From a phage, in NCBI GenBank assembly GCA_020773975.1, contig GCA_020773975.1_3638.1: a stretch of 64,000 bases of DNA; one strand, 5' to 3'. The translations under genes were made by a program, and so were the position numbers. Below, piece after piece: positions 1 to 64,000 of this stretch (within the stretch, counting starts at the first letter, position 1; the number at the start of each line of letters is the position of its first letter). The notes beneath the pieces are model-generated. The model was given only the letters and a program-made list of their open reading frames with translations, made no database searches and had not been told where the DNA came from.

Positions 1-9
1 ATCCTAGAT

Positions 10-261
10 TTGAAAACGAATCTGATTGCAATGATTCCTGAAGCTCATCAGGTTCTTAGGGATTTGATGAAGAATGTGAATACAAAAGACAATATCAGAG
101 AAAATATCGCTCGTTATGTTATTGAGAAAGGTGAGCAGATGCTTTCTGATTACTTTGATGAGGAAAACGAAGAGTTACTCGAAAAAGATAACTCAGAAAA
201 AGCTCCTATTAAGGCAGCTAAACCATTCTCGACGGATATTGTTCAATTCAAACAAGGTTAA
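10..261 (+). CDS. hypothetical small acidic protein (83 aa)
   Basis: ORF track; ends just before the tRNA array; no recognisable motif. Confidence 0.35.
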   Translation: MKTNLIAMIPEAHQVLRDLMKNVNTKDNIRENIARYVIEKGEQMLSDYFDEENEELLEKDNSEKAPIKAAKPFSTDIVQFKQG

Positions 262-352
262 TGTGTCGTTAGACCGTAGGGGTAGCTGGGGAGACTGTAA
301 ATCTCCTGTCTCGAAAGGGACTCGGGTAGTTCGACTCTATCACGGCACACCA
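260..352 (+). tRNA. tRNA-Tyr (anticodon GTA), class II with long variable arm
   Basis: Hand fold: acceptor GTGTCGT/ACGGCAC, anticodon stem GGAGA/TCTCC with loop CTGTAAA, T-arm GGTAG-TTCGACT-CTATC, encoded CCA. Confidence 0.6.
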
Positions 353-420
353 ACTGAATCTGTACTGGCTTTGATGTGTGACGATACCCTCCAATCGTGG
401 TTGTTGGGCCAGTACAGTTT

Positions 421-496
421 GGGAGTGTAGATCAGTTAGTAGATCGCTCGACCGATAATCGAGAGGACGTAGGGGCAGAGCCTACCACTCCCACCA
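421..496 (+). tRNA. tRNA-like, anticodon GAT (Ile) with atypical C33 and non-canonical T-loop
   Basis: Hand fold: acceptor GGGAGTG/CACTCCC, D-stem GATC/GATC, anticodon stem CTCGA/TCGAG loop CCGATAA, T-stem GTAGG/CCTAC but T-loop GGCAGAG, encoded CCA. Confidence 0.4.
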
Positions 497-501
497 AATA
501 T

Positions 502-576
502 GCATCCATAGTTTAATTGGGAAAACTACAGCCTTCCAAGCTGAAGTCGAGGGTTCGATACCCTCTGGATGCTCCA
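502..576 (+). tRNA. tRNA-Gly (anticodon TCC)
   Basis: Hand fold: acceptor GCATCCA/TGGATGC, anticodon arm CAGCCTTCCAAGCTGA as in bacterial tRNA-Gly(UCC), T-loop GGTTCGATACC, encoded CCA. Confidence 0.75.
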
Positions 577-687
577 GTTAAAAGATGTCAATGAAATCCG
601 CTTGGGTCAACTGAAGACCGTAACAAATTCCATGGTGTTGTGTTTGCGGTCCAACACCAGACATCTTCTATCTATGTACAGGCTTGA

Positions 688-1251
688 GTGCGTATGAGAT
701 ACTTGAAATATTTATCGTGGATTCTGTTAGCACCTCTTGACCCAATTATGTCGGTTCTATGTGTTATTCTGGCTCCTTTTGTTGTTCCGTTCTATAATGA
801 GAAGACAGGGCATCTACCTTATATTTTCAGGTGGATGGAAACATATGATAATCCTATAGATGGTGACAGAGGACACATAGAGAGATGGGAAGAAGTCCGT
901 AAAATAGGAAGTTTTGGTGTTTACCTACAACGAGTTGCTTGGTTGTGGAGAAATAAAGCCTACAATTTTTCCTATCACGTACTTGGACGTGAAATCACAT
1001 CTGTGACAAAGTGGAAAGGAAACATCCATGTAAGCTCTGATGTGGAGGATAATCAACAAGGCTATTTGTTGATGTGGAATGACAATGCGTGGGGTGTATT
1101 CGCGTTTGTCCCGTCTTTTAGATTGTTTGGAAAACAATTTTACTGGCGAATTTATGTCGGTTGGAAACTGAAGAGTGTGGTTCCTGAAGACAGAGCTTTT
1201 TCAAGAGAGAGAGTGATGTTGGCATTTTTCATAAGTCCTTTCCGAAAATAG
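688..1251 (+). CDS. hypothetical Trp-rich protein with hydrophobic N-terminus (187 aa)
   Basis: ORF track; embedded in the tRNA array; N-terminal hydrophobic stretch; no recognisable catalytic motif. Confidence 0.4.
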   Translation: MRMRYLKYLSWILLAPLDPIMSVLCVILAPFVVPFYNEKTGHLPYIFRWMETYDNPIDGDRGHIERWEEVRKIGSFGVYLQRVAWLWRNKAYNFSYHVLGREITSVTKWKGNIHVSSDVEDNQQGYLLMWNDNAWGVFAFVPSFRLFGKQFYWRIYVGWKLKSVVPEDRAFSRERVMLAFFISPFRK

Positions 1252-1257
1252 TTTTTA

Positions 1258-1337
1258 ATGAGAGTAGCGTAACTTCACTGGGTGAAGGCTGGCCTCCAAA
1301 ACCAGTGACTAAGAGGTTCGATTCCTCACTCTCGTGC
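1258..1337 (+). tRNA. tRNA-Trp (anticodon CCA), atypical D-arm, CCA not encoded
   Basis: Hand fold: acceptor ATGAGAG/CTCTCGT, anticodon loop CTCCAAA matching bacterial tRNA-Trp, T-loop TTCGATT; D region is long and forms a CTTCAC/GTGAAG hairpin. Confidence 0.5.
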
Positions 1338-1340
1338 AAA

Positions 1341-1416
1341 AGGGGATTAGCATAGTGGCCTAATGCAACGGGCTTTGACCCCGTGATCGGTTGTTCGAAT
1401 CAACCATCCCCTGCCA
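1341..1416 (+). tRNA. tRNA-Gln (anticodon TTG)
   Basis: Hand fold: acceptor AGGGGAT/ATCCCCT, anticodon stem ACGGG/CCCGT loop CTTTGAC, T-arm GGTTGTTCGAATCAACC, encoded CCA. Confidence 0.7.
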
Positions 1417-1425
1417 AGTTAAAAC

Positions 1426-1515
1426 GGAGAAGCAAATCGATTGGCGACGAAAACACATTGGAAATGTGCTGACTGGTAAAACGGATTGAGAGTTCGATTC
1501 TCTCCTTCTCCGCCA
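1426..1515 (+). tRNA. tRNA-Ser (anticodon GGA), class II
   Basis: Hand fold: acceptor GGAGAAG/CTTCTCC, anticodon loop TTGGAAA, long variable arm, T-arm GAGAG-TTCGATT-CTCTC, G73, encoded CCA. Confidence 0.6.
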
Positions 1516-1536
1516 GTTTTTAATTACTAAGGTATT

Positions 1537-1630
1537 GGAAGATTAACCCTAATTTGGTAAGGGGTCTCCCTGCTGAGGAGATAGTAACCCAGAAATGGGT
1601 GTGACAGTTCGATTCTGTCAGCCTCCTCCA
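1537..1630 (+). tRNA. tRNA-Ser-like (anticodon GCT), class II, acceptor stem imperfect
   Basis: Hand fold: anticodon stem TCTCC/GGAGA loop CTGCTGA, long variable arm, T-arm GACAG-TTCGATT-CTGTC plus CCA; 5' acceptor pairs with two mismatches, so 5' boundary uncertain. Confidence 0.4.
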
Positions 1631-1857
1631 AGTTATCTTTAATGTAGCTTGTTATTCTTACTTTAGCAGAGTAAATCTTCGGCAAGTGGCGGTAACCACT
1701 TTACCGATACCCCAGAGCAGTCCGCTCTTTACTGGCGTAAGTCAAACACTCATGATGGTCATGTAATCGTAATCTATCATTAGTGTGCCCTCCCTAGAGG
1801 GCTGTTGCGTATAGCTAATTATGTGCGAGTAATTAGCTATTTTAAAGATAATTTAAA

Positions 1858-1934
1858 GGATCTGTAGCCAAATGGTTTAAGGCACTCGACTTTTAATCGA
1901 GGGATTGTTAGTTCGAATCTAACCAGATCCACCA
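1858..1934 (+). tRNA. tRNA-Lys (anticodon TTT)
   Basis: Hand fold: acceptor GGATCTG/CAGATCC, anticodon stem CTCGA/TCGAG loop CTTTTAA, T-loop GTTCGAATC, encoded CCA. Confidence 0.75.
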
Positions 1935-1943
1935 AAATATTCT

Positions 1944-2034
1944 GGTTCTTTGACCGAGTGGTCGATGGTGACGGCCTGTTAAGCCGTTGGGAGGAATCTC
2001 CCCACCGAAGGTTCGAATCCTTCAGGAACCGCCA
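1944..2034 (+). tRNA. class II tRNA (Ser/Tyr-like body, long variable arm, G73) with anticodon GTT
   Basis: Hand fold: acceptor GGTTCTT/AGGAACC, Ser-like D-arm ACCGAGTGGTCGATGGT, perfect anticodon stem ACGGC/GCCGT with loop CTGTTAA, variable hairpin GGGAGG..CTCCC, T-arm GAAGGTTCGAATCCTTC, encoded CCA. Confidence 0.55.
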
Positions 2035-2120
2035 ATTCTTGACTTAATCAAGTCACAGATATCACCTAGCCAGCGATACCAGTTAGTAGATTCTGGGACA
2101 ATTAAAATCTACATCTCTCT

Positions 2121-2198
2121 CTGTCCGTAGCGCAGCTTGGGTAGCGCGGGTCACTTGGGATGATCAGGTCGTTGGTTCAAATCCAACCGGACAGACCA
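2121..2198 (+). tRNA. tRNA-Pro (anticodon TGG)
   Basis: Hand fold: acceptor CTGTCCG/CGGACAG, D-arm GCGCAGCTTGGGTAGCGC, anticodon loop CTTGGGA, T-arm GTTGG-TTCAAAT-CCAAC, encoded CCA. Confidence 0.7.
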
Positions 2199-2240
2199 AC
2201 AAACATATACATATCAAAGCAGAAATGTACAGAGGATACC

Positions 2241-2432
2241 ATGTTAACAGTTAAAGTCGTATCTCCAAATGATGAACAAATTTTTTGTGGCAAAATTGTT
2301 GGGTATTGTGCTCATCAAAAGTCTATAGCTATTTCAGGTATTGACCAAAAAGTGTTTTTGTCTGAGGATCAGACAGCTTATGTTATCAATGCCAATGGGA
2401 AAACTATTTCTGTGTATCGTGGAAAACCATAA
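2241..2432 (+). CDS. hypothetical small protein (about 63 aa)
   Basis: ORF track 2160..2432 trimmed to the internal ATG (MLTVKVVSPN) so it no longer overlaps tRNA-Pro. Confidence 0.35.
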   Translation: MLTVKVVSPNDEQIFCGKIVGYCAHQKSIAISGIDQKVFLSEDQTAYVINANGKTISVYRGKP

Positions 2433-2446
2433 CTGTTGATATAAAT

Positions 2447-2523
2447 GGGCGATTGATGGAATTGGTATACATGTCAGGCTTAGAACCTGAATTTTGGGGG
2501 TTCGAGTCCCTCATCGCCTACCA
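2447..2523 (+). tRNA. class I tRNA with anticodon TAG (would read CUA/Leu) and A73
   Basis: Hand fold: acceptor GGGCGAT/ATCGCCT, anticodon stem TCAGG/CCTGA loop CTTAGAA, short variable loop, T-arm GGGGGTTCGAGTCCCTC, encoded CCA. Confidence 0.5.
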
Positions 2524-2528
2524 ATCAT

Positions 2529-2604
2529 GTGACGGTAACTCAGTTGGTAGAGTGCCTTGCTGAAGACTAGGTGGTCACAGGTTCGAACCCTGTCCGTCAC
2601 ACCA
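2529..2604 (+). tRNA. tRNA-Phe (anticodon GAA)
   Basis: Hand fold: acceptor GTGACGG/CCGTCAC, D-arm CTCAGTTGGTAGAG, anticodon loop CTGAAGA, T-arm CACAGGTTCGAACCCTGT, encoded CCA. Confidence 0.65.
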
Positions 2605-2610
2605 AATTAT

Positions 2611-2689
2611 TGCAGAGTGGTGGAAATGGATTTACCATGTTAGGTTCATACCCTGAAGATTGCAGGTTCGACTCCTGCCTCTGCATCCA
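2611..2689 (+). tRNA. tRNA-Met (anticodon CAT; Met or lysidine-Ile)
   Basis: Hand fold: acceptor TGCAGAG/CTCTGCA, anticodon stem TTAGG/CCTGA loop TTCATAC, T-arm GCAGG-TTCGACT-CCTGC, encoded CCA. Confidence 0.6.
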
Positions 2690-2707
2690 AGAATAAGAGA
2701 GAGTATT

Positions 2708-3133
2708 TTGAAAATATGTGGTTGTTGTAATAAATTAAAGGATTTCTCTGAGTTTAGTAAAAAATCAGCAGCAAAAGACGGTTATGCAAGTAAATGTAAA
2801 GAGTGCCACAATAACTATGTTAGAACTAAATGGTATCCTAGGAATAAAAAGAAGCACATCTCTTCCGTAGCTAAATATAAGAAGCTAAACCCTTATAAAA
2901 TAATTTCACATAGGTATGGTATACCAGAAGATATTGTTGAAAATATAATGTCAAAAGGTGAATGCGAGATTTGTGGCTCAACAGAAAATCTTGTTTTTGA
3001 TCATATACATCTGACAAATACTGCTAGAGGATGTCTTTGTACTCTATGTAATATAATGATTGGAAGATTGGGTGATACGAACGAAGAGATTTTAGAAAAA
3101 CTCCCTAAAATTTTAGCCTATGTAAGTAAATAA
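2708..3133 (+). CDS. HNH homing endonuclease with N-terminal Cys-rich zinc-binding region
   Basis: ORF track 2660..3133 trimmed to in-frame TTG after AAGAGAGAG RBS (track start overlaps tRNA-Met); CxxC pairs and HNH signature ...NLVFDHIHLTNTARGCLCTLCN... Confidence 0.65.
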   Translation: MKICGCCNKLKDFSEFSKKSAAKDGYASKCKECHNNYVRTKWYPRNKKKHISSVAKYKKLNPYKIISHRYGIPEDIVENIMSKGECEICGSTENLVFDHIHLTNTARGCLCTLCNIMIGRLGDTNEEILEKLPKILAYVSK

Positions 3134-3139
3134 AATTTT

Positions 3140-3172
3140 GATTGGTTCGATTCCAATACTCGCAACCAGAAT
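3140..3172 (+). pseudogene. orphan tRNA 3' fragment (T-arm, acceptor 3' strand, CCA)
   Basis: TTGG-TTCGATT-CCAA followed by ACTCGCA-A-CCA; no complementary 5' acceptor strand upstream. Confidence 0.3.
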
Positions 3173-3298
3173 TAAAGTGGACACTAAGGAAGGTCGTGGC
3201 TGAGTAAACGGTAAGACACTCTCGACATGTAAAGGTTCCTTCGCCACTTTTCTCAAATAACTATAATAATAATCCAATCAATCTCCTCTCCTATGCCT

Positions 3299-3324
3299 AA
3301 CCCCGCCTCTTGCGGGGTTTTTCT
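3299..3324 (+). terminator. rho-independent terminator
   Basis: CCCCGC-CTCTT-GCGGGG hairpin followed by TTTTT. Confidence 0.6.
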
Positions 3325-3373
3325 TTATGTGCTAGTCTTTACGCATCTTGTTTTGTACTCAAGGATAGCTAAG

Positions 3374-4711
3374 ATGTTGCATGTTTTCAAAAAAGAAGAT
3401 TTTCAAAGAGAGTACGACATTTTGTGCTCTTTTATACCAAAAGGTGTTTATGATTTATTGTCGAAGCTGGATGTTAAGATAGCTGGCGGTGCAATAACCT
3501 CTTTGTTCTCTAATAGTAAAGTCAACGATCTTGATTTGTATTTCCCATCTTGGGAAAGCCTTGAGATATTCATTGCGTACATGATGGATAAAAATCTCTT
3601 AGGTGGAAAGTATGATTTAGCCGCACAGACAAACGGATGGGGAAATCAAAAAAGAACTTTTAGGTATTTTTATAACCTTGATAATGGGCAGGGTTCTCAT
3701 TTAGGTTTCACAGATCCTTTGTCAAGATGTAAAAATCTTCATTTTGAAGATGAAGATCTTCCAAACCTTACCAGAGTTGGTGTAACCGATAAGAGTGTGA
3801 TGCTGTACTTTGGGAAAGACCCTGTATTACAGTGTGTTGCTGTGGATGTGTTCAAAACAACAGAAGATATCTTTAGCAAAGTTGATTTTACAATCAACAT
3901 GGGCGCTTTTAACTTCAAGGATGGTGTGTGGGAATTTGATAGCAATTTCTTAAAACATATTGCTCAAAGGGTTTTAGTTGTAAATCATAAGACTGAATAC
4001 CCGATTATATCACTTTTGAGATCTGAAAAATATAAATCTCGTGGTTATACAATTTCGAAAAAAGAGACAATGAAACTGGCTATGACCATTGCTAGCCTTC
4101 AGATACAAAGTTGGGAATCGGCAAAGTCACATCTTAGCGGGATGTACGGAATGAAACTGTCTGATATCTTTGATGAGACAAAGCCGTTTTCACTTGATTT
4201 TTTGGTTGAGTGTCTAGACAGATTAGAATCTGGTTGCCAGCAGATAGACAAAAATGTTACCCCTGTGCAACCGTTGCCGTTTAATGATGTGTCCCAAGTT
4301 AATATGTTCAGTATTTTCCAAAGATTAAGAAAAGCAACAGGCAGGAAATACTTTACAAAACTATATGGGGTTTGTCCTGCTGAAGTTTTCTATCTTATGA
4401 TGCCAACAAAAGATACACATTATGTTGGGCTTCACAAAGAAGATATAGCAAATAATTTTCCAACTCTCAGACTTTATGTTGATGAAACGGAGGCAAGAGG
4501 AGAGTACAAAATTCTGTGTGAGAACGGAGAGATAGATGGCTATGGGTTTACAATATATCGGCCAGGTGCAGTTCTGTTAAAGGTTTCTGTAAGCGATACG
4601 TCAAAGATCCAATACGATATAGGTTATTTTAATGATTTGTGTATTTCTGAAAACAGAAAAACAACACTGAAAATTGAAAACATTATTGAGTGTGATGGGG
4701 ATATATCATGA
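3374..4711 (+). CDS. putative tRNA nucleotidyltransferase-like (CCA-adding/poly(A) polymerase family) protein
   Basis: ORF trimmed to ATG after AAGGA RBS; head motif KIAGGAITSLF...NDLDLYF aligns with GGAVRD...DxD, and SKVDFTINMGAF aligns with RRDxTINA at matching spacing. Confidence 0.5.
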   Translation: MLHVFKKEDFQREYDILCSFIPKGVYDLLSKLDVKIAGGAITSLFSNSKVNDLDLYFPSWESLEIFIAYMMDKNLLGGKYDLAAQTNGWGNQKRTFRYFYNLDNGQGSHLGFTDPLSRCKNLHFEDEDLPNLTRVGVTDKSVMLYFGKDPVLQCVAVDVFKTTEDIFSKVDFTINMGAFNFKDGVWEFDSNFLKHIAQRVLVVNHKTEYPIISLLRSEKYKSRGYTISKKETMKLAMTIASLQIQSWESAKSHLSGMYGMKLSDIFDETKPFSLDFLVECLDRLESGCQQIDKNVTPVQPLPFNDVSQVNMFSIFQRLRKATGRKYFTKLYGVCPAEVFYLMMPTKDTHYVGLHKEDIANNFPTLRLYVDETEARGEYKILCENGEIDGYGFTIYRPGAVLLKVSVSDTSKIQYDIGYFNDLCISENRKTTLKIENIIECDGDIS

Positions 4712-5109
4712 TATGGTTTAAAACGCTGTTAACTTTCTTTTCTAAGAACATAAAACAGATAGGTGTTGTTTTGTGTTGTGTGATGCTCGTTTGGGGTGTT
4801 GTGGAGATAAAGCATTGGTATAATGACCAGTTAACATCGTCATACAACGCAGGTGTCAGCGACACTGATCTTAAATGGGAGAGGATTAACCAGCAAGTTC
4901 GGGATCATAATAACGCTTTTAAAAAACAACAGCAGGATAAGATCGATGAGTTGTCAACCATGTTGGTGAAAGAGAGAGAAATTAATAACCAACTGAAAGA
5001 AGACCTTGATAAAAAGGTTAAAAGTTATAGCAAAACACAAGCAGGAAAACAGGTTTGCCTAGATAACCAGTTTGTTGATATTTATAACGATAGTCTGGGG
5101 GTGAAATGA
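4708..5109 (+). CDS. putative i-spanin (Rz-like)
   Basis: N-terminal TM helix followed by charged coiled-coil-like periplasmic domain; overlaps next gene start. Confidence 0.5.
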   Translation: MIWFKTLLTFFSKNIKQIGVVLCCVMLVWGVVEIKHWYNDQLTSSYNAGVSDTDLKWERINQQVRDHNNAFKKQQQDKIDELSTMLVKEREINNQLKEDLDKKVKSYSKTQAGKQVCLDNQFVDIYNDSLGVK

Positions 5110-5399
5110 AAAAGTGTGTCATCATGGTTCCTTTTCTATTATTGATGTTAATAGGGTGCACTTCACCACCTGAGAGAGTTGTTCCTGTTGCAAAAGAGAT
5201 CATAATAAGCGATATCTTAGCAAGACCACCCGCTGAGGCTATGATACCACCGAAAGAACCTGAAAAATTGCCAGGTGGTCTTAGTAATGCAGATGCTATC
5301 GAGGTGATTAAGAAAAACAACATTAAGGCTGCTGAAGATCGTATGAGATTAAGAACGTTACAGCAGTATGTGAAGACAATATTTTCTTCAGATAAGTAG
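5106..5399 (+). CDS. putative o-spanin (Rz1-like), proline-rich signal-peptide protein
   Basis: Signal peptide ending LIGC then Pro-rich mature region; immediately follows the i-spanin candidate. Confidence 0.45.
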   Translation: MKKCVIMVPFLLLMLIGCTSPPERVVPVAKEIIISDILARPPAEAMIPPKEPEKLPGGLSNADAIEVIKKNNIKAAEDRMRLRTLQQYVKTIFSSDK

Positions 5400-5407
5400 T
5401 TGACAAT

Positions 5408-5440
5408 GCCCTTATTTAATGATAAGGGCTTTATTTTTAT
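5408..5440 (+). terminator. rho-independent terminator
   Basis: GCCCTTAT...ATAAGGGC hairpin followed by T-run. Confidence 0.55.
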
Positions 5441-5494
5441 CGTTATTCGTGGTAAACTACCTTCTATGGTAGGAATAGAAAATATGGAGGTCTT

Positions 5495-6841
5495 TTGAGT
5501 AAAGTATTTGGACCTGCCAGTCCTAAACAAAAAATGATTTTGGAGAGTAAAGCCCAAATTCTAATAATTGGCGGGGCCGCCGGGTGTTTGTCTAAAGACC
5601 ACGAGGTGTTGACACCATCTGGCTGGATTAAGATATCAGAATGGTCAGGGCAGGACATTCTGCAATATGATAAAGCCACTGGGGAGGCTAAATTTATCCC
5701 TCCTTTAGAGTTTGTTAAACTCCCTTGCGACAAACTTACAAGAATAGAAGGTAATGGCATTTGTCAAGAGCTATCTGACGAACATACTGTGATTTATAAA
5801 CCAGACTATAAATCACAGCCAAGAACACTTTCTTTTTCTGAAGTGGCAGAAAGACATAACAACTCTGTTAAAAAAGGTTGGACAGGTAAGTTCATAACTA
5901 CATTTAACTATGATGGGCCTGGGATAGACATGACAGAAGGGGAATTAAGGCTTCAGGTTGCTGTCATGGCTGATGGGAGAGTTGTTAAAGAAGGGAAAGA
6001 TAATTATACACAGATGCGCTTTGCTAAAAAGCGTAAATATGACCGCTTAATCGAACTTTGTAAAAAGTTTGGATTAAGATATGAAGACAGAGGATCAAAA
6101 CCCAGTGAAAGATATACCACTGGGGAACAGTACGAGGTCATTGTATGGCCTAAATATCCTGATAAAAAATTTACAGAGAAATACTATCAGTGTTCAAATG
6201 AACAACTGGAGATAATACTTGATGAGATTTTTCATTGGGATGGTTCTTTTTGTAAGCCATATGGCGGTAAAACACATAACAGCTTTACAGGTAGATATTT
6301 TACTGCTCATAAGACGAACGCTGATTTTATTCAGTTTGTAGGATCTTCTCTTGGTTATAATACCACCATAAGCCATGACACAAGAAGTGGAAAGGACAGT
6401 TATACTGTTAATATTATGGCTAGAGGAAAAGGATTAAGGTCACTGGCTAATAAAGACAGAAAAGCTGAGTTTAAAGCGTTTACACCTACGGATGGGTTTA
6501 AATACTGCTTTGTAACACAAACAGGTTTCTTTGTTACCAGACTGGAAGATTGTGTGGTTGTCACTGGGAATAGTGGAAAATCATATCTCCTACAATTGAT
6601 GCCGCTTGCTTATGTCGATGACCCGCAGACAGCATGTATAATGTTTCGTAGGACAACACCTCAATTGACAGGTGCAGGTGGACTTTTTGATACAGCGAAA
6701 AGTATTTATTTGCAACTCGATAAGGAATGGAAGCCGAAGTTCAGGGAGAAAGCTCTGGAAGCAATTTTCCCATCTGGGGCAAAGGTGTTGTGGAGACACA
6801 TGGAGTATGAGAATAACAAATTAGATCATCAGGGTGAATAG
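5495..6841 (+). CDS. terL: terminase large subunit, N-terminal coding segment (P-loop ATPase) containing an in-frame intein
   Basis: TTG start after GGAGG RBS; Walker A split as IIGGAAG-[intein]-SGKSY; lies directly upstream of portal; ORF runs to a stop inside intron-like sequence, real exon end probably 6817-6829. Confidence 0.7.
   Translation: MSKVFGPASPKQKMILESKAQILIIGGAAGCLSKDHEVLTPSGWIKISEWSGQDILQYDKATGEAKFIPPLEFVKLPCDKLTRIEGNGICQELSDEHTVIYKPDYKSQPRTLSFSEVAERHNNSVKKGWTGKFITTFNYDGPGIDMTEGELRLQVAVMADGRVVKEGKDNYTQMRFAKKRKYDRLIELCKKFGLRYEDRGSKPSERYTTGEQYEVIVWPKYPDKKFTEKYYQCSNEQLEIILDEIFHWDGSFCKPYGGKTHNSFTGRYFTAHKTNADFIQFVGSSLGYNTTISHDTRSGKDSYTVNIMARGKGLRSLANKDRKAEFKAFTPTDGFKYCFVTQTGFFVTRLEDCVVVTGNSGKSYLLQLMPLAYVDDPQTACIMFRRTTPQLTGAGGLFDTAKSIYLQLDKEWKPKFREKALEAIFPSGAKVLWRHMEYENNKLDHQGE
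5585..6571 (+). mobile_element. intein (329 aa) with LAGLIDADG-type endonuclease motifs in the terminase P-loop
   Basis: Starts with Cys (CLSKDHEVLTPSGW), ends VVVTGN followed by Ser; internal LQVAVMADG and LDEIFHWDG motifs; removal restores GGAAGSGKS. Confidence 0.7.
6809..6817 (+). repeat. 9-bp direct repeat GAGAATAAC (copy 1) flanking the terminase intervening region
   Basis: Identical 9-mer at 8778-8786; joining the copies puts exon 1 and the C-terminal segment in frame (MEYENN-PDYLAF). Confidence 0.5.
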
Positions 6842-7537
6842 CTTGCCCTTCGTGCCTATAACGGTGGAACTCCCTATGGGAAAATACCGTGCCACAGAAT
6901 ATGGAAATATAAACTCTGGGTGTAACGACTATCTCCGATGAGTGTAGGAGAGTAGAATCACAAGCGATTGGTGATCCAAACGGCACGCCAAGGATGGAAG
7001 ATATAGTCTGTTCCACATGGAAACATGTGGCGGGTGTTTTAGCACACCGCCTCAGTGTAGCGAACTGAGGGGACAATAAGTTGCAATATACCTTTATAGG
7101 TTTCGATGAGGGTAGAACAGTGTGCTCTCTATAAACCCCTTTAATTGACGGGTAACTCTTTATACATATCACCACTAAGTAGGTATGGTAACATATTTAT
7201 GGTCAACGGTAATGACGTTGAGTATAGTAACAGTGTGAATGTTTAGACAATCCGCAGCGAAGCATCCCTACGGGATGAACGTTCAACGACTATCGCTTAC
7301 GGGCGTTAGGGCCAAGCGGTGAGGGAAACCTCCGGTTGATTATCAACCGCCGAAACAGGGGGGTGTGTAATAACACACAAGATATAGTCTGATCTGCATG
7401 GTGACATGCAGCAGCACGTAGTGGTGCGGGATAAGAGTAGCGATCTTATCTGAACAAAAACGACACAATTCACATGGTCACAGATAGATTATCTGATATC
7501 TCGTCTACGTTCAAACTCTAAATATCCGAGCAGGATG
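6830..7537 (+). mobile_element. group I intron-like intervening sequence(s) in terminase, no ORF
   Basis: Conserved core elements: P-like AATTGACGGG (7143), Q AATCCGCAGC (7250), R GTTCAACGACTATC (7282), S AAGATATAGTCTGATC (7379); a second R/S-like pair at about 6926 and 7003. Confidence 0.55.
7381..7430 (+). repeat. 50-nt intron core block (S element to P9 region), copy 1
   Basis: GATATAGTCTGATCTGCATGGTGACATGCAGCAGCACGTAGTGGTGCGGG; second copy at 8674-8723 with 2 mismatches. Confidence 0.7.
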
Positions 7538-7773
7538 GTTATCTCTTGTAACCCTGATCCAGATCATAAGATCAAGGAGTTGATTTCTTGGTATTTAGAT
7601 GATGAGGGATATCCTATACCTGAACGCGATGGGGTGATTAGATGGTTTATAAGACGTGACGGGGAGTTTATCTGGGGTGAATCAGAGCAAGAATTAATTG
7701 AAAAGTATTGGGATGGCAAGGATGAGAAAAGAAAGCCTAAACCACTTTCATTTTCCTTCATTTCCGCAACCAT
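7538..7773 (+). CDS. possible internal terminase exon (or co-converted exon fragment), about 79 codons
   Basis: Open frame between intron-like regions (VISCNPDPDHKIKELISWYLDDEG...FISAT); LISWYLDDE resembles a Walker B strand; begins right after an intron-terminal ATG and ends at CCAT before a GTGG guide-like sequence; frame relation to downstream segment unresolved. Confidence 0.3.
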
Positions 7774-7902
7774 TAAAAGAATAGTGGCTTCATGCAGTAA
7801 TGCATGTCGAATAACTTCGTTAATTGCTGGGAAACCCTTTGTATAAGGGCAATCAGCAGCTATAATTACTTTTCCGAAACTGTAGTAGGGAGAATGTTTG
7901 AG

Positions 7903-8589
7903 ATGAAAAATTTAGGATTTTTAGGGTATTCCCATTATTGTGCGACGTATGATGGAAGAATTTATAGTTTGTATTCCCACAAATTTTTACATCCTAATGT
8001 CCATAAGAAAACTGGCTATGCAATGTTAACGTTGTGTGAGGATGGTAAAAAGTTTCAAGTTCTTGTCCATAGGGTTATTGCTTTTGCTTTTGTCGAGAAT
8101 GATAGCCCTGATACAAAAACTCAAGTGAACCATTTAGATGGAAACAAACTTAATAACGCAGCGTGGAATCTTGAGTGGACAACTGCAAAGGAAAACACAC
8201 ATCACGCACATGAAATAGGGCTTAAGAAGTCTTATGTAAACAGTTACAGGCCTCTTGATGATAACACTGCCCTTGAGATATGCAGATTACTTGAGCAGGG
8301 TGCTAGAGTAAAGGATATCAGTGAGATGTTTGGTATTGGGCAGACTGTGGTTAGTAGTATCAAAGCTGGGAGAGTCTACCCAGACATTTCTAAAGAGTTT
8401 AATTTCAGGATGGTTCCTTCTTCCAACAGAATTAGTGAATCCAAAGTTATAGGGATATGTGAAGATCTGAGAGACGGTATCCTAAGCATTAATAAGATAT
8501 CTAAAAAATGGGGTGTTAGTTTTAATCTTGTTAGAAGAATAAAAGATAGAAAAACTTACATCTATATCTCAAACAACTATGAATGGTAA
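7903..8589 (+). CDS. intron-encoded HNH homing endonuclease
   Basis: ATG 9 nt after GGGAGA (alternative ATG at 7894); N-terminal GYSHY..YDGRIYS NUMOD-like motif, HNH signature VNHLDGNKLNN...NLEW...ENTHHAH, C-terminal helix-turn-helix-like repeats. Confidence 0.65.
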   Translation: MKNLGFLGYSHYCATYDGRIYSLYSHKFLHPNVHKKTGYAMLTLCEDGKKFQVLVHRVIAFAFVENDSPDTKTQVNHLDGNKLNNAAWNLEWTTAKENTHHAHEIGLKKSYVNSYRPLDDNTALEICRLLEQGARVKDISEMFGIGQTVVSSIKAGRVYPDISKEFNFRMVPSSNRISESKVIGICEDLRDGILSINKISKKWGVSFNLVRRIKDRKTYIYISNNYEW

Positions 8590-8673
8590 TGTAGTTCAAC
8601 GACTATCCCGCAAGGGAGTAGATCGCAAGCTAATGGCGTTCGAAAAGCGAAGCACCCATTATGTGTGGGTGGT

Positions 8674-8723
8674 GATATAGTCTACTCTGCATGGTGACAT
8701 GCAGCAGCACGTAGTGGTGCGGG
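8674..8723 (+). repeat. 50-nt intron core block, copy 2
   Basis: GATATAGTCTACTCTGCATGGTGACATGCAGCAGCACGTAGTGGTGCGGG; near-identical to 7381-7430. Confidence 0.7.
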
Positions 8724-8771
8724 GGTTGGCGTTGCGTCCAACCTTGAATACAAGGATTCGATAATCCTCCC

Positions 8772-9557
8772 ATGCTGGAGAATAACCCAGATTATCTAGC
8801 ATTCCTTGAAGGTCTTCCAGAGGTAGAAAAAGCCCAGTTGTTGCATGGGAACTGGAACGCAAGACCTGAAGGGGCAAACTATTTCCAGAGATCTTATTTA
8901 AAAGAGGTTCCCTGCTTACCTCTCGGTGTTGTATCTGTTCGCCCGTATGATAAAGCAGGTACAGAAAGAACATCTGGAAACAGATATCCTGACTTTACAG
9001 CATCTGTTAAGGTAAGTAAAGACAATGATGGCTTTTACTACTTGTCTGGTGATTATTGTCCTGAATTTTTTGATGATGGTAGATATTCGACTCAAACGCA
9101 GGGAAGATTCTGTAAAAAAGCTGGGGAACGTGATGTTATCATTAAGAAACAGGCTTATTTTGATGGTGATGATGTCACTATAATTTTCAGTGTTGACCCA
9201 GGACAAGCAGGAATAAGTGAATTTTTAACAAGCTCTCGTGAACTAATAGCGGAAGGGTTTACAGTAGAAAAAGATCCTACACCAAGCAATAAATCAAAAT
9301 TAACACGATTCACACCGTTTGCAAAACTTGCTCAAGCAGGTATGGTGAGAATAGTTCGTGATAGTTTTGATCCTAAAACTTATGAAGCCCTTATGACAGA
9401 GCTTGAAAAGTTCAATGGGGAAAGGAGTACGACGACAAGAAAAGACGATTGGGTCGACGCCATTTCTTCTGGGATAAATTATCTTGAAAAAGAAGAAATA
9501 GTCAAACCTGTTGTTATTCCAAAAATTGTAGCTCCTACCTTGTATAAAAGAATATAA
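8772..9557 (+). CDS. terL: terminase large subunit, C-terminal coding segment (nuclease domain)
   Basis: ORF track; VTIIFSVDPGQAG and DDWVDAISSG resemble terminase nuclease acidic motifs; in frame with exon 1 across the GAGAATAAC repeats; real 5' boundary probably 8775-8790. Confidence 0.6.
   Translation: MLENNPDYLAFLEGLPEVEKAQLLHGNWNARPEGANYFQRSYLKEVPCLPLGVVSVRPYDKAGTERTSGNRYPDFTASVKVSKDNDGFYYLSGDYCPEFFDDGRYSTQTQGRFCKKAGERDVIIKKQAYFDGDDVTIIFSVDPGQAGISEFLTSSRELIAEGFTVEKDPTPSNKSKLTRFTPFAKLAQAGMVRIVRDSFDPKTYEALMTELEKFNGERSTTTRKDDWVDAISSGINYLEKEEIVKPVVIPKIVAPTLYKRI
8778..8786 (+). repeat. 9-bp direct repeat GAGAATAAC (copy 2)
   Basis: Identical to 6809-6817; see copy 1. Confidence 0.5.
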
Positions 9558-9572
9558 CAGAGGGGATAATTC

Positions 9573-11114
9573 GTGTCAACAAGATTTGCACAACAAGAAG
9601 AGATTTCTAAAGCAGGTAATGAGAGACTTGCTGTTAGTCGTCTTCGCACCGGAGAGTTAGGCTCTGGTGCTCTTTCTCAACTTAGGGCTGAATCAGAGAT
9701 TATGAAAGTTAAGGAGTTGAGATGGCCTAATTTCATCGCCACTGTTGAAGCCATGAAGCAAGACCATACAGTTTCCACAGCCCTTGATACAAAGTATGTC
9801 TTTGTAACTAAAGCATTCAATGATTTTAAAATCTTGTATAACAGAGATAGCAGAAAATCTAAGAAAGCTGCTGAGTTTGTGGAGTATGCGCTGAAGAATC
9901 TTGCTAACCAACAAACTCTACGTGACATAGCCCGAAGCGCAGCAACGTTCAATGAGTATGGGTTTTCGATATTTGAAAAAGTTTATCGTACTGAGCCAGA
10001 GACTTCAAGGTATGCTGGGTATATTACGATTGATAAAATTGCATTCAGGCCACAGTGCAGTCTTTCTAGATCAAAGCCTTGGGTATTTGATGCCGATGGT
10101 AAGACGCTGAAGGGCATTAACCAAAGCAGTTTGGCTTTCTCCAATTTACAAAACGGAATGCTGGGGGATACTTTAAACATTATCCGTAAATTGACTAATG
10201 GTGATGATGTTTTTATTCCAGTTAATAAGTTGATGATAATGAGTTTGGGGGGTACGGAATCCAACCCTGCTGGGTTATCACCTTTGGTTGGTTGTTATAG
10301 GGCATTCCGAGAGAAGATCCTTATAGAAAATTTGGAGACTATCGGAGCATCTAAAGATCTTGGTGGTATCATAGAACTTAAGATACCCTCCCAGATCCTT
10401 AATAAAGCAGCAATAGACCCAACATCACCAGAAGCTGCTATGGTGCAAGGACTAATGGCAGATGCTGCAAACGCACACGCTGGGGAACAAGCCTATTTTA
10501 TCTTACCATCTGACCTCAATAATCAAGGTGGTAAACAATATGAAATGTCCCTTAAAGGGATCGATGGCGCAGGTAAACAATACAGCACACAAGAGCTTGT
10601 TAACTCTCGCAAGAAGGCTATTCTTGATCGTTTTGGTGCGGGGTTTATTAACTTAGGTAACGATGGGCAAGGATCTTATAATCTTTCAGAATCAAAACAA
10701 ACTATTCATGGTCATTTTGTCCAGAGAGATATTGATATTATTGTTGAGGCGTTCAATAAGAACTTAATACCTCAACTTCTTGCTTTGAACGATATAAGAT
10801 TGTCTGACGAAGATATGCCAAGACTGAAACCTGGGCTTATTCAAGAAGTCGATATGGAAGGCTTCTCTAAATTTGTTCAGCGTATTGGTGCTGTTGGGTA
10901 TTTGCCTAAAACACCTACAGTTATTAATAAAATTCTTGAGGTTGGTGGCTTTGACGAAGAAATCCCTGAAGATATGGAGCTTGATGAATTGTTGCAAATT
11001 CTTGGTCAGGATGTAAGCCGTTCTGGAGATGGTATGACACCAGGATCAACAGGTAACGGAACATCAAAAATATCTACTGTCAGGGATAATTCTGTTTCTA
11101 ATTTAGAGAATTAA
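9573..11114 (+). CDS. putative portal protein (513 aa)
   Basis: GTG start after GAGGGGA; size and position immediately downstream of terminase; acidic C-terminal tail. Confidence 0.5.
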   Translation: MSTRFAQQEEISKAGNERLAVSRLRTGELGSGALSQLRAESEIMKVKELRWPNFIATVEAMKQDHTVSTALDTKYVFVTKAFNDFKILYNRDSRKSKKAAEFVEYALKNLANQQTLRDIARSAATFNEYGFSIFEKVYRTEPETSRYAGYITIDKIAFRPQCSLSRSKPWVFDADGKTLKGINQSSLAFSNLQNGMLGDTLNIIRKLTNGDDVFIPVNKLMIMSLGGTESNPAGLSPLVGCYRAFREKILIENLETIGASKDLGGIIELKIPSQILNKAAIDPTSPEAAMVQGLMADAANAHAGEQAYFILPSDLNNQGGKQYEMSLKGIDGAGKQYSTQELVNSRKKAILDRFGAGFINLGNDGQGSYNLSESKQTIHGHFVQRDIDIIVEAFNKNLIPQLLALNDIRLSDEDMPRLKPGLIQEVDMEGFSKFVQRIGAVGYLPKTPTVINKILEVGGFDEEIPEDMELDELLQILGQDVSRSGDGMTPGSTGNGTSKISTVRDNSVSNLEN

Positions 11115-11182
11115 CACTCAACCTTCTGAAATAACTTGCAAAAGAAAAAGAACGATGTTAAAATAACTGTTATGGGGAAATA

Positions 11183-11824
11183 ATGAAATTTAAAAGCATT
11201 AAAGACCTTCCTTCATCAGTATCTGATCTGTCTCTTGTTCAAAAGAGCAAGATACTGAATATCGCTAATGGCCTGATTGCTTCAGGCCATTCTCCAGAAA
11301 TTTCTGTAGAAAAGGCTTCTGAGAGAGTTTTATCTCTAAATCTTAAAAAGAGTCTTAATAAAGAAACATCTGTAGTTAATATCCAAAAAGATGCGGAACA
11401 AATGATCTCTTATGAGGTTATTTATGAGCCAAACACCAAGGATGCCCATGGAGAGTGGATGTCTCCTGAAACGATAGTAAAGGCAAAAGAATCTTACGAT
11501 AAGGCACTCGCTGCTGGTTTGGTGAAAGAAAATTTATTCCATCTTAGCGAGACTGATGCATTCACTATTGAAAAAACTTGGATTCAAGAAGAACTGGATG
11601 TTGTGGTCATTGGGACGGAACAGATAATTAAAGCAGGAACATGGGTAGCCAAGGTTAAGTATAATGATCCTGATTTGTGGAATTTGAAAAAAGCAAATGT
11701 TGTTGGTGGTTTAAGCATCCAGTGCTCTGGGCGTGTGGACACAGCAACAGGAGAAATAACAGATGTTGATTTCGGTATCGAATGTCTGGGTTATCTAGAT
11801 GAAACAGAGGAAGAGGACGAATGA
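11183..11824 (+). CDS. putative head maturation protease or prohead core protein
   Basis: Position between portal and scaffold; acidic C-terminus; call by synteny only. Confidence 0.3.
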   Translation: MKFKSIKDLPSSVSDLSLVQKSKILNIANGLIASGHSPEISVEKASERVLSLNLKKSLNKETSVVNIQKDAEQMISYEVIYEPNTKDAHGEWMSPETIVKAKESYDKALAAGLVKENLFHLSETDAFTIEKTWIQEELDVVVIGTEQIIKAGTWVAKVKYNDPDLWNLKKANVVGGLSIQCSGRVDTATGEITDVDFGIECLGYLDETEEEDE

Positions 11825-12822
11825 CAATTGTAAAGGCCAAAGCCATTAAGGAGAAGGGTATTGCACTGTGTCATGAGCTTCAAGGGTATTCTGCTAATTT
11901 AAGACCAGTATCACTTCTTATGAAGTCTGATCTTAAACCTGAGCAGCTTACTAAAGACGTTATCAAAGCCCTCCAGCAAGTAACTGTTACAATGAGCTTT
12001 GAAGAATTTCTGCGTAGATTCTTCTACATGTGGCATGATGATGCAGAACTGCTGGCAAAACTTCTTGGTTTTGAAACTGAACTTGAATACGATGCGGCGC
12101 AAAACCCTGATGATGAATTTATTGTGGCGTGGAATGCACAACATCAAGAATTTCTTGAAGAACGCGTGCAAGCAATAACAATTGCTAAAGCTGCTCACGA
12201 AGGTAAAGAATTAGATCTCGCTAAACAATATGAGTTGCTAAAATTACAACAATTGTTTGAAAAAGGTGTTGCAGAATTAGGAGTCACTTTCGTAGAGGGT
12301 GATGATAAAGATCTCCAGGTGACTGGGGTCGTCAAAGAAGCAGGTTCAAAACCTGTAGTTGATAAATCCAAGAAAAAAGAGGAGACCTCAGTGTCTAATA
12401 ATGTTGATGTGACCAAATCTCAGGAATATCTGGATCTGGTTAAAAAATTAGAAGAAGCTGAAGCCAAAGCTGCTAAAGCTGATGAAATTATCAAAGCTGC
12501 CGTTGAAGTGGAAAAGAAAGAAGCTCTGAATAAAGCAAAAACTTTCACTTTCGCTGCTGACTCTGATCATGAAGCACTGGCTAACTTTATTATCGAGAAA
12601 GCTAATGCTCCTGTGGTGACTATTCTGGAAAAAGCACAAGCTCGTATTAAGGAGCTTGAAGAAGAAGTTAAGACTGTGAAAAAAGAATTTGCTACCGCTG
12701 AACATGGTTCCGGTGCTGAAGCTACTACAGACGACATTAATAAGTCTGCTGAAGATATTCTGAAAGCCAACGTAGAAAAAGCTCGCGCCCGTGCACGCGA
12801 AGCGGCTGCAATGAACGCGTAA
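11821..12822 (+). CDS. putative scaffolding protein
   Basis: Ala/Glu/Lys-rich predicted coiled coil (EEAEAKAAKADEIIKAA...), located just upstream of major capsid gene. Confidence 0.5.
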   Translation: MTIVKAKAIKEKGIALCHELQGYSANLRPVSLLMKSDLKPEQLTKDVIKALQQVTVTMSFEEFLRRFFYMWHDDAELLAKLLGFETELEYDAAQNPDDEFIVAWNAQHQEFLEERVQAITIAKAAHEGKELDLAKQYELLKLQQLFEKGVAELGVTFVEGDDKDLQVTGVVKEAGSKPVVDKSKKKEETSVSNNVDVTKSQEYLDLVKKLEEAEAKAAKADEIIKAAVEVEKKEALNKAKTFTFAADSDHEALANFIIEKANAPVVTILEKAQARIKELEEEVKTVKKEFATAEHGSGAEATTDDINKSAEDILKANVEKARARAREAAAMNA

Positions 12823-12840
12823 TTCGAGGAGATTAAATAA

Positions 12841-13263
12841 ATGGCTAATCCAATTCAAGGTTTCTACTCTGACATTGTACTGGGTAAAGTTGATTCTTCT
12901 GACCAAGGCTATAGCTTCAAGGAAATGGAGATTCAGTACGCAGCAGGTATGAAAGCAGGTATGATCGTTAAAGAAGATGGTACTCTAGCTGCATCTGGTG
13001 ATGCTGCGCAGGCTTATGGTGTTCTGGTTGACCATGACCTTGTACCTGCATACGAACCTGTTACCCCGTTCAAAGTAGGAACTAAATATAATTTTGTTGT
13101 TGCTGTTCGTGGCCTTACTCTGAATAAGTCCAAGATTGTGTTCTCTGATGGTTCTACTGGAATTGACGAGACTGCTATTAAAGCTCTTGAGGCAAGAGGT
13201 CTGAAAATCACCGATAAATATTACGATGGTTCTGAAGATATTAAAGTAACGGCTATCAGCTAA
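12841..13263 (+). CDS. putative capsid accessory or decoration protein (140 aa)
   Basis: Strong RBS, host-optimised codon usage similar to capsid gene, position between scaffold and capsid. Confidence 0.35.
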   Translation: MANPIQGFYSDIVLGKVDSSDQGYSFKEMEIQYAAGMKAGMIVKEDGTLAASGDAAQAYGVLVDHDLVPAYEPVTPFKVGTKYNFVVAVRGLTLNKSKIVFSDGSTGIDETAIKALEARGLKITDKYYDGSEDIKVTAIS

Positions 13264-13286
13264 TTTGCATCAAGGAGAATTTATAA

Positions 13287-14300
13287 ATGGCAGCAGTACA
13301 GACTAACGACTTTCAAATCGTAAACCTTGGCGCAGCACTGGAACTTGTTCCACGTCAGTATCGCCTGATTACCAACATGGATCTGTTCACCGCTTACCAT
13401 GGTGAAACCACAATTGCTCGTGTTGAGCGTGTTGACGAAATTGTTGCGGATATTCCTGCACGTCGTCGTGGTGGAGAACGTAACTATGTGGGTAGTGAAA
13501 AAGCCCAAATCAAGAACTTCAACATTCCGTTCTTCCCTCTGGATCGTCAGATCACTGCGGCAGATGTTCAGAACTTCCGTAAATACTTCACTACGGACGC
13601 TCCGAGAACTGTTGAAGACGTAGTTGCTCGCGTAGTTAAGCGTATTCGCGTTTCTCATGAACAACTGAAAGAAAAAGCAATGGTTCAGGCAATCATGGGT
13701 AAATCATGGTCTCCACAAGATCCGACCGCACAGTACAACTACTTTACTGAGTGGGGAGTTACCCAGCATACTGCCAATATCAACTTCACAGATGTTGCAG
13801 TTGACCCGTCTGACCTGATTGAGAAAGACGCTCGTGCATACATTATCGACAATGCAGGTGATAACGGCAATAACTACAATATCATTGTTCTGGCTTCTCG
13901 TAAATGGTTCTCTGCTCTGATCGCCCATCCGCTGATCATGAACGCTTACCAGTATTACTCTTCTACCCAAGAGCCGCTGCGTCGTCGTCTGGGTATGGGT
14001 TCTGAGAATGCCAACAACCGTATGTTTGTTCATAAGAACGTAACCTACATTGAAGACATCTCTGGATATATCCCAGATGGTGAGGCGTACATCCTGCCGC
14101 AAGGTATTGATGATATGTTCCAGATCCATTACGCTCCGGCAGACGATGTTCGTGAAGCGAACACTGTAGCTGAAGAACTGTACCTGTGGTACAAATCTTC
14201 TGCATATCTGCGTGAAGAGAAAGTTGAATCTGAGACTTCCTTCTTGACGGTTAACACCCGTCCTGAACTGGTTGTACGTTCTACAGGTACTTTCGCATAA
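13287..14300 (+). CDS. putative major capsid protein (337 aa)
   Basis: Strong RBS AAGGAGA, highly biased codon usage (CGT, CTG, GGT) typical of abundant virion proteins, followed by a strong terminator; synteny. Confidence 0.6.
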   Translation: MAAVQTNDFQIVNLGAALELVPRQYRLITNMDLFTAYHGETTIARVERVDEIVADIPARRRGGERNYVGSEKAQIKNFNIPFFPLDRQITAADVQNFRKYFTTDAPRTVEDVVARVVKRIRVSHEQLKEKAMVQAIMGKSWSPQDPTAQYNYFTEWGVTQHTANINFTDVAVDPSDLIEKDARAYIIDNAGDNGNNYNIIVLASRKWFSALIAHPLIMNAYQYYSSTQEPLRRRLGMGSENANNRMFVHKNVTYIEDISGYIPDGEAYILPQGIDDMFQIHYAPADDVREANTVAEELYLWYKSSAYLREEKVESETSFLTVNTRPELVVRSTGTFA

Positions 14301-14325
14301 GATAGCTTAAATGCTACCTCTAATG

Positions 14326-14355
14326 AGGGGAGGTGATAATTCACCTCCCCTTTTT
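14326..14355 (+). terminator. rho-independent terminator after capsid gene
   Basis: AGGGGAGGTGA-TAAT-TCACCTCCCC hairpin followed by TTTTT. Confidence 0.7.
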
Positions 14356-14431
14356 CACATTCTGACTTTAATAATAACCACTTATCCTGTATTGTAAAGT
14401 GGTTTTTACTAAGGAATAAAAAGGAGAATTT

Positions 14432-14938
14432 ATGGCGAATCAAAATTATCGTATTTTCCCTAACAAAGTTGAGCTGTTTAAATTTTTCGGAGCATATGCA
14501 CCACAATTGAATGCAGCAGTATCTGCAAGACTGCCTTTGAACGGTTTGTGTGTGGGGACACAACACAAGGCATTCCGAAATACGGTTGAATTTTTCACTG
14601 CTCTTGCTGAGATGTCTGGTCTGGATGTTGATGCGCAGCATTCTACCATTCGTATGGGTTCTTATATCGTATTCTTTAATAAAGATATTCCTAATCCAAA
14701 CAGTATGGGTAAGATAGTTGATGCTAAGATTGTTACAGCACAAGAGAAGAAAGATGGAGAGCCACTTTCAGTTGAAGAGATTTTGGCTGAAGCAGAGAAG
14801 TTGAATGACGAAACTGATAAGAAAGGTAGTAAGGATAAACTGGCTGAGTTTGCACTCTCTAAAGGTGTTACATTGGCTAAGAATAAATCTTTTGAGAAGA
14901 TGATTGCTGATTTAAAATCTGAATTAGAAGTATCCTAA
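14432..14938 (+). CDS. hypothetical virion protein (168 aa)
   Basis: ORF track; RBS AAGGAGA; no recognisable motif. Confidence 0.4.
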   Translation: MANQNYRIFPNKVELFKFFGAYAPQLNAAVSARLPLNGLCVGTQHKAFRNTVEFFTALAEMSGLDVDAQHSTIRMGSYIVFFNKDIPNPNSMGKIVDAKIVTAQEKKDGEPLSVEEILAEAEKLNDETDKKGSKDKLAEFALSKGVTLAKNKSFEKMIADLKSELEVS

Positions 14939-14956
14939 TTTTTAAGGAGTTAAGCC

Positions 14957-16234
14957 ATGACAGCAACTACAGGTGTTGGCGGGTTAATTTATGGTCGTGC
15001 ATTAGTTGACCAGAAAACAGGAAAGAAAATAAATTTTGATGAGTTGGGTGGTGGGAATATCCCAGAAGATATAACAGAACTTATTGCATCTAAAGCCCCA
15101 ATAGAAAGCCCTTCATTTACAGGGAAACCTCAAGCACCAACACCATCGGATGATGCGGTAGGGAAGGAAATAACTAATGTAGAGTATGTTAAAAATCTAA
15201 TTGCAAAACTAGTTAACTCAGCACCTGAGACATTGGACACTCTCAATGAGTTGGCAAAAGCATTAGGTGATGACCCCAATTTTGCGACAACGGTCACTAA
15301 TGAACTGGCAGGTAAACAGCCGCTGAACGACGTGCTGACGGCAATCAGTGAACTGAAGCAACGGGCAGATAATCTTCTGTGCTTTAATCAGGACGGGAAT
15401 GCTTCACTGTCCCCGCTGTCAGAAAAAGCCCGGTCACTGCTGGCACTGGACACGACAGAAGCCATGCGCACGGAGCTTGAACTGAAGGCTGCCGCGACAA
15501 TGGATGTTCAGAGCGATATCCGTGACCGCACAGAAGGGCGTCTGGCCCTGCCGGGAGCATATGGTTACGGGCGTCTGTTCGCGTACGATGAGCACCTTTA
15601 CGTGAACGACGAACCCCAGGGCAGGAACTGGATAAAGAGTGCCACGCCGGGACGGTATGCGCTTACTTTTCGCGATGTCTCCTGGCTGCTTCCCGGCGTG
15701 AAAACATTTTCCGGCATTATTGATGTACTCCAGTCACCATTCACCATCAGTGATGATGAGCGTGGTGCCAAAAACATGACACTGGTCTGTTATAACCAGC
15801 GTGGTGATGGTGAAAACAGCATTCATATAGTCAGCTACAGTGTTTCCGGTGATGAGCTGAGCTTCACATCGTCCACTGTTGTCTCAGACGGTCTTTCACT
15901 GGCCCGGTTGATGTCGGTGACGACAGGAGAGGGGCCGTCATCCTGGTACAGGTATCCGGATGTTGGCGCGCCAGTTCTGGCTGTGTATCAGGGAACAGCG
16001 GCCGGAGATAACTCAGTCAAAATAGGCCTGGGAGATACGGTGCCGGGGTCACGACTTGGTCCGGTGAGTATTACCTGTACATTCAGTCAGTCTGGCATAT
16101 CGGAGTCCACACCGTCTGTAAACACAGGAGGTGCAGGTGCATACAGTTTTCCGGGGCGTTATCAGGCGCTGTCCGGGTGGAAGCAGGGAGGGTCAGCCCG
16201 TGGCTGTATCTGCCTGTTCGTGCGCATTGAGTAA
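14957..16234 (+). CDS. tail fibre protein, mosaic (phage-like N-terminus, GC-rich C-terminal receptor-binding region)
   Basis: Conserved fibre motif SPSFTGKPQAPTPSDD...LAKALGDDPNFATT; composition switches to GC-rich at about 15300. Confidence 0.6.
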   Translation: MTATTGVGGLIYGRALVDQKTGKKINFDELGGGNIPEDITELIASKAPIESPSFTGKPQAPTPSDDAVGKEITNVEYVKNLIAKLVNSAPETLDTLNELAKALGDDPNFATTVTNELAGKQPLNDVLTAISELKQRADNLLCFNQDGNASLSPLSEKARSLLALDTTEAMRTELELKAAATMDVQSDIRDRTEGRLALPGAYGYGRLFAYDEHLYVNDEPQGRNWIKSATPGRYALTFRDVSWLLPGVKTFSGIIDVLQSPFTISDDERGAKNMTLVCYNQRGDGENSIHIVSYSVSGDELSFTSSTVVSDGLSLARLMSVTTGEGPSSWYRYPDVGAPVLAVYQGTAAGDNSVKIGLGDTVPGSRLGPVSITCTFSQSGISESTPSVNTGGAGAYSFPGRYQALSGWKQGGSARGCICLFVRIE

Positions 16235-16249
16235 CGGGGTAAATAAGGC

Positions 16250-16825
16250 ATGAAAATCAGAGCGGTAAAAGGCATCAGAAACGCACATTATCTTGAAAAT
16301 GGTGCGGTTGACTGCGAGGTGTTATTTGAAGGCGAAACGGAATTCGTTCCGTATACCGCCATGCGTGACGACAGCGCCCGGACAGGGCGGTATATCTGGC
16401 GGGAGCTGCAAAGCGGCAAATGGGGTGAAGTCGCGCCGTTTACCGTCACGCCTGAACGTATCGCTGCGGCAAAAGCAGCCAAAAAACAGGAAATCGAGGC
16501 ATGGCAAACAGAGCAGGAAGCGCTGGCGTTCACGTTCGAATGGAACGGTCGAACGTGGAATGGAGGTGCGTCCTCAGTATCCCGTCTCACGCCAGCGGTG
16601 ATGACGGCAAAGTCAGAGAGTCGCGAGGAGACAGAGTGGAGTGATGCGGAAAACAGGCGGGTGAAGCTGTCGTTGCAGAAACTGGAAGAGTTGCTTACAG
16701 CGATGGTGCAGGAGCAGGTTATTCGCAACGATGAGATTTATCGCCGGCAGCGGGAGATGAAGGATGAACTGAATAACCTGGAGGATTTAAGCTCAATCAG
16801 AGCGATGACGATTAGCAGCAGTTAG
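16250..16825 (+). CDS. tail fibre assembly protein (Tfa-like chaperone)
   Basis: GC-rich; lambda Tfa-like segments (FTFEWNGRTWNGG, C-terminal DEIYRRQREMKDELNNLEDLSSI); directly downstream of the fibre gene. Confidence 0.55.
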   Translation: MKIRAVKGIRNAHYLENGAVDCEVLFEGETEFVPYTAMRDDSARTGRYIWRELQSGKWGEVAPFTVTPERIAAAKAAKKQEIEAWQTEQEALAFTFEWNGRTWNGGASSVSRLTPAVMTAKSESREETEWSDAENRRVKLSLQKLEELLTAMVQEQVIRNDEIYRRQREMKDELNNLEDLSSIRAMTISSS

Positions 16826-17192
16826 CGGTCAATTAGCCCAGAAAAAAAAACGCGAAGTTACAAAAGAGTGGAGAAAACGGGAAGAAAGCTCTACAACTAT
16901 TGTTTCCTATAATGGTGCAAGGTATGATGTTGATAATGCAACTCTTGATCGTATTTATCCAGTATTATTAGCACAAAAAGCATCCTCGGCTAGGCAAGCT
17001 GTGATTTGGAGAGATGTTGATAACAGACCTGTTGAGATGAGTAGCTCTGAATTTGAAAATCTTGTTGTAGCTATGTCTTCCGAGTTGGCAACCAAGAATG
17101 ATACAATATACACTAGGCAACGAGAGATGAAAGACCAAGTGCTTTCAGCCTCTACAGTTGAGGAATTGCAAAGTATAACAATTGGGTGGTAG
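16826..17192 (+). pseudogene. remnant 3' portion of an AT-rich tail fibre assembly gene (displaced tfa)
   Basis: Frame open from about 16809 with no start; translation is homologous to the C-terminal half of 16250..16825 (DTIYTRQREMKDQVL vs DEIYRRQREMKDELN); ORF track shows only 17001..17192. Confidence 0.45.
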
Positions 17193-17494
17193 CTACGGAT
17201 TATAAGGATAAAGTTGTCAATGCTGAAGTTATACTTCCAGATGGGCATAGTATTGGAGGATCAGGACTCCCAAACCAATCTTTTAAATTATACACAGAAG
17301 ACACCGCGACCATAAAACTTTCAGGTAATGGTGAAAAAGCAACACCACTTAAAGGTGTTGTTGTGGTGGCAGAAGATGAAAATAATGCTCTCCAAGCTGG
17401 AGATAATGGGTTAGCTGGAGTAATACCCGAAGCAGGTGCTGATGAAGCCTCACATGAATTTAATTATGTTGTTCAATATAGTTACACAAGTTAA
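17186..17494 (+). CDS. hypothetical protein (102 aa)
   Basis: ORF track. Confidence 0.3.
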   Translation: MVATDYKDKVVNAEVILPDGHSIGGSGLPNQSFKLYTEDTATIKLSGNGEKATPLKGVVVVAEDENNALQAGDNGLAGVIPEAGADEASHEFNYVVQYSYTS

Positions 17495-17505
17495 AAGGAG
17501 AAAAT

Positions 17506-17763
17506 ATGGCAACAAATGGCGTAGCAGGTAAAGTATATGCATCAAGCCTTATTGATATAAAAACTGGAAAATCTGTGAAAATCGAAGATATTGTTGCTGG
17601 AGGCTCAGATAGCTATGTTCTTCCAGCGGCTACGGAATCAGTATTAGGAGGTGTTAAGAAAGCACAAACACAAGCAGATTCTGTGGCTTCAGATGTCTCT
17701 ACGTTGGTCAACGATTTTAATGCTTTGCTTGCCAAATTGAAAGCCGCTGGTATTATGTCGTGA
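17506..17763 (+). CDS. small protein sharing the N-terminal motif of the tail fibre (85 aa)
   Basis: MATNGVAGKVYASSLIDIKTGKSVKIEDIVAGG aligns with the N-terminus of 14957..16234; RBS AAGGAGA. Confidence 0.4.
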   Translation: MATNGVAGKVYASSLIDIKTGKSVKIEDIVAGGSDSYVLPAATESVLGGVKKAQTQADSVASDVSTLVNDFNALLAKLKAAGIMS

Positions 17764-17765
17764 TA

Positions 17766-17792
17766 AAAAGACCCTTCGGGGTCTTTTATTTT
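17766..17792. terminator. bidirectional rho-independent terminator
   Basis: AGACCC-TTCG-GGGTCT hairpin flanked by A-run and T-run; sits between convergent genes. Confidence 0.65.
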
Positions 17793-18190
17793 AGGATTCC
17801 TTGCACTCCTTTATCCAAGTTTGCATTAATATACACTTCCCGCCCATCTTTGTAAAAAGTGCAGATGTATTTTCCAGTGTAAGATTGTTTTCCTGAGATA
17901 ATTGCGACATCATCAAAATATTGATATGCTTCCGCCTGTTCTGCTATCCTACCCTCGAAACCTGATGACACAACAATAACGCCTGGTTTAAATGCTTCTC
18001 TAAATCTCTTATCGCAAGATAATTGTACAATACGGCTAATTGCCTCATCTTTTTCTTCTGGCGACAACCAACTTGCCTCGACAGATTTATAATCATTAAT
18101 ATCTGGGTTCTTTTTCACATATTGGAAAGTTCCCGCTGCAATAACAGCACAGACGCACAGACCAATTGTAATTTTTAAAATATTTTTCAT
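17786..18190 (-). CDS. secreted (signal-peptide) protein of unknown function, moron-like
   Basis: Only minus-strand gene in the structural module; N-terminal signal peptide MKNILKITIGLCVCAVIAAG; GGAGG RBS; own promoter and terminator. Confidence 0.55.
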   Translation of the reverse strand: MKNILKITIGLCVCAVIAAGTFQYVKKNPDINDYKSVEASWLSPEEKDEAISRIVQLSCDKRFREAFKPGVIVVSSGFEGRIAEQAEAYQYFDDVAIISGKQSYTGKYICTFYKDGREVYINANLDKGVQGILK

Positions 18191-18216
18191 AAATCCTCCA
18201 TAGCAATTGTTGTGTT

Positions 18217-18245
18217 TATCTTACCTACGGAATTTTTCGTGTCAA
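18217..18245 (-). promoter_or_regulatory. putative sigma70-type promoter for the secreted-protein gene
   Basis: On minus strand TTGACA, 17-nt spacer, AAGATA, about 25 nt upstream of the RBS. Confidence 0.35.
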
Positions 18246-18317
18246 GCGTTTTTAATGACAAAAATTGTATTTTGTGATAATATAGTTACTGACAAGTAAC
18301 ATAAAATGGAGAGTTAG

Positions 18318-18836
18318 ATGACAGACCAAGAAATTGTTGATTACATCAGGCTCCTGCTTGGGTCAATATCCCCAGAGGCACTACCTGATGAAGTTATCAT
18401 GGCATTCCTTGAGATGGAGAAAAAAAGAGCAAACTGGCCTAACCCATCATCCACGCCTTGCGACATGTGGAAAGTGGTCTATAACACAATGGTGGCTGTA
18501 TTAAGATGGTTAATTCTTCAAGAGATAAATTCTGGCGAGGCATCCATCACAGAAAGATTGGAAAAGATAGGTGATGAGACAATACAGGTGAAAGGCGGCT
18601 CATCATACCAGAACTGGAAAGATTTTCTGGACTGGCTACTGCAAAACCCTGATTACGTCAATAGTTGTCTGAATGGTGTCTCTGGTTTGATTATTGTAGG
18701 TGGTGTGCGGCAGGATGAGTTTTGGCGTGTCAAGAACAATCCAAACTCCAGAAGCCCGTTTGATGTTTCTGGTATAGTTCCTCAAACAGGAGTCCCCGGT
18801 ATTCCTCGGAGATACCCAAAACACAGGTATTATTGA
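18318..18836 (+). CDS. hypothetical protein, possible head-tail connector component (172 aa)
   Basis: ORF track; position between fibre block and sheath; upstream ATGACA/TAATAT promoter-like sequence. Confidence 0.35.
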   Translation: MTDQEIVDYIRLLLGSISPEALPDEVIMAFLEMEKKRANWPNPSSTPCDMWKVVYNTMVAVLRWLILQEINSGEASITERLEKIGDETIQVKGGSSYQNWKDFLDWLLQNPDYVNSCLNGVSGLIIVGGVRQDEFWRVKNNPNSRSPFDVSGIVPQTGVPGIPRRYPKHRYY

Positions 18837-18901
18837 CAATCGTATTCCTAATTATTGATTTTGCTTGGATAATGTGGTAAAATACCTTAACGGGAGTTCT
18901 T

Positions 18902-19378
18902 ATGAGAACAAAATTTAAATCTCATCAAGATTTAAGTGCTTTGGAGAATTTTTATAACTCTGTACAGCAACTTGATAAAAAACAAGTCTCCTATGGTTAT
19001 TATGATGACCCACACTATTCAGGACTAAATACTGCAACTCTGGCAGCTATCCATGAACAAGGCTGGAATAATCTTCCAGCCCGTACATTCATAACTAGCG
19101 CGGCTGTGTCCTTTCAAAAGGATTTGGAGAAATTACAGAAGGAGTTATTCGGCACGTTAGCATCTGGAAGTAATAATCCAACCCCAATGCTGAAAAAAAT
19201 TGGTAAAGCAGGTGCTGAAAAAATTAAGTTTGTAATAGACTCTGGTCTTTTCCCTCATAATACTGTATCAGATGCATGGGCAGATGTCAAAGGTTTTAGC
19301 GCAGCTATGTATCATTATGGGGATTTAAGAGATTCCACAACTTATAAAATTTCGAACAGAAGAGGTTCAGGGGCGTAA
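18902..19378 (+). CDS. hypothetical virion protein (158 aa)
   Basis: ORF track; synteny. Confidence 0.35.
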   Translation: MRTKFKSHQDLSALENFYNSVQQLDKKQVSYGYYDDPHYSGLNTATLAAIHEQGWNNLPARTFITSAAVSFQKDLEKLQKELFGTLASGSNNPTPMLKKIGKAGAEKIKFVIDSGLFPHNTVSDAWADVKGFSAAMYHYGDLRDSTTYKISNRRGSGA

Positions 19379-19381
19379 ATT

Positions 19382-19816
19382 ATGGCGGGATACAAACTTA
19401 TAGGCAAGAACAAATTGATACCCAGAGTCACCATGAAAGGTAGACACAGACAGTTCAAAAAGACAGACTTAGATAATCCATTTGAAAATGGTGGGTTGGA
19501 TATTGAGTATGTTGAATTTGATGTACCTGAATGTGTCGTTCAACCTATTAGTGGTAAAGCAGCTAGGGATTATACGTCCCAATTAGTTCCTGAAGGTGGT
19601 AGGCAGTATGATTCCTTTACTGTGTATTCATCTGTGATGTTGAAAGGCCCAGTTGAAGGGTCTGATAACATGGCTGATCAGATCCTATTAATGAACTCTC
19701 GTGGTGAGATGGAGTGGTTCACAGTTATTAAATCTGATTTGTATCAGACCACAGGTGTCTCTAGGTTCAGAGCTTATGTGGTGGCAATACCAGAAGGGAC
19801 AAACGGAGGTATTTAA
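19382..19816 (+). CDS. hypothetical virion protein (144 aa)
   Basis: ORF track; tight spacing with flanking genes. Confidence 0.35.
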   Translation: MAGYKLIGKNKLIPRVTMKGRHRQFKKTDLDNPFENGGLDIEYVEFDVPECVVQPISGKAARDYTSQLVPEGGRQYDSFTVYSSVMLKGPVEGSDNMADQILLMNSRGEMEWFTVIKSDLYQTTGVSRFRAYVVAIPEGTNGGI

Positions 19817-20346
19817 TGACTGATTTTATCAGTACAGATGAAATCTTCGATGCTTTGACGAAAACAATAGGTTCTTTTTGTAAAGAAGTTACTGGTAGGA
19901 AAGTCGTGCTGGCAGGGGAAGATGAAATACCTAAAGTTGATGGTGAGTTTATTCTAGTGGATCTTACTGCTGTAGATCAGCTTGACTGGCAATCAGACGA
20001 TGGATTTACTGATGATGGTCGAGCGATGACAGTTCATAACTATGAAATTGTATATACATTGACTGCTTATCGTGGTAAAGCACCAAATGCCCTAAGTCGT
20101 ATTTTACAAGCTATGAACTTACCTTTTATATACGATAAGTATTTCCCAACTAATTCACCTTTTGCATATTCCTCCTCTTCAACAATATCTCGGTTGAGAG
20201 TTCCTTTGAATGTCCAAAAATATGAAACTCGGGCTGTAGTGCTGATAACTTTTAATGTTTGCTTTGCAGAAACAGACACTGGAGTTTTCGAAGATTTGGA
20301 AACCCTCAATGCGCAACTTTCATATCATTTTCCGAAAGAGGATTAA
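19816..20346 (+). CDS. hypothetical virion protein, possible tail completion protein (176 aa)
   Basis: ORF track; overlapping start/stop with upstream gene. Confidence 0.35.
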   Translation: MTDFISTDEIFDALTKTIGSFCKEVTGRKVVLAGEDEIPKVDGEFILVDLTAVDQLDWQSDDGFTDDGRAMTVHNYEIVYTLTAYRGKAPNALSRILQAMNLPFIYDKYFPTNSPFAYSSSSTISRLRVPLNVQKYETRAVVLITFNVCFAETDTGVFEDLETLNAQLSYHFPKED

Positions 20347-20472
20347 AAGAAATATTTTGGTTATTGATAAGCACTGGCTTATTGGTGATCACGATGTGGA
20401 GAAATAACCCACAACACAGCACAAATAAGTGCTGGTCAATAACTGTACGTACAGAAATAAAAGAGGAAATCG

Positions 20473-21885
20473 ATGGCTTATAATGACAAGGTGGTTGATG
20501 TAACAGTCACACTTGGTACTCAACCAATCGACACAAAAGGGTTTGAAACCCCACTGTTCCTTGCGATCCATAATGTCTTCCCAGAAAGAGTTCGTGCTTA
20601 TACCGAACTTAGTCAATTAGTTGATGATGGATTTGCTGTTGGAACACCTGCATATAATTATGCATCTAAGGCATTTTCTGGAACATTCCGTCCACAATAT
20701 CTGATGATTGGTCGCCAAGGCTTCACCAATACGATTGTGGATTTTACAGACCAGACAAACACAGACCCAGAAACACCTGTAGCTCTAAACTTTGTGACAG
20801 GGGCTTATCAAAAGAGCATACTTGTCAATGTAAATGCATCTTCAGAGCCTTCTACAATTGCTACATCTCTGGCTAACGCTATTAATGCGGATACAACGCT
20901 GAAGACTGTACTTACGGCAACAGCAAGCAAGGCTAAAGTAACAATTGCCCCAAAAGATAGTGGCAAGTTTAGTGTTGGTAAAGACAGCGGAAATATGGTC
21001 ATCACCAATACCTCCGATGAGACAGTTTCTTCTGTTCTTCCGCAGGTTATGACCGCAAATGAGAACTGGTATTTTGTCAGCACTGAGTCACACACAAAAA
21101 CATCTATCTTAAGTGCCGCCGCATTCGCCGCTGCAAATTACAAGATGCATGTCTACTCAACTGCGGATGAAAAATCTAAAACTGCTGATAGTGATTCCAT
21201 CGCAGATGAACTGAAAGCTCTGCAATACGACACCTCTATTGGTATGTACGATCCGCTGGCAGACAGTGCCTATCCAGAAGGAGGAATTATCGGGGCGATG
21301 GCCTCAAATGATCCTTCCTATGGGGATTCTATCCACCTGAAGACTATGGACGGGGTTGTTGCTCCAACCTTGAGTGCAACGGAACGTATGACTATCTGGG
21401 GTAAGAATCTGAACTTCTACCGCATGATTAATGGTGTAGGATCCTTCTATGAAGGCAAATGTGCTTCCGGCAATTATGTAGATGTTGTGAGATTTGGTCA
21501 CTGGCTTAAGTTCCGCACCGAAGAAAGTGTTTTCGGATATATGTCCCGCAGATCCAACATGGGACTGTCTGTTAAAATGAGTGATGATGACCTCCCTAAC
21601 CTGAAGTCTGTCATCATGAATAACCCTATCAACGTAGGTATTTCTAACGGAGCTATTTTAACAGGTTATGATGAGGTTAACAAGGTCTTCTTCGACCCTG
21701 TAATCACAATCCCTCTGCGTGGAAGCATACCTACTAACGATCTGGCAGCACGTACACTTAACAACGTGAAAGTGGAACTGGTATACAACACACCACTACA
21801 TTTTGTCAAGATCCGTATGACTGTCATGCTGGACAAAACAGGTTCAAATTCTGGTAACGCACAGACAGTAACAGCAGGAGTGTAA
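20473..21885 (+). CDS. putative tail sheath protein (470 aa)
   Basis: Size, biased codon usage, position immediately upstream of a 157-aa tube-like gene and the tape measure gene. Confidence 0.55.
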   Translation: MAYNDKVVDVTVTLGTQPIDTKGFETPLFLAIHNVFPERVRAYTELSQLVDDGFAVGTPAYNYASKAFSGTFRPQYLMIGRQGFTNTIVDFTDQTNTDPETPVALNFVTGAYQKSILVNVNASSEPSTIATSLANAINADTTLKTVLTATASKAKVTIAPKDSGKFSVGKDSGNMVITNTSDETVSSVLPQVMTANENWYFVSTESHTKTSILSAAAFAAANYKMHVYSTADEKSKTADSDSIADELKALQYDTSIGMYDPLADSAYPEGGIIGAMASNDPSYGDSIHLKTMDGVVAPTLSATERMTIWGKNLNFYRMINGVGSFYEGKCASGNYVDVVRFGHWLKFRTEESVFGYMSRRSNMGLSVKMSDDDLPNLKSVIMNNPINVGISNGAILTGYDEVNKVFFDPVITIPLRGSIPTNDLAARTLNNVKVELVYNTPLHFVKIRMTVMLDKTGSNSGNAQTVTAGV

Positions 21886-21888
21886 TAA

Positions 21889-22362
21889 ATGAATACAGCT
21901 ATTCTAACGCCGTATGCATATGACCCTAAAAAAGTAAAATTGTATCTGATGACTCAAAGAGTAACAGGATTCGCAGCGGACACGAAAATTGTTGTGTCCC
22001 GTAATGAAGACAATATCATCCCCCACATGGGGGTTGATGGTGAGCTATCTGCTGCACTGTCCCGTAACCAATCTGGTGTTATGACGGTTTCTCTTCAGAA
22101 TACAGCATCATGGAATGGTAATTTAGCAAACTGGCAAAAACAAGCATCCGTAACTGGCCTTATTTTCTTCCCTGTTCTTCTGGAAGGTTCTCAAGGTATG
22201 GGCTTGAGTACAATTGGATGGATTCAGAAACAGCCTGACCTTACTTACGGAACGGAAGTTGGTCAGATGGACTGGGAAATTGGTATTCTGGATGCTTGGT
22301 TGAGTCCTGATACTCTGTCCTCTGTTGGCTTCGGCCTCGCTGGACTTTCCGGTATTATTTAA
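21889..22362 (+). CDS. putative tail tube protein (157 aa)
   Basis: Size and position between sheath and chaperone/tape measure genes. Confidence 0.5.
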   Translation: MNTAILTPYAYDPKKVKLYLMTQRVTGFAADTKIVVSRNEDNIIPHMGVDGELSAALSRNQSGVMTVSLQNTASWNGNLANWQKQASVTGLIFFPVLLEGSQGMGLSTIGWIQKQPDLTYGTEVGQMDWEIGILDAWLSPDTLSSVGFGLAGLSGII

Positions 22363-22437
22363 TAATTTCGTGTGCCACATGGATGTGGCCTTTATACACG
22401 TAAGGATAGTTCAACTTCTAAAGACGCAGGAGCGTGC

Positions 22438-22905
22438 ATGAAAATCAGACAAACAACTGAAATTGACCTAGCGGGTCACAACTTTGTTATTACACATTGG
22501 TCCCCAACAAAAGCATTTAAAAATATTCCTAAGATAGGACGTTATATTGCTGTTCCAATGGCATCCATTTCTGGAGCACTTATGTCTGGTGGGCAGAATC
22601 TTTCGGATGCTATTCCAACAGCAGTATTATACCTATTTGACCAGATGGAGCAAGATAATATTGAAGAACTTTTTGCCTTAATTCTGGACGATGTATCTGT
22701 TGATGGTATGGCAGGTAAGGTAGACATTGATGATATTTTCCAAGGGAAGATGATGGACCTTATCAAACTCGTGGCAAAAGTGCTGGAGGTTAACTACGGC
22801 TGTTTTTTCACGAAAGACGGTTTCGCAAGCCTTCAGGATCTTCTGGGACGCCTGGGTCAGACCCATCAACTGAACACGATGGATCAGGCAGAGGAAGCGG
22901 AGTAA
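22438..22905 (+). CDS. putative tail assembly chaperone
   Basis: ORF track 22372..22905 trimmed to internal ATG (MKIRQTTEID); position upstream of tape measure gene. Confidence 0.4.
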   Translation: MKIRQTTEIDLAGHNFVITHWSPTKAFKNIPKIGRYIAVPMASISGALMSGGQNLSDAIPTAVLYLFDQMEQDNIEELFALILDDVSVDGMAGKVDIDDIFQGKMMDLIKLVAKVLEVNYGCFFTKDGFASLQDLLGRLGQTHQLNTMDQAEEAE

Positions 22906-22940
22906 CACCGTCTAATATTTCGAAAGTTGTCCTGAGAGCT

Positions 22941-23183
22941 ATGAACTATGCAAGAAAAAATAGCTCATTGACTTGGTTCGATTATTTGTGGTGTCGTGCT
23001 CTGAAGAGTTTTAAAGGTGAGTCTTATTCCTCACTTGAGTCTGCTGACATGGCCTACCTGCTTAAACTGAACGAATATCTTGATATCGAAGAGTTTATCC
23101 AAGACGTACAGGAGAGAGAGGAACAAAGTGCAGCCAATGCTGCCGCCGCTGCAAATAGGTCGCGCCGAGGTAGAAGAGGTTAA
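22941..23183 (+). CDS. hypothetical small protein, possible second tail chaperone (80 aa)
   Basis: ORF track; acidic, Arg-rich C-terminus; upstream of tape measure gene. Confidence 0.3.
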   Translation: MNYARKNSSLTWFDYLWCRALKSFKGESYSSLESADMAYLLKLNEYLDIEEFIQDVQEREEQSAANAAAAANRSRRGRRG

Positions 23184-23188
23184 TCTCA

Positions 23189-23222
23189 AGCCAGGTTCCT
23201 TCTCGGAACCTGGCTTTTTTAT
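23189..23222 (+). terminator. rho-independent terminator
   Basis: AGCCAGGTTCC-TTCTC-GGAACCTGGCT hairpin followed by TTTTTT. Confidence 0.65.
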
Positions 23223-23234
23223 TGAGGAAAATCT

Positions 23235-25619
23235 ATGGCGAATATCATAGTAACTAAAACCGTAAATGCTGTCGAGTGGTCTGTAGATCGCACCAGTTAC
23301 GGTCGTGCAATGAAAGCTATAAAATCCCTGAAGAAGGAATGGGAAAAGACTAACAGAGCTTTCACTTCTAATAAAAGTAATCCGGCAGCAATTTATAAAC
23401 GTTCTGCGCAAGAGGCTCGTCTTGTAGCTAAAAGATTACACCAAACTGAACGTGCAGAGCAAGCAAAATCTACGGCACATGCTATTGCAATGGCAAAAAA
23501 GGAAGCTCGTGCTCGTGAACAAATAGCCAAAGTTGAGAGCGCGAGAAGAAAGCAAGCAGTAGCCAGACTAACAAACAGAAGAACACCTGAAGAACAAAAA
23601 GAATATAATGCATTAAAATCAAAGTTGAAGCAGATGGAAAAAACAGGTTCTGGATATGGAACAAATCCAGAAATATCTGCTGCCCGTCAAGCAAGATTGC
23701 AGCAAGAACTTGCAGCAAGAAAGTCTTCAGGGTCTGCCTCTGGTATTGTTGGGGATCCTAATAGTCGTCACGATCCAAGTCTTGTGGCTGCCCAGAACTC
23801 TGCTATGGAACGCTATCATAAATCTATTCCGAAAGAAAAAACAGCGGATGAGATTAAGGCAGAAAAAGATGCTAATAAGAAGAAAGAAAGAGAAGCGTTA
23901 AGAGCAGAAAGGATAAAGGCTGCAAAACAATCAACAATTGCTAATGCTGCTGTAAGACTTCGTGCTAAGTATGGTGATGATTTCAGGTCTAAAATTAAAG
24001 GTTATGATGATCTGGAAAAGAGATTTATGCAAAGCCAGACTATGAGAGCTTCTAATTTCCGTGCTGAATTGGCAGCAATGGAAACAGGACTCCGCAAAGC
24101 TAAGGCAAATACACTATCTCTTGATCAAGGATTGAAAAACCTTCGTAGCACATTAATTAGTGTTTCTGCTGCATACGGAGCTTTTAATGCTGCCGCAAGT
24201 GTTGTGAAAACAGGACAATTCTTTCAAGGCATGGAAGCTACCATGTTAATGGTTTCTGATGACTCAGAAGAAGCAGCGAAAAGAATACAGTTTGTTCGGG
24301 AGCAATCTTACAGATTGGGTTTGGATTTAAAAACCGCCGCCCAAGGTTATACCCAAATGTCCATATCTGCCAAAGGTGTTTTGAGCAAGGCGCAAAATGA
24401 CGAACTGTTCAAAGGTTTCTCAGAATATGCTACTGCACTTCAGGTTGATCCTGTAAAATACCAGCGTGGTATTACCGCTATCCAACAAATGATGGGTAAA
24501 GGTCAGATCATGGCTGAAGAATTAAAACAGCAGTTAGCCGAGGGTATTCCTGGTTCTCTTGATGTATTCCTTAAAGCCACACAAGAAGCATTCAATGATT
24601 CATCTATAGACATTGCAAAATTAATGGATATGATGAAGAATGGAGAGCTAAAGGCTTCAAAAATTCTTCCTTTGGTCGCTAAGTATTATGCCGAGGCTGC
24701 AAGAAAAGGTGGTGCACTTACCAAGGCACAACAAAGCAACCGTGTTGCTATGCAGCGTTTACAACAAACATGGATGAACTTTCAAAATAAGATATTCGAG
24801 AGTGGATTCGGGGATGAATTAACTAAAACGTTTAATACTCTAGCTGACGTATTGGATACCAATGGAGAGTTAGCCACTAATCTAGGGGAATTTGTTGCAG
24901 GATTTATACAGGGGTTTAAGGATATATCCCTAACGGTGGTAGATACACTTCTGTTTATCAACTTGGCAATAAAAAATTCTATACCACAGTGGGTAAAAGA
25001 GAGTGAGACATTCCAAAAAGCGACTAACTGGGTAGGTTGGGGTCTCGGTGCTCTATTCTTCGCGACTTCCTTGGTTAGAGTATTCAGAATCTTGGCTAAA
25101 ATTGCTGGAATAACGGGAACATTGAAAGTATTGAAGGATATCTTTGGTGATGGTGACGGCTCTGGAGGTGATAAACCTAAAAATCCAAGAAAACCAAGAA
25201 TACCAAAATTCCTGAGACGCGGGAAAGGTTGGCTCGGTTTAATAGCAACAGCCGCTATAGCAGCAACAGGTTTGGATGTTGATGACTCCGAAGAACCAAG
25301 TTCTGACCAAATACCTACAAAATCAATGCAGGAAGATTTTGTTAAGAATAGGAGTGTTTCAGGCGGCCTTTCTCAATGGTGGGATAGTTTATGGGCTGGG
25401 CATATGCAGGATAAAGCCAACTATCTTCAATCCCATAATCTAATGCCCGGCGGATCTGCTACAGGTCAAACTGTAGCTCCTATGGTTATTCCTACCGAAC
25501 CTGTCAGTGGTGAAATAACAATTAAAATAGATGCTGGAGAATTACGTAATATGATTGATCAGCAAATAGAGACAGCTAACATGGATAACATTAATCTTAT
25601 TCTCGCTGTCCCTCAATAA
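23235..25619 (+). CDS. tail tape measure protein (794 aa)
   Basis: Long Ala/Lys/Glu-rich coiled-coil N-terminal half, central hydrophobic segments, Gly-rich region; position after tube and chaperones. Confidence 0.65.
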   Translation: MANIIVTKTVNAVEWSVDRTSYGRAMKAIKSLKKEWEKTNRAFTSNKSNPAAIYKRSAQEARLVAKRLHQTERAEQAKSTAHAIAMAKKEARAREQIAKVESARRKQAVARLTNRRTPEEQKEYNALKSKLKQMEKTGSGYGTNPEISAARQARLQQELAARKSSGSASGIVGDPNSRHDPSLVAAQNSAMERYHKSIPKEKTADEIKAEKDANKKKEREALRAERIKAAKQSTIANAAVRLRAKYGDDFRSKIKGYDDLEKRFMQSQTMRASNFRAELAAMETGLRKAKANTLSLDQGLKNLRSTLISVSAAYGAFNAAASVVKTGQFFQGMEATMLMVSDDSEEAAKRIQFVREQSYRLGLDLKTAAQGYTQMSISAKGVLSKAQNDELFKGFSEYATALQVDPVKYQRGITAIQQMMGKGQIMAEELKQQLAEGIPGSLDVFLKATQEAFNDSSIDIAKLMDMMKNGELKASKILPLVAKYYAEAARKGGALTKAQQSNRVAMQRLQQTWMNFQNKIFESGFGDELTKTFNTLADVLDTNGELATNLGEFVAGFIQGFKDISLTVVDTLLFINLAIKNSIPQWVKESETFQKATNWVGWGLGALFFATSLVRVFRILAKIAGITGTLKVLKDIFGDGDGSGGDKPKNPRKPRIPKFLRRGKGWLGLIATAAIAATGLDVDDSEEPSSDQIPTKSMQEDFVKNRSVSGGLSQWWDSLWAGHMQDKANYLQSHNLMPGGSATGQTVAPMVIPTEPVSGEITIKIDAGELRNMIDQQIETANMDNINLILAVPQ

Positions 25620-25622
25620 TTT

Positions 25623-25646
25623 GAAGGGGCTTTTGCCCCTTTTTGT
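25623..25646 (+). terminator. rho-independent terminator
   Basis: AAGGGGC-TTTT-GCCCCTT hairpin followed by TTTTG. Confidence 0.6.
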
Positions 25647-25698
25647 TGTTTTAATAAAATATTTATGATAAAATCATACAATAACAAGTGAGGTTTTT

Positions 25699-26550
25699 AT
25701 GGCTTCAGTTTCCAATAACCAGTCAAAACCACAGCAAGGGAAAGCTACAGCAAATGTCGAAAGAAAGGTGAGTAGTGCACAGGAAACAAGTTCCGGCATT
25801 AAGTATACACTTTTCGCAAGTGGCTTGAATTATGGTGGGCGTAATATTGAACTGAAAGATAAAAATTATACAGATGATTTAGCTATAATTTTTGATGTTG
25901 TTGAAGAACACTCCTATACAAGAACTGTGGATAAAACTTCGTATGCAGTTGAAGATAGGGTTAAGTTCAGTGACCACGGTGTAATAGGAGATGGGAAATT
26001 CTCTTTTAGTGCAAGGGTTAGCTCATCACCACTTTCAATTATTCAGTTTAATTATATAGATAAAGATACCGATAATCAGAACCCCGCTGCCTCAAAAAGA
26101 CCAGAAAAAGCTCTGGAAGTGCTTGAGCGTCTCATAGACCAACGACAAATTGTAACCCTTGTGACAGAGGATAGAATCTTAGATAATTATATCCTTACTT
26201 CAATGGAGGCATCTCGTAGCAATTCAGATGGTGCGGCATTAGTTTTTCAATTAGAGTTTACAGAGTTCCGTACATTCACATTAGGAAAGACTGTTTTAGC
26301 TACTATCTACACAGATCCTAAAAAATCAGGTAAAACAAAACAAAAAGGCGCTGTCCAGTCATCTGCTACACAACAAGAAGTTGATATCATGGTGCATAAA
26401 AGTATTTTTAATGGTCCTTGGACAAAAGATGCGTATGCACAAATGGCTAAAGATATGCATTGGGATGGTGCGACAGTATTACGCAAAGCAGGTACATACA
26501 ATCCTACAACAGGCCAATGGAAGGATTTGGATGGTAATCCTATGAAATAA
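25699..26550 (+). CDS. hypothetical tail/baseplate protein (283 aa)
   Basis: ORF track; synteny downstream of tape measure. Confidence 0.35.
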   Translation: MASVSNNQSKPQQGKATANVERKVSSAQETSSGIKYTLFASGLNYGGRNIELKDKNYTDDLAIIFDVVEEHSYTRTVDKTSYAVEDRVKFSDHGVIGDGKFSFSARVSSSPLSIIQFNYIDKDTDNQNPAASKRPEKALEVLERLIDQRQIVTLVTEDRILDNYILTSMEASRSNSDGAALVFQLEFTEFRTFTLGKTVLATIYTDPKKSGKTKQKGAVQSSATQQEVDIMVHKSIFNGPWTKDAYAQMAKDMHWDGATVLRKAGTYNPTTGQWKDLDGNPMK

Positions 26551-26572
26551 TTTTGCAAACAGGAGAATACAT

Positions 26573-26923
26573 ATGTCCAAAATAACTTTTGTGTGGGATA
26601 TAGATGGTTTTGCTGATCAAACAATGAGAGTTGTCTTGGACAGCCAAACATACGAGATGAGATTTCAATGGAATGAGAGAGATGAATCTTGGTTGGTATA
26701 TTTTGGTGATGTTGGAGCAACACCAACAATTTCTTTTAAGTTGACAACTATATTTGATATCTTCGAGCCTTTCAAGTATCTTGAAAATATTCCGTCTGGG
26801 CAATTAAGGGTCTTTTCTTTTAAACAGTCTACAAAACGTGTCGGAAGATACAATATCGGATTTCTTGCAGATCTCCAACTTCTTTATTCATCTCCTGACG
26901 AGGAGTTAACAGGTGAGGAGTAA
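26573..26923 (+). CDS. hypothetical baseplate protein (116 aa)
   Basis: ORF track; synteny. Confidence 0.35.
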   Translation: MSKITFVWDIDGFADQTMRVVLDSQTYEMRFQWNERDESWLVYFGDVGATPTISFKLTTIFDIFEPFKYLENIPSGQLRVFSFKQSTKRVGRYNIGFLADLQLLYSSPDEELTGEE

Positions 26924-26928
26924 TAATT

Positions 26929-27927
26929 ATGCCATCTTACAGAACAAGAACATATAAACTAACAATAGGTAAACCAATATACATTGGAGAGAAGCCAACG
27001 AATATTTCAGATTATACAAATCAGAATAATAAGGATGCTTATGTTGTAAGTAACGAGTACGGTTCTGCAAATATAGAATTTGAAGTTAAAAAAGACAACT
27101 CAAAAGACCCCAACAAAGGTTACGTAACAATTTACAATTTAAGTGATGAGACCGTTAGCTATCTAGATGCTAATCAGAGAGAATCTCTAGCCATAGTGTT
27201 GGAGGCTGGGTTTGATGGTGAAAACCAAATGTTATTCTCTGGGACAGTAGAGTTTGTTCAGGATAAATGGGATGGAAATACTCGCCAAACAAAAATGATC
27301 CTTGGTGATGCAACCACAAATATTATGACTGCTAAAACAGCAAGATCATATAAAAAAGGAACACCTTTAGATACTGTTCTTAATGATTTAATTTCTGATT
27401 TAAAATTACCTATCGGAAAAGTTGTTAAATTCGGGAATAAGACTCTTCAACAATCAATGGCATTCACAGGGAATGCTGCTAATAATCTTGAGAGGTTAGC
27501 TAGAAATACAGGTTCCACATTTAGTGTCCAAGACGGTGCTGTGTACTGGACAACCCAAGGTAAAAGATTTAAGAACGCTGTTTTTGAAATAAGCGCAGAA
27601 TCTGGGATGCATGATTCTCCAACCCCACAAAATCCAGAACCTGCTAAAAGAAGACTTGAGAAAGAAAGCAAAAAGAAAAAAAGGAAACCTAAACCTGGCA
27701 CGGATACAAGACCAAGTAGAGCAAGAATAAAAGAAGACGCTGGGTTGGTTGTAACCACAGAGCTTAATGGGGCAATTATTCCTGAGAGCACAATTTATTT
27801 GAAGAGTCATAAATATACAGGTTTTTATAAAGTAGTATATTTGACACACAAAGGGCAACTTGAAGGTGGAGATTGGATTTCCGAAATTGGCCTTGCTGAA
27901 GCCCGTGGTGGTGTTGTGGAGGAATAA
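26929..27927 (+). CDS. putative baseplate hub protein (332 aa)
   Basis: Synteny; Lys-rich internal linker. Confidence 0.35.
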   Translation: MPSYRTRTYKLTIGKPIYIGEKPTNISDYTNQNNKDAYVVSNEYGSANIEFEVKKDNSKDPNKGYVTIYNLSDETVSYLDANQRESLAIVLEAGFDGENQMLFSGTVEFVQDKWDGNTRQTKMILGDATTNIMTAKTARSYKKGTPLDTVLNDLISDLKLPIGKVVKFGNKTLQQSMAFTGNAANNLERLARNTGSTFSVQDGAVYWTTQGKRFKNAVFEISAESGMHDSPTPQNPEPAKRRLEKESKKKKRKPKPGTDTRPSRARIKEDAGLVVTTELNGAIIPESTIYLKSHKYTGFYKVVYLTHKGQLEGGDWISEIGLAEARGGVVEE

Positions 27928-28628
27928 TGGCAGCAATTCAAAGAATGGACGCAGCATTGAATCAGTGGTTTGCGAGACAAGCTAGAGACATCCACACAGG
28001 ATTAAGGGCGAAGGTTGTTGAGGTTGATTATAGCATACCCTCAGCAACTGTACAACCTTTAGCATCCACTAATTTCGATGACGGAACAGTAGATGCATAT
28101 CCTGCTGTTTTCGATGTGCCGCTTTCGATGCCAAGCGCAAACGGCGGTAAGGCAAGACTTACATTGCCTGTTAAACCAGGTGATATTGTCGGGTTATCTT
28201 TTTCAGAGAGAAATGAGTCAGATGCTAATGACTTAACGACACACGGTTTATTTCCTGGGTGGTCAATCATTGGTGTTCACAGTGATGGGAATGCAATGGT
28301 TATCGACCCAAACAATGTGGAATTATGGAACGACCAAGTTCATTTCTCTCTTGCCCCTGAAGGAGATTTTGTATTAAAAGGCCCAGTGGGAACATTTACT
28401 GTTGATAAAGATGGTAAAATGTCTTTTACCAACGGGTCTGCGACATTGACAGCGAAGCCTGATGGGAATATAGAGATGAATGGGGCGAAGGTTACACCAG
28501 ATGGGAATATCGTGACAGCTAGAGGTGTGAATCTAAATGATTTCTACGACTGGTTTACAAGACACACACATCACTATGTTTGGACAGACCCATCTGGTGA
28601 AAGTGACACAAATGCCCCTAACAAATGA
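27927..28628 (+). CDS. putative baseplate spike/assembly protein (233 aa)
   Basis: Synteny; size comparable to gpV-type spike proteins. Confidence 0.35.
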   Translation: MAAIQRMDAALNQWFARQARDIHTGLRAKVVEVDYSIPSATVQPLASTNFDDGTVDAYPAVFDVPLSMPSANGGKARLTLPVKPGDIVGLSFSERNESDANDLTTHGLFPGWSIIGVHSDGNAMVIDPNNVELWNDQVHFSLAPEGDFVLKGPVGTFTVDKDGKMSFTNGSATLTAKPDGNIEMNGAKVTPDGNIVTARGVNLNDFYDWFTRHTHHYVWTDPSGESDTNAPNK

Positions 28629-28637
28629 GGAGTGTAA

Positions 28638-29165
28638 ATGGCAACTCTCTATTCTGATTTATTAATGGATCCTGTTACTGGGGATCTCGATGTCTCAGAA
28701 GGTCTTAAACTGATAGAATCAAACCAAGTTAGTCTTCGTCAACGTTTGTGGCTAAGGTTTAATGTCTGGCAAGGAGACTGGTATTTCGATGAGACATTCG
28801 GATTTCCATATCGAACATATATTAGCAAGAAGGTTATGAAGACTGTACTTGATAATAAGATAAAAGAGGTAACAAGGCAGGAACCGGACGTTTTGGAAAT
28901 AACTTATTTTCATTCCACAATGGATTCAGGGACAAGAAGCTATCAAGCATATTTTGAAGTGACAACCAAAGAACAAGAGGTTGTTAGGATTGCCTTTATA
29001 GGGCAGGATGAGTATTATTATCCAGAAGCTGATGCAGGGACAACAATCCTTTGCGATGATGATGGCTGGATACTTTGGGCTAACAAACTCTATTACCTCA
29101 TTAATTTCCGTTTACCTCGTACAGGTGACGCAACTTGGTGGAATAAGTGGGCAACTAATGAATAA
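28638..29165 (+). CDS. putative baseplate wedge protein (175 aa)
   Basis: Synteny upstream of baseplate J-like gene. Confidence 0.35.
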   Translation: MATLYSDLLMDPVTGDLDVSEGLKLIESNQVSLRQRLWLRFNVWQGDWYFDETFGFPYRTYISKKVMKTVLDNKIKEVTRQEPDVLEITYFHSTMDSGTRSYQAYFEVTTKEQEVVRIAFIGQDEYYYPEADAGTTILCDDDGWILWANKLYYLINFRLPRTGDATWWNKWATNE

Positions 29166-29168
29166 TGG

Positions 29169-29194
29169 AAAGGGGCTTATGCCCCTTTATTTGT
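29169..29194 (+). terminator. rho-independent terminator
   Basis: AGGGGC-TTAT-GCCCCT hairpin followed by T-rich run. Confidence 0.5.
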
Positions 29195-29270
29195 GTTTAC
29201 TATTTATAATTAAGACATATTGTGGTAAAATAACCACATCTTATAATAATTTACAAGAGGAGGCATAATC

Positions 29271-30764
29271 GTGGCTGCTCAATTTGGATTAAATGACTAC
29301 GGTTTTTCAATTCCGTCCCTTGATGACTTGATAACAGACACTAAGCAATCCCTTATTAGAGCTTTTGGTGAAAACTTTAACACCCAAACTAACTCTGTTG
29401 TTGATAAGATCACTACTATTTTCAACGAAAGGGAATATCAATTAATTCTTTTGGCTGCATCTATTTATGCAGCACAAACGCTAGCAGGGGCAGAAGGTAT
29501 ATATCTTGACGAGATTCTTGGTCGTCGTGGCATATTCCGTAGAGGAAAAGCCAAAGGGTCCGGTACTGTTCAAATGGTAATTAATAACACAGTGCCGTAT
29601 AACATGATTTATGATACCGCAACATACAGTATTGACGGTGGAAATTTTGTGTTAACAGAAGATACCGCCGTTGCTGGCAATATCATAGCGCAGCAAATAA
29701 CCAATCAAGATTGGGTTCTTGGTAACTACACCATCCAGATAGTTAACCAGAATGATGAGACAACAAAGACACTGAACCTATCTCTGAAAAACAAAACTCC
29801 AAACAGTACCGAATTAAACTCTTTTATGATGGCTATGAAAAAGTTTATAGTCGATAATACAACTTATCTGAACGAAGATAAGATCTTTATCGAATCTTCT
29901 TCAGGAAGTATGTTTATAGGTTATGATCAAAATAAGAAAATGATTGGTCTTAATGCTCCTGTGGACTTTAGAACATCACCCCTACTTGGTCAAAGAACAA
30001 TAACCATGGATGTTATTGCTGTTGAAGCAGGAGAAATATCTAGAGAAGCAGAGACAGTTACTAACATAAGCCCGACACCAAGTGGTTTTGTTAGCTTGAC
30101 GAACAGGGAAGCATTTAGTGATGGTACAGATGTTGAGACGGATACAGAATATAAGCTGAGGGCTTCGAACACCACATCAGCGGGCGCTGCCGCAACACGA
30201 CCTGCTATTGTTTCTGCTGTTTTAAATGTGCCTGGTGTAAGTAAGGTTAAAATTTTCTCCAACAATACTGGTGTGACAAACGAGTACGGTGTTCCAGCGT
30301 ATAAGTTTGAGACAGTAGTCCATGGTGGGGCCACAGAAGATATCAGTAAGGCACTTTATAATACTATAGCACTCTCTAATGCTACTTATGGTGATGTATT
30401 CTATGATGTGACTACAGAAGATGACCAAGTAGAAAGAATTTATCATAGCAAGGCAAAAGTAAGGCAACTTGAAATTCGTGTCAGATATAAAGGTAAATTA
30501 CTATCCCTTACAGAACAGAACACGATCAGGGATTCCCTTAAAGCTGTTGTTGATCCTCTTAACATTGCAGATACGTTGTACAATATCCAACTTGTTTCTG
30601 CTGTGGGGTCATCCATCTCATCAGGCAGATTTACTCAACTTTTAGTAGATGTCAAAAACAAAGGTGAGCCAGACAGTACGTACACTAATGATGATATTGT
30701 TGCTACTATGACAGAAGTTTTCGCTGTAGAGTTAAATGACATAACTTTCCAGCAAGTTCTTTAA
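29271..30764 (+). CDS. putative baseplate J-like protein (497 aa)
   Basis: GTG start after GAGGAGG; size and position typical of gpJ/gp6-like wedge subunit. Confidence 0.45.
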   Translation: MAAQFGLNDYGFSIPSLDDLITDTKQSLIRAFGENFNTQTNSVVDKITTIFNEREYQLILLAASIYAAQTLAGAEGIYLDEILGRRGIFRRGKAKGSGTVQMVINNTVPYNMIYDTATYSIDGGNFVLTEDTAVAGNIIAQQITNQDWVLGNYTIQIVNQNDETTKTLNLSLKNKTPNSTELNSFMMAMKKFIVDNTTYLNEDKIFIESSSGSMFIGYDQNKKMIGLNAPVDFRTSPLLGQRTITMDVIAVEAGEISREAETVTNISPTPSGFVSLTNREAFSDGTDVETDTEYKLRASNTTSAGAAATRPAIVSAVLNVPGVSKVKIFSNNTGVTNEYGVPAYKFETVVHGGATEDISKALYNTIALSNATYGDVFYDVTTEDDQVERIYHSKAKVRQLEIRVRYKGKLLSLTEQNTIRDSLKAVVDPLNIADTLYNIQLVSAVGSSISSGRFTQLLVDVKNKGEPDSTYTNDDIVATMTEVFAVELNDITFQQVL

Positions 30765-30774
30765 GGATGTTATT

Positions 30775-31452
30775 ATGGCAGACTATTTAAAAGATGTAAA
30801 TCATATACACACACTGCCAGATTTCGTTGAGGGAGGTATTGATTATCTCCCTGGTGATTTTCTGAAAGAGAAAAAGAATCTTGTAAAATTTCTGACAATA
30901 TACCTTGAAAGATTGAAAGCTATTGATGAGATGCTTGTAAAGCTATCAGAAGGTAGATTATTAAGGAATGCCGCAGGGCTGAATCTTGATGAGATAGGTA
31001 ATCAGGTTGGTATTGAGAGAAACGGGCTTGATGATGCCACCTATAGGGCAATAATAATGATCTTGGCTGCTGGATCTGCAAGACACGGTACAAGACCAGA
31101 GTTTATTGAAACATTAGATCAACTGTTTGGTGTTGGAAATTTTACAACTTACAAAGGGGATAATTACCGTTTTGACGTAAACGTATCGAAAAGCTGTTTC
31201 GACTTAGCAGCAGCGATAGATGAGATACTTGACCTATTACCGTTACCAACTCACCTTAGACTAACAGAGTCTGTGGGTTTGGCGTTTGGTTTTAAGAATG
31301 ACAAACATGCACTTGGATTAGGATCTGTGGCAGAGAAATCAAGAACTGGGGATGGTGGTTTAGCCCATCTAGTTTACGTACCGGATCCACCAAGAACATC
31401 GGATGACATCCTTATTTATGTTGACAATATTTCTGTAGATGCAACAGAGTAG
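30775..31452 (+). CDS. putative baseplate/tail-fibre-associated protein (225 aa)
   Basis: Synteny (gpI-like position after the J-like gene). Confidence 0.35.
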   Translation: MADYLKDVNHIHTLPDFVEGGIDYLPGDFLKEKKNLVKFLTIYLERLKAIDEMLVKLSEGRLLRNAAGLNLDEIGNQVGIERNGLDDATYRAIIMILAAGSARHGTRPEFIETLDQLFGVGNFTTYKGDNYRFDVNVSKSCFDLAAAIDEILDLLPLPTHLRLTESVGLAFGFKNDKHALGLGSVAEKSRTGDGGLAHLVYVPDPPRTSDDILIYVDNISVDATE

Positions 31453-31464
31453 AGGAGACCACAT

Positions 31465-33528
31465 ATGGCAGAGGCTATTTTCACAGCCAGAAGAGAAGAT
31501 GACTCTGTAGCTGTCAGCTTTGACTATGAAACAATATCAAACACAGCTATTGCTGGAAGAGATTATACACCCAAAGTAGGTACGGCAACAATTCCTAAAG
31601 GGGAAAAGTCTGTACAGATACCTGTGAAGATAAAACAACATCCTAAAAACTCATTACCAAGAGAATTTACCTTAAAAATGAGTAATCCGTCTTTTGGTGC
31701 AAGGCTAGACAGGCTGGCTTCCAGATGTGTTATTAGCACCAAGGAGGATATGTCTGAGTTGGGGTGGGGAACAAAAGAAGAGAAAATGTTTCTACCTAAA
31801 TATTGGACAATTGATTCTCAACCCACAGAAAGTTGCTCTATAATATCTAATGGTAATATACTTACAGCTTATATGACTAATAGAACTGTAAGCGGTTTAG
31901 CAGGGGTTATTTGGAGCACAAAAGATAAGTATGATCATAAAGGGATCTCTTTTCAAGATCACGCAGATCTTCGAAACGCTAAACTGTGGTTCGATATAGA
32001 GTTGGGCGACGGAATGCCTGATTTCAATAATGAGAAATTGACCCCGACATTAACCCTTAAACTTTTAGATGGGGCGACCCATTATATCCCTCTGTACGCT
32101 TATGCTGAAAATATCAGCGAGGATTATAAAAGAGCCACAATCAAACTTGATTTTTCAAATTTAAAATCTGGCCCTGATGTGAACGTGCCAGTGGATACCT
32201 CTCAAGTGGATCAGTTTTTCTTTTCTATGATATCTGAGAAGTATGCAGAAGGAGAAGATGTTGTCCCTAAAGAAAATCAGAACCTTATGTTGAAAATAAC
32301 TCTTAAAAAGCCTGATACAGGCTATACAATGATGAGAGTTAATAATTTGACAATTCCTGCACATGATGTGCGTATGTGTACATCCTATGATGACATGTAT
32401 AACCTGACACCTGAACGAGTGGTGGACAACTGCTTGAAACTTGGGTACAGGGATATGATAAACCACTATAATGGTATGTCGCATTATTACGAGTTCTCTT
32501 GGGAAAGCTCTGCATGGAAACTGAACAAAGATGTCCCTGTCAATAATGCAACTCTACAATGGATGAAAAACTATTTCGCACTGACACAAGCAAATGGTTA
32601 TAAGGTTATCAATTCTATTAGTTTTGAGTTGATGAGTACTGTATGTCCGGCAGAATGGGTGCAGCATGATTGGAATGATGCATTGGCTGAAACAGGATAC
32701 ACACCACCAAGTTGGGTATTATCACCTAATATTAATGAGGGTATGCAATATATCCAAAGTGTGATAAATAAAATAGCAGCCACATGCGAACAAGTTAACC
32801 AGGTTGTTATCATTCAGATAGGGGAGCCTTGGTGGTGGTATAATACTGCTACAAATTTACCTTGTGTCTATGATTATACTACAAAAGTTCGTTTTAATGA
32901 AGAGACTGGATTGTATGCTCAAGACATGGGAACAATTTATGACTTTAAGACCGGAACACCCTATGATGAGTATGTAGATTTTCTAAGACAGTGCTTAGGG
33001 GAGCGAGTGGTAAAATTCGGTGCTGATCTTAAAAAATCTTATCCTAATGCAAAAATAACACTTTTACCGTTTTTACCATCCATTATTGGTAATGGTATTA
33101 TGGAAAAGATAAATTTCCCTAGTGGTAGTTATACACCTGAGAATTTTGATTTTTATTGCTCCGAGTGCTATGACTGGTTACTTCAAGGAAAAATGGAAAA
33201 ATCATTCCAGGCCATCACCATTCCGCGAGATGTCTTAAAATTTAAAGAAGATAAGATACATTATCTGGCAGGATTTGTTCCAGACGAAGGGCTAGCACCA
33301 TTATACGGATTTGACCCTAATTCTAATTATAGAGAATATCTTTGGAAAATGATTATAGGGAACATCGTTCTTAATGAGTTTAAGTTTCCAGGTATTTATC
33401 AATACATATGGGCGTATCCACAAGTAATGCATGATTCTATAACAGTGCACAACTCTCAATCCGCAGTCTTTCATATGGGGCATACAGCATTGAAAGGGTA
33501 TTTAAAAGATACCCCACCAGAAGTTTAA
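31465..33528 (+). CDS. putative tail fibre / receptor-binding protein with N-terminal Calx-beta-like segment (687 aa)
   Basis: N-terminal FTARREDDSVAVSFDYETISNTAIAGRDYTP resembles Calx-beta repeats; large Trp/Tyr-rich C-terminal domain; synteny. Confidence 0.4.
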   Translation: MAEAIFTARREDDSVAVSFDYETISNTAIAGRDYTPKVGTATIPKGEKSVQIPVKIKQHPKNSLPREFTLKMSNPSFGARLDRLASRCVISTKEDMSELGWGTKEEKMFLPKYWTIDSQPTESCSIISNGNILTAYMTNRTVSGLAGVIWSTKDKYDHKGISFQDHADLRNAKLWFDIELGDGMPDFNNEKLTPTLTLKLLDGATHYIPLYAYAENISEDYKRATIKLDFSNLKSGPDVNVPVDTSQVDQFFFSMISEKYAEGEDVVPKENQNLMLKITLKKPDTGYTMMRVNNLTIPAHDVRMCTSYDDMYNLTPERVVDNCLKLGYRDMINHYNGMSHYYEFSWESSAWKLNKDVPVNNATLQWMKNYFALTQANGYKVINSISFELMSTVCPAEWVQHDWNDALAETGYTPPSWVLSPNINEGMQYIQSVINKIAATCEQVNQVVIIQIGEPWWWYNTATNLPCVYDYTTKVRFNEETGLYAQDMGTIYDFKTGTPYDEYVDFLRQCLGERVVKFGADLKKSYPNAKITLLPFLPSIIGNGIMEKINFPSGSYTPENFDFYCSECYDWLLQGKMEKSFQAITIPRDVLKFKEDKIHYLAGFVPDEGLAPLYGFDPNSNYREYLWKMIIGNIVLNEFKFPGIYQYIWAYPQVMHDSITVHNSQSAVFHMGHTALKGYLKDTPPEV

Positions 33529-33543
33529 GAAGGAGATACTTTT

Positions 33544-34638
33544 ATGGCTACACCAAGTATACCAATCGAGATTTGGGCAGCGGGGGATGTAATTCTCCCT
33601 AATACTCACGGGAAGAATAAAATAAGACCTATTGACGACCTTTGGTTAAAAGGTTGGGATATGGGAGAAAAACCAGCTTGTGAAGAATTTAACTATGTTC
33701 TTCATATGATGACAAGTTGGATAAAATATGTTACAGAGGATCAAATTCCTGAATTAGATACAAGATTTTTAAGAAGAAGTGAAAATCTGTCTGATTTAGC
33801 TGACAAGGAAACATCCAGAGTCAACCTTGATGTGTGGAGCAGATCAGAGGCCGACAACCGTTACGTGAATGTAACGGGAGATACAATGACAGGAGCTTTG
33901 TCATTGCCGAGATTGAATTTTCAACCTTCTGAAACAGATACTGCGTATATTACAACTACAAATCCGGCTTCTGACTGGACGTACTGGGATTTTGTTCTTG
34001 GAGATAATCCGGGAATAGCAGGGACAAACGGTGTAGATTCTATACGTTTCCGATTCTCTCCTACAGGTAACTCTGGGATGTTCACTATGATGGAGCTTAA
34101 TGCTATTAGCTCCTCAGCGGCTTTGTGTAAAGTAACAGGAAATGTTGTTGCCACAGGAACTGTACAAGGAACAAATGTTAATGGCACAGATGCAACATTC
34201 ACCACAACAAGAACATCCTTTTTGACGGCTACAGGGCAAATTCAAGGTCAGACTGTTGTAGCAACAAGCTCATTAACAACACCATCTGCAAGAGTTAATG
34301 GAACAGCAAACGTAAATGAGTTAATTGTAAATAATAACTTTGCTACGGTTGCTGGGAGAAATATCGTAAGATCTGTTAATGGTGTAGGTGCGGATGGTAA
34401 CGGCAATGTTAATATCCAAACTGGCGGTGTTCAAGATGTTAGATTAACAGGTAACACATGGTACTGGCCTGGTAGTAACCTAGTATCTTGGAACTGGCAA
34501 GCGCCAGCGGGTGCAGTTATGACAGGTATCTGTCCTCAAGATGTTGGTAAAAACTCAGCAGACAACATTGGTGGGGTTTACTATGCGTATATCCAGAAAC
34601 AAGTAAATGGTGTCTGGCACAACGTAAGTAGAGTTTAA
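33544..34638 (+). CDS. putative tail fibre protein (364 aa)
   Basis: Fibre-type motif NVTGDTMTGALSL; Gly/Thr/Asn-rich beta-repeat region. Confidence 0.5.
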   Translation: MATPSIPIEIWAAGDVILPNTHGKNKIRPIDDLWLKGWDMGEKPACEEFNYVLHMMTSWIKYVTEDQIPELDTRFLRRSENLSDLADKETSRVNLDVWSRSEADNRYVNVTGDTMTGALSLPRLNFQPSETDTAYITTTNPASDWTYWDFVLGDNPGIAGTNGVDSIRFRFSPTGNSGMFTMMELNAISSSAALCKVTGNVVATGTVQGTNVNGTDATFTTTRTSFLTATGQIQGQTVVATSSLTTPSARVNGTANVNELIVNNNFATVAGRNIVRSVNGVGADGNGNVNIQTGGVQDVRLTGNTWYWPGSNLVSWNWQAPAGAVMTGICPQDVGKNSADNIGGVYYAYIQKQVNGVWHNVSRV

Positions 34639-34655
34639 TCATTCAGGAGAGTTGC

Positions 34656-35240
34656 ATGAACAAAATATTTGGACCATTTTTCCCTTATTCTCCACTTCCT
34701 GATAATGCAACAGGAGCTACGAAAAGATTGTTGGAAGCTAACCCTTTCGCCCCTTTTTTCTATGAAGAATCTACGGGGAAAGACTATTATGAAATAGCCG
34801 AAGAATTGAAATCCCAAACAGAGCCGGGGAAATATGCTTTTCTTTCGCTGGATCTCGACGATAGGGTTTGCTGCGTTTGCTATGAAGGTTTTGATGGGTG
34901 CACTCCTTTCAGCGGCTGGAAAATAGCGGTTGTTCCGGTAGAAAATTTGCCTAAAGGCATTGAGTATGACCTCGGTGACGTGGCATTAAAAGATGGCAAA
35001 TTTGTTTATACCTATTTCCGATCTATACAAGAGGCAAAACTTCACAAGGATAAGGAAATTGCATGGGCAAGTCAATATATTCAGACATATGAAGACTATG
35101 AGCAGGTAACAGGTAAAAAACTACCAGAGCACATGGCAGATATTCTTAAGAAATTAAAGATTTATCGTTGTGAGGTATTAAGCATTAAAACTGAGGATGC
35201 TCCTAACATAACATGGGCTATAAGACCGTCAGTTGAGTAA
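34656..35240 (+). CDS. putative tail fibre assembly chaperone (194 aa)
   Basis: Position directly downstream of a fibre gene; C-terminal APNITWAIRP resembles Tfa-family ends. Confidence 0.35.
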   Translation: MNKIFGPFFPYSPLPDNATGATKRLLEANPFAPFFYEESTGKDYYEIAEELKSQTEPGKYAFLSLDLDDRVCCVCYEGFDGCTPFSGWKIAVVPVENLPKGIEYDLGDVALKDGKFVYTYFRSIQEAKLHKDKEIAWASQYIQTYEDYEQVTGKKLPEHMADILKKLKIYRCEVLSIKTEDAPNITWAIRPSVE

Positions 35241-35252
35241 AGGAGCTAAGGA

Positions 35253-35567
35253 ATGTCTATTGACCTATTTGCTATCTTAAAAGCCGTATGGGGCGTATTG
35301 ACGTTTTTCTTAGTTGGTGTTCTGAAGCTAACATACTCAGACTATAAAAAGACACAACAACGTCTTGATGAACTTGATAGGGACATCATAAGAATTAAGG
35401 CAGAAATGGTCACTAAAGAAAAACTTGATGAGATTCTTGATAAAAAACTGAAAGCTGTCCGCGATGATGTTTCAGATTTTAGAAAAGACTTAAAAGAGGA
35501 TGTAAGCAGTTTGAGAGTTGATCTTATAGACCGGCTTAAAATTCTTATAGAGAGCCAAATGAAATGA
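35253..35567 (+). CDS. small membrane protein, N-terminal TM plus coiled coil (104 aa)
   Basis: Hydrophobic N-terminus LFAILKAVWGVLTFFLVGVL followed by charged helical region. Confidence 0.4.
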   Translation: MSIDLFAILKAVWGVLTFFLVGVLKLTYSDYKKTQQRLDELDRDIIRIKAEMVTKEKLDEILDKKLKAVRDDVSDFRKDLKEDVSSLRVDLIDRLKILIESQMK

Positions 35568-36040
35568 TAAGTTCTGCACTGTACTTTATATGCTTTGCAG
35601 TGCTACTTCTTGATAATGATAAAGGTATCCGAACCATGTCAGTACTTGGCATGGTTCATATCCTGATAGAGAATATATTGTACTGGTGGTTCAGTTCCCA
35701 TATCTACGCATTTGATTTATCACTCTACCTAACTTTTTGTTGGTTTTTGGATATATCTCTGATTTTCTTTACTGCATGTGTTTTGACAGGATGGAGAAAA
35801 AAGCTAATGCTTGCACTATCTCTACCTGTTTTGTTTTGCCAAATTTTAATTATGCAGTTCCCATTTATTTTACCGAACGCATTAGGCTTCACGATAAATT
35901 CATCATATCCAACATTTATGGAAGTTCTTTTATTATGCGCTGCATACAAAACAGGTACAATAAAAGAATTGTTTAAAACTTCTGTTGTTGTTGTTGGTTT
36001 CATAATTATAGCCAGAATTGTTCCTGGAGTAAATTATTGA
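35564..36040 (+). CDS. polytopic membrane protein (158 aa)
   Basis: At least four hydrophobic helices; overlapping start with upstream gene. Confidence 0.4.
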   Translation: MISSALYFICFAVLLLDNDKGIRTMSVLGMVHILIENILYWWFSSHIYAFDLSLYLTFCWFLDISLIFFTACVLTGWRKKLMLALSLPVLFCQILIMQFPFILPNALGFTINSSYPTFMEVLLLCAAYKTGTIKELFKTSVVVVGFIIIARIVPGVNY

Positions 36041-36055
36041 GGATTCTAATGTATT

Positions 36056-36319
36056 ATGATAAAATCAATATTGAAATTTTTAAAAGATCTTGTCAGATCC
36101 CCAGTAAATCCAGAGAAAGCCTCCCACACAAAATTTTGGAGCAATATCGGATTAGCTGCAATGACAGCAGTTTTTTTGGATTGGGGTTTCAAAGGCACAT
36201 TAACGGAGTGGTATATGTGGGTGTATGCCCCCACAGTAGCTGCCCCGCAGTTAATAAGTAAGTTAATATCTCTACGCTGGGGTGTAGAAGCACAACGTAG
36301 GGAAGAGTCAGACCAATAA
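36056..36319 (+). CDS. small membrane protein (87 aa)
   Basis: Central hydrophobic segment IGLAAMTAVFLDWGF; ORF track. Confidence 0.35.
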   Translation: MIKSILKFLKDLVRSPVNPEKASHTKFWSNIGLAAMTAVFLDWGFKGTLTEWYMWVYAPTVAAPQLISKLISLRWGVEAQRREESDQ

Positions 36320-36329
36320 GGAGATTCTT

Positions 36330-38081
36330 GTGGCGGACATGACTAAATTTGAACAGGCGGTAGATCAGGTTGTAGAAGATTCTGAACGCCTTCATAAAGT
36401 TGTCAATGGGGCAGCTACTGAAACTGTAGTTACAGAGGATGGCAGTCTGATACCTACAGTCAGAAAAGCATTTCTTGACAATTTATTCTTTAAAACACCT
36501 CCACTGCCGTGGGTTGCTGGACAACAGACGACGGTATTTAATCAGTTGTATGCCTATACAGGGGAAAGAGGTGTCCAATGGTGGTATGCACCCGGTGCGA
36601 CAGAGAGTTCGCCTGTAACACTACCTCCTAATCCAGTCAATAATGTTAACTGGAGATTATACAACGATTCAGAATCTATTTCTCAGGTATTTGCGCCTAT
36701 TGACAGCCCTATTTTTACAGGGAACCCTCAAGCACCAACACCATCAGCGGATAGTAACAGTACAACTCTGGCAACAACACAATTCGTTACTAGAGCTATT
36801 GCTACTGCTTTGGCTGGAATTGCGGGTGGCAACGGTACATTCGCGGATCTTACTGTAACAGGTTTAGCGAGTCTTAATACGCTTTCTGTTGGCGGTGTGT
36901 CAACATTTAATGGGCCTGTTAATGCTGAAAATCAAACAGGAAAATTCCAGAATCTTATCTTAACAAAAGATAATTCAAGTCTATCTTTTGCCTACAGTGA
37001 TGATTCTAACCCGACGTTTATGAAAACAAGGCTTGAAGCATACTCAGCGCAGACACATCAGTTACATACAGACATCATCATAAACGGTGTGCCAGTAGCA
37101 GACAATACAACAATGTCTTTCACAGGTCTTGGTAATAATACCTTCGACTATGTTTACATTACAGGTAACTCTAAAAAAGACCCTTCTGAAGCTCGTCTTA
37201 AAGTTTCTGGGATAACAGAACTTGAAAACTTAAAGATTACAGGTACTGTAACAGGACTTTCTTTTTCTGTCAATGGGGAAGATATCTCGCCTAATTCTGT
37301 AACAACGGCACAAGGGATTACTGTAGGTGGTGATTTACAAGTCAATGGTAACACCAATCTCAACAGTACAACATGTGAGAGCTTAGAAGTTACTAACAAC
37401 CTTGTTGTTAATGGACAAGCCAGTCTCAAAGATTTCTCCTCTACAACTGGTAATGTCACAGAGCTATTAACTTTAGGGGAGGGATTCACTGCGACTGGTG
37501 ACGGGTATGTAGGTGGTGATCTAACTGTCAACGGAACTTCAACCCTTGGTAAGATAATATCTGATGGCGATGTGACTTTAAATAGATCTTCTGGCACAAC
37601 AACAGTAAACAACCTGATTGTTAAGGGGACTGTATCTGGTATTACGGTTGATTTGACAGGACAAAACGTAAACGTAGCATCTCTTTCTGCTCAAAGCAGT
37701 GTAACGACAGATCAGTTATTTGTTAACGGCCAGACACAACTTTCTTCCACCAATGTAAGTTTCCTAACTTTACAATCGGAAGAAGTTGACGATCCGACAG
37801 CAACATGGGCACCAAGCGGCACATCCAACATTTATAATGTCACAGTAAATAAAAATCTGACAATCGGAGCATGGCCTGATCCACAGCAACCTTTCTCCGC
37901 TATGATTTATCTGACGCAGGATGCCACAGGTGGGCACAGTGTGACTCTGGATCCTAATTATGTTGTCCTTAACAGTGAAACTGTTAATACAACAGCAAAT
38001 TCAGTCACCATCCTTCAATTAACCTTTAATGGTGTTGAAGGTGGGGTTATCGACACTGTTATTGTCCGTAGACCACAATAA
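36330..38081 (+). CDS. tail fibre protein (583 aa)
   Basis: GTG start; conserved fibre motif SPIFTGNPQAPTPSADSNSTTLATTQFV; long Thr/Gly/Asn/Val-rich repeats. Confidence 0.6.
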   Translation: MADMTKFEQAVDQVVEDSERLHKVVNGAATETVVTEDGSLIPTVRKAFLDNLFFKTPPLPWVAGQQTTVFNQLYAYTGERGVQWWYAPGATESSPVTLPPNPVNNVNWRLYNDSESISQVFAPIDSPIFTGNPQAPTPSADSNSTTLATTQFVTRAIATALAGIAGGNGTFADLTVTGLASLNTLSVGGVSTFNGPVNAENQTGKFQNLILTKDNSSLSFAYSDDSNPTFMKTRLEAYSAQTHQLHTDIIINGVPVADNTTMSFTGLGNNTFDYVYITGNSKKDPSEARLKVSGITELENLKITGTVTGLSFSVNGEDISPNSVTTAQGITVGGDLQVNGNTNLNSTTCESLEVTNNLVVNGQASLKDFSSTTGNVTELLTLGEGFTATGDGYVGGDLTVNGTSTLGKIISDGDVTLNRSSGTTTVNNLIVKGTVSGITVDLTGQNVNVASLSAQSSVTTDQLFVNGQTQLSSTNVSFLTLQSEEVDDPTATWAPSGTSNIYNVTVNKNLTIGAWPDPQQPFSAMIYLTQDATGGHSVTLDPNYVVLNSETVNTTANSVTILQLTFNGVEGGVIDTVIVRRPQ

Positions 38082-38085
38082 TGTA

Positions 38086-38112
38086 AAAGGCCACAGCAGT
38101 GGCCTTTGTTTT
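38086..38112 (+). terminator. rho-independent terminator
   Basis: AGGCCAC-AGCA-GTGGCCT hairpin followed by TTGTTTT. Confidence 0.5.
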
Positions 38113-38122
38113 AGGAGGTTTA

Positions 38123-38731
38123 ATGTATCCAATTCCTTGTTTCTATAATACAATTATTAACAAGATAGCGGCACAATCCATAACTTTACAACCTATAGGT
38201 ATTGCATTAAAAGGTAGTTCTAAAAAGCTGGCGTATGCGGTTTCCCCCGAAGGGGCTGATATATATGATATAACTTTTGAAGCTAATACGCCGGATTCGG
38301 TCTCTGTTAATAAAGATGGGGAAATATCCTTTATTTCAGAAGGTTACTTCAGTATATTAATGACAGCAAAGACAGTTGGAGATATAACTTTATCCGATGT
38401 TATAATTGGAAATGTAGAAGAGTTGAGATTGGACGTTGACCCTATAGGAAATAGACCAATCGGGGACAGGTTCTGGTTTGTCTATAGAGGCGATCCTTCT
38501 TTTGATCCTGGCAACCCATCCCCTAATATGGTTGGTTTTGATGTATTCCCGCCAAAGATCATGGAAGAAGATGACTTCTTTGTCTATGGGTTTGCAGAAA
38601 CACCTAACATCATAAGCATGGCTCCTAGCGGGATATTTACATGCATATCCTCTGGTGAGGCACAATGTGGATTAAAAGGTACATACAAAGATGTTTCTGC
38701 CACCCACAAAGAAACAGTAACGGTGGTTTAA
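38123..38731 (+). CDS. putative Ig-like (BIG2-type) domain protein, fibre-associated
   Basis: ORF track 38099 trimmed to ATG 5 nt after AGGAGG; ITLQPIGIALKGSSKKLAYAVSPEGA resembles bacterial Ig-like domain. Confidence 0.4.
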   Translation: MYPIPCFYNTIINKIAAQSITLQPIGIALKGSSKKLAYAVSPEGADIYDITFEANTPDSVSVNKDGEISFISEGYFSILMTAKTVGDITLSDVIIGNVEELRLDVDPIGNRPIGDRFWFVYRGDPSFDPGNPSPNMVGFDVFPPKIMEEDDFFVYGFAETPNIISMAPSGIFTCISSGEAQCGLKGTYKDVSATHKETVTVV

Positions 38732-38875
38732 TAAAGCTCTTTTATAATTTTGTAGGACATCACTTATTTTTACAAGTAAATATTTATTACAAATAATCCA
38801 CACTTTATAGGAGTATGTAATTATCATAAGATCGCCACTGTTGTATAAATCCCTAATAAACACCTAGACTTTAAT

Positions 38876-38909
38876 CAAAAAATGGAGGGGAGATCCCCTC
38901 CATTTTTAT
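38876..38909. terminator. bidirectional terminator at the switch between late (+) and early (-) gene blocks
   Basis: ATGGAGGGGA-GATC-CCCCTCCAT hairpin flanked by A-run and T-run. Confidence 0.65.
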
Positions 38910-38916
38910 GAGGTAT

Positions 38917-40134
38917 TTACAGGATGTATACCCGATGTTTACCGTACTGTAGACCTACAGGACTGAAAGGGATATCTTCATCATAGTCAAATTCAGGTGC
39001 TGGCGATTCCATATTCGGAATATCGCTATTGGAACTGTTCAAAGGTTCCTCAGCATGCTGTTTGTTCTTTTGTTGTGTCTTCCCATCACCTTTAGATAAG
39101 AACTCGTAAAACGGCTCTGATAGTGTTAGGTAAACATCTTTGGCGGCATTCAGAATACTATCTTCTGTTATTTTATCGGTTTGATGATACAAAGCACAAG
39201 CCACTAAGATAGCATTACCCGCACTAGCGCCCACCGCATTAGATTCCACATCTTTTCCTGTTTTCTCTGCCACAAAAGCCTTCATAGCTACTGTAGCGTT
39301 GTGAACCATCTTCGCGGCAGAGAGACGATCCTCGATCTTAAAACCAGCTTTAATGAGTTCCTTCACACCGTTGATGCCGTGCCCACAAGCAACACCTAAA
39401 GCATCATAGCCGCCAGATGACTTCTTAGTCTGCCCAGCAGGACCATAGGCTTTAAATCCACTTAAGACCGTACCATCACTTAGGTTAACAATCGCAGTGA
39501 CACGACCACCTACTACAACTTGCGCCAATTGCTCATCTGTGAGGACAAGGTTTCCTTGACCATTCTTCTCATCATTAACTGTCACCACATTGCCAACGAT
39601 TGCAGCAATCTCACCATAAATTTTAGTGCCTTTAACTTGGGCATTTGCAGGTGATTGGGTCGAAGATTGCTGGCGAGGAGCACTTTGACCAACTTTACTT
39701 TCATCGAGAATGCTGAAGGTCTTTCCGTTTAAAGTGCCGTTTGTATACGTTTTATCCCCACTCTTAGTAATTTTGAGAGGGAAAGAAACAACCATCCCCG
39801 CCACAATATCTTTGTATCCAGAATCAAATTTCACCTGAATTTTGTCTGCATGGCTTGGGTGAAGTTTTTTCTCACCCATAGAAATCCACTCACCTTGGCT
39901 CTGTGGGTCAATAACGTTGTTATTATCGTCAACCTCTTGCATCAGGAAACTGATTGAGTGCGTAGCCTCAATAACTTTAGCTGGTTGCCCGTTGCGAGCA
40001 GGGATATGGGTACGCCGGATACCATCTGCGTCAGCGTTTTTCACTGGACGAATATTAACATACTTGATAAAACCTTTCGCAAAATAATCAACTTTTCCGT
40101 TGATTGGATTCTTAAATTCATTGATTACGCTCAT
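38917..40134 (-). CDS. hypothetical protein, possible DNA-binding protein (405 aa)
   Basis: ORF track; acidic C-terminal region with DEDIPF reminiscent of SSB tails but not at the extreme C-terminus. Confidence 0.3.
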   Translation of the reverse strand: MSVINEFKNPINGKVDYFAKGFIKYVNIRPVKNADADGIRRTHIPARNGQPAKVIEATHSISFLMQEVDDNNNVIDPQSQGEWISMGEKKLHPSHADKIQVKFDSGYKDIVAGMVVSFPLKITKSGDKTYTNGTLNGKTFSILDESKVGQSAPRQQSSTQSPANAQVKGTKIYGEIAAIVGNVVTVNDEKNGQGNLVLTDEQLAQVVVGGRVTAIVNLSDGTVLSGFKAYGPAGQTKKSSGGYDALGVACGHGINGVKELIKAGFKIEDRLSAAKMVHNATVAMKAFVAEKTGKDVESNAVGASAGNAILVACALYHQTDKITEDSILNAAKDVYLTLSEPFYEFLSKGDGKTQQKNKQHAEEPLNSSNSDIPNMESPAPEFDYDEDIPFSPVGLQYGKHRVYIL

Positions 40135-40148
40135 TCTCTCTCCTTTTA

Positions 40149-40490
40149 TTACTTAACGCCTTCAGCAGTTTCGTTTCCAACGCTCAACATTTTATCTACC
40201 ACTAAATCTTCAACTTGATTTAGCAGGTTCAATGCAAAAGTGGAAGCAGTATTTAATTTCAACAAATTGTTGCGGTGTCCTCGGATCCATGAAATTGCAT
40301 CCTCTACCGTTTTATAGTTACCACTTTGGATGAGCTTTAGCATCTCTTCTCGAATTTCTTTCGACCCGATTACTGTTCCCATCTGGTGACTGGCGCTGGA
40401 CAAGTATACGATTGTTCCAAACTGCCCTTCATCAAGATCAAGAAAACGGATATCCTCTTTATTTTCAGGTGTTTGTTTTTCTTTAGGCAT
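40149..40490 (-). CDS. hypothetical protein (113 aa)
   Basis: ORF track. Confidence 0.35.
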   Translation of the reverse strand: MPKEKQTPENKEDIRFLDLDEGQFGTIVYLSSASHQMGTVIGSKEIREEMLKLIQSGNYKTVEDAISWIRGHRNNLLKLNTASTFALNLLNQVEDLVVDKMLSVGNETAEGVK

Positions 40491-40550
40491 GTCTATTCCT
40501 TACAAGGTTGTTGAGTATCACATCTTACACTATGCATGCATGCATGTATG

Positions 40551-40742
40551 TCAAGATGATTTTTTGTCTTTTTCTTGGAGAAAAGACAGGACAAATGCTG
40601 TAACCGCTATAATCAAAGGGGGCATGACAACAATTGCCCATGGTAGGTATAGAGGGGCAAGAACTAACCACCAAGACCAGTCTATAATCTCACACAACTT
40701 CAACGCTATGAAGAGAATGCTTAACGCAGATAAAAATCTCAT
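40551..40742 (-). CDS. small membrane protein (63 aa)
   Basis: ORF track; two hydrophobic helices. Confidence 0.3.
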   Translation of the reverse strand: MRFLSALSILFIALKLCEIIDWSWWLVLAPLYLPWAIVVMPPLIIAVTAFVLSFLQEKDKKSS

Positions 40743-40749
40743 AAAAACC

Positions 40750-41031
40750 TCAAGAGAAAAACTCTTCTATAACTTCCCAAACCCTTTCCGAACCCCCTCC
40801 TGAAAGGATACTCCAAATAACCATATCTTGATAGCCTTTCTTACACACATCCACTTGTCGAAATGCTTTGTGGAAACCCTCTGGACAACCATATTCCACA
40901 GGGAGCATATCCACATTATCTTCGAAATATTTAAGTAGCAATTCCTCTTCCAAAGAGGGGTTGTTGCGAAGTTTCTCTTTGAGATTCTCAACAAGTTGTG
41001 CACCTGTTAACTTTTTGTTTGTCATGTCCAA
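40750..41031 (-). CDS. hypothetical protein (93 aa)
   Basis: ORF track. Confidence 0.3.
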   Translation of the reverse strand: MDMTNKKLTGAQLVENLKEKLRNNPSLEEELLLKYFEDNVDMLPVEYGCPEGFHKAFRQVDVCKKGYQDMVIWSILSGGGSERVWEVIEEFFS

Positions 41032-41378
41032 TCTCCATTTTTAATTTCCAGTATATCTACGCTCTCTGTTGGTACAAAGCCAACAACAGGCTTCATACAT
41101 TTCTCTTTTACATTATCGAAGACATACATTTCATCCAATGCTTTTTGTGTTGTGCACGATTCCCAGTTTTTTGTGTACTCTTTGTAGCCATCCTCGTAAA
41201 GGAGGAAGTAGTTAATAGTTGTTGCCCCAAGAATAACGAACATAACAAAAGAGACAACAACGTGTTTCCATGTTCCTTTATACGATAAAATGAAAGCCCA
41301 AATAGAACACAACACATAAAACGATAAAGCAGGGAACCAGTTATTATGCACCTGTACCCACTCTAAAAAAGACATCAT
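41022..41378 (-). CDS. membrane protein (118 aa)
   Basis: ORF track; hydrophobic helices. Confidence 0.3.
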   Translation of the reverse strand: MMSFLEWVQVHNNWFPALSFYVLCSIWAFILSYKGTWKHVVVSFVMFVILGATTINYFLLYEDGYKEYTKNWESCTTQKALDEMYVFDNVKEKCMKPVVGFVPTESVDILEIKNGDWT

Positions 41379-41382
41379 GTTT

Positions 41383-41676
41383 CTATCCTTTATTTATATA
41401 TCTCTTCCAGTCAGAAACAATGTTAGATGCAAGCTGGTAAGTTCCGTTGGCATGTCCATCAGTTTTTGCTGCCGCTTTTACATATGGTAGGGATTGTTCG
41501 AGAGCATCCACAATCAAGGGACACATTGCAATAGCCAAAGCTAGATTCCCGTTTTCAGCGGTACAGATTGGGGAGTAGCTCTCCATTCCGTTTCCGTATT
41601 TCTCAAGACTACCTTTAACAATAACTTGGTCTTCACCAAACAAATCCTCATGATGTTCCCACATTTCTTCGATCAT
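41383..41676 (-). CDS. hypothetical protein (97 aa)
   Basis: ORF track. Confidence 0.3.
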   Translation of the reverse strand: MIEEMWEHHEDLFGEDQVIVKGSLEKYGNGMESYSPICTAENGNLALAIAMCPLIVDALEQSLPYVKAAAKTDGHANGTYQLASNIVSDWKRYINKG

Positions 41677-41898
41677 CTAGTTGTTCCTCAATTTTGCCAT
41701 TGCATTATTAAATATTTTTTCGAGTTTCCTGTATTTAATCTTTTGTTTTATGCTTAACTTTTTTCTCTCTCCGGCAACCATTGCGCCATAATACTTAAAT
41801 AAAACAACACGTCTATTGCTTACTTTTAATACTTGGGATTCCCTTTTCCTTGGCAGGAGAAGGATTTTAGCTTTGCGATTTTTCAACTTTACCTCCAA
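41677..41898 (-). CDS. hypothetical basic protein (73 aa)
   Basis: ORF track; Lys/Arg-rich. Confidence 0.3.
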   Translation of the reverse strand: MEVKLKNRKAKILLLPRKRESQVLKVSNRRVVLFKYYGAMVAGERKKLSIKQKIKYRKLEKIFNNAMAKLRNN

Positions 41899-42310
41899 TC
41901 ATCTTATCCAGTTTTCGCCACATATCCCACACACCACCATTACCTATTGTGTTTTTCGATGGAGTCACACAGGCGATAAATTCCAGATCAGTGCCCTTAT
42001 TCATAAGATATTCAGATACCAACCCTGAAGCGATCAGTTTTATATTTTCAAGGTCTTCTTCAAGCTCCTTAATACGAGCCTGTGCTTTTTCAATTTCTTC
42101 CTTATGTCTTTTGTATTCTTGAAAAGCGTGCCAAGATTGTCCTTTATGAACACTTTCACAAATGGCCTCTACTTGCTCTTTTGAGAGCACAGTGAGTGGT
42201 TGAGATGGGAAAATCATTATTTGTCCACTATCCCAATCGAATCCTGCATGTATAGATTGAACATCAACCGAAGGTGTTGCTCCAACAGTACCTGGGGAAT
42301 GAATAACCAT
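41867..42310 (-). CDS. hypothetical protein (147 aa)
   Basis: ORF track; C-terminal coiled-coil-like region. Confidence 0.35.
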   Translation of the reverse strand: MVIHSPGTVGATPSVDVQSIHAGFDWDSGQIMIFPSQPLTVLSKEQVEAICESVHKGQSWHAFQEYKRHKEEIEKAQARIKELEEDLENIKLIASGLVSEYLMNKGTDLEFIACVTPSKNTIGNGGVWDMWRKLDKMIGGKVEKSQS

Positions 42311-42432
42311 CGTTAATTTTAATCAAAGGGAAGTCAGTAATCAAGACATGATTTAAACCAACGGCAGTAACAAGGTATTTCTGCTCTGGATCCCAAGACA
42401 ATTTAGACTTGTACAAACAACCTTGTCTAATT

Positions 42433-43068
42433 TTAAAATCTTCCACACACCCACCCTTCACAGTTGTGATCACGACATCCTTCAAAATCATATGGGCTGT
42501 ACTGCCAGGTTATTTTTCCGCAGTGCGGACAATTCCAGCGCACTTTCCCGCTTCGTGACCTCTTCCTTCTGTTCTGCTTTTTCAACCAATCAGGCATGAC
42601 CAAACCTGCGCCCTGAACCATTGTTCTGCGGTTAAAGTTATTGATATTGAACGTCCGGCGCTTTGCTGCATCAGCAATGGAAAATGGCAACCAAACTATT
42701 CCTGGTTCGTTTTTGTTGGCGACGCTAAAGATGGTCGCTTTACTGAAGTCATCTGTTGGCAATCCACCGTGTTGAAGCCAGTAAACATCGTTGCCGTTCC
42801 AGCTACCTTTTTTGTAGGCCACATACGCAGTGCAATCTGACTCAATCAGGCTTTCTGTAGGGATGTACTGGCAATCAACGTGCCACACAGCCATTGCATC
42901 CACACTATCAGCGCAAACAGGTTGATCGATATCTCGACCACAATTCCAGGCTTTTTGGGCTTCTTCCAGCGTGTAAACATGAGCGCGATCGATATCATAA
43001 CTGTAACCATTGCCGTTATGGCAATGGAATGAGGCGTTATTACCCACAGTTTCACGCAAGCACATCAT
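42433..43068 (-). CDS. hypothetical protein with C-terminal CxxC zinc ribbon (GC-rich island)
   Basis: ORF track 42433..43119 trimmed to internal Met; C-terminal WNCPHCGKITW...CEGWVCGRF; enterobacterial-like composition. Confidence 0.35.
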   Translation of the reverse strand: MMCLRETVGNNASFHCHNGNGYSYDIDRAHVYTLEEAQKAWNCGRDIDQPVCADSVDAMAVWHVDCQYIPTESLIESDCTAYVAYKKGSWNGNDVYWLQHGGLPTDDFSKATIFSVANKNEPGIVWLPFSIADAAKRRTFNINNFNRRTMVQGAGLVMPDWLKKQNRRKRSRSGKVRWNCPHCGKITWQYSPYDFEGCRDHNCEGWVCGRF

Positions 43069-43082
43069 GTAAAAACGGTTGC

Positions 43083-43532
43083 TCACTGGTTGCCTCCGTT
43101 GCGAAGCTGTTCCGCACAATGCCGCAGGGCATCCGTAGCATCTTTAAGCGTAACCATCTCGTCATCATCCAGTCCTGCTCCCCTCGCATCCATGACAAAC
43201 GCTGCGCAAAGGTCGTTAAACACTTCAGCCCGTATTTCAGCCAGAAAAGCATCGGTGGCTGGGGTTTTGATATCATAAATTTCAGGAAGAATCTCTTCCC
43301 ATGTGACGATATCACCATTCAAATGCCAATCGGCAATCCCACTGGAGTTATCAGCAACATCGTGGACAGCTTTAATCGCTCTGTGCAGGGCTATATTCTC
43401 AGCAACCAATTCTGCACAACGAGTCTCCAGTTCTGAGATTTTCTTTTTATTATGGTATCCCTTTTCTAAAAGAGTTGCGCATTTACTACCTAGGCGTTTG
43501 ATTTCATTGGTGTACACTGATTTCTCAGTCAT
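43083..43532 (-). CDS. hypothetical protein, lambdoid-prophage-like (149 aa)
   Basis: ORF track; GC-rich; N-terminal coiled coil. Confidence 0.35.
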   Translation of the reverse strand: MTEKSVYTNEIKRLGSKCATLLEKGYHNKKKISELETRCAELVAENIALHRAIKAVHDVADNSSGIADWHLNGDIVTWEEILPEIYDIKTPATDAFLAEIRAEVFNDLCAAFVMDARGAGLDDDEMVTLKDATDALRHCAEQLRNGGNQ

Positions 43533-43752
43533 GGTTGGCTACCCCTTTCTTCAACAACTTGATGTTAGTTTTAAGTTCTGCAATTTGACACATAGCGTCA
43601 ATATTTGTGTCTTCTAACTTCTTAATTTCATCAAGAAGTGTCAATACAACCTCCGGTGTTACCATACTACGATAATCCGTCACCTCTTGATAAGTACCGC
43701 CATCTCTTGCTATCTCTGCTAACTTACGTAATTCTTGGTAGTCAATTTTCAT
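43525..43752 (-). CDS. hypothetical protein (75 aa)
   Basis: ORF track; GC-rich island. Confidence 0.3.
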   Translation of the reverse strand: MKIDYQELRKLAEIARDGGTYQEVTDYRSMVTPEVVLTLLDEIKKLEDTNIDAMCQIAELKTNIKLLKKGVANHD

Positions 43753-44146
43753 AACTTGATAAGTCCTGCGTTGTTTTATTTACTACATCATATGCCTCTT
43801 TGAGCACCCAGTCAACAGCATCTTTCCATGCTCCGGTTTCGACTGGTGGATTCTCACGCTTAACCTGTTCATAGAAGCGCACTGCTTTAATCAATCCTTC
43901 TAAGGTTACAGGTGTGGTGTATAACGCCTGAATTTCGTAGTTTGGTCTGTCGTTACAATCCTCTTTTGTCGGTACATATTTCCAGTCACCAACCCACGGC
44001 TCCCCCTGAGAGTCCGTAACGCCTTTTTTCACGTAGCGATATCGCCATGCAACTGGTTGTTGGGTTGCTGCTTTAAGGCTTGGTGACGAAGATGGAAGCG
44101 CAACATTAGTCATTTCCGAGATGACAGGTTGATAACCATTGCTCAT
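43742..44146 (-). CDS. hypothetical protein (134 aa)
   Basis: ORF track; GC-rich island. Confidence 0.3.
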   Translation of the reverse strand: MSNGYQPVISEMTNVALPSSSPSLKAATQQPVAWRYRYVKKGVTDSQGEPWVGDWKYVPTKEDCNDRPNYEIQALYTTPVTLEGLIKAVRFYEQVKRENPPVETGAWKDAVDWVLKEAYDVVNKTTQDLSSYEN

Positions 44147-44321
44147 TTAAATCTCCTCCTGCCTCATATGCCACTTGTAACCAATACATAAATGTTTCAA
44201 TAGAAACACAACCACAATCCACATCAATCTGGTCATGTTGTTGTTCCAACCACTGCTGAAAACGTGATTTTTGAGTATCATTCTCTGGTTGTTCTTTTAT
44301 CATTATCACCCCCATCGGCAA
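44106..44321 (-). CDS. hypothetical protein (71 aa)
   Basis: ORF track; GC-rich island. Confidence 0.25.
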   Translation of the reverse strand: MPMGVIMIKEQPENDTQKSRFQQWLEQQHDQIDVDCGCVSIETFMYWLQVAYEAGGDLNEQWLSTCHLGND

Positions 44322-44385
44322 ACTGAGTACACTGCAAAGGCTACAGCCATTACAACCCCTACCGTTGTGAATGCTTCAGGCCAAG

Positions 44386-45048
44386 TCATTGATTCATCCC
44401 CTTCTTTTTGAGCATAGCGGCACGACAGGCATTCCAGCCATCAACATAATCAAACGTATTGCTATCGTCTGGCTCGATTTCATCTGGTACTGCCAATGTC
44501 GGCTGGGCGGCAGCATTGGCAAAGGCTGCACGCAACCCTGTCTTAATCTCCTCTACCTCATCAGCACCTAGCGATGAATCTGACAGTGCATGATGGAATG
44601 CGTATGCCATGTCGTCGTTTACTGTTATCGGTTCCACTTTCTTTACTGTAAGTGTTGGCGGTACATGATACAACGGGATTACACGACGCGGGTCTGTACC
44701 TTTACCTGGTGGGTACGGCATTATCCAGCCTAAACCAATCTGATCAACATCCCGCAACTCCTCTTCGTCCGTCCATCCCACCGGTTCTGCTCTCAACTCC
44801 ACCTGCGCATTAGGGGAGGTGTAGAGTGGGATTCCTTTCCTCCCACCAGAAAATTCATTGCGAGCGTTATACTCACGACCATCTGCGTCCTCACACATCC
44901 ATGCTACAGGCTCTGTTTCCAGCACTGCCAGAGCAATTCGAGCCAGTTCTTGCGCTTCTTCTGCTGGCAGTACAACGTTGCCACCAAGTCCGTATGTTTC
45001 GCGCCATTGCTTGATTGTCAGCAGACGTTCTTTGGTAATAGTGGTCAT
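44386..45048 (-). CDS. hypothetical protein, prophage-like (220 aa)
   Basis: ORF track; GC-rich; acidic. Confidence 0.35.
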   Translation of the reverse strand: MTTITKERLLTIKQWRETYGLGGNVVLPAEEAQELARIALAVLETEPVAWMCEDADGREYNARNEFSGGRKGIPLYTSPNAQVELRAEPVGWTDEEELRDVDQIGLGWIMPYPPGKGTDPRRVIPLYHVPPTLTVKKVEPITVNDDMAYAFHHALSDSSLGADEVEEIKTGLRAAFANAAAQPTLAVPDEIEPDDSNTFDYVDGWNACRAAMLKKKGMNQ

Positions 45049-45050
45049 AA

Positions 45051-45311
45051 CTATTTCACCTTAATCTCAACATTTCTCACATCTAGCTCTACGGGGAGTT
45101 CTGACTTTCCGGTCAGTGCTAATGCAAGATTTTCTGGGGTAACAAGGACAGTTATTGTTTTTCCTCTCTCCAGACGAATAGCCATTCTTATCTTGTCATC
45201 ATCACCTGTGTTAGGTCGAGTAATTGATATTTGTCCGTTCATATATTTATCCTTTGTTATTAATATGCCAATCCTTAACAAATAGTTATGTGAATGAAAG
45301 AAAGCAACCAA
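45051..45311 (-). CDS. hypothetical small protein
   Basis: ORF track; true start may be the internal Met (MNGQISITRP). Confidence 0.3.
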   Translation of the reverse strand: MVAFFHSHNYLLRIGILITKDKYMNGQISITRPNTGDDDKIRMAIRLERGKTITVLVTPENLALALTGKSELPVELDVRNVEIKVK

Positions 45312-45642
45312 AGAATTGACTCAATAGCTGCCCAACCAATAACTGCACAAACAACACCAAGAAACAAGAAAAAACCAGTACTGGGCAAATTATTGAACAT
45401 CCTCACTCCCTTTTTTGTTATTAACACGCTGTTGGAGGTCTTTTAGATGGTCAATATTAGAGCGAACATGCTTAAGTAGCTGCTCTTTTGTAAAGGTTTT
45501 CATGATTCCCCCTCATTGAACAGAATATCTCGTAATACAGGGACGCTTTTATCCATACTTGCTTTAAATTGTTTACTGTTCGCACTTGCCCATGTATACA
45601 CAACCATTTTAGCAGCGTCGCTCAAAGTTTCATACTTATTTC

Positions 45643-45984
45643 TTAAAGCTCCTTGAACAAATCTATGTTGTCTTGTACCCATTGCAAGCGTTCTTTGTTC
45701 TCATGGCAAGCCTTTTTAAACATTTCTCTACTATAGGGACTTGTCTGGTTGAAAGGCAATCTTTTGTCTAGCCCCGCCTTTTCGAAATCATCATGCAGCA
45801 TGTCTAGTAGGTCATCTCTGTAGCAGGACAAATGATTCACATTGCACCAATCAAATAAATTAGCGCACAAACCACAGTCACGAGAGAAAATATCAGAGTC
45901 TGGTGCTCCTCTTTTTACCCAAGCATCGTAAGAAAGGTAAAAACTTTGTAGTAAGACATGTAGCTTTGTAATATCAAAATTCAT
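45643..45984 (-). CDS. hypothetical protein (113 aa)
   Basis: ORF track. Confidence 0.3.
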   Translation of the reverse strand: MNFDITKLHVLLQSFYLSYDAWVKRGAPDSDIFSRDCGLCANLFDWCNVNHLSCYRDDLLDMLHDDFEKAGLDKRLPFNQTSPYSREMFKKACHENKERLQWVQDNIDLFKEL

Positions 45985-46442
45985 TGTTCGAAATCTCCAT
46001 TACGAAGTTGTTCTGCATAAAGAAGGGCTTGCTTTCCCGCATAGATGATGCTTTCTTCTTGCTCCTGCTCTCCGATACGGATTGTGAGCATACCGTACAT
46101 ATGAACACCTTGAGCCATCATCTCTGTAGAAAACTTCTGTGTGGCTTCCAAACCAGGCATTAAAAGTGATTGATCTGCTGGGGTATATGCATCAGAGATA
46201 TCAGATTGTTCCCCATCAAAAACATAACAACTCTCACGAATGAACTTCTTTAGGAGTGCATTTTCTGATGCTACGTCAATGAACATACCCTCCAGTTTCT
46301 TGTAGTCATCGTAAGAAACCATGTCTGTACAGAAGGAACTCCCTTGTACAGGGGGTGATAAATAGTCACTTGGTATTGCATGTATCTTTACATTTCTCAT
46401 AGAAATTCTCCACAAAGTGTCAGGTAGCGAAATGATACACAA
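45981..46442 (-). CDS. hypothetical protein (153 aa)
   Basis: ORF track; overlapping stop/start with neighbour. Confidence 0.3.
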   Translation of the reverse strand: MCIISLPDTLWRISMRNVKIHAIPSDYLSPPVQGSSFCTDMVSYDDYKKLEGMFIDVASENALLKKFIRESCYVFDGEQSDISDAYTPADQSLLMPGLEATQKFSTEMMAQGVHMYGMLTIRIGEQEQEESIIYAGKQALLYAEQLRNGDFEQ

Positions 46443-46466
46443 ACAGATTGCCTATAGCAAGTGTTC

Positions 46467-46838
46467 TTAATTAGCCAATTCAGCATCCAACGACATTATA
46501 TACTCAGGTAGCTTTCGGATGTTCTCATACAGCACAATCTCTCCGTGTGTCAATGGCCTGATTTCTTTATCCACACCAACATTATTATGGTAATCCCAAT
46601 CGGCATCAACATGGACGAAGACCAGTGTTCCTCTATTGCCAGCCTTAGCGTCCTTTCTTACGATAATCTCTCCGTCTATTGAAGGTAGGCATCTTTTGAA
46701 GAATTTGTTTAAAAGTTTTTGTTGAATTGCTTCTGCCAAGATCATTTTGTCTTGGCTATCTACGATTCTTTTGATTTCAGAGTCGTTTACTTCAACATCA
46801 ATAAGTTGTGTTGTTGTCTGGGTTCCTTTTACTTTCAT
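46467..46838 (-). CDS. hypothetical protein (123 aa)
   Basis: ORF track. Confidence 0.3.
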   Translation of the reverse strand: MKVKGTQTTTQLIDVEVNDSEIKRIVDSQDKMILAEAIQQKLLNKFFKRCLPSIDGEIIVRKDAKAGNRGTLVFVHVDADWDYHNNVGVDKEIRPLTHGEIVLYENIRKLPEYIMSLDAELAN

Positions 46839-46883
46839 GCCACCTCTTCTTTTAAAAAGGTGCTTTTCAGCACCTTACCATTT

Positions 46884-47183
46884 TTAGTGAGAATCTGCCC
46901 ATGTGTATCCACAAAGATATTCTCCTGTAATTAAAACTGGAAGCCCCATTATCTTAGATGCTTTTTCTACACATTTTGTTGCAAGCTCTCCTACTGGGCA
47001 ATGCAGTATCCTGTATTTCCCATACACATCAGGTTCAACAATAACTCTACCCGCTTTCACATAATGTCCGTCGAAACGATGACCTTTTTCAAGCATCATA
47101 TCTACATAGCTTTGTGCCGCCTCTAAGTTAGAATGCTCCGTTATTGATTTAAATCTTTCCGGTACTTGTACCTGTATCTCATC
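46884..47183 (-). CDS. DNA polymerase (family A), exon 2 (motif C to C-terminus)
   Basis: Begins DEIQVQV (motif C HDE completed by exon 1 His) and ends ...GYTWADSH like Pol I-type C-termini. Confidence 0.65.
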   Translation of the reverse strand, partial: DEIQVQVPERFKSITEHSNLEAAQSYVDMMLEKGHRFDGHYVKAGRVIVEPDVYGKYRILHCPVGELATKCVEKASKIMGLPVLITGEYLCGYTWADSH

Positions 47184-47492
47184 CATCAGTTCAGAGAGTT
47201 CGTTACGCTCTCCCGCACCATTACGTGCATAGCCACAAGATTTCTCCTGTGGGTCGGACTATCTCATCCTCCTGATATTAAGGAGGCCTCCCGTTTCGAC
47301 CGCACTTGCTGGCCTACTCTACTCGCTTTCACATTACTAGTGTGCTTTCGATAGTCTCTGAACGTTCATCCCATAGGGATGCTTCGCTGCGGATTAGCAT
47401 ATTGAACTTTTGCTACTTTTACGTATAAAAGCCAGCTTAGCCTTCCCGTCAATTAGAGAGGTTTTCGACATGCATTACTGCATGAAGCCACA
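47184..47492 (-). mobile_element. group I intron (about 309 nt, no ORF) in the DNA polymerase gene
   Basis: On coding strand: exon ends CCAT, GTGG guide-like sequence 10 nt in, P AATTGACGGGAA, Q AATCCGCAGC, R GTTCAGAGACTATC, S GAGATAGTCC, terminal G before GATGAG; splicing restores VIYYH-DEIQV. Confidence 0.6.
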
Positions 47493-49913
47493 ATGTTATT
47501 TATGGTAGTAGATAACCCTCCTGACACCTTGGTCGTACCATCCCCATTTCACCAATTCCCAATGGAACAGGACTCCCATGAGGTCAAACAATGAAGCACC
47601 ACCGTTTTGTTGGTAAGCATTCAGCAGAGAATGTTTAGAACGAGTCCAAATTTTACGCCCGTCCATGCCTGGAATATAGCGTCTCCCATTTGCCTCCCAG
47701 AATTTTTCCAACCACTCCCTACGCATTTTCAACCCGAAGTTACTATCCCAGAATGCATCTATTACAGCCTGTGCTCTATTAAGGGGGATACCCAGCATTG
47801 CGGCTATCTTAGGAGCTTGTGCTCCATACATAATTCCATACGTAACCCCCTTTCCTCCAGAGCGTGTTACCTCCTTTCCTGCTGCTATTGTGTATGCTCT
47901 TGCGTTTCGTTCATGGGCATCCTCTTCCATCATGATACGTAAATACTCACCACCATCAAACTCAAAAGCCCCTGCCGCTGCAATCATACCTTCTAAGTTA
48001 GATCCATCACAACCCATCAGGTAGTAGCCTTCAGGGACTGTCCAAAGACCCCGCATTTCTTTTCCCAACAAAACCTTCGGATCAGGCTTGGGCATGTTTG
48101 CGCAAACAGTATGCTTGCACCTGCCCGTGTTAGTGATTCCAGAAAAACGTGCTGGAAGTTTTCCGTCAATGTCTAAACGAGGGTGATTTAATAACCCTGT
48201 ATCCGTCTTATCCTCATCCATTGGGTCTAAAACAGATCGCCTGTTACGAAGTGATAGCCACTTAACAATCTGTTTTGCCATATGCACATCAATTTTCTCC
48301 AAATTTGGACACAGATGCCCAAAATTATCTTTTAATTGAGGAGATGTCGGTAACTGGCGTGCTTTACGCCGAAATTTCTTAAATATCTCTGAATAACCCC
48401 TTTCAGATGCATGGCGATGGTCAAACTTACGCTCTGAAATGTTGAATTTCTCATCTGAATCATTAAGGTAGTCAAGAATAAGAGATTTATACTCAGACTC
48501 TGCCAACTCTTCTATGTACTTCTTAACTAGTACATCAATTTCAGAATCTTCACGAGTCTTTTTAAATTGATCCTTAGTAACATCTTTTACGCGCCACAGT
48601 GTAGGTTTCCAACCAGCATCTTTGATCAAATATTTTTTAATATCATCCTGATTAGAGATTTTCATTGGAACCATTAAATCTGGCATTTTTCTGTTTCGAA
48701 GGTCTTCTTTAGCCTTCTCTAGAAGATCCGGCGGTAAAGGTTCGAGTGTGTTCTCTTTGGTTCGCTGGGAACGAATGAAATCACCGTATAAAGCCGGATC
48801 TTCAATGCCATTCTGGATGCAATATCTCTCCCCTGCTGCACTTACATCCCCATTGCTCTTAAAAGCTGTTTTTGGTGGAGCTTTAAACTCCAGAGCTTCC
48901 CTGTTAACAGGATAGCCAAGTTTATATTCCAACCAATTCCACCCATGATGAGATATATTACCCGCTGTGTCAAAAGGGTTAGCTGGGAATTTTGGTTGTT
49001 GAGATTTCGTCATCTCTTTTTTTGGAAGAAGTGGTTCTACCTCTTCTTCAATTTCTCGCATCATCTTATCTATGCGATCTCTTAATTTTTCTGCCTCCTC
49101 CCGATTAAAGTATACGCCTTGTATTTCTTGCTCTATCATCAAATAGTCTGTGAGCATTCTCCTACGTAATGCATTTTTCCAATTAATCTGGTGCATCCCG
49201 TGAGGTTTATCAGTGTACATAAACTGCTTGTCATCAGGCCATCGCGTACCATTTGACTCATCAATAAGAGCTTTCCACACAAGTTCGTTAATGATAACGT
49301 CTTCCCACACACGGTTTACATATTCCCACAATGGCTGATTACGCCAATCATCAATCTGCACTTTCTTGTTTGCTACACGATAACCCCATGCCAATAAGCC
49401 GTGTGGCCCAACCCTGTCACGTTTTCCTGTTACAGGGTTCAATACAGAATCTGGGCAGCCATTAGGCAATGGGCGATCTGGGTAAAGAACACGACTCATT
49501 GAAAGAGTGTCGTAAAGATTTACCTGTTTATTACCTATCGTCCCCATACATTTTAGGTCTTTGAACATGTCATATTCAATCCCAGAAAGTTTTTTCCACA
49601 GACGTAAATCATAGCCGAACAGGTTATGTATTGCTATCCCTCTTGGCTCGGTCTGCAACCAAGAGTAAAAATCATCATAAGAAAGGATACGTAAATTAAC
49701 ACCTTCTTTGCTGCGTGCAAAATTAACTGCACTCTGGTATTCCTTGTGAGCAGGATCGAGAAACAACACCCAGTTATTTACAGCATATTCTTTAAAAAGT
49801 GTGCAGTGATATTTAGTTGCCTCTTCTAATAATCCGTCAGCTTCGTTATCTCCGACAAAAAGCCCTTTCATACTCCTCCTATTCAAGATGGGCTTGACTG
49901 TATCGTCGCCCAT
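47493..49913 (-). CDS. DNA polymerase (family A), exon 1
   Basis: Pol I-like motif B RSGGKGVTYGIMYG and pre-motif C NAYQQNGGASLFDLMGVLF...RRVIYYH; ORF track stop lies within the intron. Confidence 0.7.
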
Positions 49914-50066
49914 CTCTTAGTTGGTTATAGATTATGTGGAAAACTACCTATTTTTGATTTATGTTTCTTTGCCAAAGGGCTTCTCTTGGCGGGAATGTAC
50001 CCCTCAAGCCCCTTGGCAACACGAATAGCTAACTCATCATATTTTACATGTATCCTCTTTTTTCTC

Positions 50067-53039
50067 TCAAAATGGAGAATCGCTATCTAAATCTTCAGGT
50101 TGCTCAATCACAACAGCAGGTTCTTGTTGAGGAACAGAAACAGCAATTTTCCCCACAGGTGTTTCAAGTTCCAGACTTTGAATCATTGATTTAGGTCTTA
50201 GCATTACCTCCCCGTTGAGTTTAAACATATTGTCTTCCCACACCCATCCTGACGCATCAGAAAACTGACCATTATCATCCATAATCAGGGTATCCGCTAT
50301 GCCTAATTTTTTGTGTGGACGGTTTTTCAAAACAACACTACGAATACGCCCACGAGATCGGTCAGGGAGTTCTTCAGGCTCGACACCTAAGACAACCCAC
50401 GATAACTGTTCGAGTGCTGCACTATTTCCTGTGACAAAAATATGTCCGTTGCGGCGTGCCACCCACATACCGGATGGTAATGTAAAGCAATACTTGCGAC
50501 CATCTGGGGAAGGTACACGTTTAATAGAAGATTTATTTTTCCCTCCTTTACGTATATGCATATACTTTGTGGCACAAACTCTTACTACATACAGAGGTTT
50601 GTGATCATATTTACCATCAAACGCACCATTGCCATTTTTTACAACAGACACAGACGTTCTATGCCCACAAGCACTGTAAGCAAATTGTAGGAAATCTGCC
50701 TCAAATTTGTTAATGGTTGATACCCTGTTTCTGTTTACAGAATCACCATCCCAATACATGACTTCATCACAGATAATCTCCAACTCGTGCTGTTTAAGAT
50801 TAAACCATTCCTTTGTCACCCCTTTATACCCACAAGGGGCTTTAAATTGGTACTCTGTTCTGCCTTCATGCTTCCCGTGCAAATCAAAACTCTTGTAAGG
50901 AGTGTTCGTCTTCTTCAGTAGCATCTCAAGGCGTTGTTTCTTACGTTCTTTTTTGATGCGTACAGCTACCCTTCCCGTTGATTCAGTAAGAACCGTCCCA
51001 TCAGCATTTACAGCTATCTGTAAACGTAGTTGATCATCAGTTAACCCTAATGAACCATCACATCCAGTGGTGAATGTAGTAGGTATTTTACCACGCATAC
51101 CTGATCGTTTATTGGTATGGTCATGAACAACCTCCTGCATAGTTTTCATACGAAAAATATCAGGCGTTCGATCGTTTACATACACAACACGATGTTCATC
51201 GCTCAACATCATGTCTACAACATGGCTATTAGAAAGATGCCACATTTCATTACAAGGTAGATTAATGTACGCCTCGGGATTTACGAAGGTCATTACACCA
51301 TTTTTATCGTGTTGTGCAACCAAATCTCCTTCTACGTATTCATCAATACGTTTCCAGCCTTGCGGGGTTAAGAACTCTGTGCTTGCATCAACACAACCAC
51401 GGAGATCCTCTTTCCGCACAGGATACCAAAACGGTAACAAATTACCTTCTTTATCTTTCGGAATTTGTATATCAACACGCTTCATATGACTGATACTGAG
51501 GATAAACACGTCATATTTTTTGCAGAAGGCAGCCAATTCCGTCATGATGTTATCTAAATCTCTTCGCTCGTTATCGGATTTTAATCCTGATATCACCATC
51601 GATAAGTGATCTAAGATAATCCATCTACACCCATCAAGGAAAACCATCTGTTTCAATTTTTGTAGTAATTGGTCAGTTGGTATTGAACCAAAGTGATCGA
51701 AAATTTTAACCTTATCTTCGGCAATCCATCGTTGGTGTATAGCTAAGTGCTGCTCATCGGTAAGGAATTGTTCTGGGTCTGCAACAAATGCTTTCGGGTC
51801 AATCTTTAGCTCCTCAGCATATAAACTGTTTACAGACTCCTCCTCATCCTCCTCTAGACGAATAATTGCAATTTTCTCGTTCTCTTTCCAACCGTCTAAT
51901 CGGGGAATATCCATGTTACGGAGGTACTCGATAATTGCATACTCAATCTTTCTTGAGAAAGTTGATTTCCCAGCTCCAGATGGGCCTGTCAGTGTCCACA
52001 ATTCTCCTGTTCGTGGGCCTCTTGTTAGTTCATACAAACGAGGAAAGCACGGCAACGGAACGCCATCTTTTTTCTTTTTACGGAGATTTTCAATAGATAT
52101 TCTCTCCAACCCAATCAATTTGTCTGGAACATATTTATCCTGCGCTTTAGCAAACATATTCCAGATATCCATCCATTTACCTTTTTTGTAAATATCCCGG
52201 ATATCTTTAACACCATTTGGGTCATTGCGCTCATTTGGGTATCGTGCAACATAGATGTTGTCAGACAGTAAAAAACCTGCGACATCATCTGTGGCTTCCT
52301 TACCTTTCTTAATTCTGTGTTCTTTTTCCCTTGCTGTGGCTTCATCATTGTCTAAGCCAAGGACAATCTTTTCATATTCCCTGATAAACTTTTCGTTGTG
52401 GGCGAATGTATCCACAGCATTGGCTGTACCACAGTTCAACCCGATAAAAGGTAATGTCGGGCAATTAGAAACCTCTTCCCCATCCTGAATTGCTTTGATG
52501 CCTTTTAAAGCATTGTTTGCCCACTCACGTACTGAACGTGACGTGTTAGGATTGCTATGAAGGAATTTAATATACTCAAACCCAGCTTGCCAGCCAGCCG
52601 TTACATCACCTTCCCCCTCAACAATAAAGATCTGTTTTTTACCAGATCCCATAGAGGCCTCATGTTGACCAAAAAATTGAGAGGAAGCCTTTACTGTGCC
52701 AACAACAGAGAAATGCCCCTTTTTCTCTTTCGGAACAGTCCAGTCTCGTTTTTTGTACCCTGTCAATTTCCCATATTTGTCATAATATGGAAGATATGTT
52801 GCCACCACTGTAGTACCGTCTTTCAAATCTGTTGCAGATCTGATCTTGAAGTACTTAGCTGCATCTAAACTAATATCCATTTGGGGGACAGCCAAGATCC
52901 TTGTACTATCTAGGACAGACTCTACAGTTTCTTCTTCTTTTTTCTGATAATTCACTTTACCACCACTTTTTGTAGGTCGGAATGCTTTTGGGTTCTCACC
53001 TTCAAAGTATGCACCAGCCCCCCATTTTGTCATCTTCAT
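50067..53039 (-). CDS. primase-helicase (TOPRIM primase plus DnaB-like helicase) containing an intein
   Basis: TOPRIM IFIVEGEGDVTAGW, Walker A TGPSGAGKST, Walker B WIILDHLSMV, motif H4 split as DLRG-[intein]-SAALEQ. Confidence 0.7.
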   Translation of the reverse strand: MKMTKWGAGAYFEGENPKAFRPTKSGGKVNYQKKEEETVESVLDSTRILAVPQMDISLDAAKYFKIRSATDLKDGTTVVATYLPYYDKYGKLTGYKKRDWTVPKEKKGHFSVVGTVKASSQFFGQHEASMGSGKKQIFIVEGEGDVTAGWQAGFEYIKFLHSNPNTSRSVREWANNALKGIKAIQDGEEVSNCPTLPFIGLNCGTANAVDTFAHNEKFIREYEKIVLGLDNDEATAREKEHRIKKGKEATDDVAGFLLSDNIYVARYPNERNDPNGVKDIRDIYKKGKWMDIWNMFAKAQDKYVPDKLIGLERISIENLRKKKKDGVPLPCFPRLYELTRGPRTGELWTLTGPSGAGKSTFSRKIEYAIIEYLRNMDIPRLDGWKENEKIAIIRLEEDEEESVNSLYAEELKIDPKAFVADPEQFLTDEQHLAIHQRWIAEDKVKIFDHFGSIPTDQLLQKLKQMVFLDGCRWIILDHLSMVISGLKSDNERRDLDNIMTELAAFCKKYDVFILSISHMKRVDIQIPKDKEGNLLPFWYPVRKEDLRGCVDASTEFLTPQGWKRIDEYVEGDLVAQHDKNGVMTFVNPEAYINLPCNEMWHLSNSHVVDMMLSDEHRVVYVNDRTPDIFRMKTMQEVVHDHTNKRSGMRGKIPTTFTTGCDGSLGLTDDQLRLQIAVNADGTVLTESTGRVAVRIKKERKKQRLEMLLKKTNTPYKSFDLHGKHEGRTEYQFKAPCGYKGVTKEWFNLKQHELEIICDEVMYWDGDSVNRNRVSTINKFEADFLQFAYSACGHRTSVSVVKNGNGAFDGKYDHKPLYVVRVCATKYMHIRKGGKNKSSIKRVPSPDGRKYCFTLPSGMWVARRNGHIFVTGNSAALEQLSWVVLGVEPEELPDRSRGRIRSVVLKNRPHKKLGIADTLIMDDNGQFSDASGWVWEDNMFKLNGEVMLRPKSMIQSLELETPVGKIAVSVPQQEPAVVIEQPEDLDSDSPF
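50424..51395 (-). mobile_element. intein (324 aa) with LAGLIDADG-type motifs in the helicase domain
   Basis: Starts CVDASTEFLTPQGW, ends HIFVTGN followed by Ser; internal LQIAVNADG and ICDEVMYWDG; end blocks closely match the terminase intein. Confidence 0.7.
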
Positions 53040-53048
53040 CTCTTCTCC

Positions 53049-53240
53049 TTAGAAGGGTTTGCTAACTACAGCCATATACCAGCCATTACACACAGATATA
53101 CCACCTGAAATACAGTAACCTTTTCTAAACCAAGTGTTTAGCTTTAATTCTAATTCTGAAATACTAGTTCCTGTGAGAATCTTGACATTTTTATCCACCA
53201 GCCCTCCTAAAATCATTATATAGGAATACAGCTTTGGCAA
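53049..53240 (-). CDS. hypothetical small protein (63 aa)
   Basis: ORF track. Confidence 0.25.
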   Translation of the reverse strand: MPKLYSYIMILGGLVDKNVKILTGTSISELELKLNTWFRKGYCISGGISVCNGWYMAVVSKPF

Positions 53241-53913
53241 ATCCTCTTGGGGTTAACGATCTTATAACCTTTGTCTTTTTTGATTTACCACCCAATTTTA
53301 GGTGCTGCTCAGAATACCCGCTTACCACGGGAACAGGTAATTTCTCAGGCATCCTAAAACCATTGCCTGTCCACAAACAAGTCCTCTTAGGGTAGGCATC
53401 TCTGGGTTTTATGTATTCTGGAAAAAACGGATGAACATCATTCTCTGATAGATACCCGCCGTACTCATAAGGATGAAATGAATGATCTGGTTTACGCCAC
53501 AGAGAAGATAGAACACTAACAGGATTTTCTATCATGTAAGGGCAGTCGTATTCATCTGCCAACCTTGCTGCCACCTTTGCTGTATTTACAGCCTTTATCT
53601 GGAATAAAGGGTCTTTTGCAGCTTTTCTTGCGAAATGCGCTGCACCACTAACAGCCATGTCAGTACATGGTGGAGATGCGAATATAATACTTGGCTTACA
53701 GATCCCTATCTCTGTTGGGTTAAACTGGTCATCTATCCAAACATTAATGTATTCTATATTTTTATGTTTTACTCGGATACTTTCATAACCGCCGTGATCA
53801 GCGCCATCATAGTTAAGGCATATTACTTTGTACCCATTCTTTGCCCACTCATAACCCATGATGCCTGATCCGTCAAACATGTACAAAACCGTATCACTCA
53901 ATACACCTCCCAT
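53191..53913 (-). CDS. putative DNA methyltransferase-like protein (cytosine-5 MTase-like motifs)
   Basis: MFDGSGIMG resembles motif I (FxGxG), FASPPCTDMAVSG resembles motif IV (PPCQ with Thr for Gln), IENPVS resembles the ENV motif; shorter than typical C5-MTases. Confidence 0.4.
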   Translation of the reverse strand: MGGVLSDTVLYMFDGSGIMGYEWAKNGYKVICLNYDGADHGGYESIRVKHKNIEYINVWIDDQFNPTEIGICKPSIIFASPPCTDMAVSGAAHFARKAAKDPLFQIKAVNTAKVAARLADEYDCPYMIENPVSVLSSLWRKPDHSFHPYEYGGYLSENDVHPFFPEYIKPRDAYPKRTCLWTGNGFRMPEKLPVPVVSGYSEQHLKLGGKSKKTKVIRSLTPRGFAKAVFLYNDFRRAGG

Positions 53914-53959
53914 ACCAGAAAACAGGCCCGTAATGTGGGCCTTTTGAGTACACTAGAAA

Positions 53960-54181
53960 TCAATGCAATGCTGTATGGACAGGAGTTCCATCTGCACCGT
54001 ATGGAATGTCTTGCACTTGGGAATGCTTTCTCACTAAAGTATACACCAGCCAACCTTCAGCTTCATGCTGTCCTGCAATGTCATAGCCATCATCAAGAAG
54101 TTCAGCCAGTTTGCTCTCTACTTCTTCTCTTTTTGTTTTGCTAATTTTGAACTCAATGAGTTTAACAGTGTTTTTAACCAT
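53960..54181 (-). CDS. hypothetical protein (73 aa)
   Basis: ORF track. Confidence 0.3.
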   Translation of the reverse strand: MVKNTVKLIEFKISKTKREEVESKLAELLDDGYDIAGQHEAEGWLVYTLVRKHSQVQDIPYGADGTPVHTALH

Positions 54182-54185
54182 AATT

Positions 54186-54470
54186 CTAGAAACCTTCTTC
54201 TCTATTGTAACACCCGTTTATCTCTAGATCTCTTAGGTATTCTCTTAAATGATGGTATAGCACATCATCTGGAATGTCAAGATAGATTTGCTTACCGTTT
54301 TTGAATACAGCGCAATATTCCAGTTCCTGAAAACCGTTGTAATCCCAGTCGCTTTCTTTACTGAAGAAGTCAGGTTTTTGAACAGAAAATAGAGCTTCGA
54401 CAACCACCAATCCGCAATCCTCATGGTCGTATTCGAACTCAATGTCTACCATAGGGGATTTGCTATTCAT
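54186..54470 (-). CDS. hypothetical acidic protein (94 aa)
   Basis: ORF track. Confidence 0.3.
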   Translation of the reverse strand: MNSKSPMVDIEFEYDHEDCGLVVVEALFSVQKPDFFSKESDWDYNGFQELEYCAVFKNGKQIYLDIPDDVLYHHLREYLRDLEINGCYNREEGF

Positions 54471-54937
54471 ACTCCCCCCAACTCTTGTTTTAACTCAATA
54501 TTTTCTTTTAACAGGGCATCCACAAAAGCTAATATGTGAACAAGAGAACTATGACAACCATTAGCATATAGTTCGGCTTCTACACGCTTTTTCAATTCTG
54601 CGCCATAGCCGCCTAAGTTGTCGAGATGCTCTTTAATTTTATCATAAGCATCTCGTTTTCCTCTTAGCTCATTAATAATGTACAGAACATTATCTGGGCT
54701 TGCGGTGGCAATGTAACTGGCATCGTAGTCATTTTGCCAGTGAGATAAATTCCCGGTTCCCTCATGTCTCTTTGCCGGACCCATTTTAGGATCTGTGATG
54801 AAAACAGTTTCTATTTTATTATCATTTTGGAATGATACCATTGCATGTCCATGGCTATCTATCCACCAGTGCCCTCTGGTGGCTTTCTTTGCCAGTTTCT
54901 CAATATCTCCGATTAAGATATCAGCTTTTGTCTGCAT
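54467..54937 (-). CDS. hypothetical protein (156 aa)
   Basis: ORF track. Confidence 0.3.
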   Translation of the reverse strand: MQTKADILIGDIEKLAKKATRGHWWIDSHGHAMVSFQNDNKIETVFITDPKMGPAKRHEGTGNLSHWQNDYDASYIATASPDNVLYIINELRGKRDAYDKIKEHLDNLGGYGAELKKRVEAELYANGCHSSLVHILAFVDALLKENIELKQELGGV

Positions 54938-55247
54938 TGATATCCTCCTTCTTCAAGACTAAACTTGCTCTTGAGATCTCAGAAGAAACATACTCTATGT
55001 GACTAATCACATATGTCGTTACTTCGCTTCCATCGCCAAAAATATTATCAAGATCTACGATAACAAGATCACCATTCTCCGGTTTTTCTACATCCTCGGA
55101 TAAGATGATAACAGCTTCTGCAACCTCACCAGATTGGTTGAGACGCAGTGTAATATCGTGACCATTACCCCTATACTTAGTAAAATCAAAAACTTTTTCT
55201 GCTTTTTGGTGTGGTGGGAAAAACCACTTAAAGAGCTTCTTCAACAT
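54921..55247 (-). CDS. hypothetical protein (108 aa)
   Basis: ORF track. Confidence 0.3.
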   Translation of the reverse strand: MLKKLFKWFFPPHQKAEKVFDFTKYRGNGHDITLRLNQSGEVAEAVIILSEDVEKPENGDLVIVDLDNIFGDGSEVTTYVISHIEYVSSEISRASLVLKKEDINADKS

Positions 55248-55410
55248 TCATTCGCTCCTTAATTTCATTTAGGATGTCTTCGTATCGCTGCCACGACTCT
55301 TCGGCAGACAACTTTGCTTCAAGAAAGTTGTCTCGTGCAACATCTCGTAATTTCAACAATTTCTCAGTTGAAACTTGACTCAAATCTGTAAAGTCTTCGA
55401 CTTTAAACAT
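55228..55410 (-). CDS. hypothetical small protein (60 aa)
   Basis: ORF track 55228..55581 trimmed to internal Met after AAGGAAA RBS to avoid overlap with upstream gene. Confidence 0.25.
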   Translation of the reverse strand: MFKVEDFTDLSQVSTEKLLKLRDVARDNFLEAKLSAEESWQRYEDILNEIKERMNVEEAL

Positions 55411-55774
55411 CTTTATTTTCCTTAAAGTAGTTAAACAGATCAGTGATCTTCTCTTCCACACCTTTATAGAAGAGATACTTTGTGTCTGCCATACGAGAAT
55501 TATATGCGTCTTGGCCTTTTTCTTGTAACCAAAAGAACGCCTGTGCAAACTCACCCTCTCTAAGGGTAGGGTCATATTCAAACCCTATTCGTTTACATGC
55601 TTGCAAACACTGAAAGATAAGAACATCCAATGAGTTTATTACATGTGCAGCTATCTCAACATCCCTTGCCATACGATGCTCTCCTTTTGCAGAGAGTTCT
55701 TTAGAAATCTCTATGAGTCTGCTGTAATTCTCTTCTGCCGCTGTCTTTGCTCTTTTGCTTGTAGATGTGCTCAT
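55403..55774 (-). CDS. hypothetical protein (123 aa)
   Basis: ORF track. Confidence 0.3.
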   Translation of the reverse strand: MSTSTSKRAKTAAEENYSRLIEISKELSAKGEHRMARDVEIAAHVINSLDVLIFQCLQACKRIGFEYDPTLREGEFAQAFFWLQEKGQDAYNSRMADTKYLFYKGVEEKITDLFNYFKENKDV

Positions 55775-55776
55775 AA

Positions 55777-56202
55777 TCAGTCCTCGAACTTAATCCAACG
55801 CTTCTGGGATTTGATCTGCCCTCGTTCACCTTTACCTTTCAAACGCTGGACAGCCACCTGTTGTACAATTTTACTCCGTAAAGCAAAGCTGATAGCGTCA
55901 GGAGCTAAAACACGAGCTTTACAAACACAATTATTATGAAGTGACACAGCATCTTCAAAAGACAGGTTTAAAGGGTGTTTTTCAGAACCCCAAACACGAT
56001 AATATCCAAAACGACCATCCTTAACATCTGGGTAGTTAGGTAGTAAACGAGGTGCATATCCTAATGCAGCCATCATTTCATCAACCGATGCCATCTGGAT
56101 ATGTGTGGTGTCTTTACCATGATGAGATTCTTTATTATCCCACCAACCCTTTAATTCAGCTTTAAATTTCTTCAAAAGTTCACTTTTTGAATATGAGGTC
56201 AT
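55777..56202 (-). CDS. hypothetical protein (141 aa)
   Basis: ORF track. Confidence 0.3.
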   Translation of the reverse strand: MTSYSKSELLKKFKAELKGWWDNKESHHGKDTTHIQMASVDEMMAALGYAPRLLPNYPDVKDGRFGYYRVWGSEKHPLNLSFEDAVSLHNNCVCKARVLAPDAISFALRSKIVQQVAVQRLKGKGERGQIKSQKRWIKFED

Positions 56203-56212
56203 CAGCTATCTC

Positions 56213-57517
56213 CTACTTACCAGGGAAAGTCTCTTCATAAAACTTAACAAGACGTTGATCAACGATAATATCTTTATCCCTGATCCTACGTAATAACCTT
56301 AATCCTTTTGCACTTGTTGCTCTGCTAAAAGCCACGTATGCCATGCCTGGTGCAAAAGTCCCATTGCCAAAGTCAACATTAACTTCCGGTAATGTTAATC
56401 CTTGTGCTTTGTGTATTGTAACAGCCCACCCAAGACGAATCGGCAAAGCCCTGTACTCACCAATGATAATCTTCTCAATTTCTTCAGTTATTGTACCATC
56501 TGGGTTTTTCACCTTTATGGGGTTATACTCAACATTTTCCCACACATAAGGTTCTACGTCAACAATATCACCATTCTCAAGGCGGACTTTAACACTGTAT
56601 TTACGTAGTTCAACAATCTCCCCACGGGAACCATTCACATAACTTGGTTCATCCAGACCTCTGGGGTCATTGACAGTAATCATCACCTGCGCCCCCTCTT
56701 TCAGATATAACTCTTCAGGTACAGGTGTCTGGTTAAATTGCCCTGTCTTTTTTGCCTTGTAAACTGTTGGGATTCCAGGTATTGCATCAAAACGTTTTTT
56801 GTTTATTTTGTCTGCTGCCGCGTTTGTTGAGGTTATTGTTATAGCATCCAAGGGTTTTCCCATGTTGTAGCAATAAGTATTCATAAACTCAACAATCTCT
56901 GGAATACGCTCTCCCTTGCGAAGGCAATTAAGAAGTGTTGAAAAATGAACACTACTTTGCCTGTATATTTTATCAAGAAATACAGGATATGGGTTCAATT
57001 CTTTCCATGTTTTAGAAAAGCAACAAAGTTCTGTGTCGTGGAACTGGTAGTAGATCTCTTTTTCTTCACCTTTCAAAACAGGTGGATTCTGTAAGAAATC
57101 CCCGAACATGCACACCTGCAAACCACCGAAAGGCTCTTTAGGTTTTTTACGTGCCAGACGACATTTCATGTCCATTTCCCAAAGTTTGTCTGCCCTGAAC
57201 ATACTTATCTCTTCAATAATAAGAATCTTCAGTGCTTTACTTTTAAGCAACTTCTTAGCCTTTGCCTTTATCTCTTCTGCATCTTTTTTAGTGGACACGC
57301 CTAATGAAAGTCCGAAAGCTCTGTGTGCCGTCATACCATCCACATTAATGGCAGCAGCCCCTGTAGGGGCCACTGTCAAGACTGAACCTGCGTATAAGGA
57401 TTGGATAGTTTTTATGGTATGGCTCTTTCCAGCACCTGCATAACCACTGATAAACACATTTTCACCGGACATTATAGCGCCAAGAGCTTCTTCAACGCCA
57501 ACCCCGTATTGAGACAT
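56213..57517 (-). CDS. SF1B DNA helicase (Dda/RecD-like)
   Basis: Walker A GYAGAGKSH, GDFLQNPPV, C-terminal AVTIHKAQGLT and YVAFSRA motifs. Confidence 0.65.
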   Translation of the reverse strand: MSQYGVGVEEALGAIMSGENVFISGYAGAGKSHTIKTIQSLYAGSVLTVAPTGAAAINVDGMTAHRAFGLSLGVSTKKDAEEIKAKAKKLLKSKALKILIIEEISMFRADKLWEMDMKCRLARKKPKEPFGGLQVCMFGDFLQNPPVLKGEEKEIYYQFHDTELCCFSKTWKELNPYPVFLDKIYRQSSVHFSTLLNCLRKGERIPEIVEFMNTYCYNMGKPLDAITITSTNAAADKINKKRFDAIPGIPTVYKAKKTGQFNQTPVPEELYLKEGAQVMITVNDPRGLDEPSYVNGSRGEIVELRKYSVKVRLENGDIVDVEPYVWENVEYNPIKVKNPDGTITEEIEKIIIGEYRALPIRLGWAVTIHKAQGLTLPEVNVDFGNGTFAPGMAYVAFSRATSAKGLRLLRRIRDKDIIVDQRLVKFYEETFPGK

Positions 57518-58530
57518 CAGTCCTCCTTAGATTCTTGTAGATAAATCTCTTCAAGAATTTTACCCTGTACACCAATGACAATAATATCTGGTGCACCTGC
57601 TGGTTTTGGTGTTCCTGTCAGAACTTCATAACGACAGCAACGGCATTTTTTCTGGTTATAGTCATAAGGGACACTGACAATATCTGCCGGATCCACAGAT
57701 ACTTCTACAAGTGCCCTTGAAGTCTTCTCAAAGGTAGCGGCATAGTCAATAGATGCAACATGCAAACCTTGGCTACATGTTCTATTGGGATTATCCTCAA
57801 CCATATTACGTGGCATGGAAATCACTTGCCCTTTATAATTAGGAACTTTACCTGTATGACAATCTCGTGGGCCATCTACAGTTATCTTAATTTTCTTGTA
57901 TGCCTTAATATTTCCGTTTTCAAGGATCTCAAGATCATTATGTTTTACAAAATCATAAAGCATTTTAACAGAAGCATACGACGGGTTGTGTAGCAACTTC
58001 TGCATGAATTTGACATATCGTTCGTCAAAGCAATCATTCTCAATATCTTTAATGATTCGTTTAGCAATACTGCTTTCCTGTTTTTGACCGTGCCAATATA
58101 AAACGTTATCTATCAATACTAAATTATCACCAAAATCAATGGTCTTTTTCTTTTCTGCTTCTTTCTCTTCCAAAATACGTTGTACAGCAGCATCTATTCC
58201 TCCTGTCCAAAGGATAACACCAACTTCTTTGAAGATGGGGCTGCTACTATTTAGAGTATATTGTTCACCATTTAACAAAGTGATATGGATATTGTCTTGG
58301 GTAACAAGGACAATTGGTTGTGCAAGAGTATGCACTGGCTTCATAATACCTACAGGATCTTCCTTAGCCTTTTTGGTTGTCGGCATTCCTTTTTTGGGTG
58401 CAACTGTCCAGCGTTTAAGAACATTTAGACCACGATCAACAACCACCATATTATTTTTCTTAGCGTATTCACGAGCTTCACGACGTGACATGAATAAAGG
58501 ATTACTCACCTTTTTCTCCTTTGCTGTCAA
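57517..58530 (-). CDS. putative rIIB-like protein
   Basis: Assigned by adjacency to and co-orientation with the rIIA-like gene, and size (337 aa); no independent motif. Confidence 0.35.
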   Translation of the reverse strand: MTAKEKKVSNPLFMSRREAREYAKKNNMVVVDRGLNVLKRWTVAPKKGMPTTKKAKEDPVGIMKPVHTLAQPIVLVTQDNIHITLLNGEQYTLNSSSPIFKEVGVILWTGGIDAAVQRILEEKEAEKKKTIDFGDNLVLIDNVLYWHGQKQESSIAKRIIKDIENDCFDERYVKFMQKLLHNPSYASVKMLYDFVKHNDLEILENGNIKAYKKIKITVDGPRDCHTGKVPNYKGQVISMPRNMVEDNPNRTCSQGLHVASIDYAATFEKTSRALVEVSVDPADIVSVPYDYNQKKCRCCRYEVLTGTPKPAGAPDIIVIGVQGKILEEIYLQESKED

Positions 58531-60514
58531 TAAATTTACGATACTCTAGCATCTCTGGAGTATTGAAATGCCTAATATTAATGTATTTTAACAATGGGTA
58601 ACGATCTTTCTTAATCTGTAGTAGCTTTTTCCCAATTCTCTTCTTGGCCTCTATCATCCTTAATGCTTTCTCACGACTATCTTCGTAGCCAGGAACTGAC
58701 CAATAACTGGGTATGTTTACCTTCATCTCCCATTTTGGGAAACTAGCTACCATCACACCAAAATAGCTAAGCTCTTTAACAATGTTATGATACTCATGAT
58801 CTTTCCCCACTTCTTGATATAAATGATATTCAAGAAGGTTAGTTTTTGCAAGAGCATGAATATCCTCCTCAGTTATAACCCGTGCCTCATCTGGCAGCCA
58901 ACTTGATCTGTTTAAAGGCACAATATATAACTTACCAGCTACACCAAGATTCTTAAGAAATGTTGGTGGTTGCTTTCTCCAAGATGTTCTAAGATTTGTT
59001 CTAAGATTGGAAACGTATCCTAACGGGCATAATCCTTTCACCTGCCCACCCCAGTAGACCATAGCCGCCTCAATATCTTCAAACTGAGCACGGGAAATGC
59101 GGGTTACATCTACGGAGCCATCTTGGTTGATTATCCAAACTTTATGACCCGGTTCGTAATAACCATAGCCACCATACTTTTTATCTGCTTTTTGCACTGG
59201 TCGTTTTTCAAGTTCAGATAACTTGAAAATCATCCCTTCAAAGAATTTATCACTGTATAAGGACAGAGCGTAATCAGCATCGGTTATAAATGATCTCTTA
59301 CCAAACTTCTCTGCGAGCCAGTTACATTTAGAGCGCACATACTTGTGATCATCATTGTAAACCAGTGGATGACCATTCATCAACTCTGCGTATGAATATC
59401 TCTCATCCTTACCACGGCGTGATCCTTCGCCACCATATGTTTCACAGTAATCTATGTAAGAACCATCAGTATAATTCTTGAACTTATTTGCAATAAAAGC
59501 AGCACCGTACTTTGTAGCGAAGTACCCGCCAATAAACTTCATATGATCAAGAACTGCTTTTAACGTTGGCAGATCGCTTAATTCTTTTGTGATTTCTTCT
59601 CCGCGAAGTCGGATAGCTTTCGTCACAAAACTTTCAAGTTTATCACGAAATCCCCCGTCATTCTTTCCTTCTACTGTCCACTCCCTGCCAGGATCTACAT
59701 TACAATCCCCAATAGGGATAGATACCGTCATCATAGGCAGTTCTTTGCGAGTAGAGAGATAATCAGAGAGATATGGTTGTTGCCCCATGATGACAACACT
59801 ATCAGCGTTTCTTGAAATGCTACTATACATCTCAAGAACCCAGCCAGTCTCCTCATCCTCATACCGATACTGAACAGGATAAGTGCGATCTTCAATCTGA
59901 GTTTTAACAAAAGGATCGTTAATAATATATGGGAATTTGGCATAACGAAGGCATTTTACAATAGCCTGTCGATAAGCTCCTGTTTCCCAAGTGTTTACGT
60001 TAAATTTAACCTCTACACCATTCTCCTCTGTTGTTTCACAACAGAATAAAGGTACAACCTCTGGTATTCCGCTGTTTTTGTGAACAGAGTATGTTGTTTT
60101 CACTCCATCTTTAACAGAAACAACTGTGAACATATCTGTTACTGCAAGAGGCGCTTTTGACCCAATACCTTTCGCGCCAATCAGATCATTACTGTTTCTT
60201 TTTGTGGACTTACCAATCATCATGAATGTACGTGTTACCATCTCATGATCCATACCTAACCCTGTATCCTTAACAGAATACCAAGGTTCCAAGTCTGTTG
60301 GTGAGTGGATGATGATGGGTTTATCAGAACACCCTGCCTCTGTATGAGCATCTACAGCGTTGAAGAGAGGCTCTCGTACTGCTGCCAAAGGTTTATCTTT
60401 ATAAATTCCATCGATAAGAATACTGAAAGTCTCAGGATTCATTGCAATTGATGCTTGGTATCTTTCTACGTTCCCAGTTACCTGAACTTTGTTGTCAGAT
60501 CTTTGAATAATCAT
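58502..60514 (-). CDS. rIIA-like protein with N-terminal GHKL-type ATPase motifs
   Basis: N box LFNAVDAHTEAG, G1 box VKDTGLGM, G2 GAKGIGSKAPLAV; 670 aa. Confidence 0.55.
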   Translation of the reverse strand: MIIQRSDNKVQVTGNVERYQASIAMNPETFSILIDGIYKDKPLAAVREPLFNAVDAHTEAGCSDKPIIIHSPTDLEPWYSVKDTGLGMDHEMVTRTFMMIGKSTKRNSNDLIGAKGIGSKAPLAVTDMFTVVSVKDGVKTTYSVHKNSGIPEVVPLFCCETTEENGVEVKFNVNTWETGAYRQAIVKCLRYAKFPYIINDPFVKTQIEDRTYPVQYRYEDEETGWVLEMYSSISRNADSVVIMGQQPYLSDYLSTRKELPMMTVSIPIGDCNVDPGREWTVEGKNDGGFRDKLESFVTKAIRLRGEEITKELSDLPTLKAVLDHMKFIGGYFATKYGAAFIANKFKNYTDGSYIDYCETYGGEGSRRGKDERYSYAELMNGHPLVYNDDHKYVRSKCNWLAEKFGKRSFITDADYALSLYSDKFFEGMIFKLSELEKRPVQKADKKYGGYGYYEPGHKVWIINQDGSVDVTRISRAQFEDIEAAMVYWGGQVKGLCPLGYVSNLRTNLRTSWRKQPPTFLKNLGVAGKLYIVPLNRSSWLPDEARVITEEDIHALAKTNLLEYHLYQEVGKDHEYHNIVKELSYFGVMVASFPKWEMKVNIPSYWSVPGYEDSREKALRMIEAKKRIGKKLLQIKKDRYPLLKYINIRHFNTPEMLEYRKFIDSKGEKGE

Positions 60515-60534
60515 TCAATACCTCTATGAACTAA

Positions 60535-61080
60535 TTATGCGTCAGGATGCTTGTAAAAAATATGATTCCCAACCTTCACTGTTTTCACCATGACTTTTGC
60601 CCAAGATGGCCTAACAGTAGTTGCATGATAGTACGTTGCTGATTTTGTGTAGTCAAGAGCCTTGTATAAACTTTTGTGGTCTTTATGCAATCTCATCAAG
60701 ATTTTAGCATAAAATTTAGCTCTTAACCACCTATCCTTTTCATAGACTTTAAAGGATTGCCCACCGAATGTCCAAGAGAATTGCCCCGGCTGGTAAACTA
60801 CTTTCTTGATAGTATGCGGGAAATTCTTGTCATCTTTTCTATTCAATGTGACAAAAGCGACACCCATCATTCCATAATCACCTTCTCCTCTTCCCTCTTT
60901 ATACAAGTTACAGGCAAGAATATTAAGCTCTGTATCATTCTTCTTGCAAATGTGAAGAACTTGGGGCTTCTTTGCACTTTCTTTGGCTAGAACAGGGGTA
61001 ATAGACAGAGAAAGTGCACAGCAAACTGCAAATAATAAAGATCTTATTTTCAAAACTAACTCCAGACAAATAAGCCCCAT
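60535..61080 (-). CDS. cell-wall hydrolase (SleB/CwlJ-like) with N-terminal signal-anchor; candidate endolysin
   Basis: ORF track 60535..61155 trimmed to internal Met (MGLICLELVL...); catalytic region ILACNLYKEGRGEGDYGMMGVAFVTLNR...VVYQPGQFSW. Confidence 0.55.
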   Translation of the reverse strand: MGLICLELVLKIRSLLFAVCCALSLSITPVLAKESAKKPQVLHICKKNDTELNILACNLYKEGRGEGDYGMMGVAFVTLNRKDDKNFPHTIKKVVYQPGQFSWTFGGQSFKVYEKDRWLRAKFYAKILMRLHKDHKSLYKALDYTKSATYYHATTVRPSWAKVMVKTVKVGNHIFYKHPDA

Positions 61081-61094
61081 AAAGGGGCTTTCTG

Positions 61095-61436
61095 TTAACG
61101 ATGGGTAATATCTCCAGATACTGTGTTTACACTTCCATGGATTGTATTTGCGCAAACATCGCCAGACACCGAAGACACATTGCCTAAGATATCTTTTTCA
61201 ACATTAATATCCCCAGATGTTGAGATCACACCATTAGAGACATTTCCATAGACATTGATACCACCTGATGTTGTACGTACCTCTTTAGCATCACCTTTGA
61301 TAATAACTGTGATGTTTTTATCGTTTGTGGTATGAACTAAATCACCATTGATATAGACATTATCACCCTTAGTGGTGATAGAGATACTACCATTGGTATA
61401 GTTTCCAGAAATTGTATTACCATTAATCGTAATCAT
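61095..61436 (-). CDS. beta-helix repeat protein (bactofilin-like repeats)
   Basis: ORF track 61095..61547 trimmed to internal Met (MITINGNTISGN); tandem degenerate G-x-[IV]-x-[VI]-x-G repeats. Confidence 0.35.
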   Translation of the reverse strand: MITINGNTISGNYTNGSISITTKGDNVYINGDLVHTTNDKNITVIIKGDAKEVRTTSGGINVYGNVSNGVISTSGDINVEKDILGNVSSVSGDVCANTIHGSVNTVSGDITHR

Positions 61437-61611
61437 TGTTTTGTTTCTCTTTAACAATAGGTGCTTTCTGAACAGAGTATACAAATGTTTTATTGTCTTC
61501 AATAAACTTTCTGCCCTGTTCTTCATCTTCAAAAATAATTGTGTCACACTTTGCCTTTAACATACCACGTTCTACAGTTGTGTGTGTCGTAGAAACAATT
61601 AAAGCCATCAA
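61423..61611 (-). CDS. hypothetical small protein (62 aa)
   Basis: ORF track. Confidence 0.3.
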   Translation of the reverse strand: MMALIVSTTHTTVERGMLKAKCDTIIFEDEEQGRKFIEDNKTFVYSVQKAPIVKEKQNNDYD

Positions 61612-62642
61612 GACACCTCGTTAAGTTGTTCCATGTACCAACTACGGGCTTTATTTGTTGTAAATTTTGCCACGTCTTTCATAGAAAGAGAATTGGCTTC
61701 TAACACATCTGCTTCTTCTTTGTTGATATCGCGGTTAACCCATGCGATAAATGCCCCCAGAGATGCGATGTCCAATCCAATTTCTTGCAACCCTTGTCGT
61801 AAACGGTTCTCAGTAACTGCATACTCCACAAAATCTTTGATAGATTGCAGTTTCACAGGATCAACAGCAGCCAGGGTTTTCACTTTAGAAACAGAATGTT
61901 TTTGCCCTTTCACTTTAAACCAAAGTGCAGAAACATGTGCCAAGTGGCGATCTTTAGGTGTCCATACCACACCCTCACCAACACCAGATACGCCAAAATA
62001 TTTACCTACTGGACACTCTTTTTCCACACCTTCGGTAATCTGTGCAATTTCTGATTGCACTGTCTCTGGCATGTTAAAAGGAATATCCAGTTCCCACTTA
62101 CCAAAAGTTAAAATATTATAAATACGTTGTTCTGGTAATCCAATGCCAAGAATATCGTTTAAAGCTAACCATTTCCGATGGTCATTCTCTTTTCCTACTG
62201 CCACACGGAAAATAGTAAAGAAAGGCATGATTTCAGATACCGCAACACCTTTCTGGATACCTTTCCCTGCAAATTCCCCAGCGATTTCTACTGGGAACTT
62301 AAATTCAATACCACGATCTTCGCAGATCTGTTTGACTTGCTCCAACAGGCCTTTAGGGTCTTTTTCAACCATAAAGGCCATAAACCCATAATTATCTTCT
62401 TCCAGAGACAAAACGCGTTCTTTGGACTGGTATACAACCTCATTTTCAGAATTAAAGACTACACGGCAATTAGTCCCGTGAATTTTAACTGTTCCTACAT
62501 AAGGAATGAGATATTGGTCTGGAGAGGCAACCTTACGCTTTATATTGCCATTCTCATCACGACCATCATAAGTCAGACGGTCATTAACCGCTCGGATAAC
62601 ATTGCGAAATTGACTAGTGCTTGGGTACTTAGTTGCTTGCAT
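61608..62642 (-). CDS. ATP-dependent RNA ligase (Rnl2-like)
   Basis: Nucleotidyltransferase motif I KIHGTN, motif III AGEFAGKGIQK, motif IV EGVVWTP, motif V WFKVKGQKH; about 344 aa. Confidence 0.6.
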   Translation of the reverse strand: MQATKYPSTSQFRNVIRAVNDRLTYDGRDENGNIKRKVASPDQYLIPYVGTVKIHGTNCRVVFNSENEVVYQSKERVLSLEEDNYGFMAFMVEKDPKGLLEQVKQICEDRGIEFKFPVEIAGEFAGKGIQKGVAVSEIMPFFTIFRVAVGKENDHRKWLALNDILGIGLPEQRIYNILTFGKWELDIPFNMPETVQSEIAQITEGVEKECPVGKYFGVSGVGEGVVWTPKDRHLAHVSALWFKVKGQKHSVSKVKTLAAVDPVKLQSIKDFVEYAVTENRLRQGLQEIGLDIASLGAFIAWVNRDINKEEADVLEANSLSMKDVAKFTTNKARSWYMEQLNEVS

Positions 62643-63015
62643 TACTATCTTCCTTATTAATAAAAGTCACACCAAGAGTTGCCTGGGCAAGAAGTTTCGT
62701 GATCTCCTGGCTCCATACAGGACTGGAGATAAAATGTTGTAATTGGAGGCTACCTAAGCGATAGGCGCTGTTCATCGTAATAGCATAGATCTCCCCATCG
62801 TGCATAATCAGACTTTCGACAACAGAAGTCCTGATATTAGAACCACTAAATCCACGCTTTTTGAGGTCATCTGCTAAGTATCCGCAGATACAACGCACAT
62901 CTTTTGTATCACCAAAACCGAAATAGGGTTCAGCACCAAACAGGATACCAGCGTATCTCTTCCCACAGACATAAGTATCTTTAGATACGCCTGTTACAGA
63001 TTTACTTTCCATCAT
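62629..63015 (-). CDS. hypothetical protein (128 aa)
   Basis: ORF track; overlaps RNA ligase start, suggesting translational coupling. Confidence 0.3.
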   Translation of the reverse strand: MMESKSVTGVSKDTYVCGKRYAGILFGAEPYFGFGDTKDVRCICGYLADDLKKRGFSGSNIRTSVVESLIMHDGEIYAITMNSAYRLGSLQLQHFISSPVWSQEITKLLAQATLGVTFINKEDSNASN

Positions 63016-63197
63016 TGTCCCTCCACATCGTCAATATCTTCCATACCATCTTGCCACAGAACTTCATAGCAAGCGTCATAAATTGCGCTCATAGCATCTT
63101 TACGATCTAACACATCTACAATTTTTGGATCAATACTTTTAATTGCTTCCGCAATTTTATCGTAAGCAATATCAGGATGCATGTTCTCTTTTGCCAT
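63012..63197 (-). CDS. hypothetical acidic protein (61 aa)
   Basis: ORF track. Confidence 0.25.
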   Translation of the reverse strand: MAKENMHPDIAYDKIAEAIKSIDPKIVDVLDRKDAMSAIYDACYEVLWQDGMEDIDDVEGQ

Positions 63198-63780
63198 CTG
63201 GGATCTCCTCTTCGTTTAAGACATAAATTGTCACATCACAATCATGGAGAACAGATTCTATCATAGTTTCTATGATTTTCCAATCCCCACCTGCTAGTCC
63301 AGCACCTATTTTTGGCAGCCCGATCTTATAATCAGACATAAAGCCATCTGTGTGCCTTTGCAAACAATCTCGCATTGCTGCTAAAGAATCGTAAAGGGCG
63401 TTATAATTCAGATCCCTCACACCCATTCTACGCCCATTATATCCGTATTGTGTGTACAGATTAAAACCCGCCAGCTTACCTTCGTTCATGACAGCCCAAG
63501 TATAACTGCCCAGTTTTGTTCGATCACCTTTCTCTGTCTTTAAATCTTCAGCATACATTTTTGGGAATGTATTCTTTATTTCTTTAGCAATTCCAGACCC
63601 CATGGTGCAAAATGTATTACAACCATGAGCTATCACATTAACATCCCTTTTAAGTGCTGCCTCTATTAAGCAACCAACTTTATACTTAAGCATTGTCTGA
63701 TACCTCTTCGCATTCGTATGGATAGATATCCAGTCTTTTCCCATTCCATTCGCAAGAGTAACACTCAAGAAAACTACCAT
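63172..63780 (-). CDS. macro-domain protein (ADP-ribose binding/processing family)
   Basis: DVNVIAHGCNTFCTMGSGIAKEI and IGLPKIGAGLAGGDWKII align with macro-domain glycine-rich motifs. Confidence 0.5.
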   Translation of the reverse strand: MVVFLSVTLANGMGKDWISIHTNAKRYQTMLKYKVGCLIEAALKRDVNVIAHGCNTFCTMGSGIAKEIKNTFPKMYAEDLKTEKGDRTKLGSYTWAVMNEGKLAGFNLYTQYGYNGRRMGVRDLNYNALYDSLAAMRDCLQRHTDGFMSDYKIGLPKIGAGLAGGDWKIIETMIESVLHDCDVTIYVLNEEEIPDGKREHAS

Positions 63781-63868
63781 TAAATATTTCTTCTCTTACT
63801 TCAAGAATATCTCCTGTTTTTGGATATCCATCAACATCCGAAAAATCAGAAATCATTTTAACCTTCAT
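63686..63868 (-). CDS. hypothetical small protein (60 aa)
   Basis: ORF track. Confidence 0.25.
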   Translation of the reverse strand: MKVKMISDFSDVDGYPKTGDILEVREEIFNGSFLECYSCEWNGKRLDIYPYECEEVSDNA

Positions 63869-64000
63869 TCACAACTCCTTTCAAGGAAGGCATTCATACT
63901 TTCCAATGCCTCGCTTTTATTTTTAGCACAAACAACAAACACACGCTTATTTTTATAGGTGTATCCTGCCATGACCATATCGGATCTTTCAACCCACCAT

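Follow-up and report, generated by a model that had tools for sequence, protein, structure and literature searches.

Gene organization of the locus

The DNA stretch that we analysed (64,000 nucleotides, hereafter the window) shows 96% identity to Escherichia phage Av-05, and its source is an Avunavirus-like (V5-like) coliphage. Close to its end, the ORF listing contains four minus-strand ORFs encoding, from upstream to downstream, a macrodomain protein, a small acidic protein (ORF61), a protein of 128 residues (ORF128) and an RNA ligase of 344 residues (Table 1). The overlapping starts and stops described in the original prediction could be read directly from the sequence, the overlaps amounting to 26 nt between the macrodomain gene and ORF61, 4 nt (ATGA) between ORF61 and ORF128, and 14 nt between ORF128 and the ligase gene. 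Homology of the region was far above chance, as attested by matches to PHROG 548 ("RNA ligase", E = 4e-73) and PHROG 335 (E = 4.9e-62). A Pfam scan of ORF61 gave no match over threshold. In TH18, the position corresponding to ORF61 carries no annotation.

The chain of overlapping co-directional genes does not stop at these four ORFs. Upstream, it runs on beyond the window end through a 60-aa ORF and another ORF (63865 onwards), and downstream it continues through two small ORFs and an endolysin gene to rIIA and rIIB. As the chain extends both ways, the boundaries of any "module" drawn within it are arbitrary. The region is probably part of a long array of early or middle genes, and helicase, primase and polymerase genes share this array with the ligase gene. 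The gene overlaps suggest that the chain may be co-transcribed. Scans of the DNA for promoters and terminators gave no signal over shuffled expectation.

Table 1. Features of the ligase and macrodomain locus and of the adjoining gene chain
Feature	Position	Strand	Remarks
Rnl2-family ATP-dependent RNA ligase, 344 aa	61608..62642	-	Nucleotidyltransferase domain ~aa 45-250; all-helical C-terminal domain ~aa 253-343
Ligase motif I, KIHGTN (aa 53-58)	62469..62486	-	K53, predicted AMP-accepting lysine
Ligase motif III, AGEFAGKGIQK (aa 121-131)	62250..62282	-	Aligns to T4 Rnl2 FGEFAGPGIQK
Ligase motifs IV, EGVVWTP (aa 223-229), and V, WFKVKGQKH (aa 241-249)	61896..61976	-	Align to T4 Rnl2 EGYVLKP and AIKCKN
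Ligase C-terminal helical domain	61611..61886	-	Invariant R280 and D305; profile alignment and AF2 model
ORF128, small beta-barrel-plus-two-helix protein, 128 aa	62629..63015	-	"Methyltransferase" in PHROG and RefSeq; homologous to N-terminal domain of fused Rnl2-type ligases
ORF61, small acidic protein, 61 aa	63012..63197	-	PHROG 35483 (no assigned function), E = 3.7e-40
Tk.4/AdfM-family macrodomain, 173 aa	63172..63693	-	ALC1/TARG1 class, SCO6735/Bt_1257 subtype; longest ORF reaches 63780
Macrodomain active-site elements	63286..63627	-	H23, 63625-63627; N26, 63616-63618; Q82, 63448-63450; P127-G136 phosphate-binding loop, 63286-63315
Upstream 60-aa ORF, same chain	63686..63868	-	PHROG 14198, labelled "exonuclease" (57-aa profile); overlaps macrodomain start; context, outside any demonstrated unit
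Two small downstream ORFs, same chain	61423-61611 and 61095-61436	-	PHROG 9816 and 3163, no assigned function; Av-05 annotation
SleB-type endolysin, after the two small ORFs	60535-61080		Pfam Hydrolase_2, E = 5.6e-21

The 344-aa protein belongs to the Rnl2 family

The four nucleotidyltransferase motifs originally reported for the 344-aa protein were all found in its translation. In an alignment of 43 homologues, K53, H55, G56, T57 and N58 of motif I (aligned to K35-N40 of T4 Rnl2), G122, E123 and G126 of motif III, E223 of motif IV and K243 and K245 of motif V were invariant, as was F145, which belongs to the motif IIIa set. The protein matches Pfam RNA_ligase, and its profile spans full-length T4 Rnl2 including the C-terminal domain (E = 9.5e-11). 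In this all-helical domain, which is homologous to that of T4 Rnl2, R280 and D305 map by profile alignment to the T4 Rnl2 segments VTLNRV and QDILEE, and an AF2 model places helices across residues 253-343. The fold of the catalytic domain is nearest to Rnl2-clade RNA ligases, not to DNA ligases or capping enzymes. Judged by its sequence, the protein is a genuine T4 Rnl2-type RNA ligase, as had been proposed; identity as a DNA ligase was ruled out by the profile and fold comparisons. Homologues occur in 154 of 50,697 phage records, with the patchy spread typical of accessory genes.

By family membership, K53 would form ligase-AMP from ATP, and the AMP would then be moved to a 5'-phosphate end that is joined to a 3'-OH RNA end, an action amounting to the sealing of nicks in structured or duplex RNA. 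The likeliest substrates would be structured RNAs, tRNAs among them, that host nucleases have cut. Rnl2-type ligases act on 3'-OH and 5'-PO4 ends, and the joint that they make contains no 2'-phosphate; ends requiring a kinase or phosphatase would be healed by enzymes encoded elsewhere. The ORFs scanned at 57.5-64 kb, 1-12.8 kb and 38.9-56.2 kb yielded no end-healing kinase, phosphatase or cyclic phosphodiesterase, in agreement with the absence of a polynucleotide kinase/phosphatase noted before. The ligase had also been placed in a wider toolkit with a tRNA array and a CCA-enzyme-like gene. The array is real and contains 11 tRNAs (263-2689), but it lies on the plus strand, about 59 kb from the ligase locus, and no gene resembling a CCA enzyme turned up. 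When the Av-05 CCA enzyme, RlaP and PTH2-like proteins were used as tblastn queries, the best E value in the window was 0.47, and Pfam and PHROG scans of the ORFs in 1-12.8 kb identified terminase, portal, protease and spanin, and no CCA enzyme. The proposed toolkit is thereby less convincing.

Outside V5-like phages, the neighbours of the ligase family are Rnl1, DNA ligase, metallophosphoesterase or tRNA arrays. Rnl1 and DNA ligase adjoin it in 13-14 loci. A calcineurin-like phosphoesterase domain (Pfam Metallophos) is fused to the ligase in P0031 and P0033, and is encoded by a separate upstream gene in loci L010 and L011. The ligase gene sits within tRNA arrays in the T5-like Proteus phage RP7 and in several metagenomic contigs; tRNA genes are present within 10 kb in 26 of 80 ligase loci, a modest enrichment, and none is present at the locus studied here. 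The phosphoesterase fusions and the placement in tRNA arrays point to a role of the ligase family in RNA end repair.

ORF128 is homologous to a domain fused to Rnl2-type ligases

ORF128 has homologues in 50 GenBank phage records. We rejected its label of SAM-dependent methyltransferase, the protein having neither a methyltransferase catalytic fold nor SAM-binding motifs. Its fold matches instead the RFTS domain of DNMT1 and SANTA-type barrels, not the OB fold. In at least six protein clusters, including those of Salmonella phage SSBI34, Acinetobacter phage ABPH49 and Serratia phage ChuuTotoro, the ORF128 domain is fused to the ligase, and this fusion is always at the ligase N-terminus, across several divergent clusters. 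Where the two are split, ORF128 is strictly upstream of the ligase gene, adjoining or overlapping it, and its disordered C-terminal tail occupies the position of the linker in the fused forms. A profile search of 1.84 billion proteins recovered only two forms of the domain, a standalone protein of 112-193 aa and a ligase fusion of 451-469 aa.

As the counterpart of ORF128 in other phages forms the N-terminal part of the ligase itself, the enzyme encoded here would be a split, two-gene version. ORF128, one of the two small ORFs of the original prediction but not singled out there, is the best supported partner of the ligase, and it is probably a ligase accessory subunit. The ligase most likely works with this protein encoded directly upstream, which would probably serve as an RNA-binding or targeting module. 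At loci L105-L107, the macrodomain gene overlaps an ORF128-like gene and no ligase gene follows within 6 kb; ORF128 is therefore not an obligate partner of the ligase.

The upstream protein is a macrodomain of the Tk.4/AdfM family

The macrodomain ORF does extend to position 63780 (63172-63780, 202 aa), but this is the longest ORF, and the true start of the gene is almost certainly an internal ATG at 63693. A GAAGAGG ribosome-binding site lies 9 nt upstream of this ATG, which gives an 8-nt overlap with the stop of the upstream ORF, and the resulting length of 173 aa agrees with the Av-05 CDS and with the listed homologues, mostly of about 150-210 aa. The Pfam Macro score (21.7 bits) is just below the cut-off of 22. 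Nevertheless, comparison of a profile of the family with the PDB gave matches spanning the full length, to Bt_1257 (2e-20), SCO6735 (3e-18), TARG1 (~1e-13), Poa1p (3e-10) and DarG (3e-9), which bears out the macrodomain assignment in both sequence and fold.

Residues H23, N26, Q82, G130, G132 and G136 were invariant among 37 homologues, and the active-site elements align with H24, N27, Q85 and G126/G128 of SCO6735. In that enzyme, mutation of these His, Asn, Gln and Gly residues abolishes or strongly reduces hydrolysis of thymidine-linked ADP-ribose, the loss of activity of the H24 mutant having been traced to a disrupted fold (PMC9411070). The loop of the phage protein is six residues longer than that of TARG1, as in the SCO6735/Bt_1257 subclass. 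Neither the catalytic lysine of TARG1 (K84) and DarG (K80) nor Asp125 of TARG1 has an equivalent, Q82 and A134 being present instead, which matches a mechanism of the SCO6735 type. No equivalent of SCO6735 Lys34 was found: S33 is aligned with it, and a lysine at position 32 occurs in 9 of the 37 homologues, not including this protein.

The protein is homologous over its full length to Tk.4 of phage T6 (34% identity, E = 6e-23). Homologues were found in 3004 phage records, and tblastn matched tk.4 in many T-even genomes. In T4, Tk.4 is AdfM and is genetically required to overcome DarTG2; tk.4 was the single significant hit against DarTG2 (preprint 10.1101/2025.11.20.689424), and rnlB insertions were neutral in the comparison consulted. 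By analogy with this T-even homologue, the anti-defence role proposed for the macrodomain is plausible. Its most likely activity is the hydrolytic removal of ADP-ribose from a macromolecule, the most probable target being the thymidine-linked ADP-ribose that DarT2-type toxins attach to phage single-stranded DNA, and the protein would thus be an anti-DarTG2 counter-defence enzyme with no need of the ligase. Given 34% identity to Tk.4 and the lack of an equivalent of SCO6735 K34, its substrate could differ.

Macrodomain and ligase genes are linked in one lineage

All V5-like genomes examined that carry a ligase or ORF128 homologue, those with a fused ligase included, have the macrodomain gene directly upstream, and the order macrodomain, (ORF128), ligase is kept down to 47-49% ligase identity. 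In SSBI34, the macrodomain gene directly abuts the fused ORF128-ligase gene. The adjacency is, however, limited to V5-like phages, in which a MoxR ATPase gene and the SleB endolysin gene are equally syntenic. Only 12 of 80 ligase loci have a macrodomain gene within 10 kb, and only 13 of 80 macrodomain loci have a ligase gene within 6 kb; in all 13, MoxR is located upstream as well, and in most of them SleB follows downstream. In T6 and T4, tk.4 and rnlB are far apart. Conservation of the linkage across unrelated lineages was thus not observed, the two genes lying together in a single lineage as part of a syntenic block.

Outside the close clade, the commonest close neighbour of the macrodomain gene is NAMPT, and NADAR and Sir2 are recurrent too. 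The gene adjoins NAMPT in about 33 of 80 macrodomain loci, often together with Sir2 and NADAR, and 15 loci contain NADAR-macrodomain pairs, parallel to AdfN and AdfM of T4. These neighbourhoods, the one-lineage adjacency and the separation of the T-even homologues speak against the proposal that macrodomain and ligase form one RNA-repair module. We consider it probable, without strong confidence, that they belong to two functionally separate accessory systems that adjoin by common descent, the ligase acting with ORF128 in RNA sealing and the macrodomain acting against DarTG2.

Weighing of alternative interpretations

The main alternative is that macrodomain, ORF128 (with or without ORF61) and ligase serve one RNA-repair or anti-defence pathway, in which the macrodomain would strip ADP-ribose from RNA (5'- or 3'-phosphate caps, base or 2'-OH adducts), or clear ADP-ribose-1''-phosphate, and the ligase would then seal. 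The tight packing of the genes and their conserved order in V5-like phages are consistent with such a pathway, as is the occurrence, in 10 Pakpunavirus-like loci, of macrodomain homologues 3.4-5 kb away from an Rnl1-type ligase. Yeast Poa1p, an ADP-ribose-1''-phosphate phosphatase that takes part in tRNA splicing, can be detected as a relative, TARG1 and MacroD1 are able to take ADP-ribose off RNA phosphate ends, and comparative genomics has connected RNA repair with phage Macro, 2H, KptA and Sir2 (PMC9503650). However, once the close clade (at least 50% ligase identity) is set aside, 67 of 80 ligase loci lack a macrodomain gene within 10 kb, and the commonest close neighbour of the macrodomain gene there is NAMPT and not a ligase. 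The window ORFs scanned yielded no Tpt1/KptA, Sir2, 2H or Pnkp, and Rnl1 and 2H-like HMMs had no match in the window or the Av-05 record. The closest characterized relative, SCO6735, has thymidine-ADP-ribosylated DNA as its substrate and shows no activity towards 5'-phospho-ADP-ribosylated RNA or DNA. The variant in which ADP-ribose-1''-phosphate would arise during NAD-dependent removal of a 2'-phosphate fits poorly with a sealing reaction that leaves no such phosphate. Together with the unlinked T4 homologues and their different behaviour towards DarTG2, these observations make a common pathway unlikely. A bolder form of it, in which ORF128 is an adaptor bringing damaged RNA to both enzymes for removal of ADP-ribose and resealing, is slightly more doubtful still. 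Its substrate would be, for example, a tRNA or mRNA modified or cut by a host ADP-ribosyltransferase or nuclease, and it would, if true, be a counter-measure to CmdTAC-type RNA-ADP-ribosylating defences or to ADP-ribose-capped RNA ends. ORF128 stays beside the macrodomain gene where the ligase is absent, an observation that bears on this form.

The separate roles given to the three proteins were also weighed individually. ORF128 might be no ligase subunit and act with the macrodomain or alone, its ligase fusions being incidental to gene packing. The ligase-free loci L105-L107 are consistent with this, as are the macrodomain gene upstream in every ORF128 locus examined, the Mydovirus genomes of the KB57 type, which have the ligase and lack ORF128, and a similar fold in many small phage proteins with no ligase link. 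Fusion always to the ligase N-terminus in divergent clusters argues against it, as do the domain forms recovered in the 1.84-billion-protein search and the absence of any macrodomain-ORF128 fusion among the 120 macrodomain homologues listed (~144-230 aa), and we regard it as somewhat improbable, though the least so of the alternatives. As for the macrodomain, its NAMPT, Sir2 and NADAR neighbours, and the NAMPT, ribose-phosphate pyrophosphokinase and Nudix hydrolase encoded by Av-05, could indicate action on soluble ADP-ribose derivatives (O-acetyl-ADP-ribose, ADP-ribose-1''-phosphate, cyclic ADP-ribose-type signals) in NAD+/ADP-ribose housekeeping or signal quenching. The database names "phosphatase" and "O-acetyl-ADP-ribose deacetylase" echo this idea, but they are propagated labels; NADAR neighbours are equally consistent with an anti-DarT pairing, the best structural relatives favour DNA-linked ADP-ribose, and the sole genetic test of a family member, that of T4 Tk.4, gave a DarTG2-specific phenotype. 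A soluble substrate is therefore a minority option, ranking below an independent ORF128. Finally, the ligase might serve nucleic-acid metabolism apart from defence, acting on RNA-3'-OH nicks in RNA:DNA hybrids at replication or in processing of transcripts or tRNA precursors. It shares its array with replication genes, and DNA ligase adjoins the family in 14 distant loci. To our knowledge, the role of T4 Rnl2 in vivo has not been established, and transposon insertions in rnlB of T4 and Bas37 are tolerated on E. coli K-12. The phosphoesterase fusions and tRNA-array placement indicate RNA end repair instead, and the accessory-type distribution of the gene is likewise unfavourable, so that this appeared to us the most improbable of the readings considered.

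Significance

Neither the ligase nor the macrodomain represents a new family, and both genes are already annotated in the near-identical Av-05 record; the original prediction as written adds little to this. What is gained is a connection between the macrodomain of Vequintavirinae and the AdfM (anti-DarTG2) family, which was defined by experiment; this gives a testable prediction on the defence sensitivity of V5-like therapeutic phages. In addition, a family mislabelled "methyltransferase" in PHROG and in the RefSeq records examined is a domain that is encoded either separately or as part of an Rnl2-type ligase. It points to an undescribed RNA-ligase accessory module and offers a handle on the role of phage Rnl2 in vivo. 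The locus also reminds us that tight gene packing in phage early regions is not evidence of a functional module.

Comparison with known systems

The closest known system for the ligase is T4 RNA ligase 2 (Rnl2, gp24.1, rnlB; PDB 2HVQ, 1S68). Rnl5 enzymes, such as NgrRnl of Naegleria gruberi and DraRnl of Deinococcus, carry an N-terminal OB domain and have no Rnl2 C-terminal domain. The ligase described here differs from them in having this C-terminal domain, and the ORF128 module, an RFTS/SANTA-type barrel, differs from their OB domain. The "heal-and-seal" systems, T4 Pnkp-Rnl1 and bacterial Pnkp/Hen1, have partners of the kinase/phosphatase type, whereas none was found among the scanned ORFs of this locus, and the ligase is of the Rnl2 type, unlike the Rnl1-type enzyme of the Pnkp-Rnl1 system. 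The Sir2-RNA ligase-polynucleotide kinase-phosphoesterase cluster of rV5, Mydo and Bas54 is a different locus, and a Sir2-ligase-PNK cluster like that described for rV5 and Bas54 was detected neither in the window nor in the Av-05 record.

The best solved relatives of the macrodomain are SCO6735 of Streptomyces coelicolor and Bt_1257, ALC1-like enzymes that strip thymidine-linked ADP-ribose from DNA. They share with the phage protein a glutamine in place of the catalytic lysine, the His and Asn residues, the Gly-rich loop and the longer mobile loop. K34 of SCO6735, important for DNA positioning, is a serine in the phage protein, and both relatives are cellular, whereas the macrodomain studied here is viral and known from its sequence. 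T4 Tk.4/AdfM lies in a different context, between vs and tk, whereas the present gene is flanked by small ORFs and the ligase gene; the DarTG2 phenotype belongs to T4 Tk.4, to which the present protein is linked by homology. Each of the two is a phage protein with a single domain, about 155-173 aa long, and they have the same H...N, Q and PxIGxGxxxG signature.

Gene organization of the locus

The four ORFs near the window end lie on the minus strand with stop/start overlaps of 14, 4 and 26 nt, and reading of the sequence revealed a purine-rich ribosome-binding site before every start. This overlapping arrangement and the ligase motif strings quoted in the original prediction were all found in the sequence. 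Over positions 60500-64000 the window shares 96% nucleotide identity with Escherichia phage Av-05 (NC_025830; Vequintavirinae, Avunavirus), and phage TH18 and related isolates are also close to it. Annotation of the window, Av-05 and TH18 indicated that the chain of overlapping co-directional genes is far longer than four ORFs. In TH18 a divergent region some 4 kb before the macrodomain gene marks its beginning, and the order is MoxR-like ATPase, macrodomain, ORF128, ligase, two small ORFs, SleB-type endolysin, rIIA, rIIB, helicase, primase and polymerase. Because promoter-like and terminator-like matches in a scan of the locus were no more numerous than in shuffled sequence, we infer co-transcription of the chain from gene packing. 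The 14-nt gap that separates a 113-aa ORF from the endolysin start holds a G+C-rich hairpin with a 7-bp stem, which may act as a weak terminator or in translational control; since it overlaps the endolysin start, it was set aside as a terminator.

Coordinates of features in the window and in retrieved loci (L-numbers)
Feature	Position	Strand	Remarks
Ligase ORF	61608-62642	minus	344 aa, ORF listing
ORF128	62629-63015	minus	128 aa, ORF listing
ORF61	63012-63197	minus	61 aa, ORF listing
Macrodomain, longest ORF	63172-63780	minus	202 aa, ORF listing
Hairpin	61072-61090	minus	
Large terminase, apparently split	5495-6841, 7804-8589, 8772-9557		N-terminal ATPase-like ORF, HNH endonuclease gene, C-terminal nuclease-domain ORF
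Oddly named tiny ORFs	window 63686-63868, 63865-63978; L001 1473-1694, 2433-2702		
MoxR-like AAA ATPase	L001 11999-13207		Av05_00160
PTH2-like gene of Av-05	L002 5055-5552		Av05_0065; elsewhere in Av-05, not in window
Ligase of Proteus phage RP7	L091 5001-5957		T5-like phage
Macrodomain, ORF128-like and SleB genes	L105-L107 ~5900-7470		IMG/VR contigs, 142-153 kb

The MoxR-like ATPase gene lies just past the window end, about 2 kb upstream of the macrodomain gene. In the related phage Bas54, a MoxR ATPase gene (bas54_0063) was reported to be necessary against the predicted defence system DS-28. Several tiny ORFs bear implausible propagated names, "exonuclease" (60 aa), "baseplate wedge subunit" (58 aa) and "DNA ligase" (73 and 89 aa). 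Like the "methyltransferase" label of ORF128, these names seem to be artefacts of annotation. The large terminase of the window appears to be split around an HNH endonuclease gene, and in Av-05 relatives the DNA polymerase is likewise interrupted by HNH genes.

The ligase belongs to the Rnl2 family

The ligase matched Pfam RNA_ligase (E 2.3e-9) and PHROG 548 (E 4e-73). Used as a single sequence against the PDB, it found T4 Rnl2 weakly (E 0.007), whereas a profile of 43 homologues aligned over positions 49-339 with residues 32-332 of the full-length T4 Rnl2 chain (E 9.5e-11), and therefore takes in the C-terminal domain that defines Rnl2. Residues invariant among the 43 homologues included K53, H55, T57 and N58 in motif I, E123 in motif III, F145 in motif IIIa, E223 in motif IV, and K243 and K245 in motif V. 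R280 and D305 of the C-terminal domain, also invariant, aligned to the T4 segments VTLNRV and QDILEE. This profile evidence makes the protein a new Rnl2-family member, as had been proposed.

ORF128 occurs split from or fused to the ligase

ORF128 was found to be homologous to an N-terminal extension of 100-120 residues present in longer ligase homologues (blastp E 6e-14 to 5e-5), namely P0038, P0049, P0051, P0052 (Acinetobacter phage ABPH49), P0056 (Salmonella phage SSBI34) and P0109. The aligned extension runs straight into the ligase N-terminus KYPSTGQFRN, and a fused form of 455 aa is also present in Serratia phage ChuuTotoro. In 5 of the 80 ligase loci a standalone ORF128 gene immediately preceded the ligase, and the two were at most 227 nt apart in the 14 GenBank phages with both coordinates listed. 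We searched 1.84 billion representatives with a profile (alignment A4) that included about 90 ligase columns, so that most of its 1183 matches were ligases; only matches spanning profile positions 1-105 were used. Among these, the ORF128 domain was either standalone (112-193 aa) or ligase-fused (451-469 aa). A Foldseek structure search of the BFVD viral library with ORF128 returned uncharacterised small phage proteins only.

No other evidence in the locus argues as strongly for a functional partnership as this fusion pattern. In L105-L107 the macrodomain gene is followed by an overlapping ORF128-like gene and a SleB endolysin gene with no ligase within 6 kb, indicating that ORF128-like proteins persist in the absence of the ligase, and Mydoviruses have the ligase without ORF128. 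Allowing for these two situations, we consider it moderately likely that ORF128 and the ligase work together.

The macrodomain resembles Tk.4/AdfM and SCO6735

The start of the macrodomain gene is most likely the internal ATG at 63693, to judge from the GAAGAGG motif 9 nt upstream and the 8-nt overlap with the stop of the preceding 60-aa ORF. The resulting protein of 173 aa equals the Av-05 CDS in length, and the homologues listed are mostly of about 150-210 aa. Its score against Pfam Macro (21.7) fell slightly short of the gathering threshold (22). With a profile built from 37 homologues, full-length matches were obtained to Bt_1257 (2e-20), SCO6735 (3e-18), TARG1 (~1e-13), yeast Poa1p (3e-10) and DarG (3e-9), which places the protein in the ALC1/TARG1-like class and bears out its identification as a macrodomain.

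Whereas TARG1 and DarG have a catalytic Lys, the phage protein has Gln (Q82) at the same position, and Asp125 of TARG1 is replaced by Ala. Its invariant H23 and N26, its Gly-rich loop and a loop six residues longer than that of TARG1 match the SCO6735/Bt_1257 subclass. K34 of SCO6735 has no conserved counterpart (S33). When the matching His, Asn, Gln and Gly residues of SCO6735 are mutated, hydrolysis of thymidine-linked ADP-ribose on DNA is lost or falls sharply, the loss of activity of the His24 mutant being attributed to a disrupted fold (PMC9411070). The protein was 34% identical to T6 Tk.4 (E 6e-23), and homologues were present in 3004 phage records. Judged by these similarities, it joins the Tk.4/AdfM and SCO6735-like family as a new member. 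T4 tk.4 is the single gene necessary to overcome DarTG2 and was named AdfM (2025 preprint, 10.1101/2025.11.20.689424). Given this homology, the best-supported function would be removal of DarT2-type ADP-ribose from phage ssDNA, a reaction for which no ligase is needed.

The Av-05 reference record contains a second macrodomain, a Tk.4 orthologue, outside the window. It belongs to a block at 103-114 kb of NC_025830 (L084) that resembles T4 in the genes present and in their order (internal head proteins, denV, e, nudE-like, regB-like, vs.1, vs, tk.4, tk, rI) and matches phage T6 at about 78% nucleotide identity over 2.3 kb. These features point to one of two origins, chimeric assembly with a T-even-like phage or a large horizontal transfer.

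Linkage between the macrodomain and the ligase

The original prediction was essentially correct in its observation and named both enzymes correctly; its proposal that they form a joint RNA-repair module is not supported. A macrodomain homologue was sought within 10 kb of the ligase homologue in 80 IMG/VR loci; it was present in 12 and absent from the remaining 68. Eleven of the 12 belonged to the closest clade, defined by ligase identity of 50% or more; in the other one, L025, the macrodomain lies 7.6 kb downstream. Conversely, a ligase was within 6 kb in 13 of 80 macrodomain loci, all 13 with the MoxR ATPase upstream and most with the SleB endolysin downstream, so that the adjacency is conserved block synteny rather than a specific pairing. 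Two observations leave a joint module with some, though low, probability: the macrodomain gene immediately precedes its neighbour in all V5-like genomes, those with an ORF128-ligase fusion (SSBI34, ABPH49) included, and ten Pakpunavirus-like loci have macrodomain homologues at 3.4-5 kb from an Rnl1-type ligase. In T-even phages the two are unlinked, tk.4 lying between vs and tk while rnlB adjoins gene 24, and no macrodomain fusion was found among ligase homologues with extensions. SCO6735 is without activity on 5'-phospho-ADP-ribosylated RNA and DNA (PMC11833690). Taken together, a joint module has a low probability.

Elsewhere among the 80 macrodomain loci, the macrodomain gene adjoins NAMPT (about 33 loci), NADAR (15) and Sir2 (16); the NADAR pairs mirror AdfN and AdfM of T4. 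NAMPT, NADAR, macrodomain, a small unknown protein, a membrane protein and Sir2 form a conserved phage cluster on contigs of 16 to 369 kb (L115, L117, L127, L141-L144, L147-L150, L158-L160 and others), and Pakpunavirus-like phages of ~93 kb have a separate cluster of Rnl1, NAMPT and macrodomain. Both look like NAD+/ADP-ribose counter-defence islands.

tRNA and end-healing genes

Some ligase homologues lie inside a tRNA gene array, as in Proteus phage RP7 and the metagenomic contigs L026, L056 and L081; these and the homologues of L016 and L017 are inside or at the edge of large arrays. A tmRNA gene stands beside the homologue in L016, L017 and L081, and in L016 and L017 it is followed immediately by a tRNA whose anticodon is CTA (amber suppressor-like). 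Such contexts support a role of the ligase family in the repair of RNA, probably tRNA. Across the 80 loci, tRNA genes within 10 kb of the ligase were only modestly enriched (26 loci); proximity is real in some lineages, and we did not treat it as a general property of the family or as strong evidence.

Among the ORFs of the window that were scanned, we found no gene for a kinase, phosphatase, 2H protein, Sir2, Tpt1 or Rnl1, in line with the earlier failure to recognise a polynucleotide kinase/phosphatase there. HMMs for Rnl1, 2H-like phosphoesterase and DNA ligase, made from neighbours of distant ligase loci, matched neither the window nor Av-05. The Av-05 "thymidylate kinase" and "metal-dependent phosphohydrolase" genes just past the window end were considered as an HD-Pnk end-healing pair and dropped: neither had a Pfam match at E < 0.01, the former has no Walker A motif on inspection, and the TH18 homologue of the latter is labelled guanosine-3',5'-bis(diphosphate) 3'-pyrophosphohydrolase. 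CCA-adding enzyme, RlaP and PTH2-like genes are in the Av-05 record and absent from the window; with no counterpart of the Av-05 CCA enzyme there, the CCA-enzyme-like gene previously proposed was not borne out. With the stretches of the Av-05 record used for comparison (31-103 kb), the first 17.5 kb of the window gave no alignment. In 12 distant loci the ligase is followed, about 2 kb downstream, by a member of a PTH2-like (peptidyl-tRNA hydrolase 2) family.

Comparison with known systems

The Sir2-RNA ligase-polynucleotide kinase-phosphoesterase cluster of rV5, Mydo and Bas54 (PMC9503650 for comparative genomics) occupies a locus other than the macrodomain-ligase region. The ligase and macrodomain are both already annotated as such in NC_025830, and phage Macro domains, NAD+ and RNA repair have been treated in general terms in published comparative genomics. 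In the literature searched, no account was found of an Rnl2-type ligase with ORF128 as an accessory domain, whether split off or fused, which gives it modest novelty. Relative to known systems, the ligase and the macrodomain are themselves of known families, and ORF128, split from or fused with the Rnl2-type ligase, is a modest new variant.
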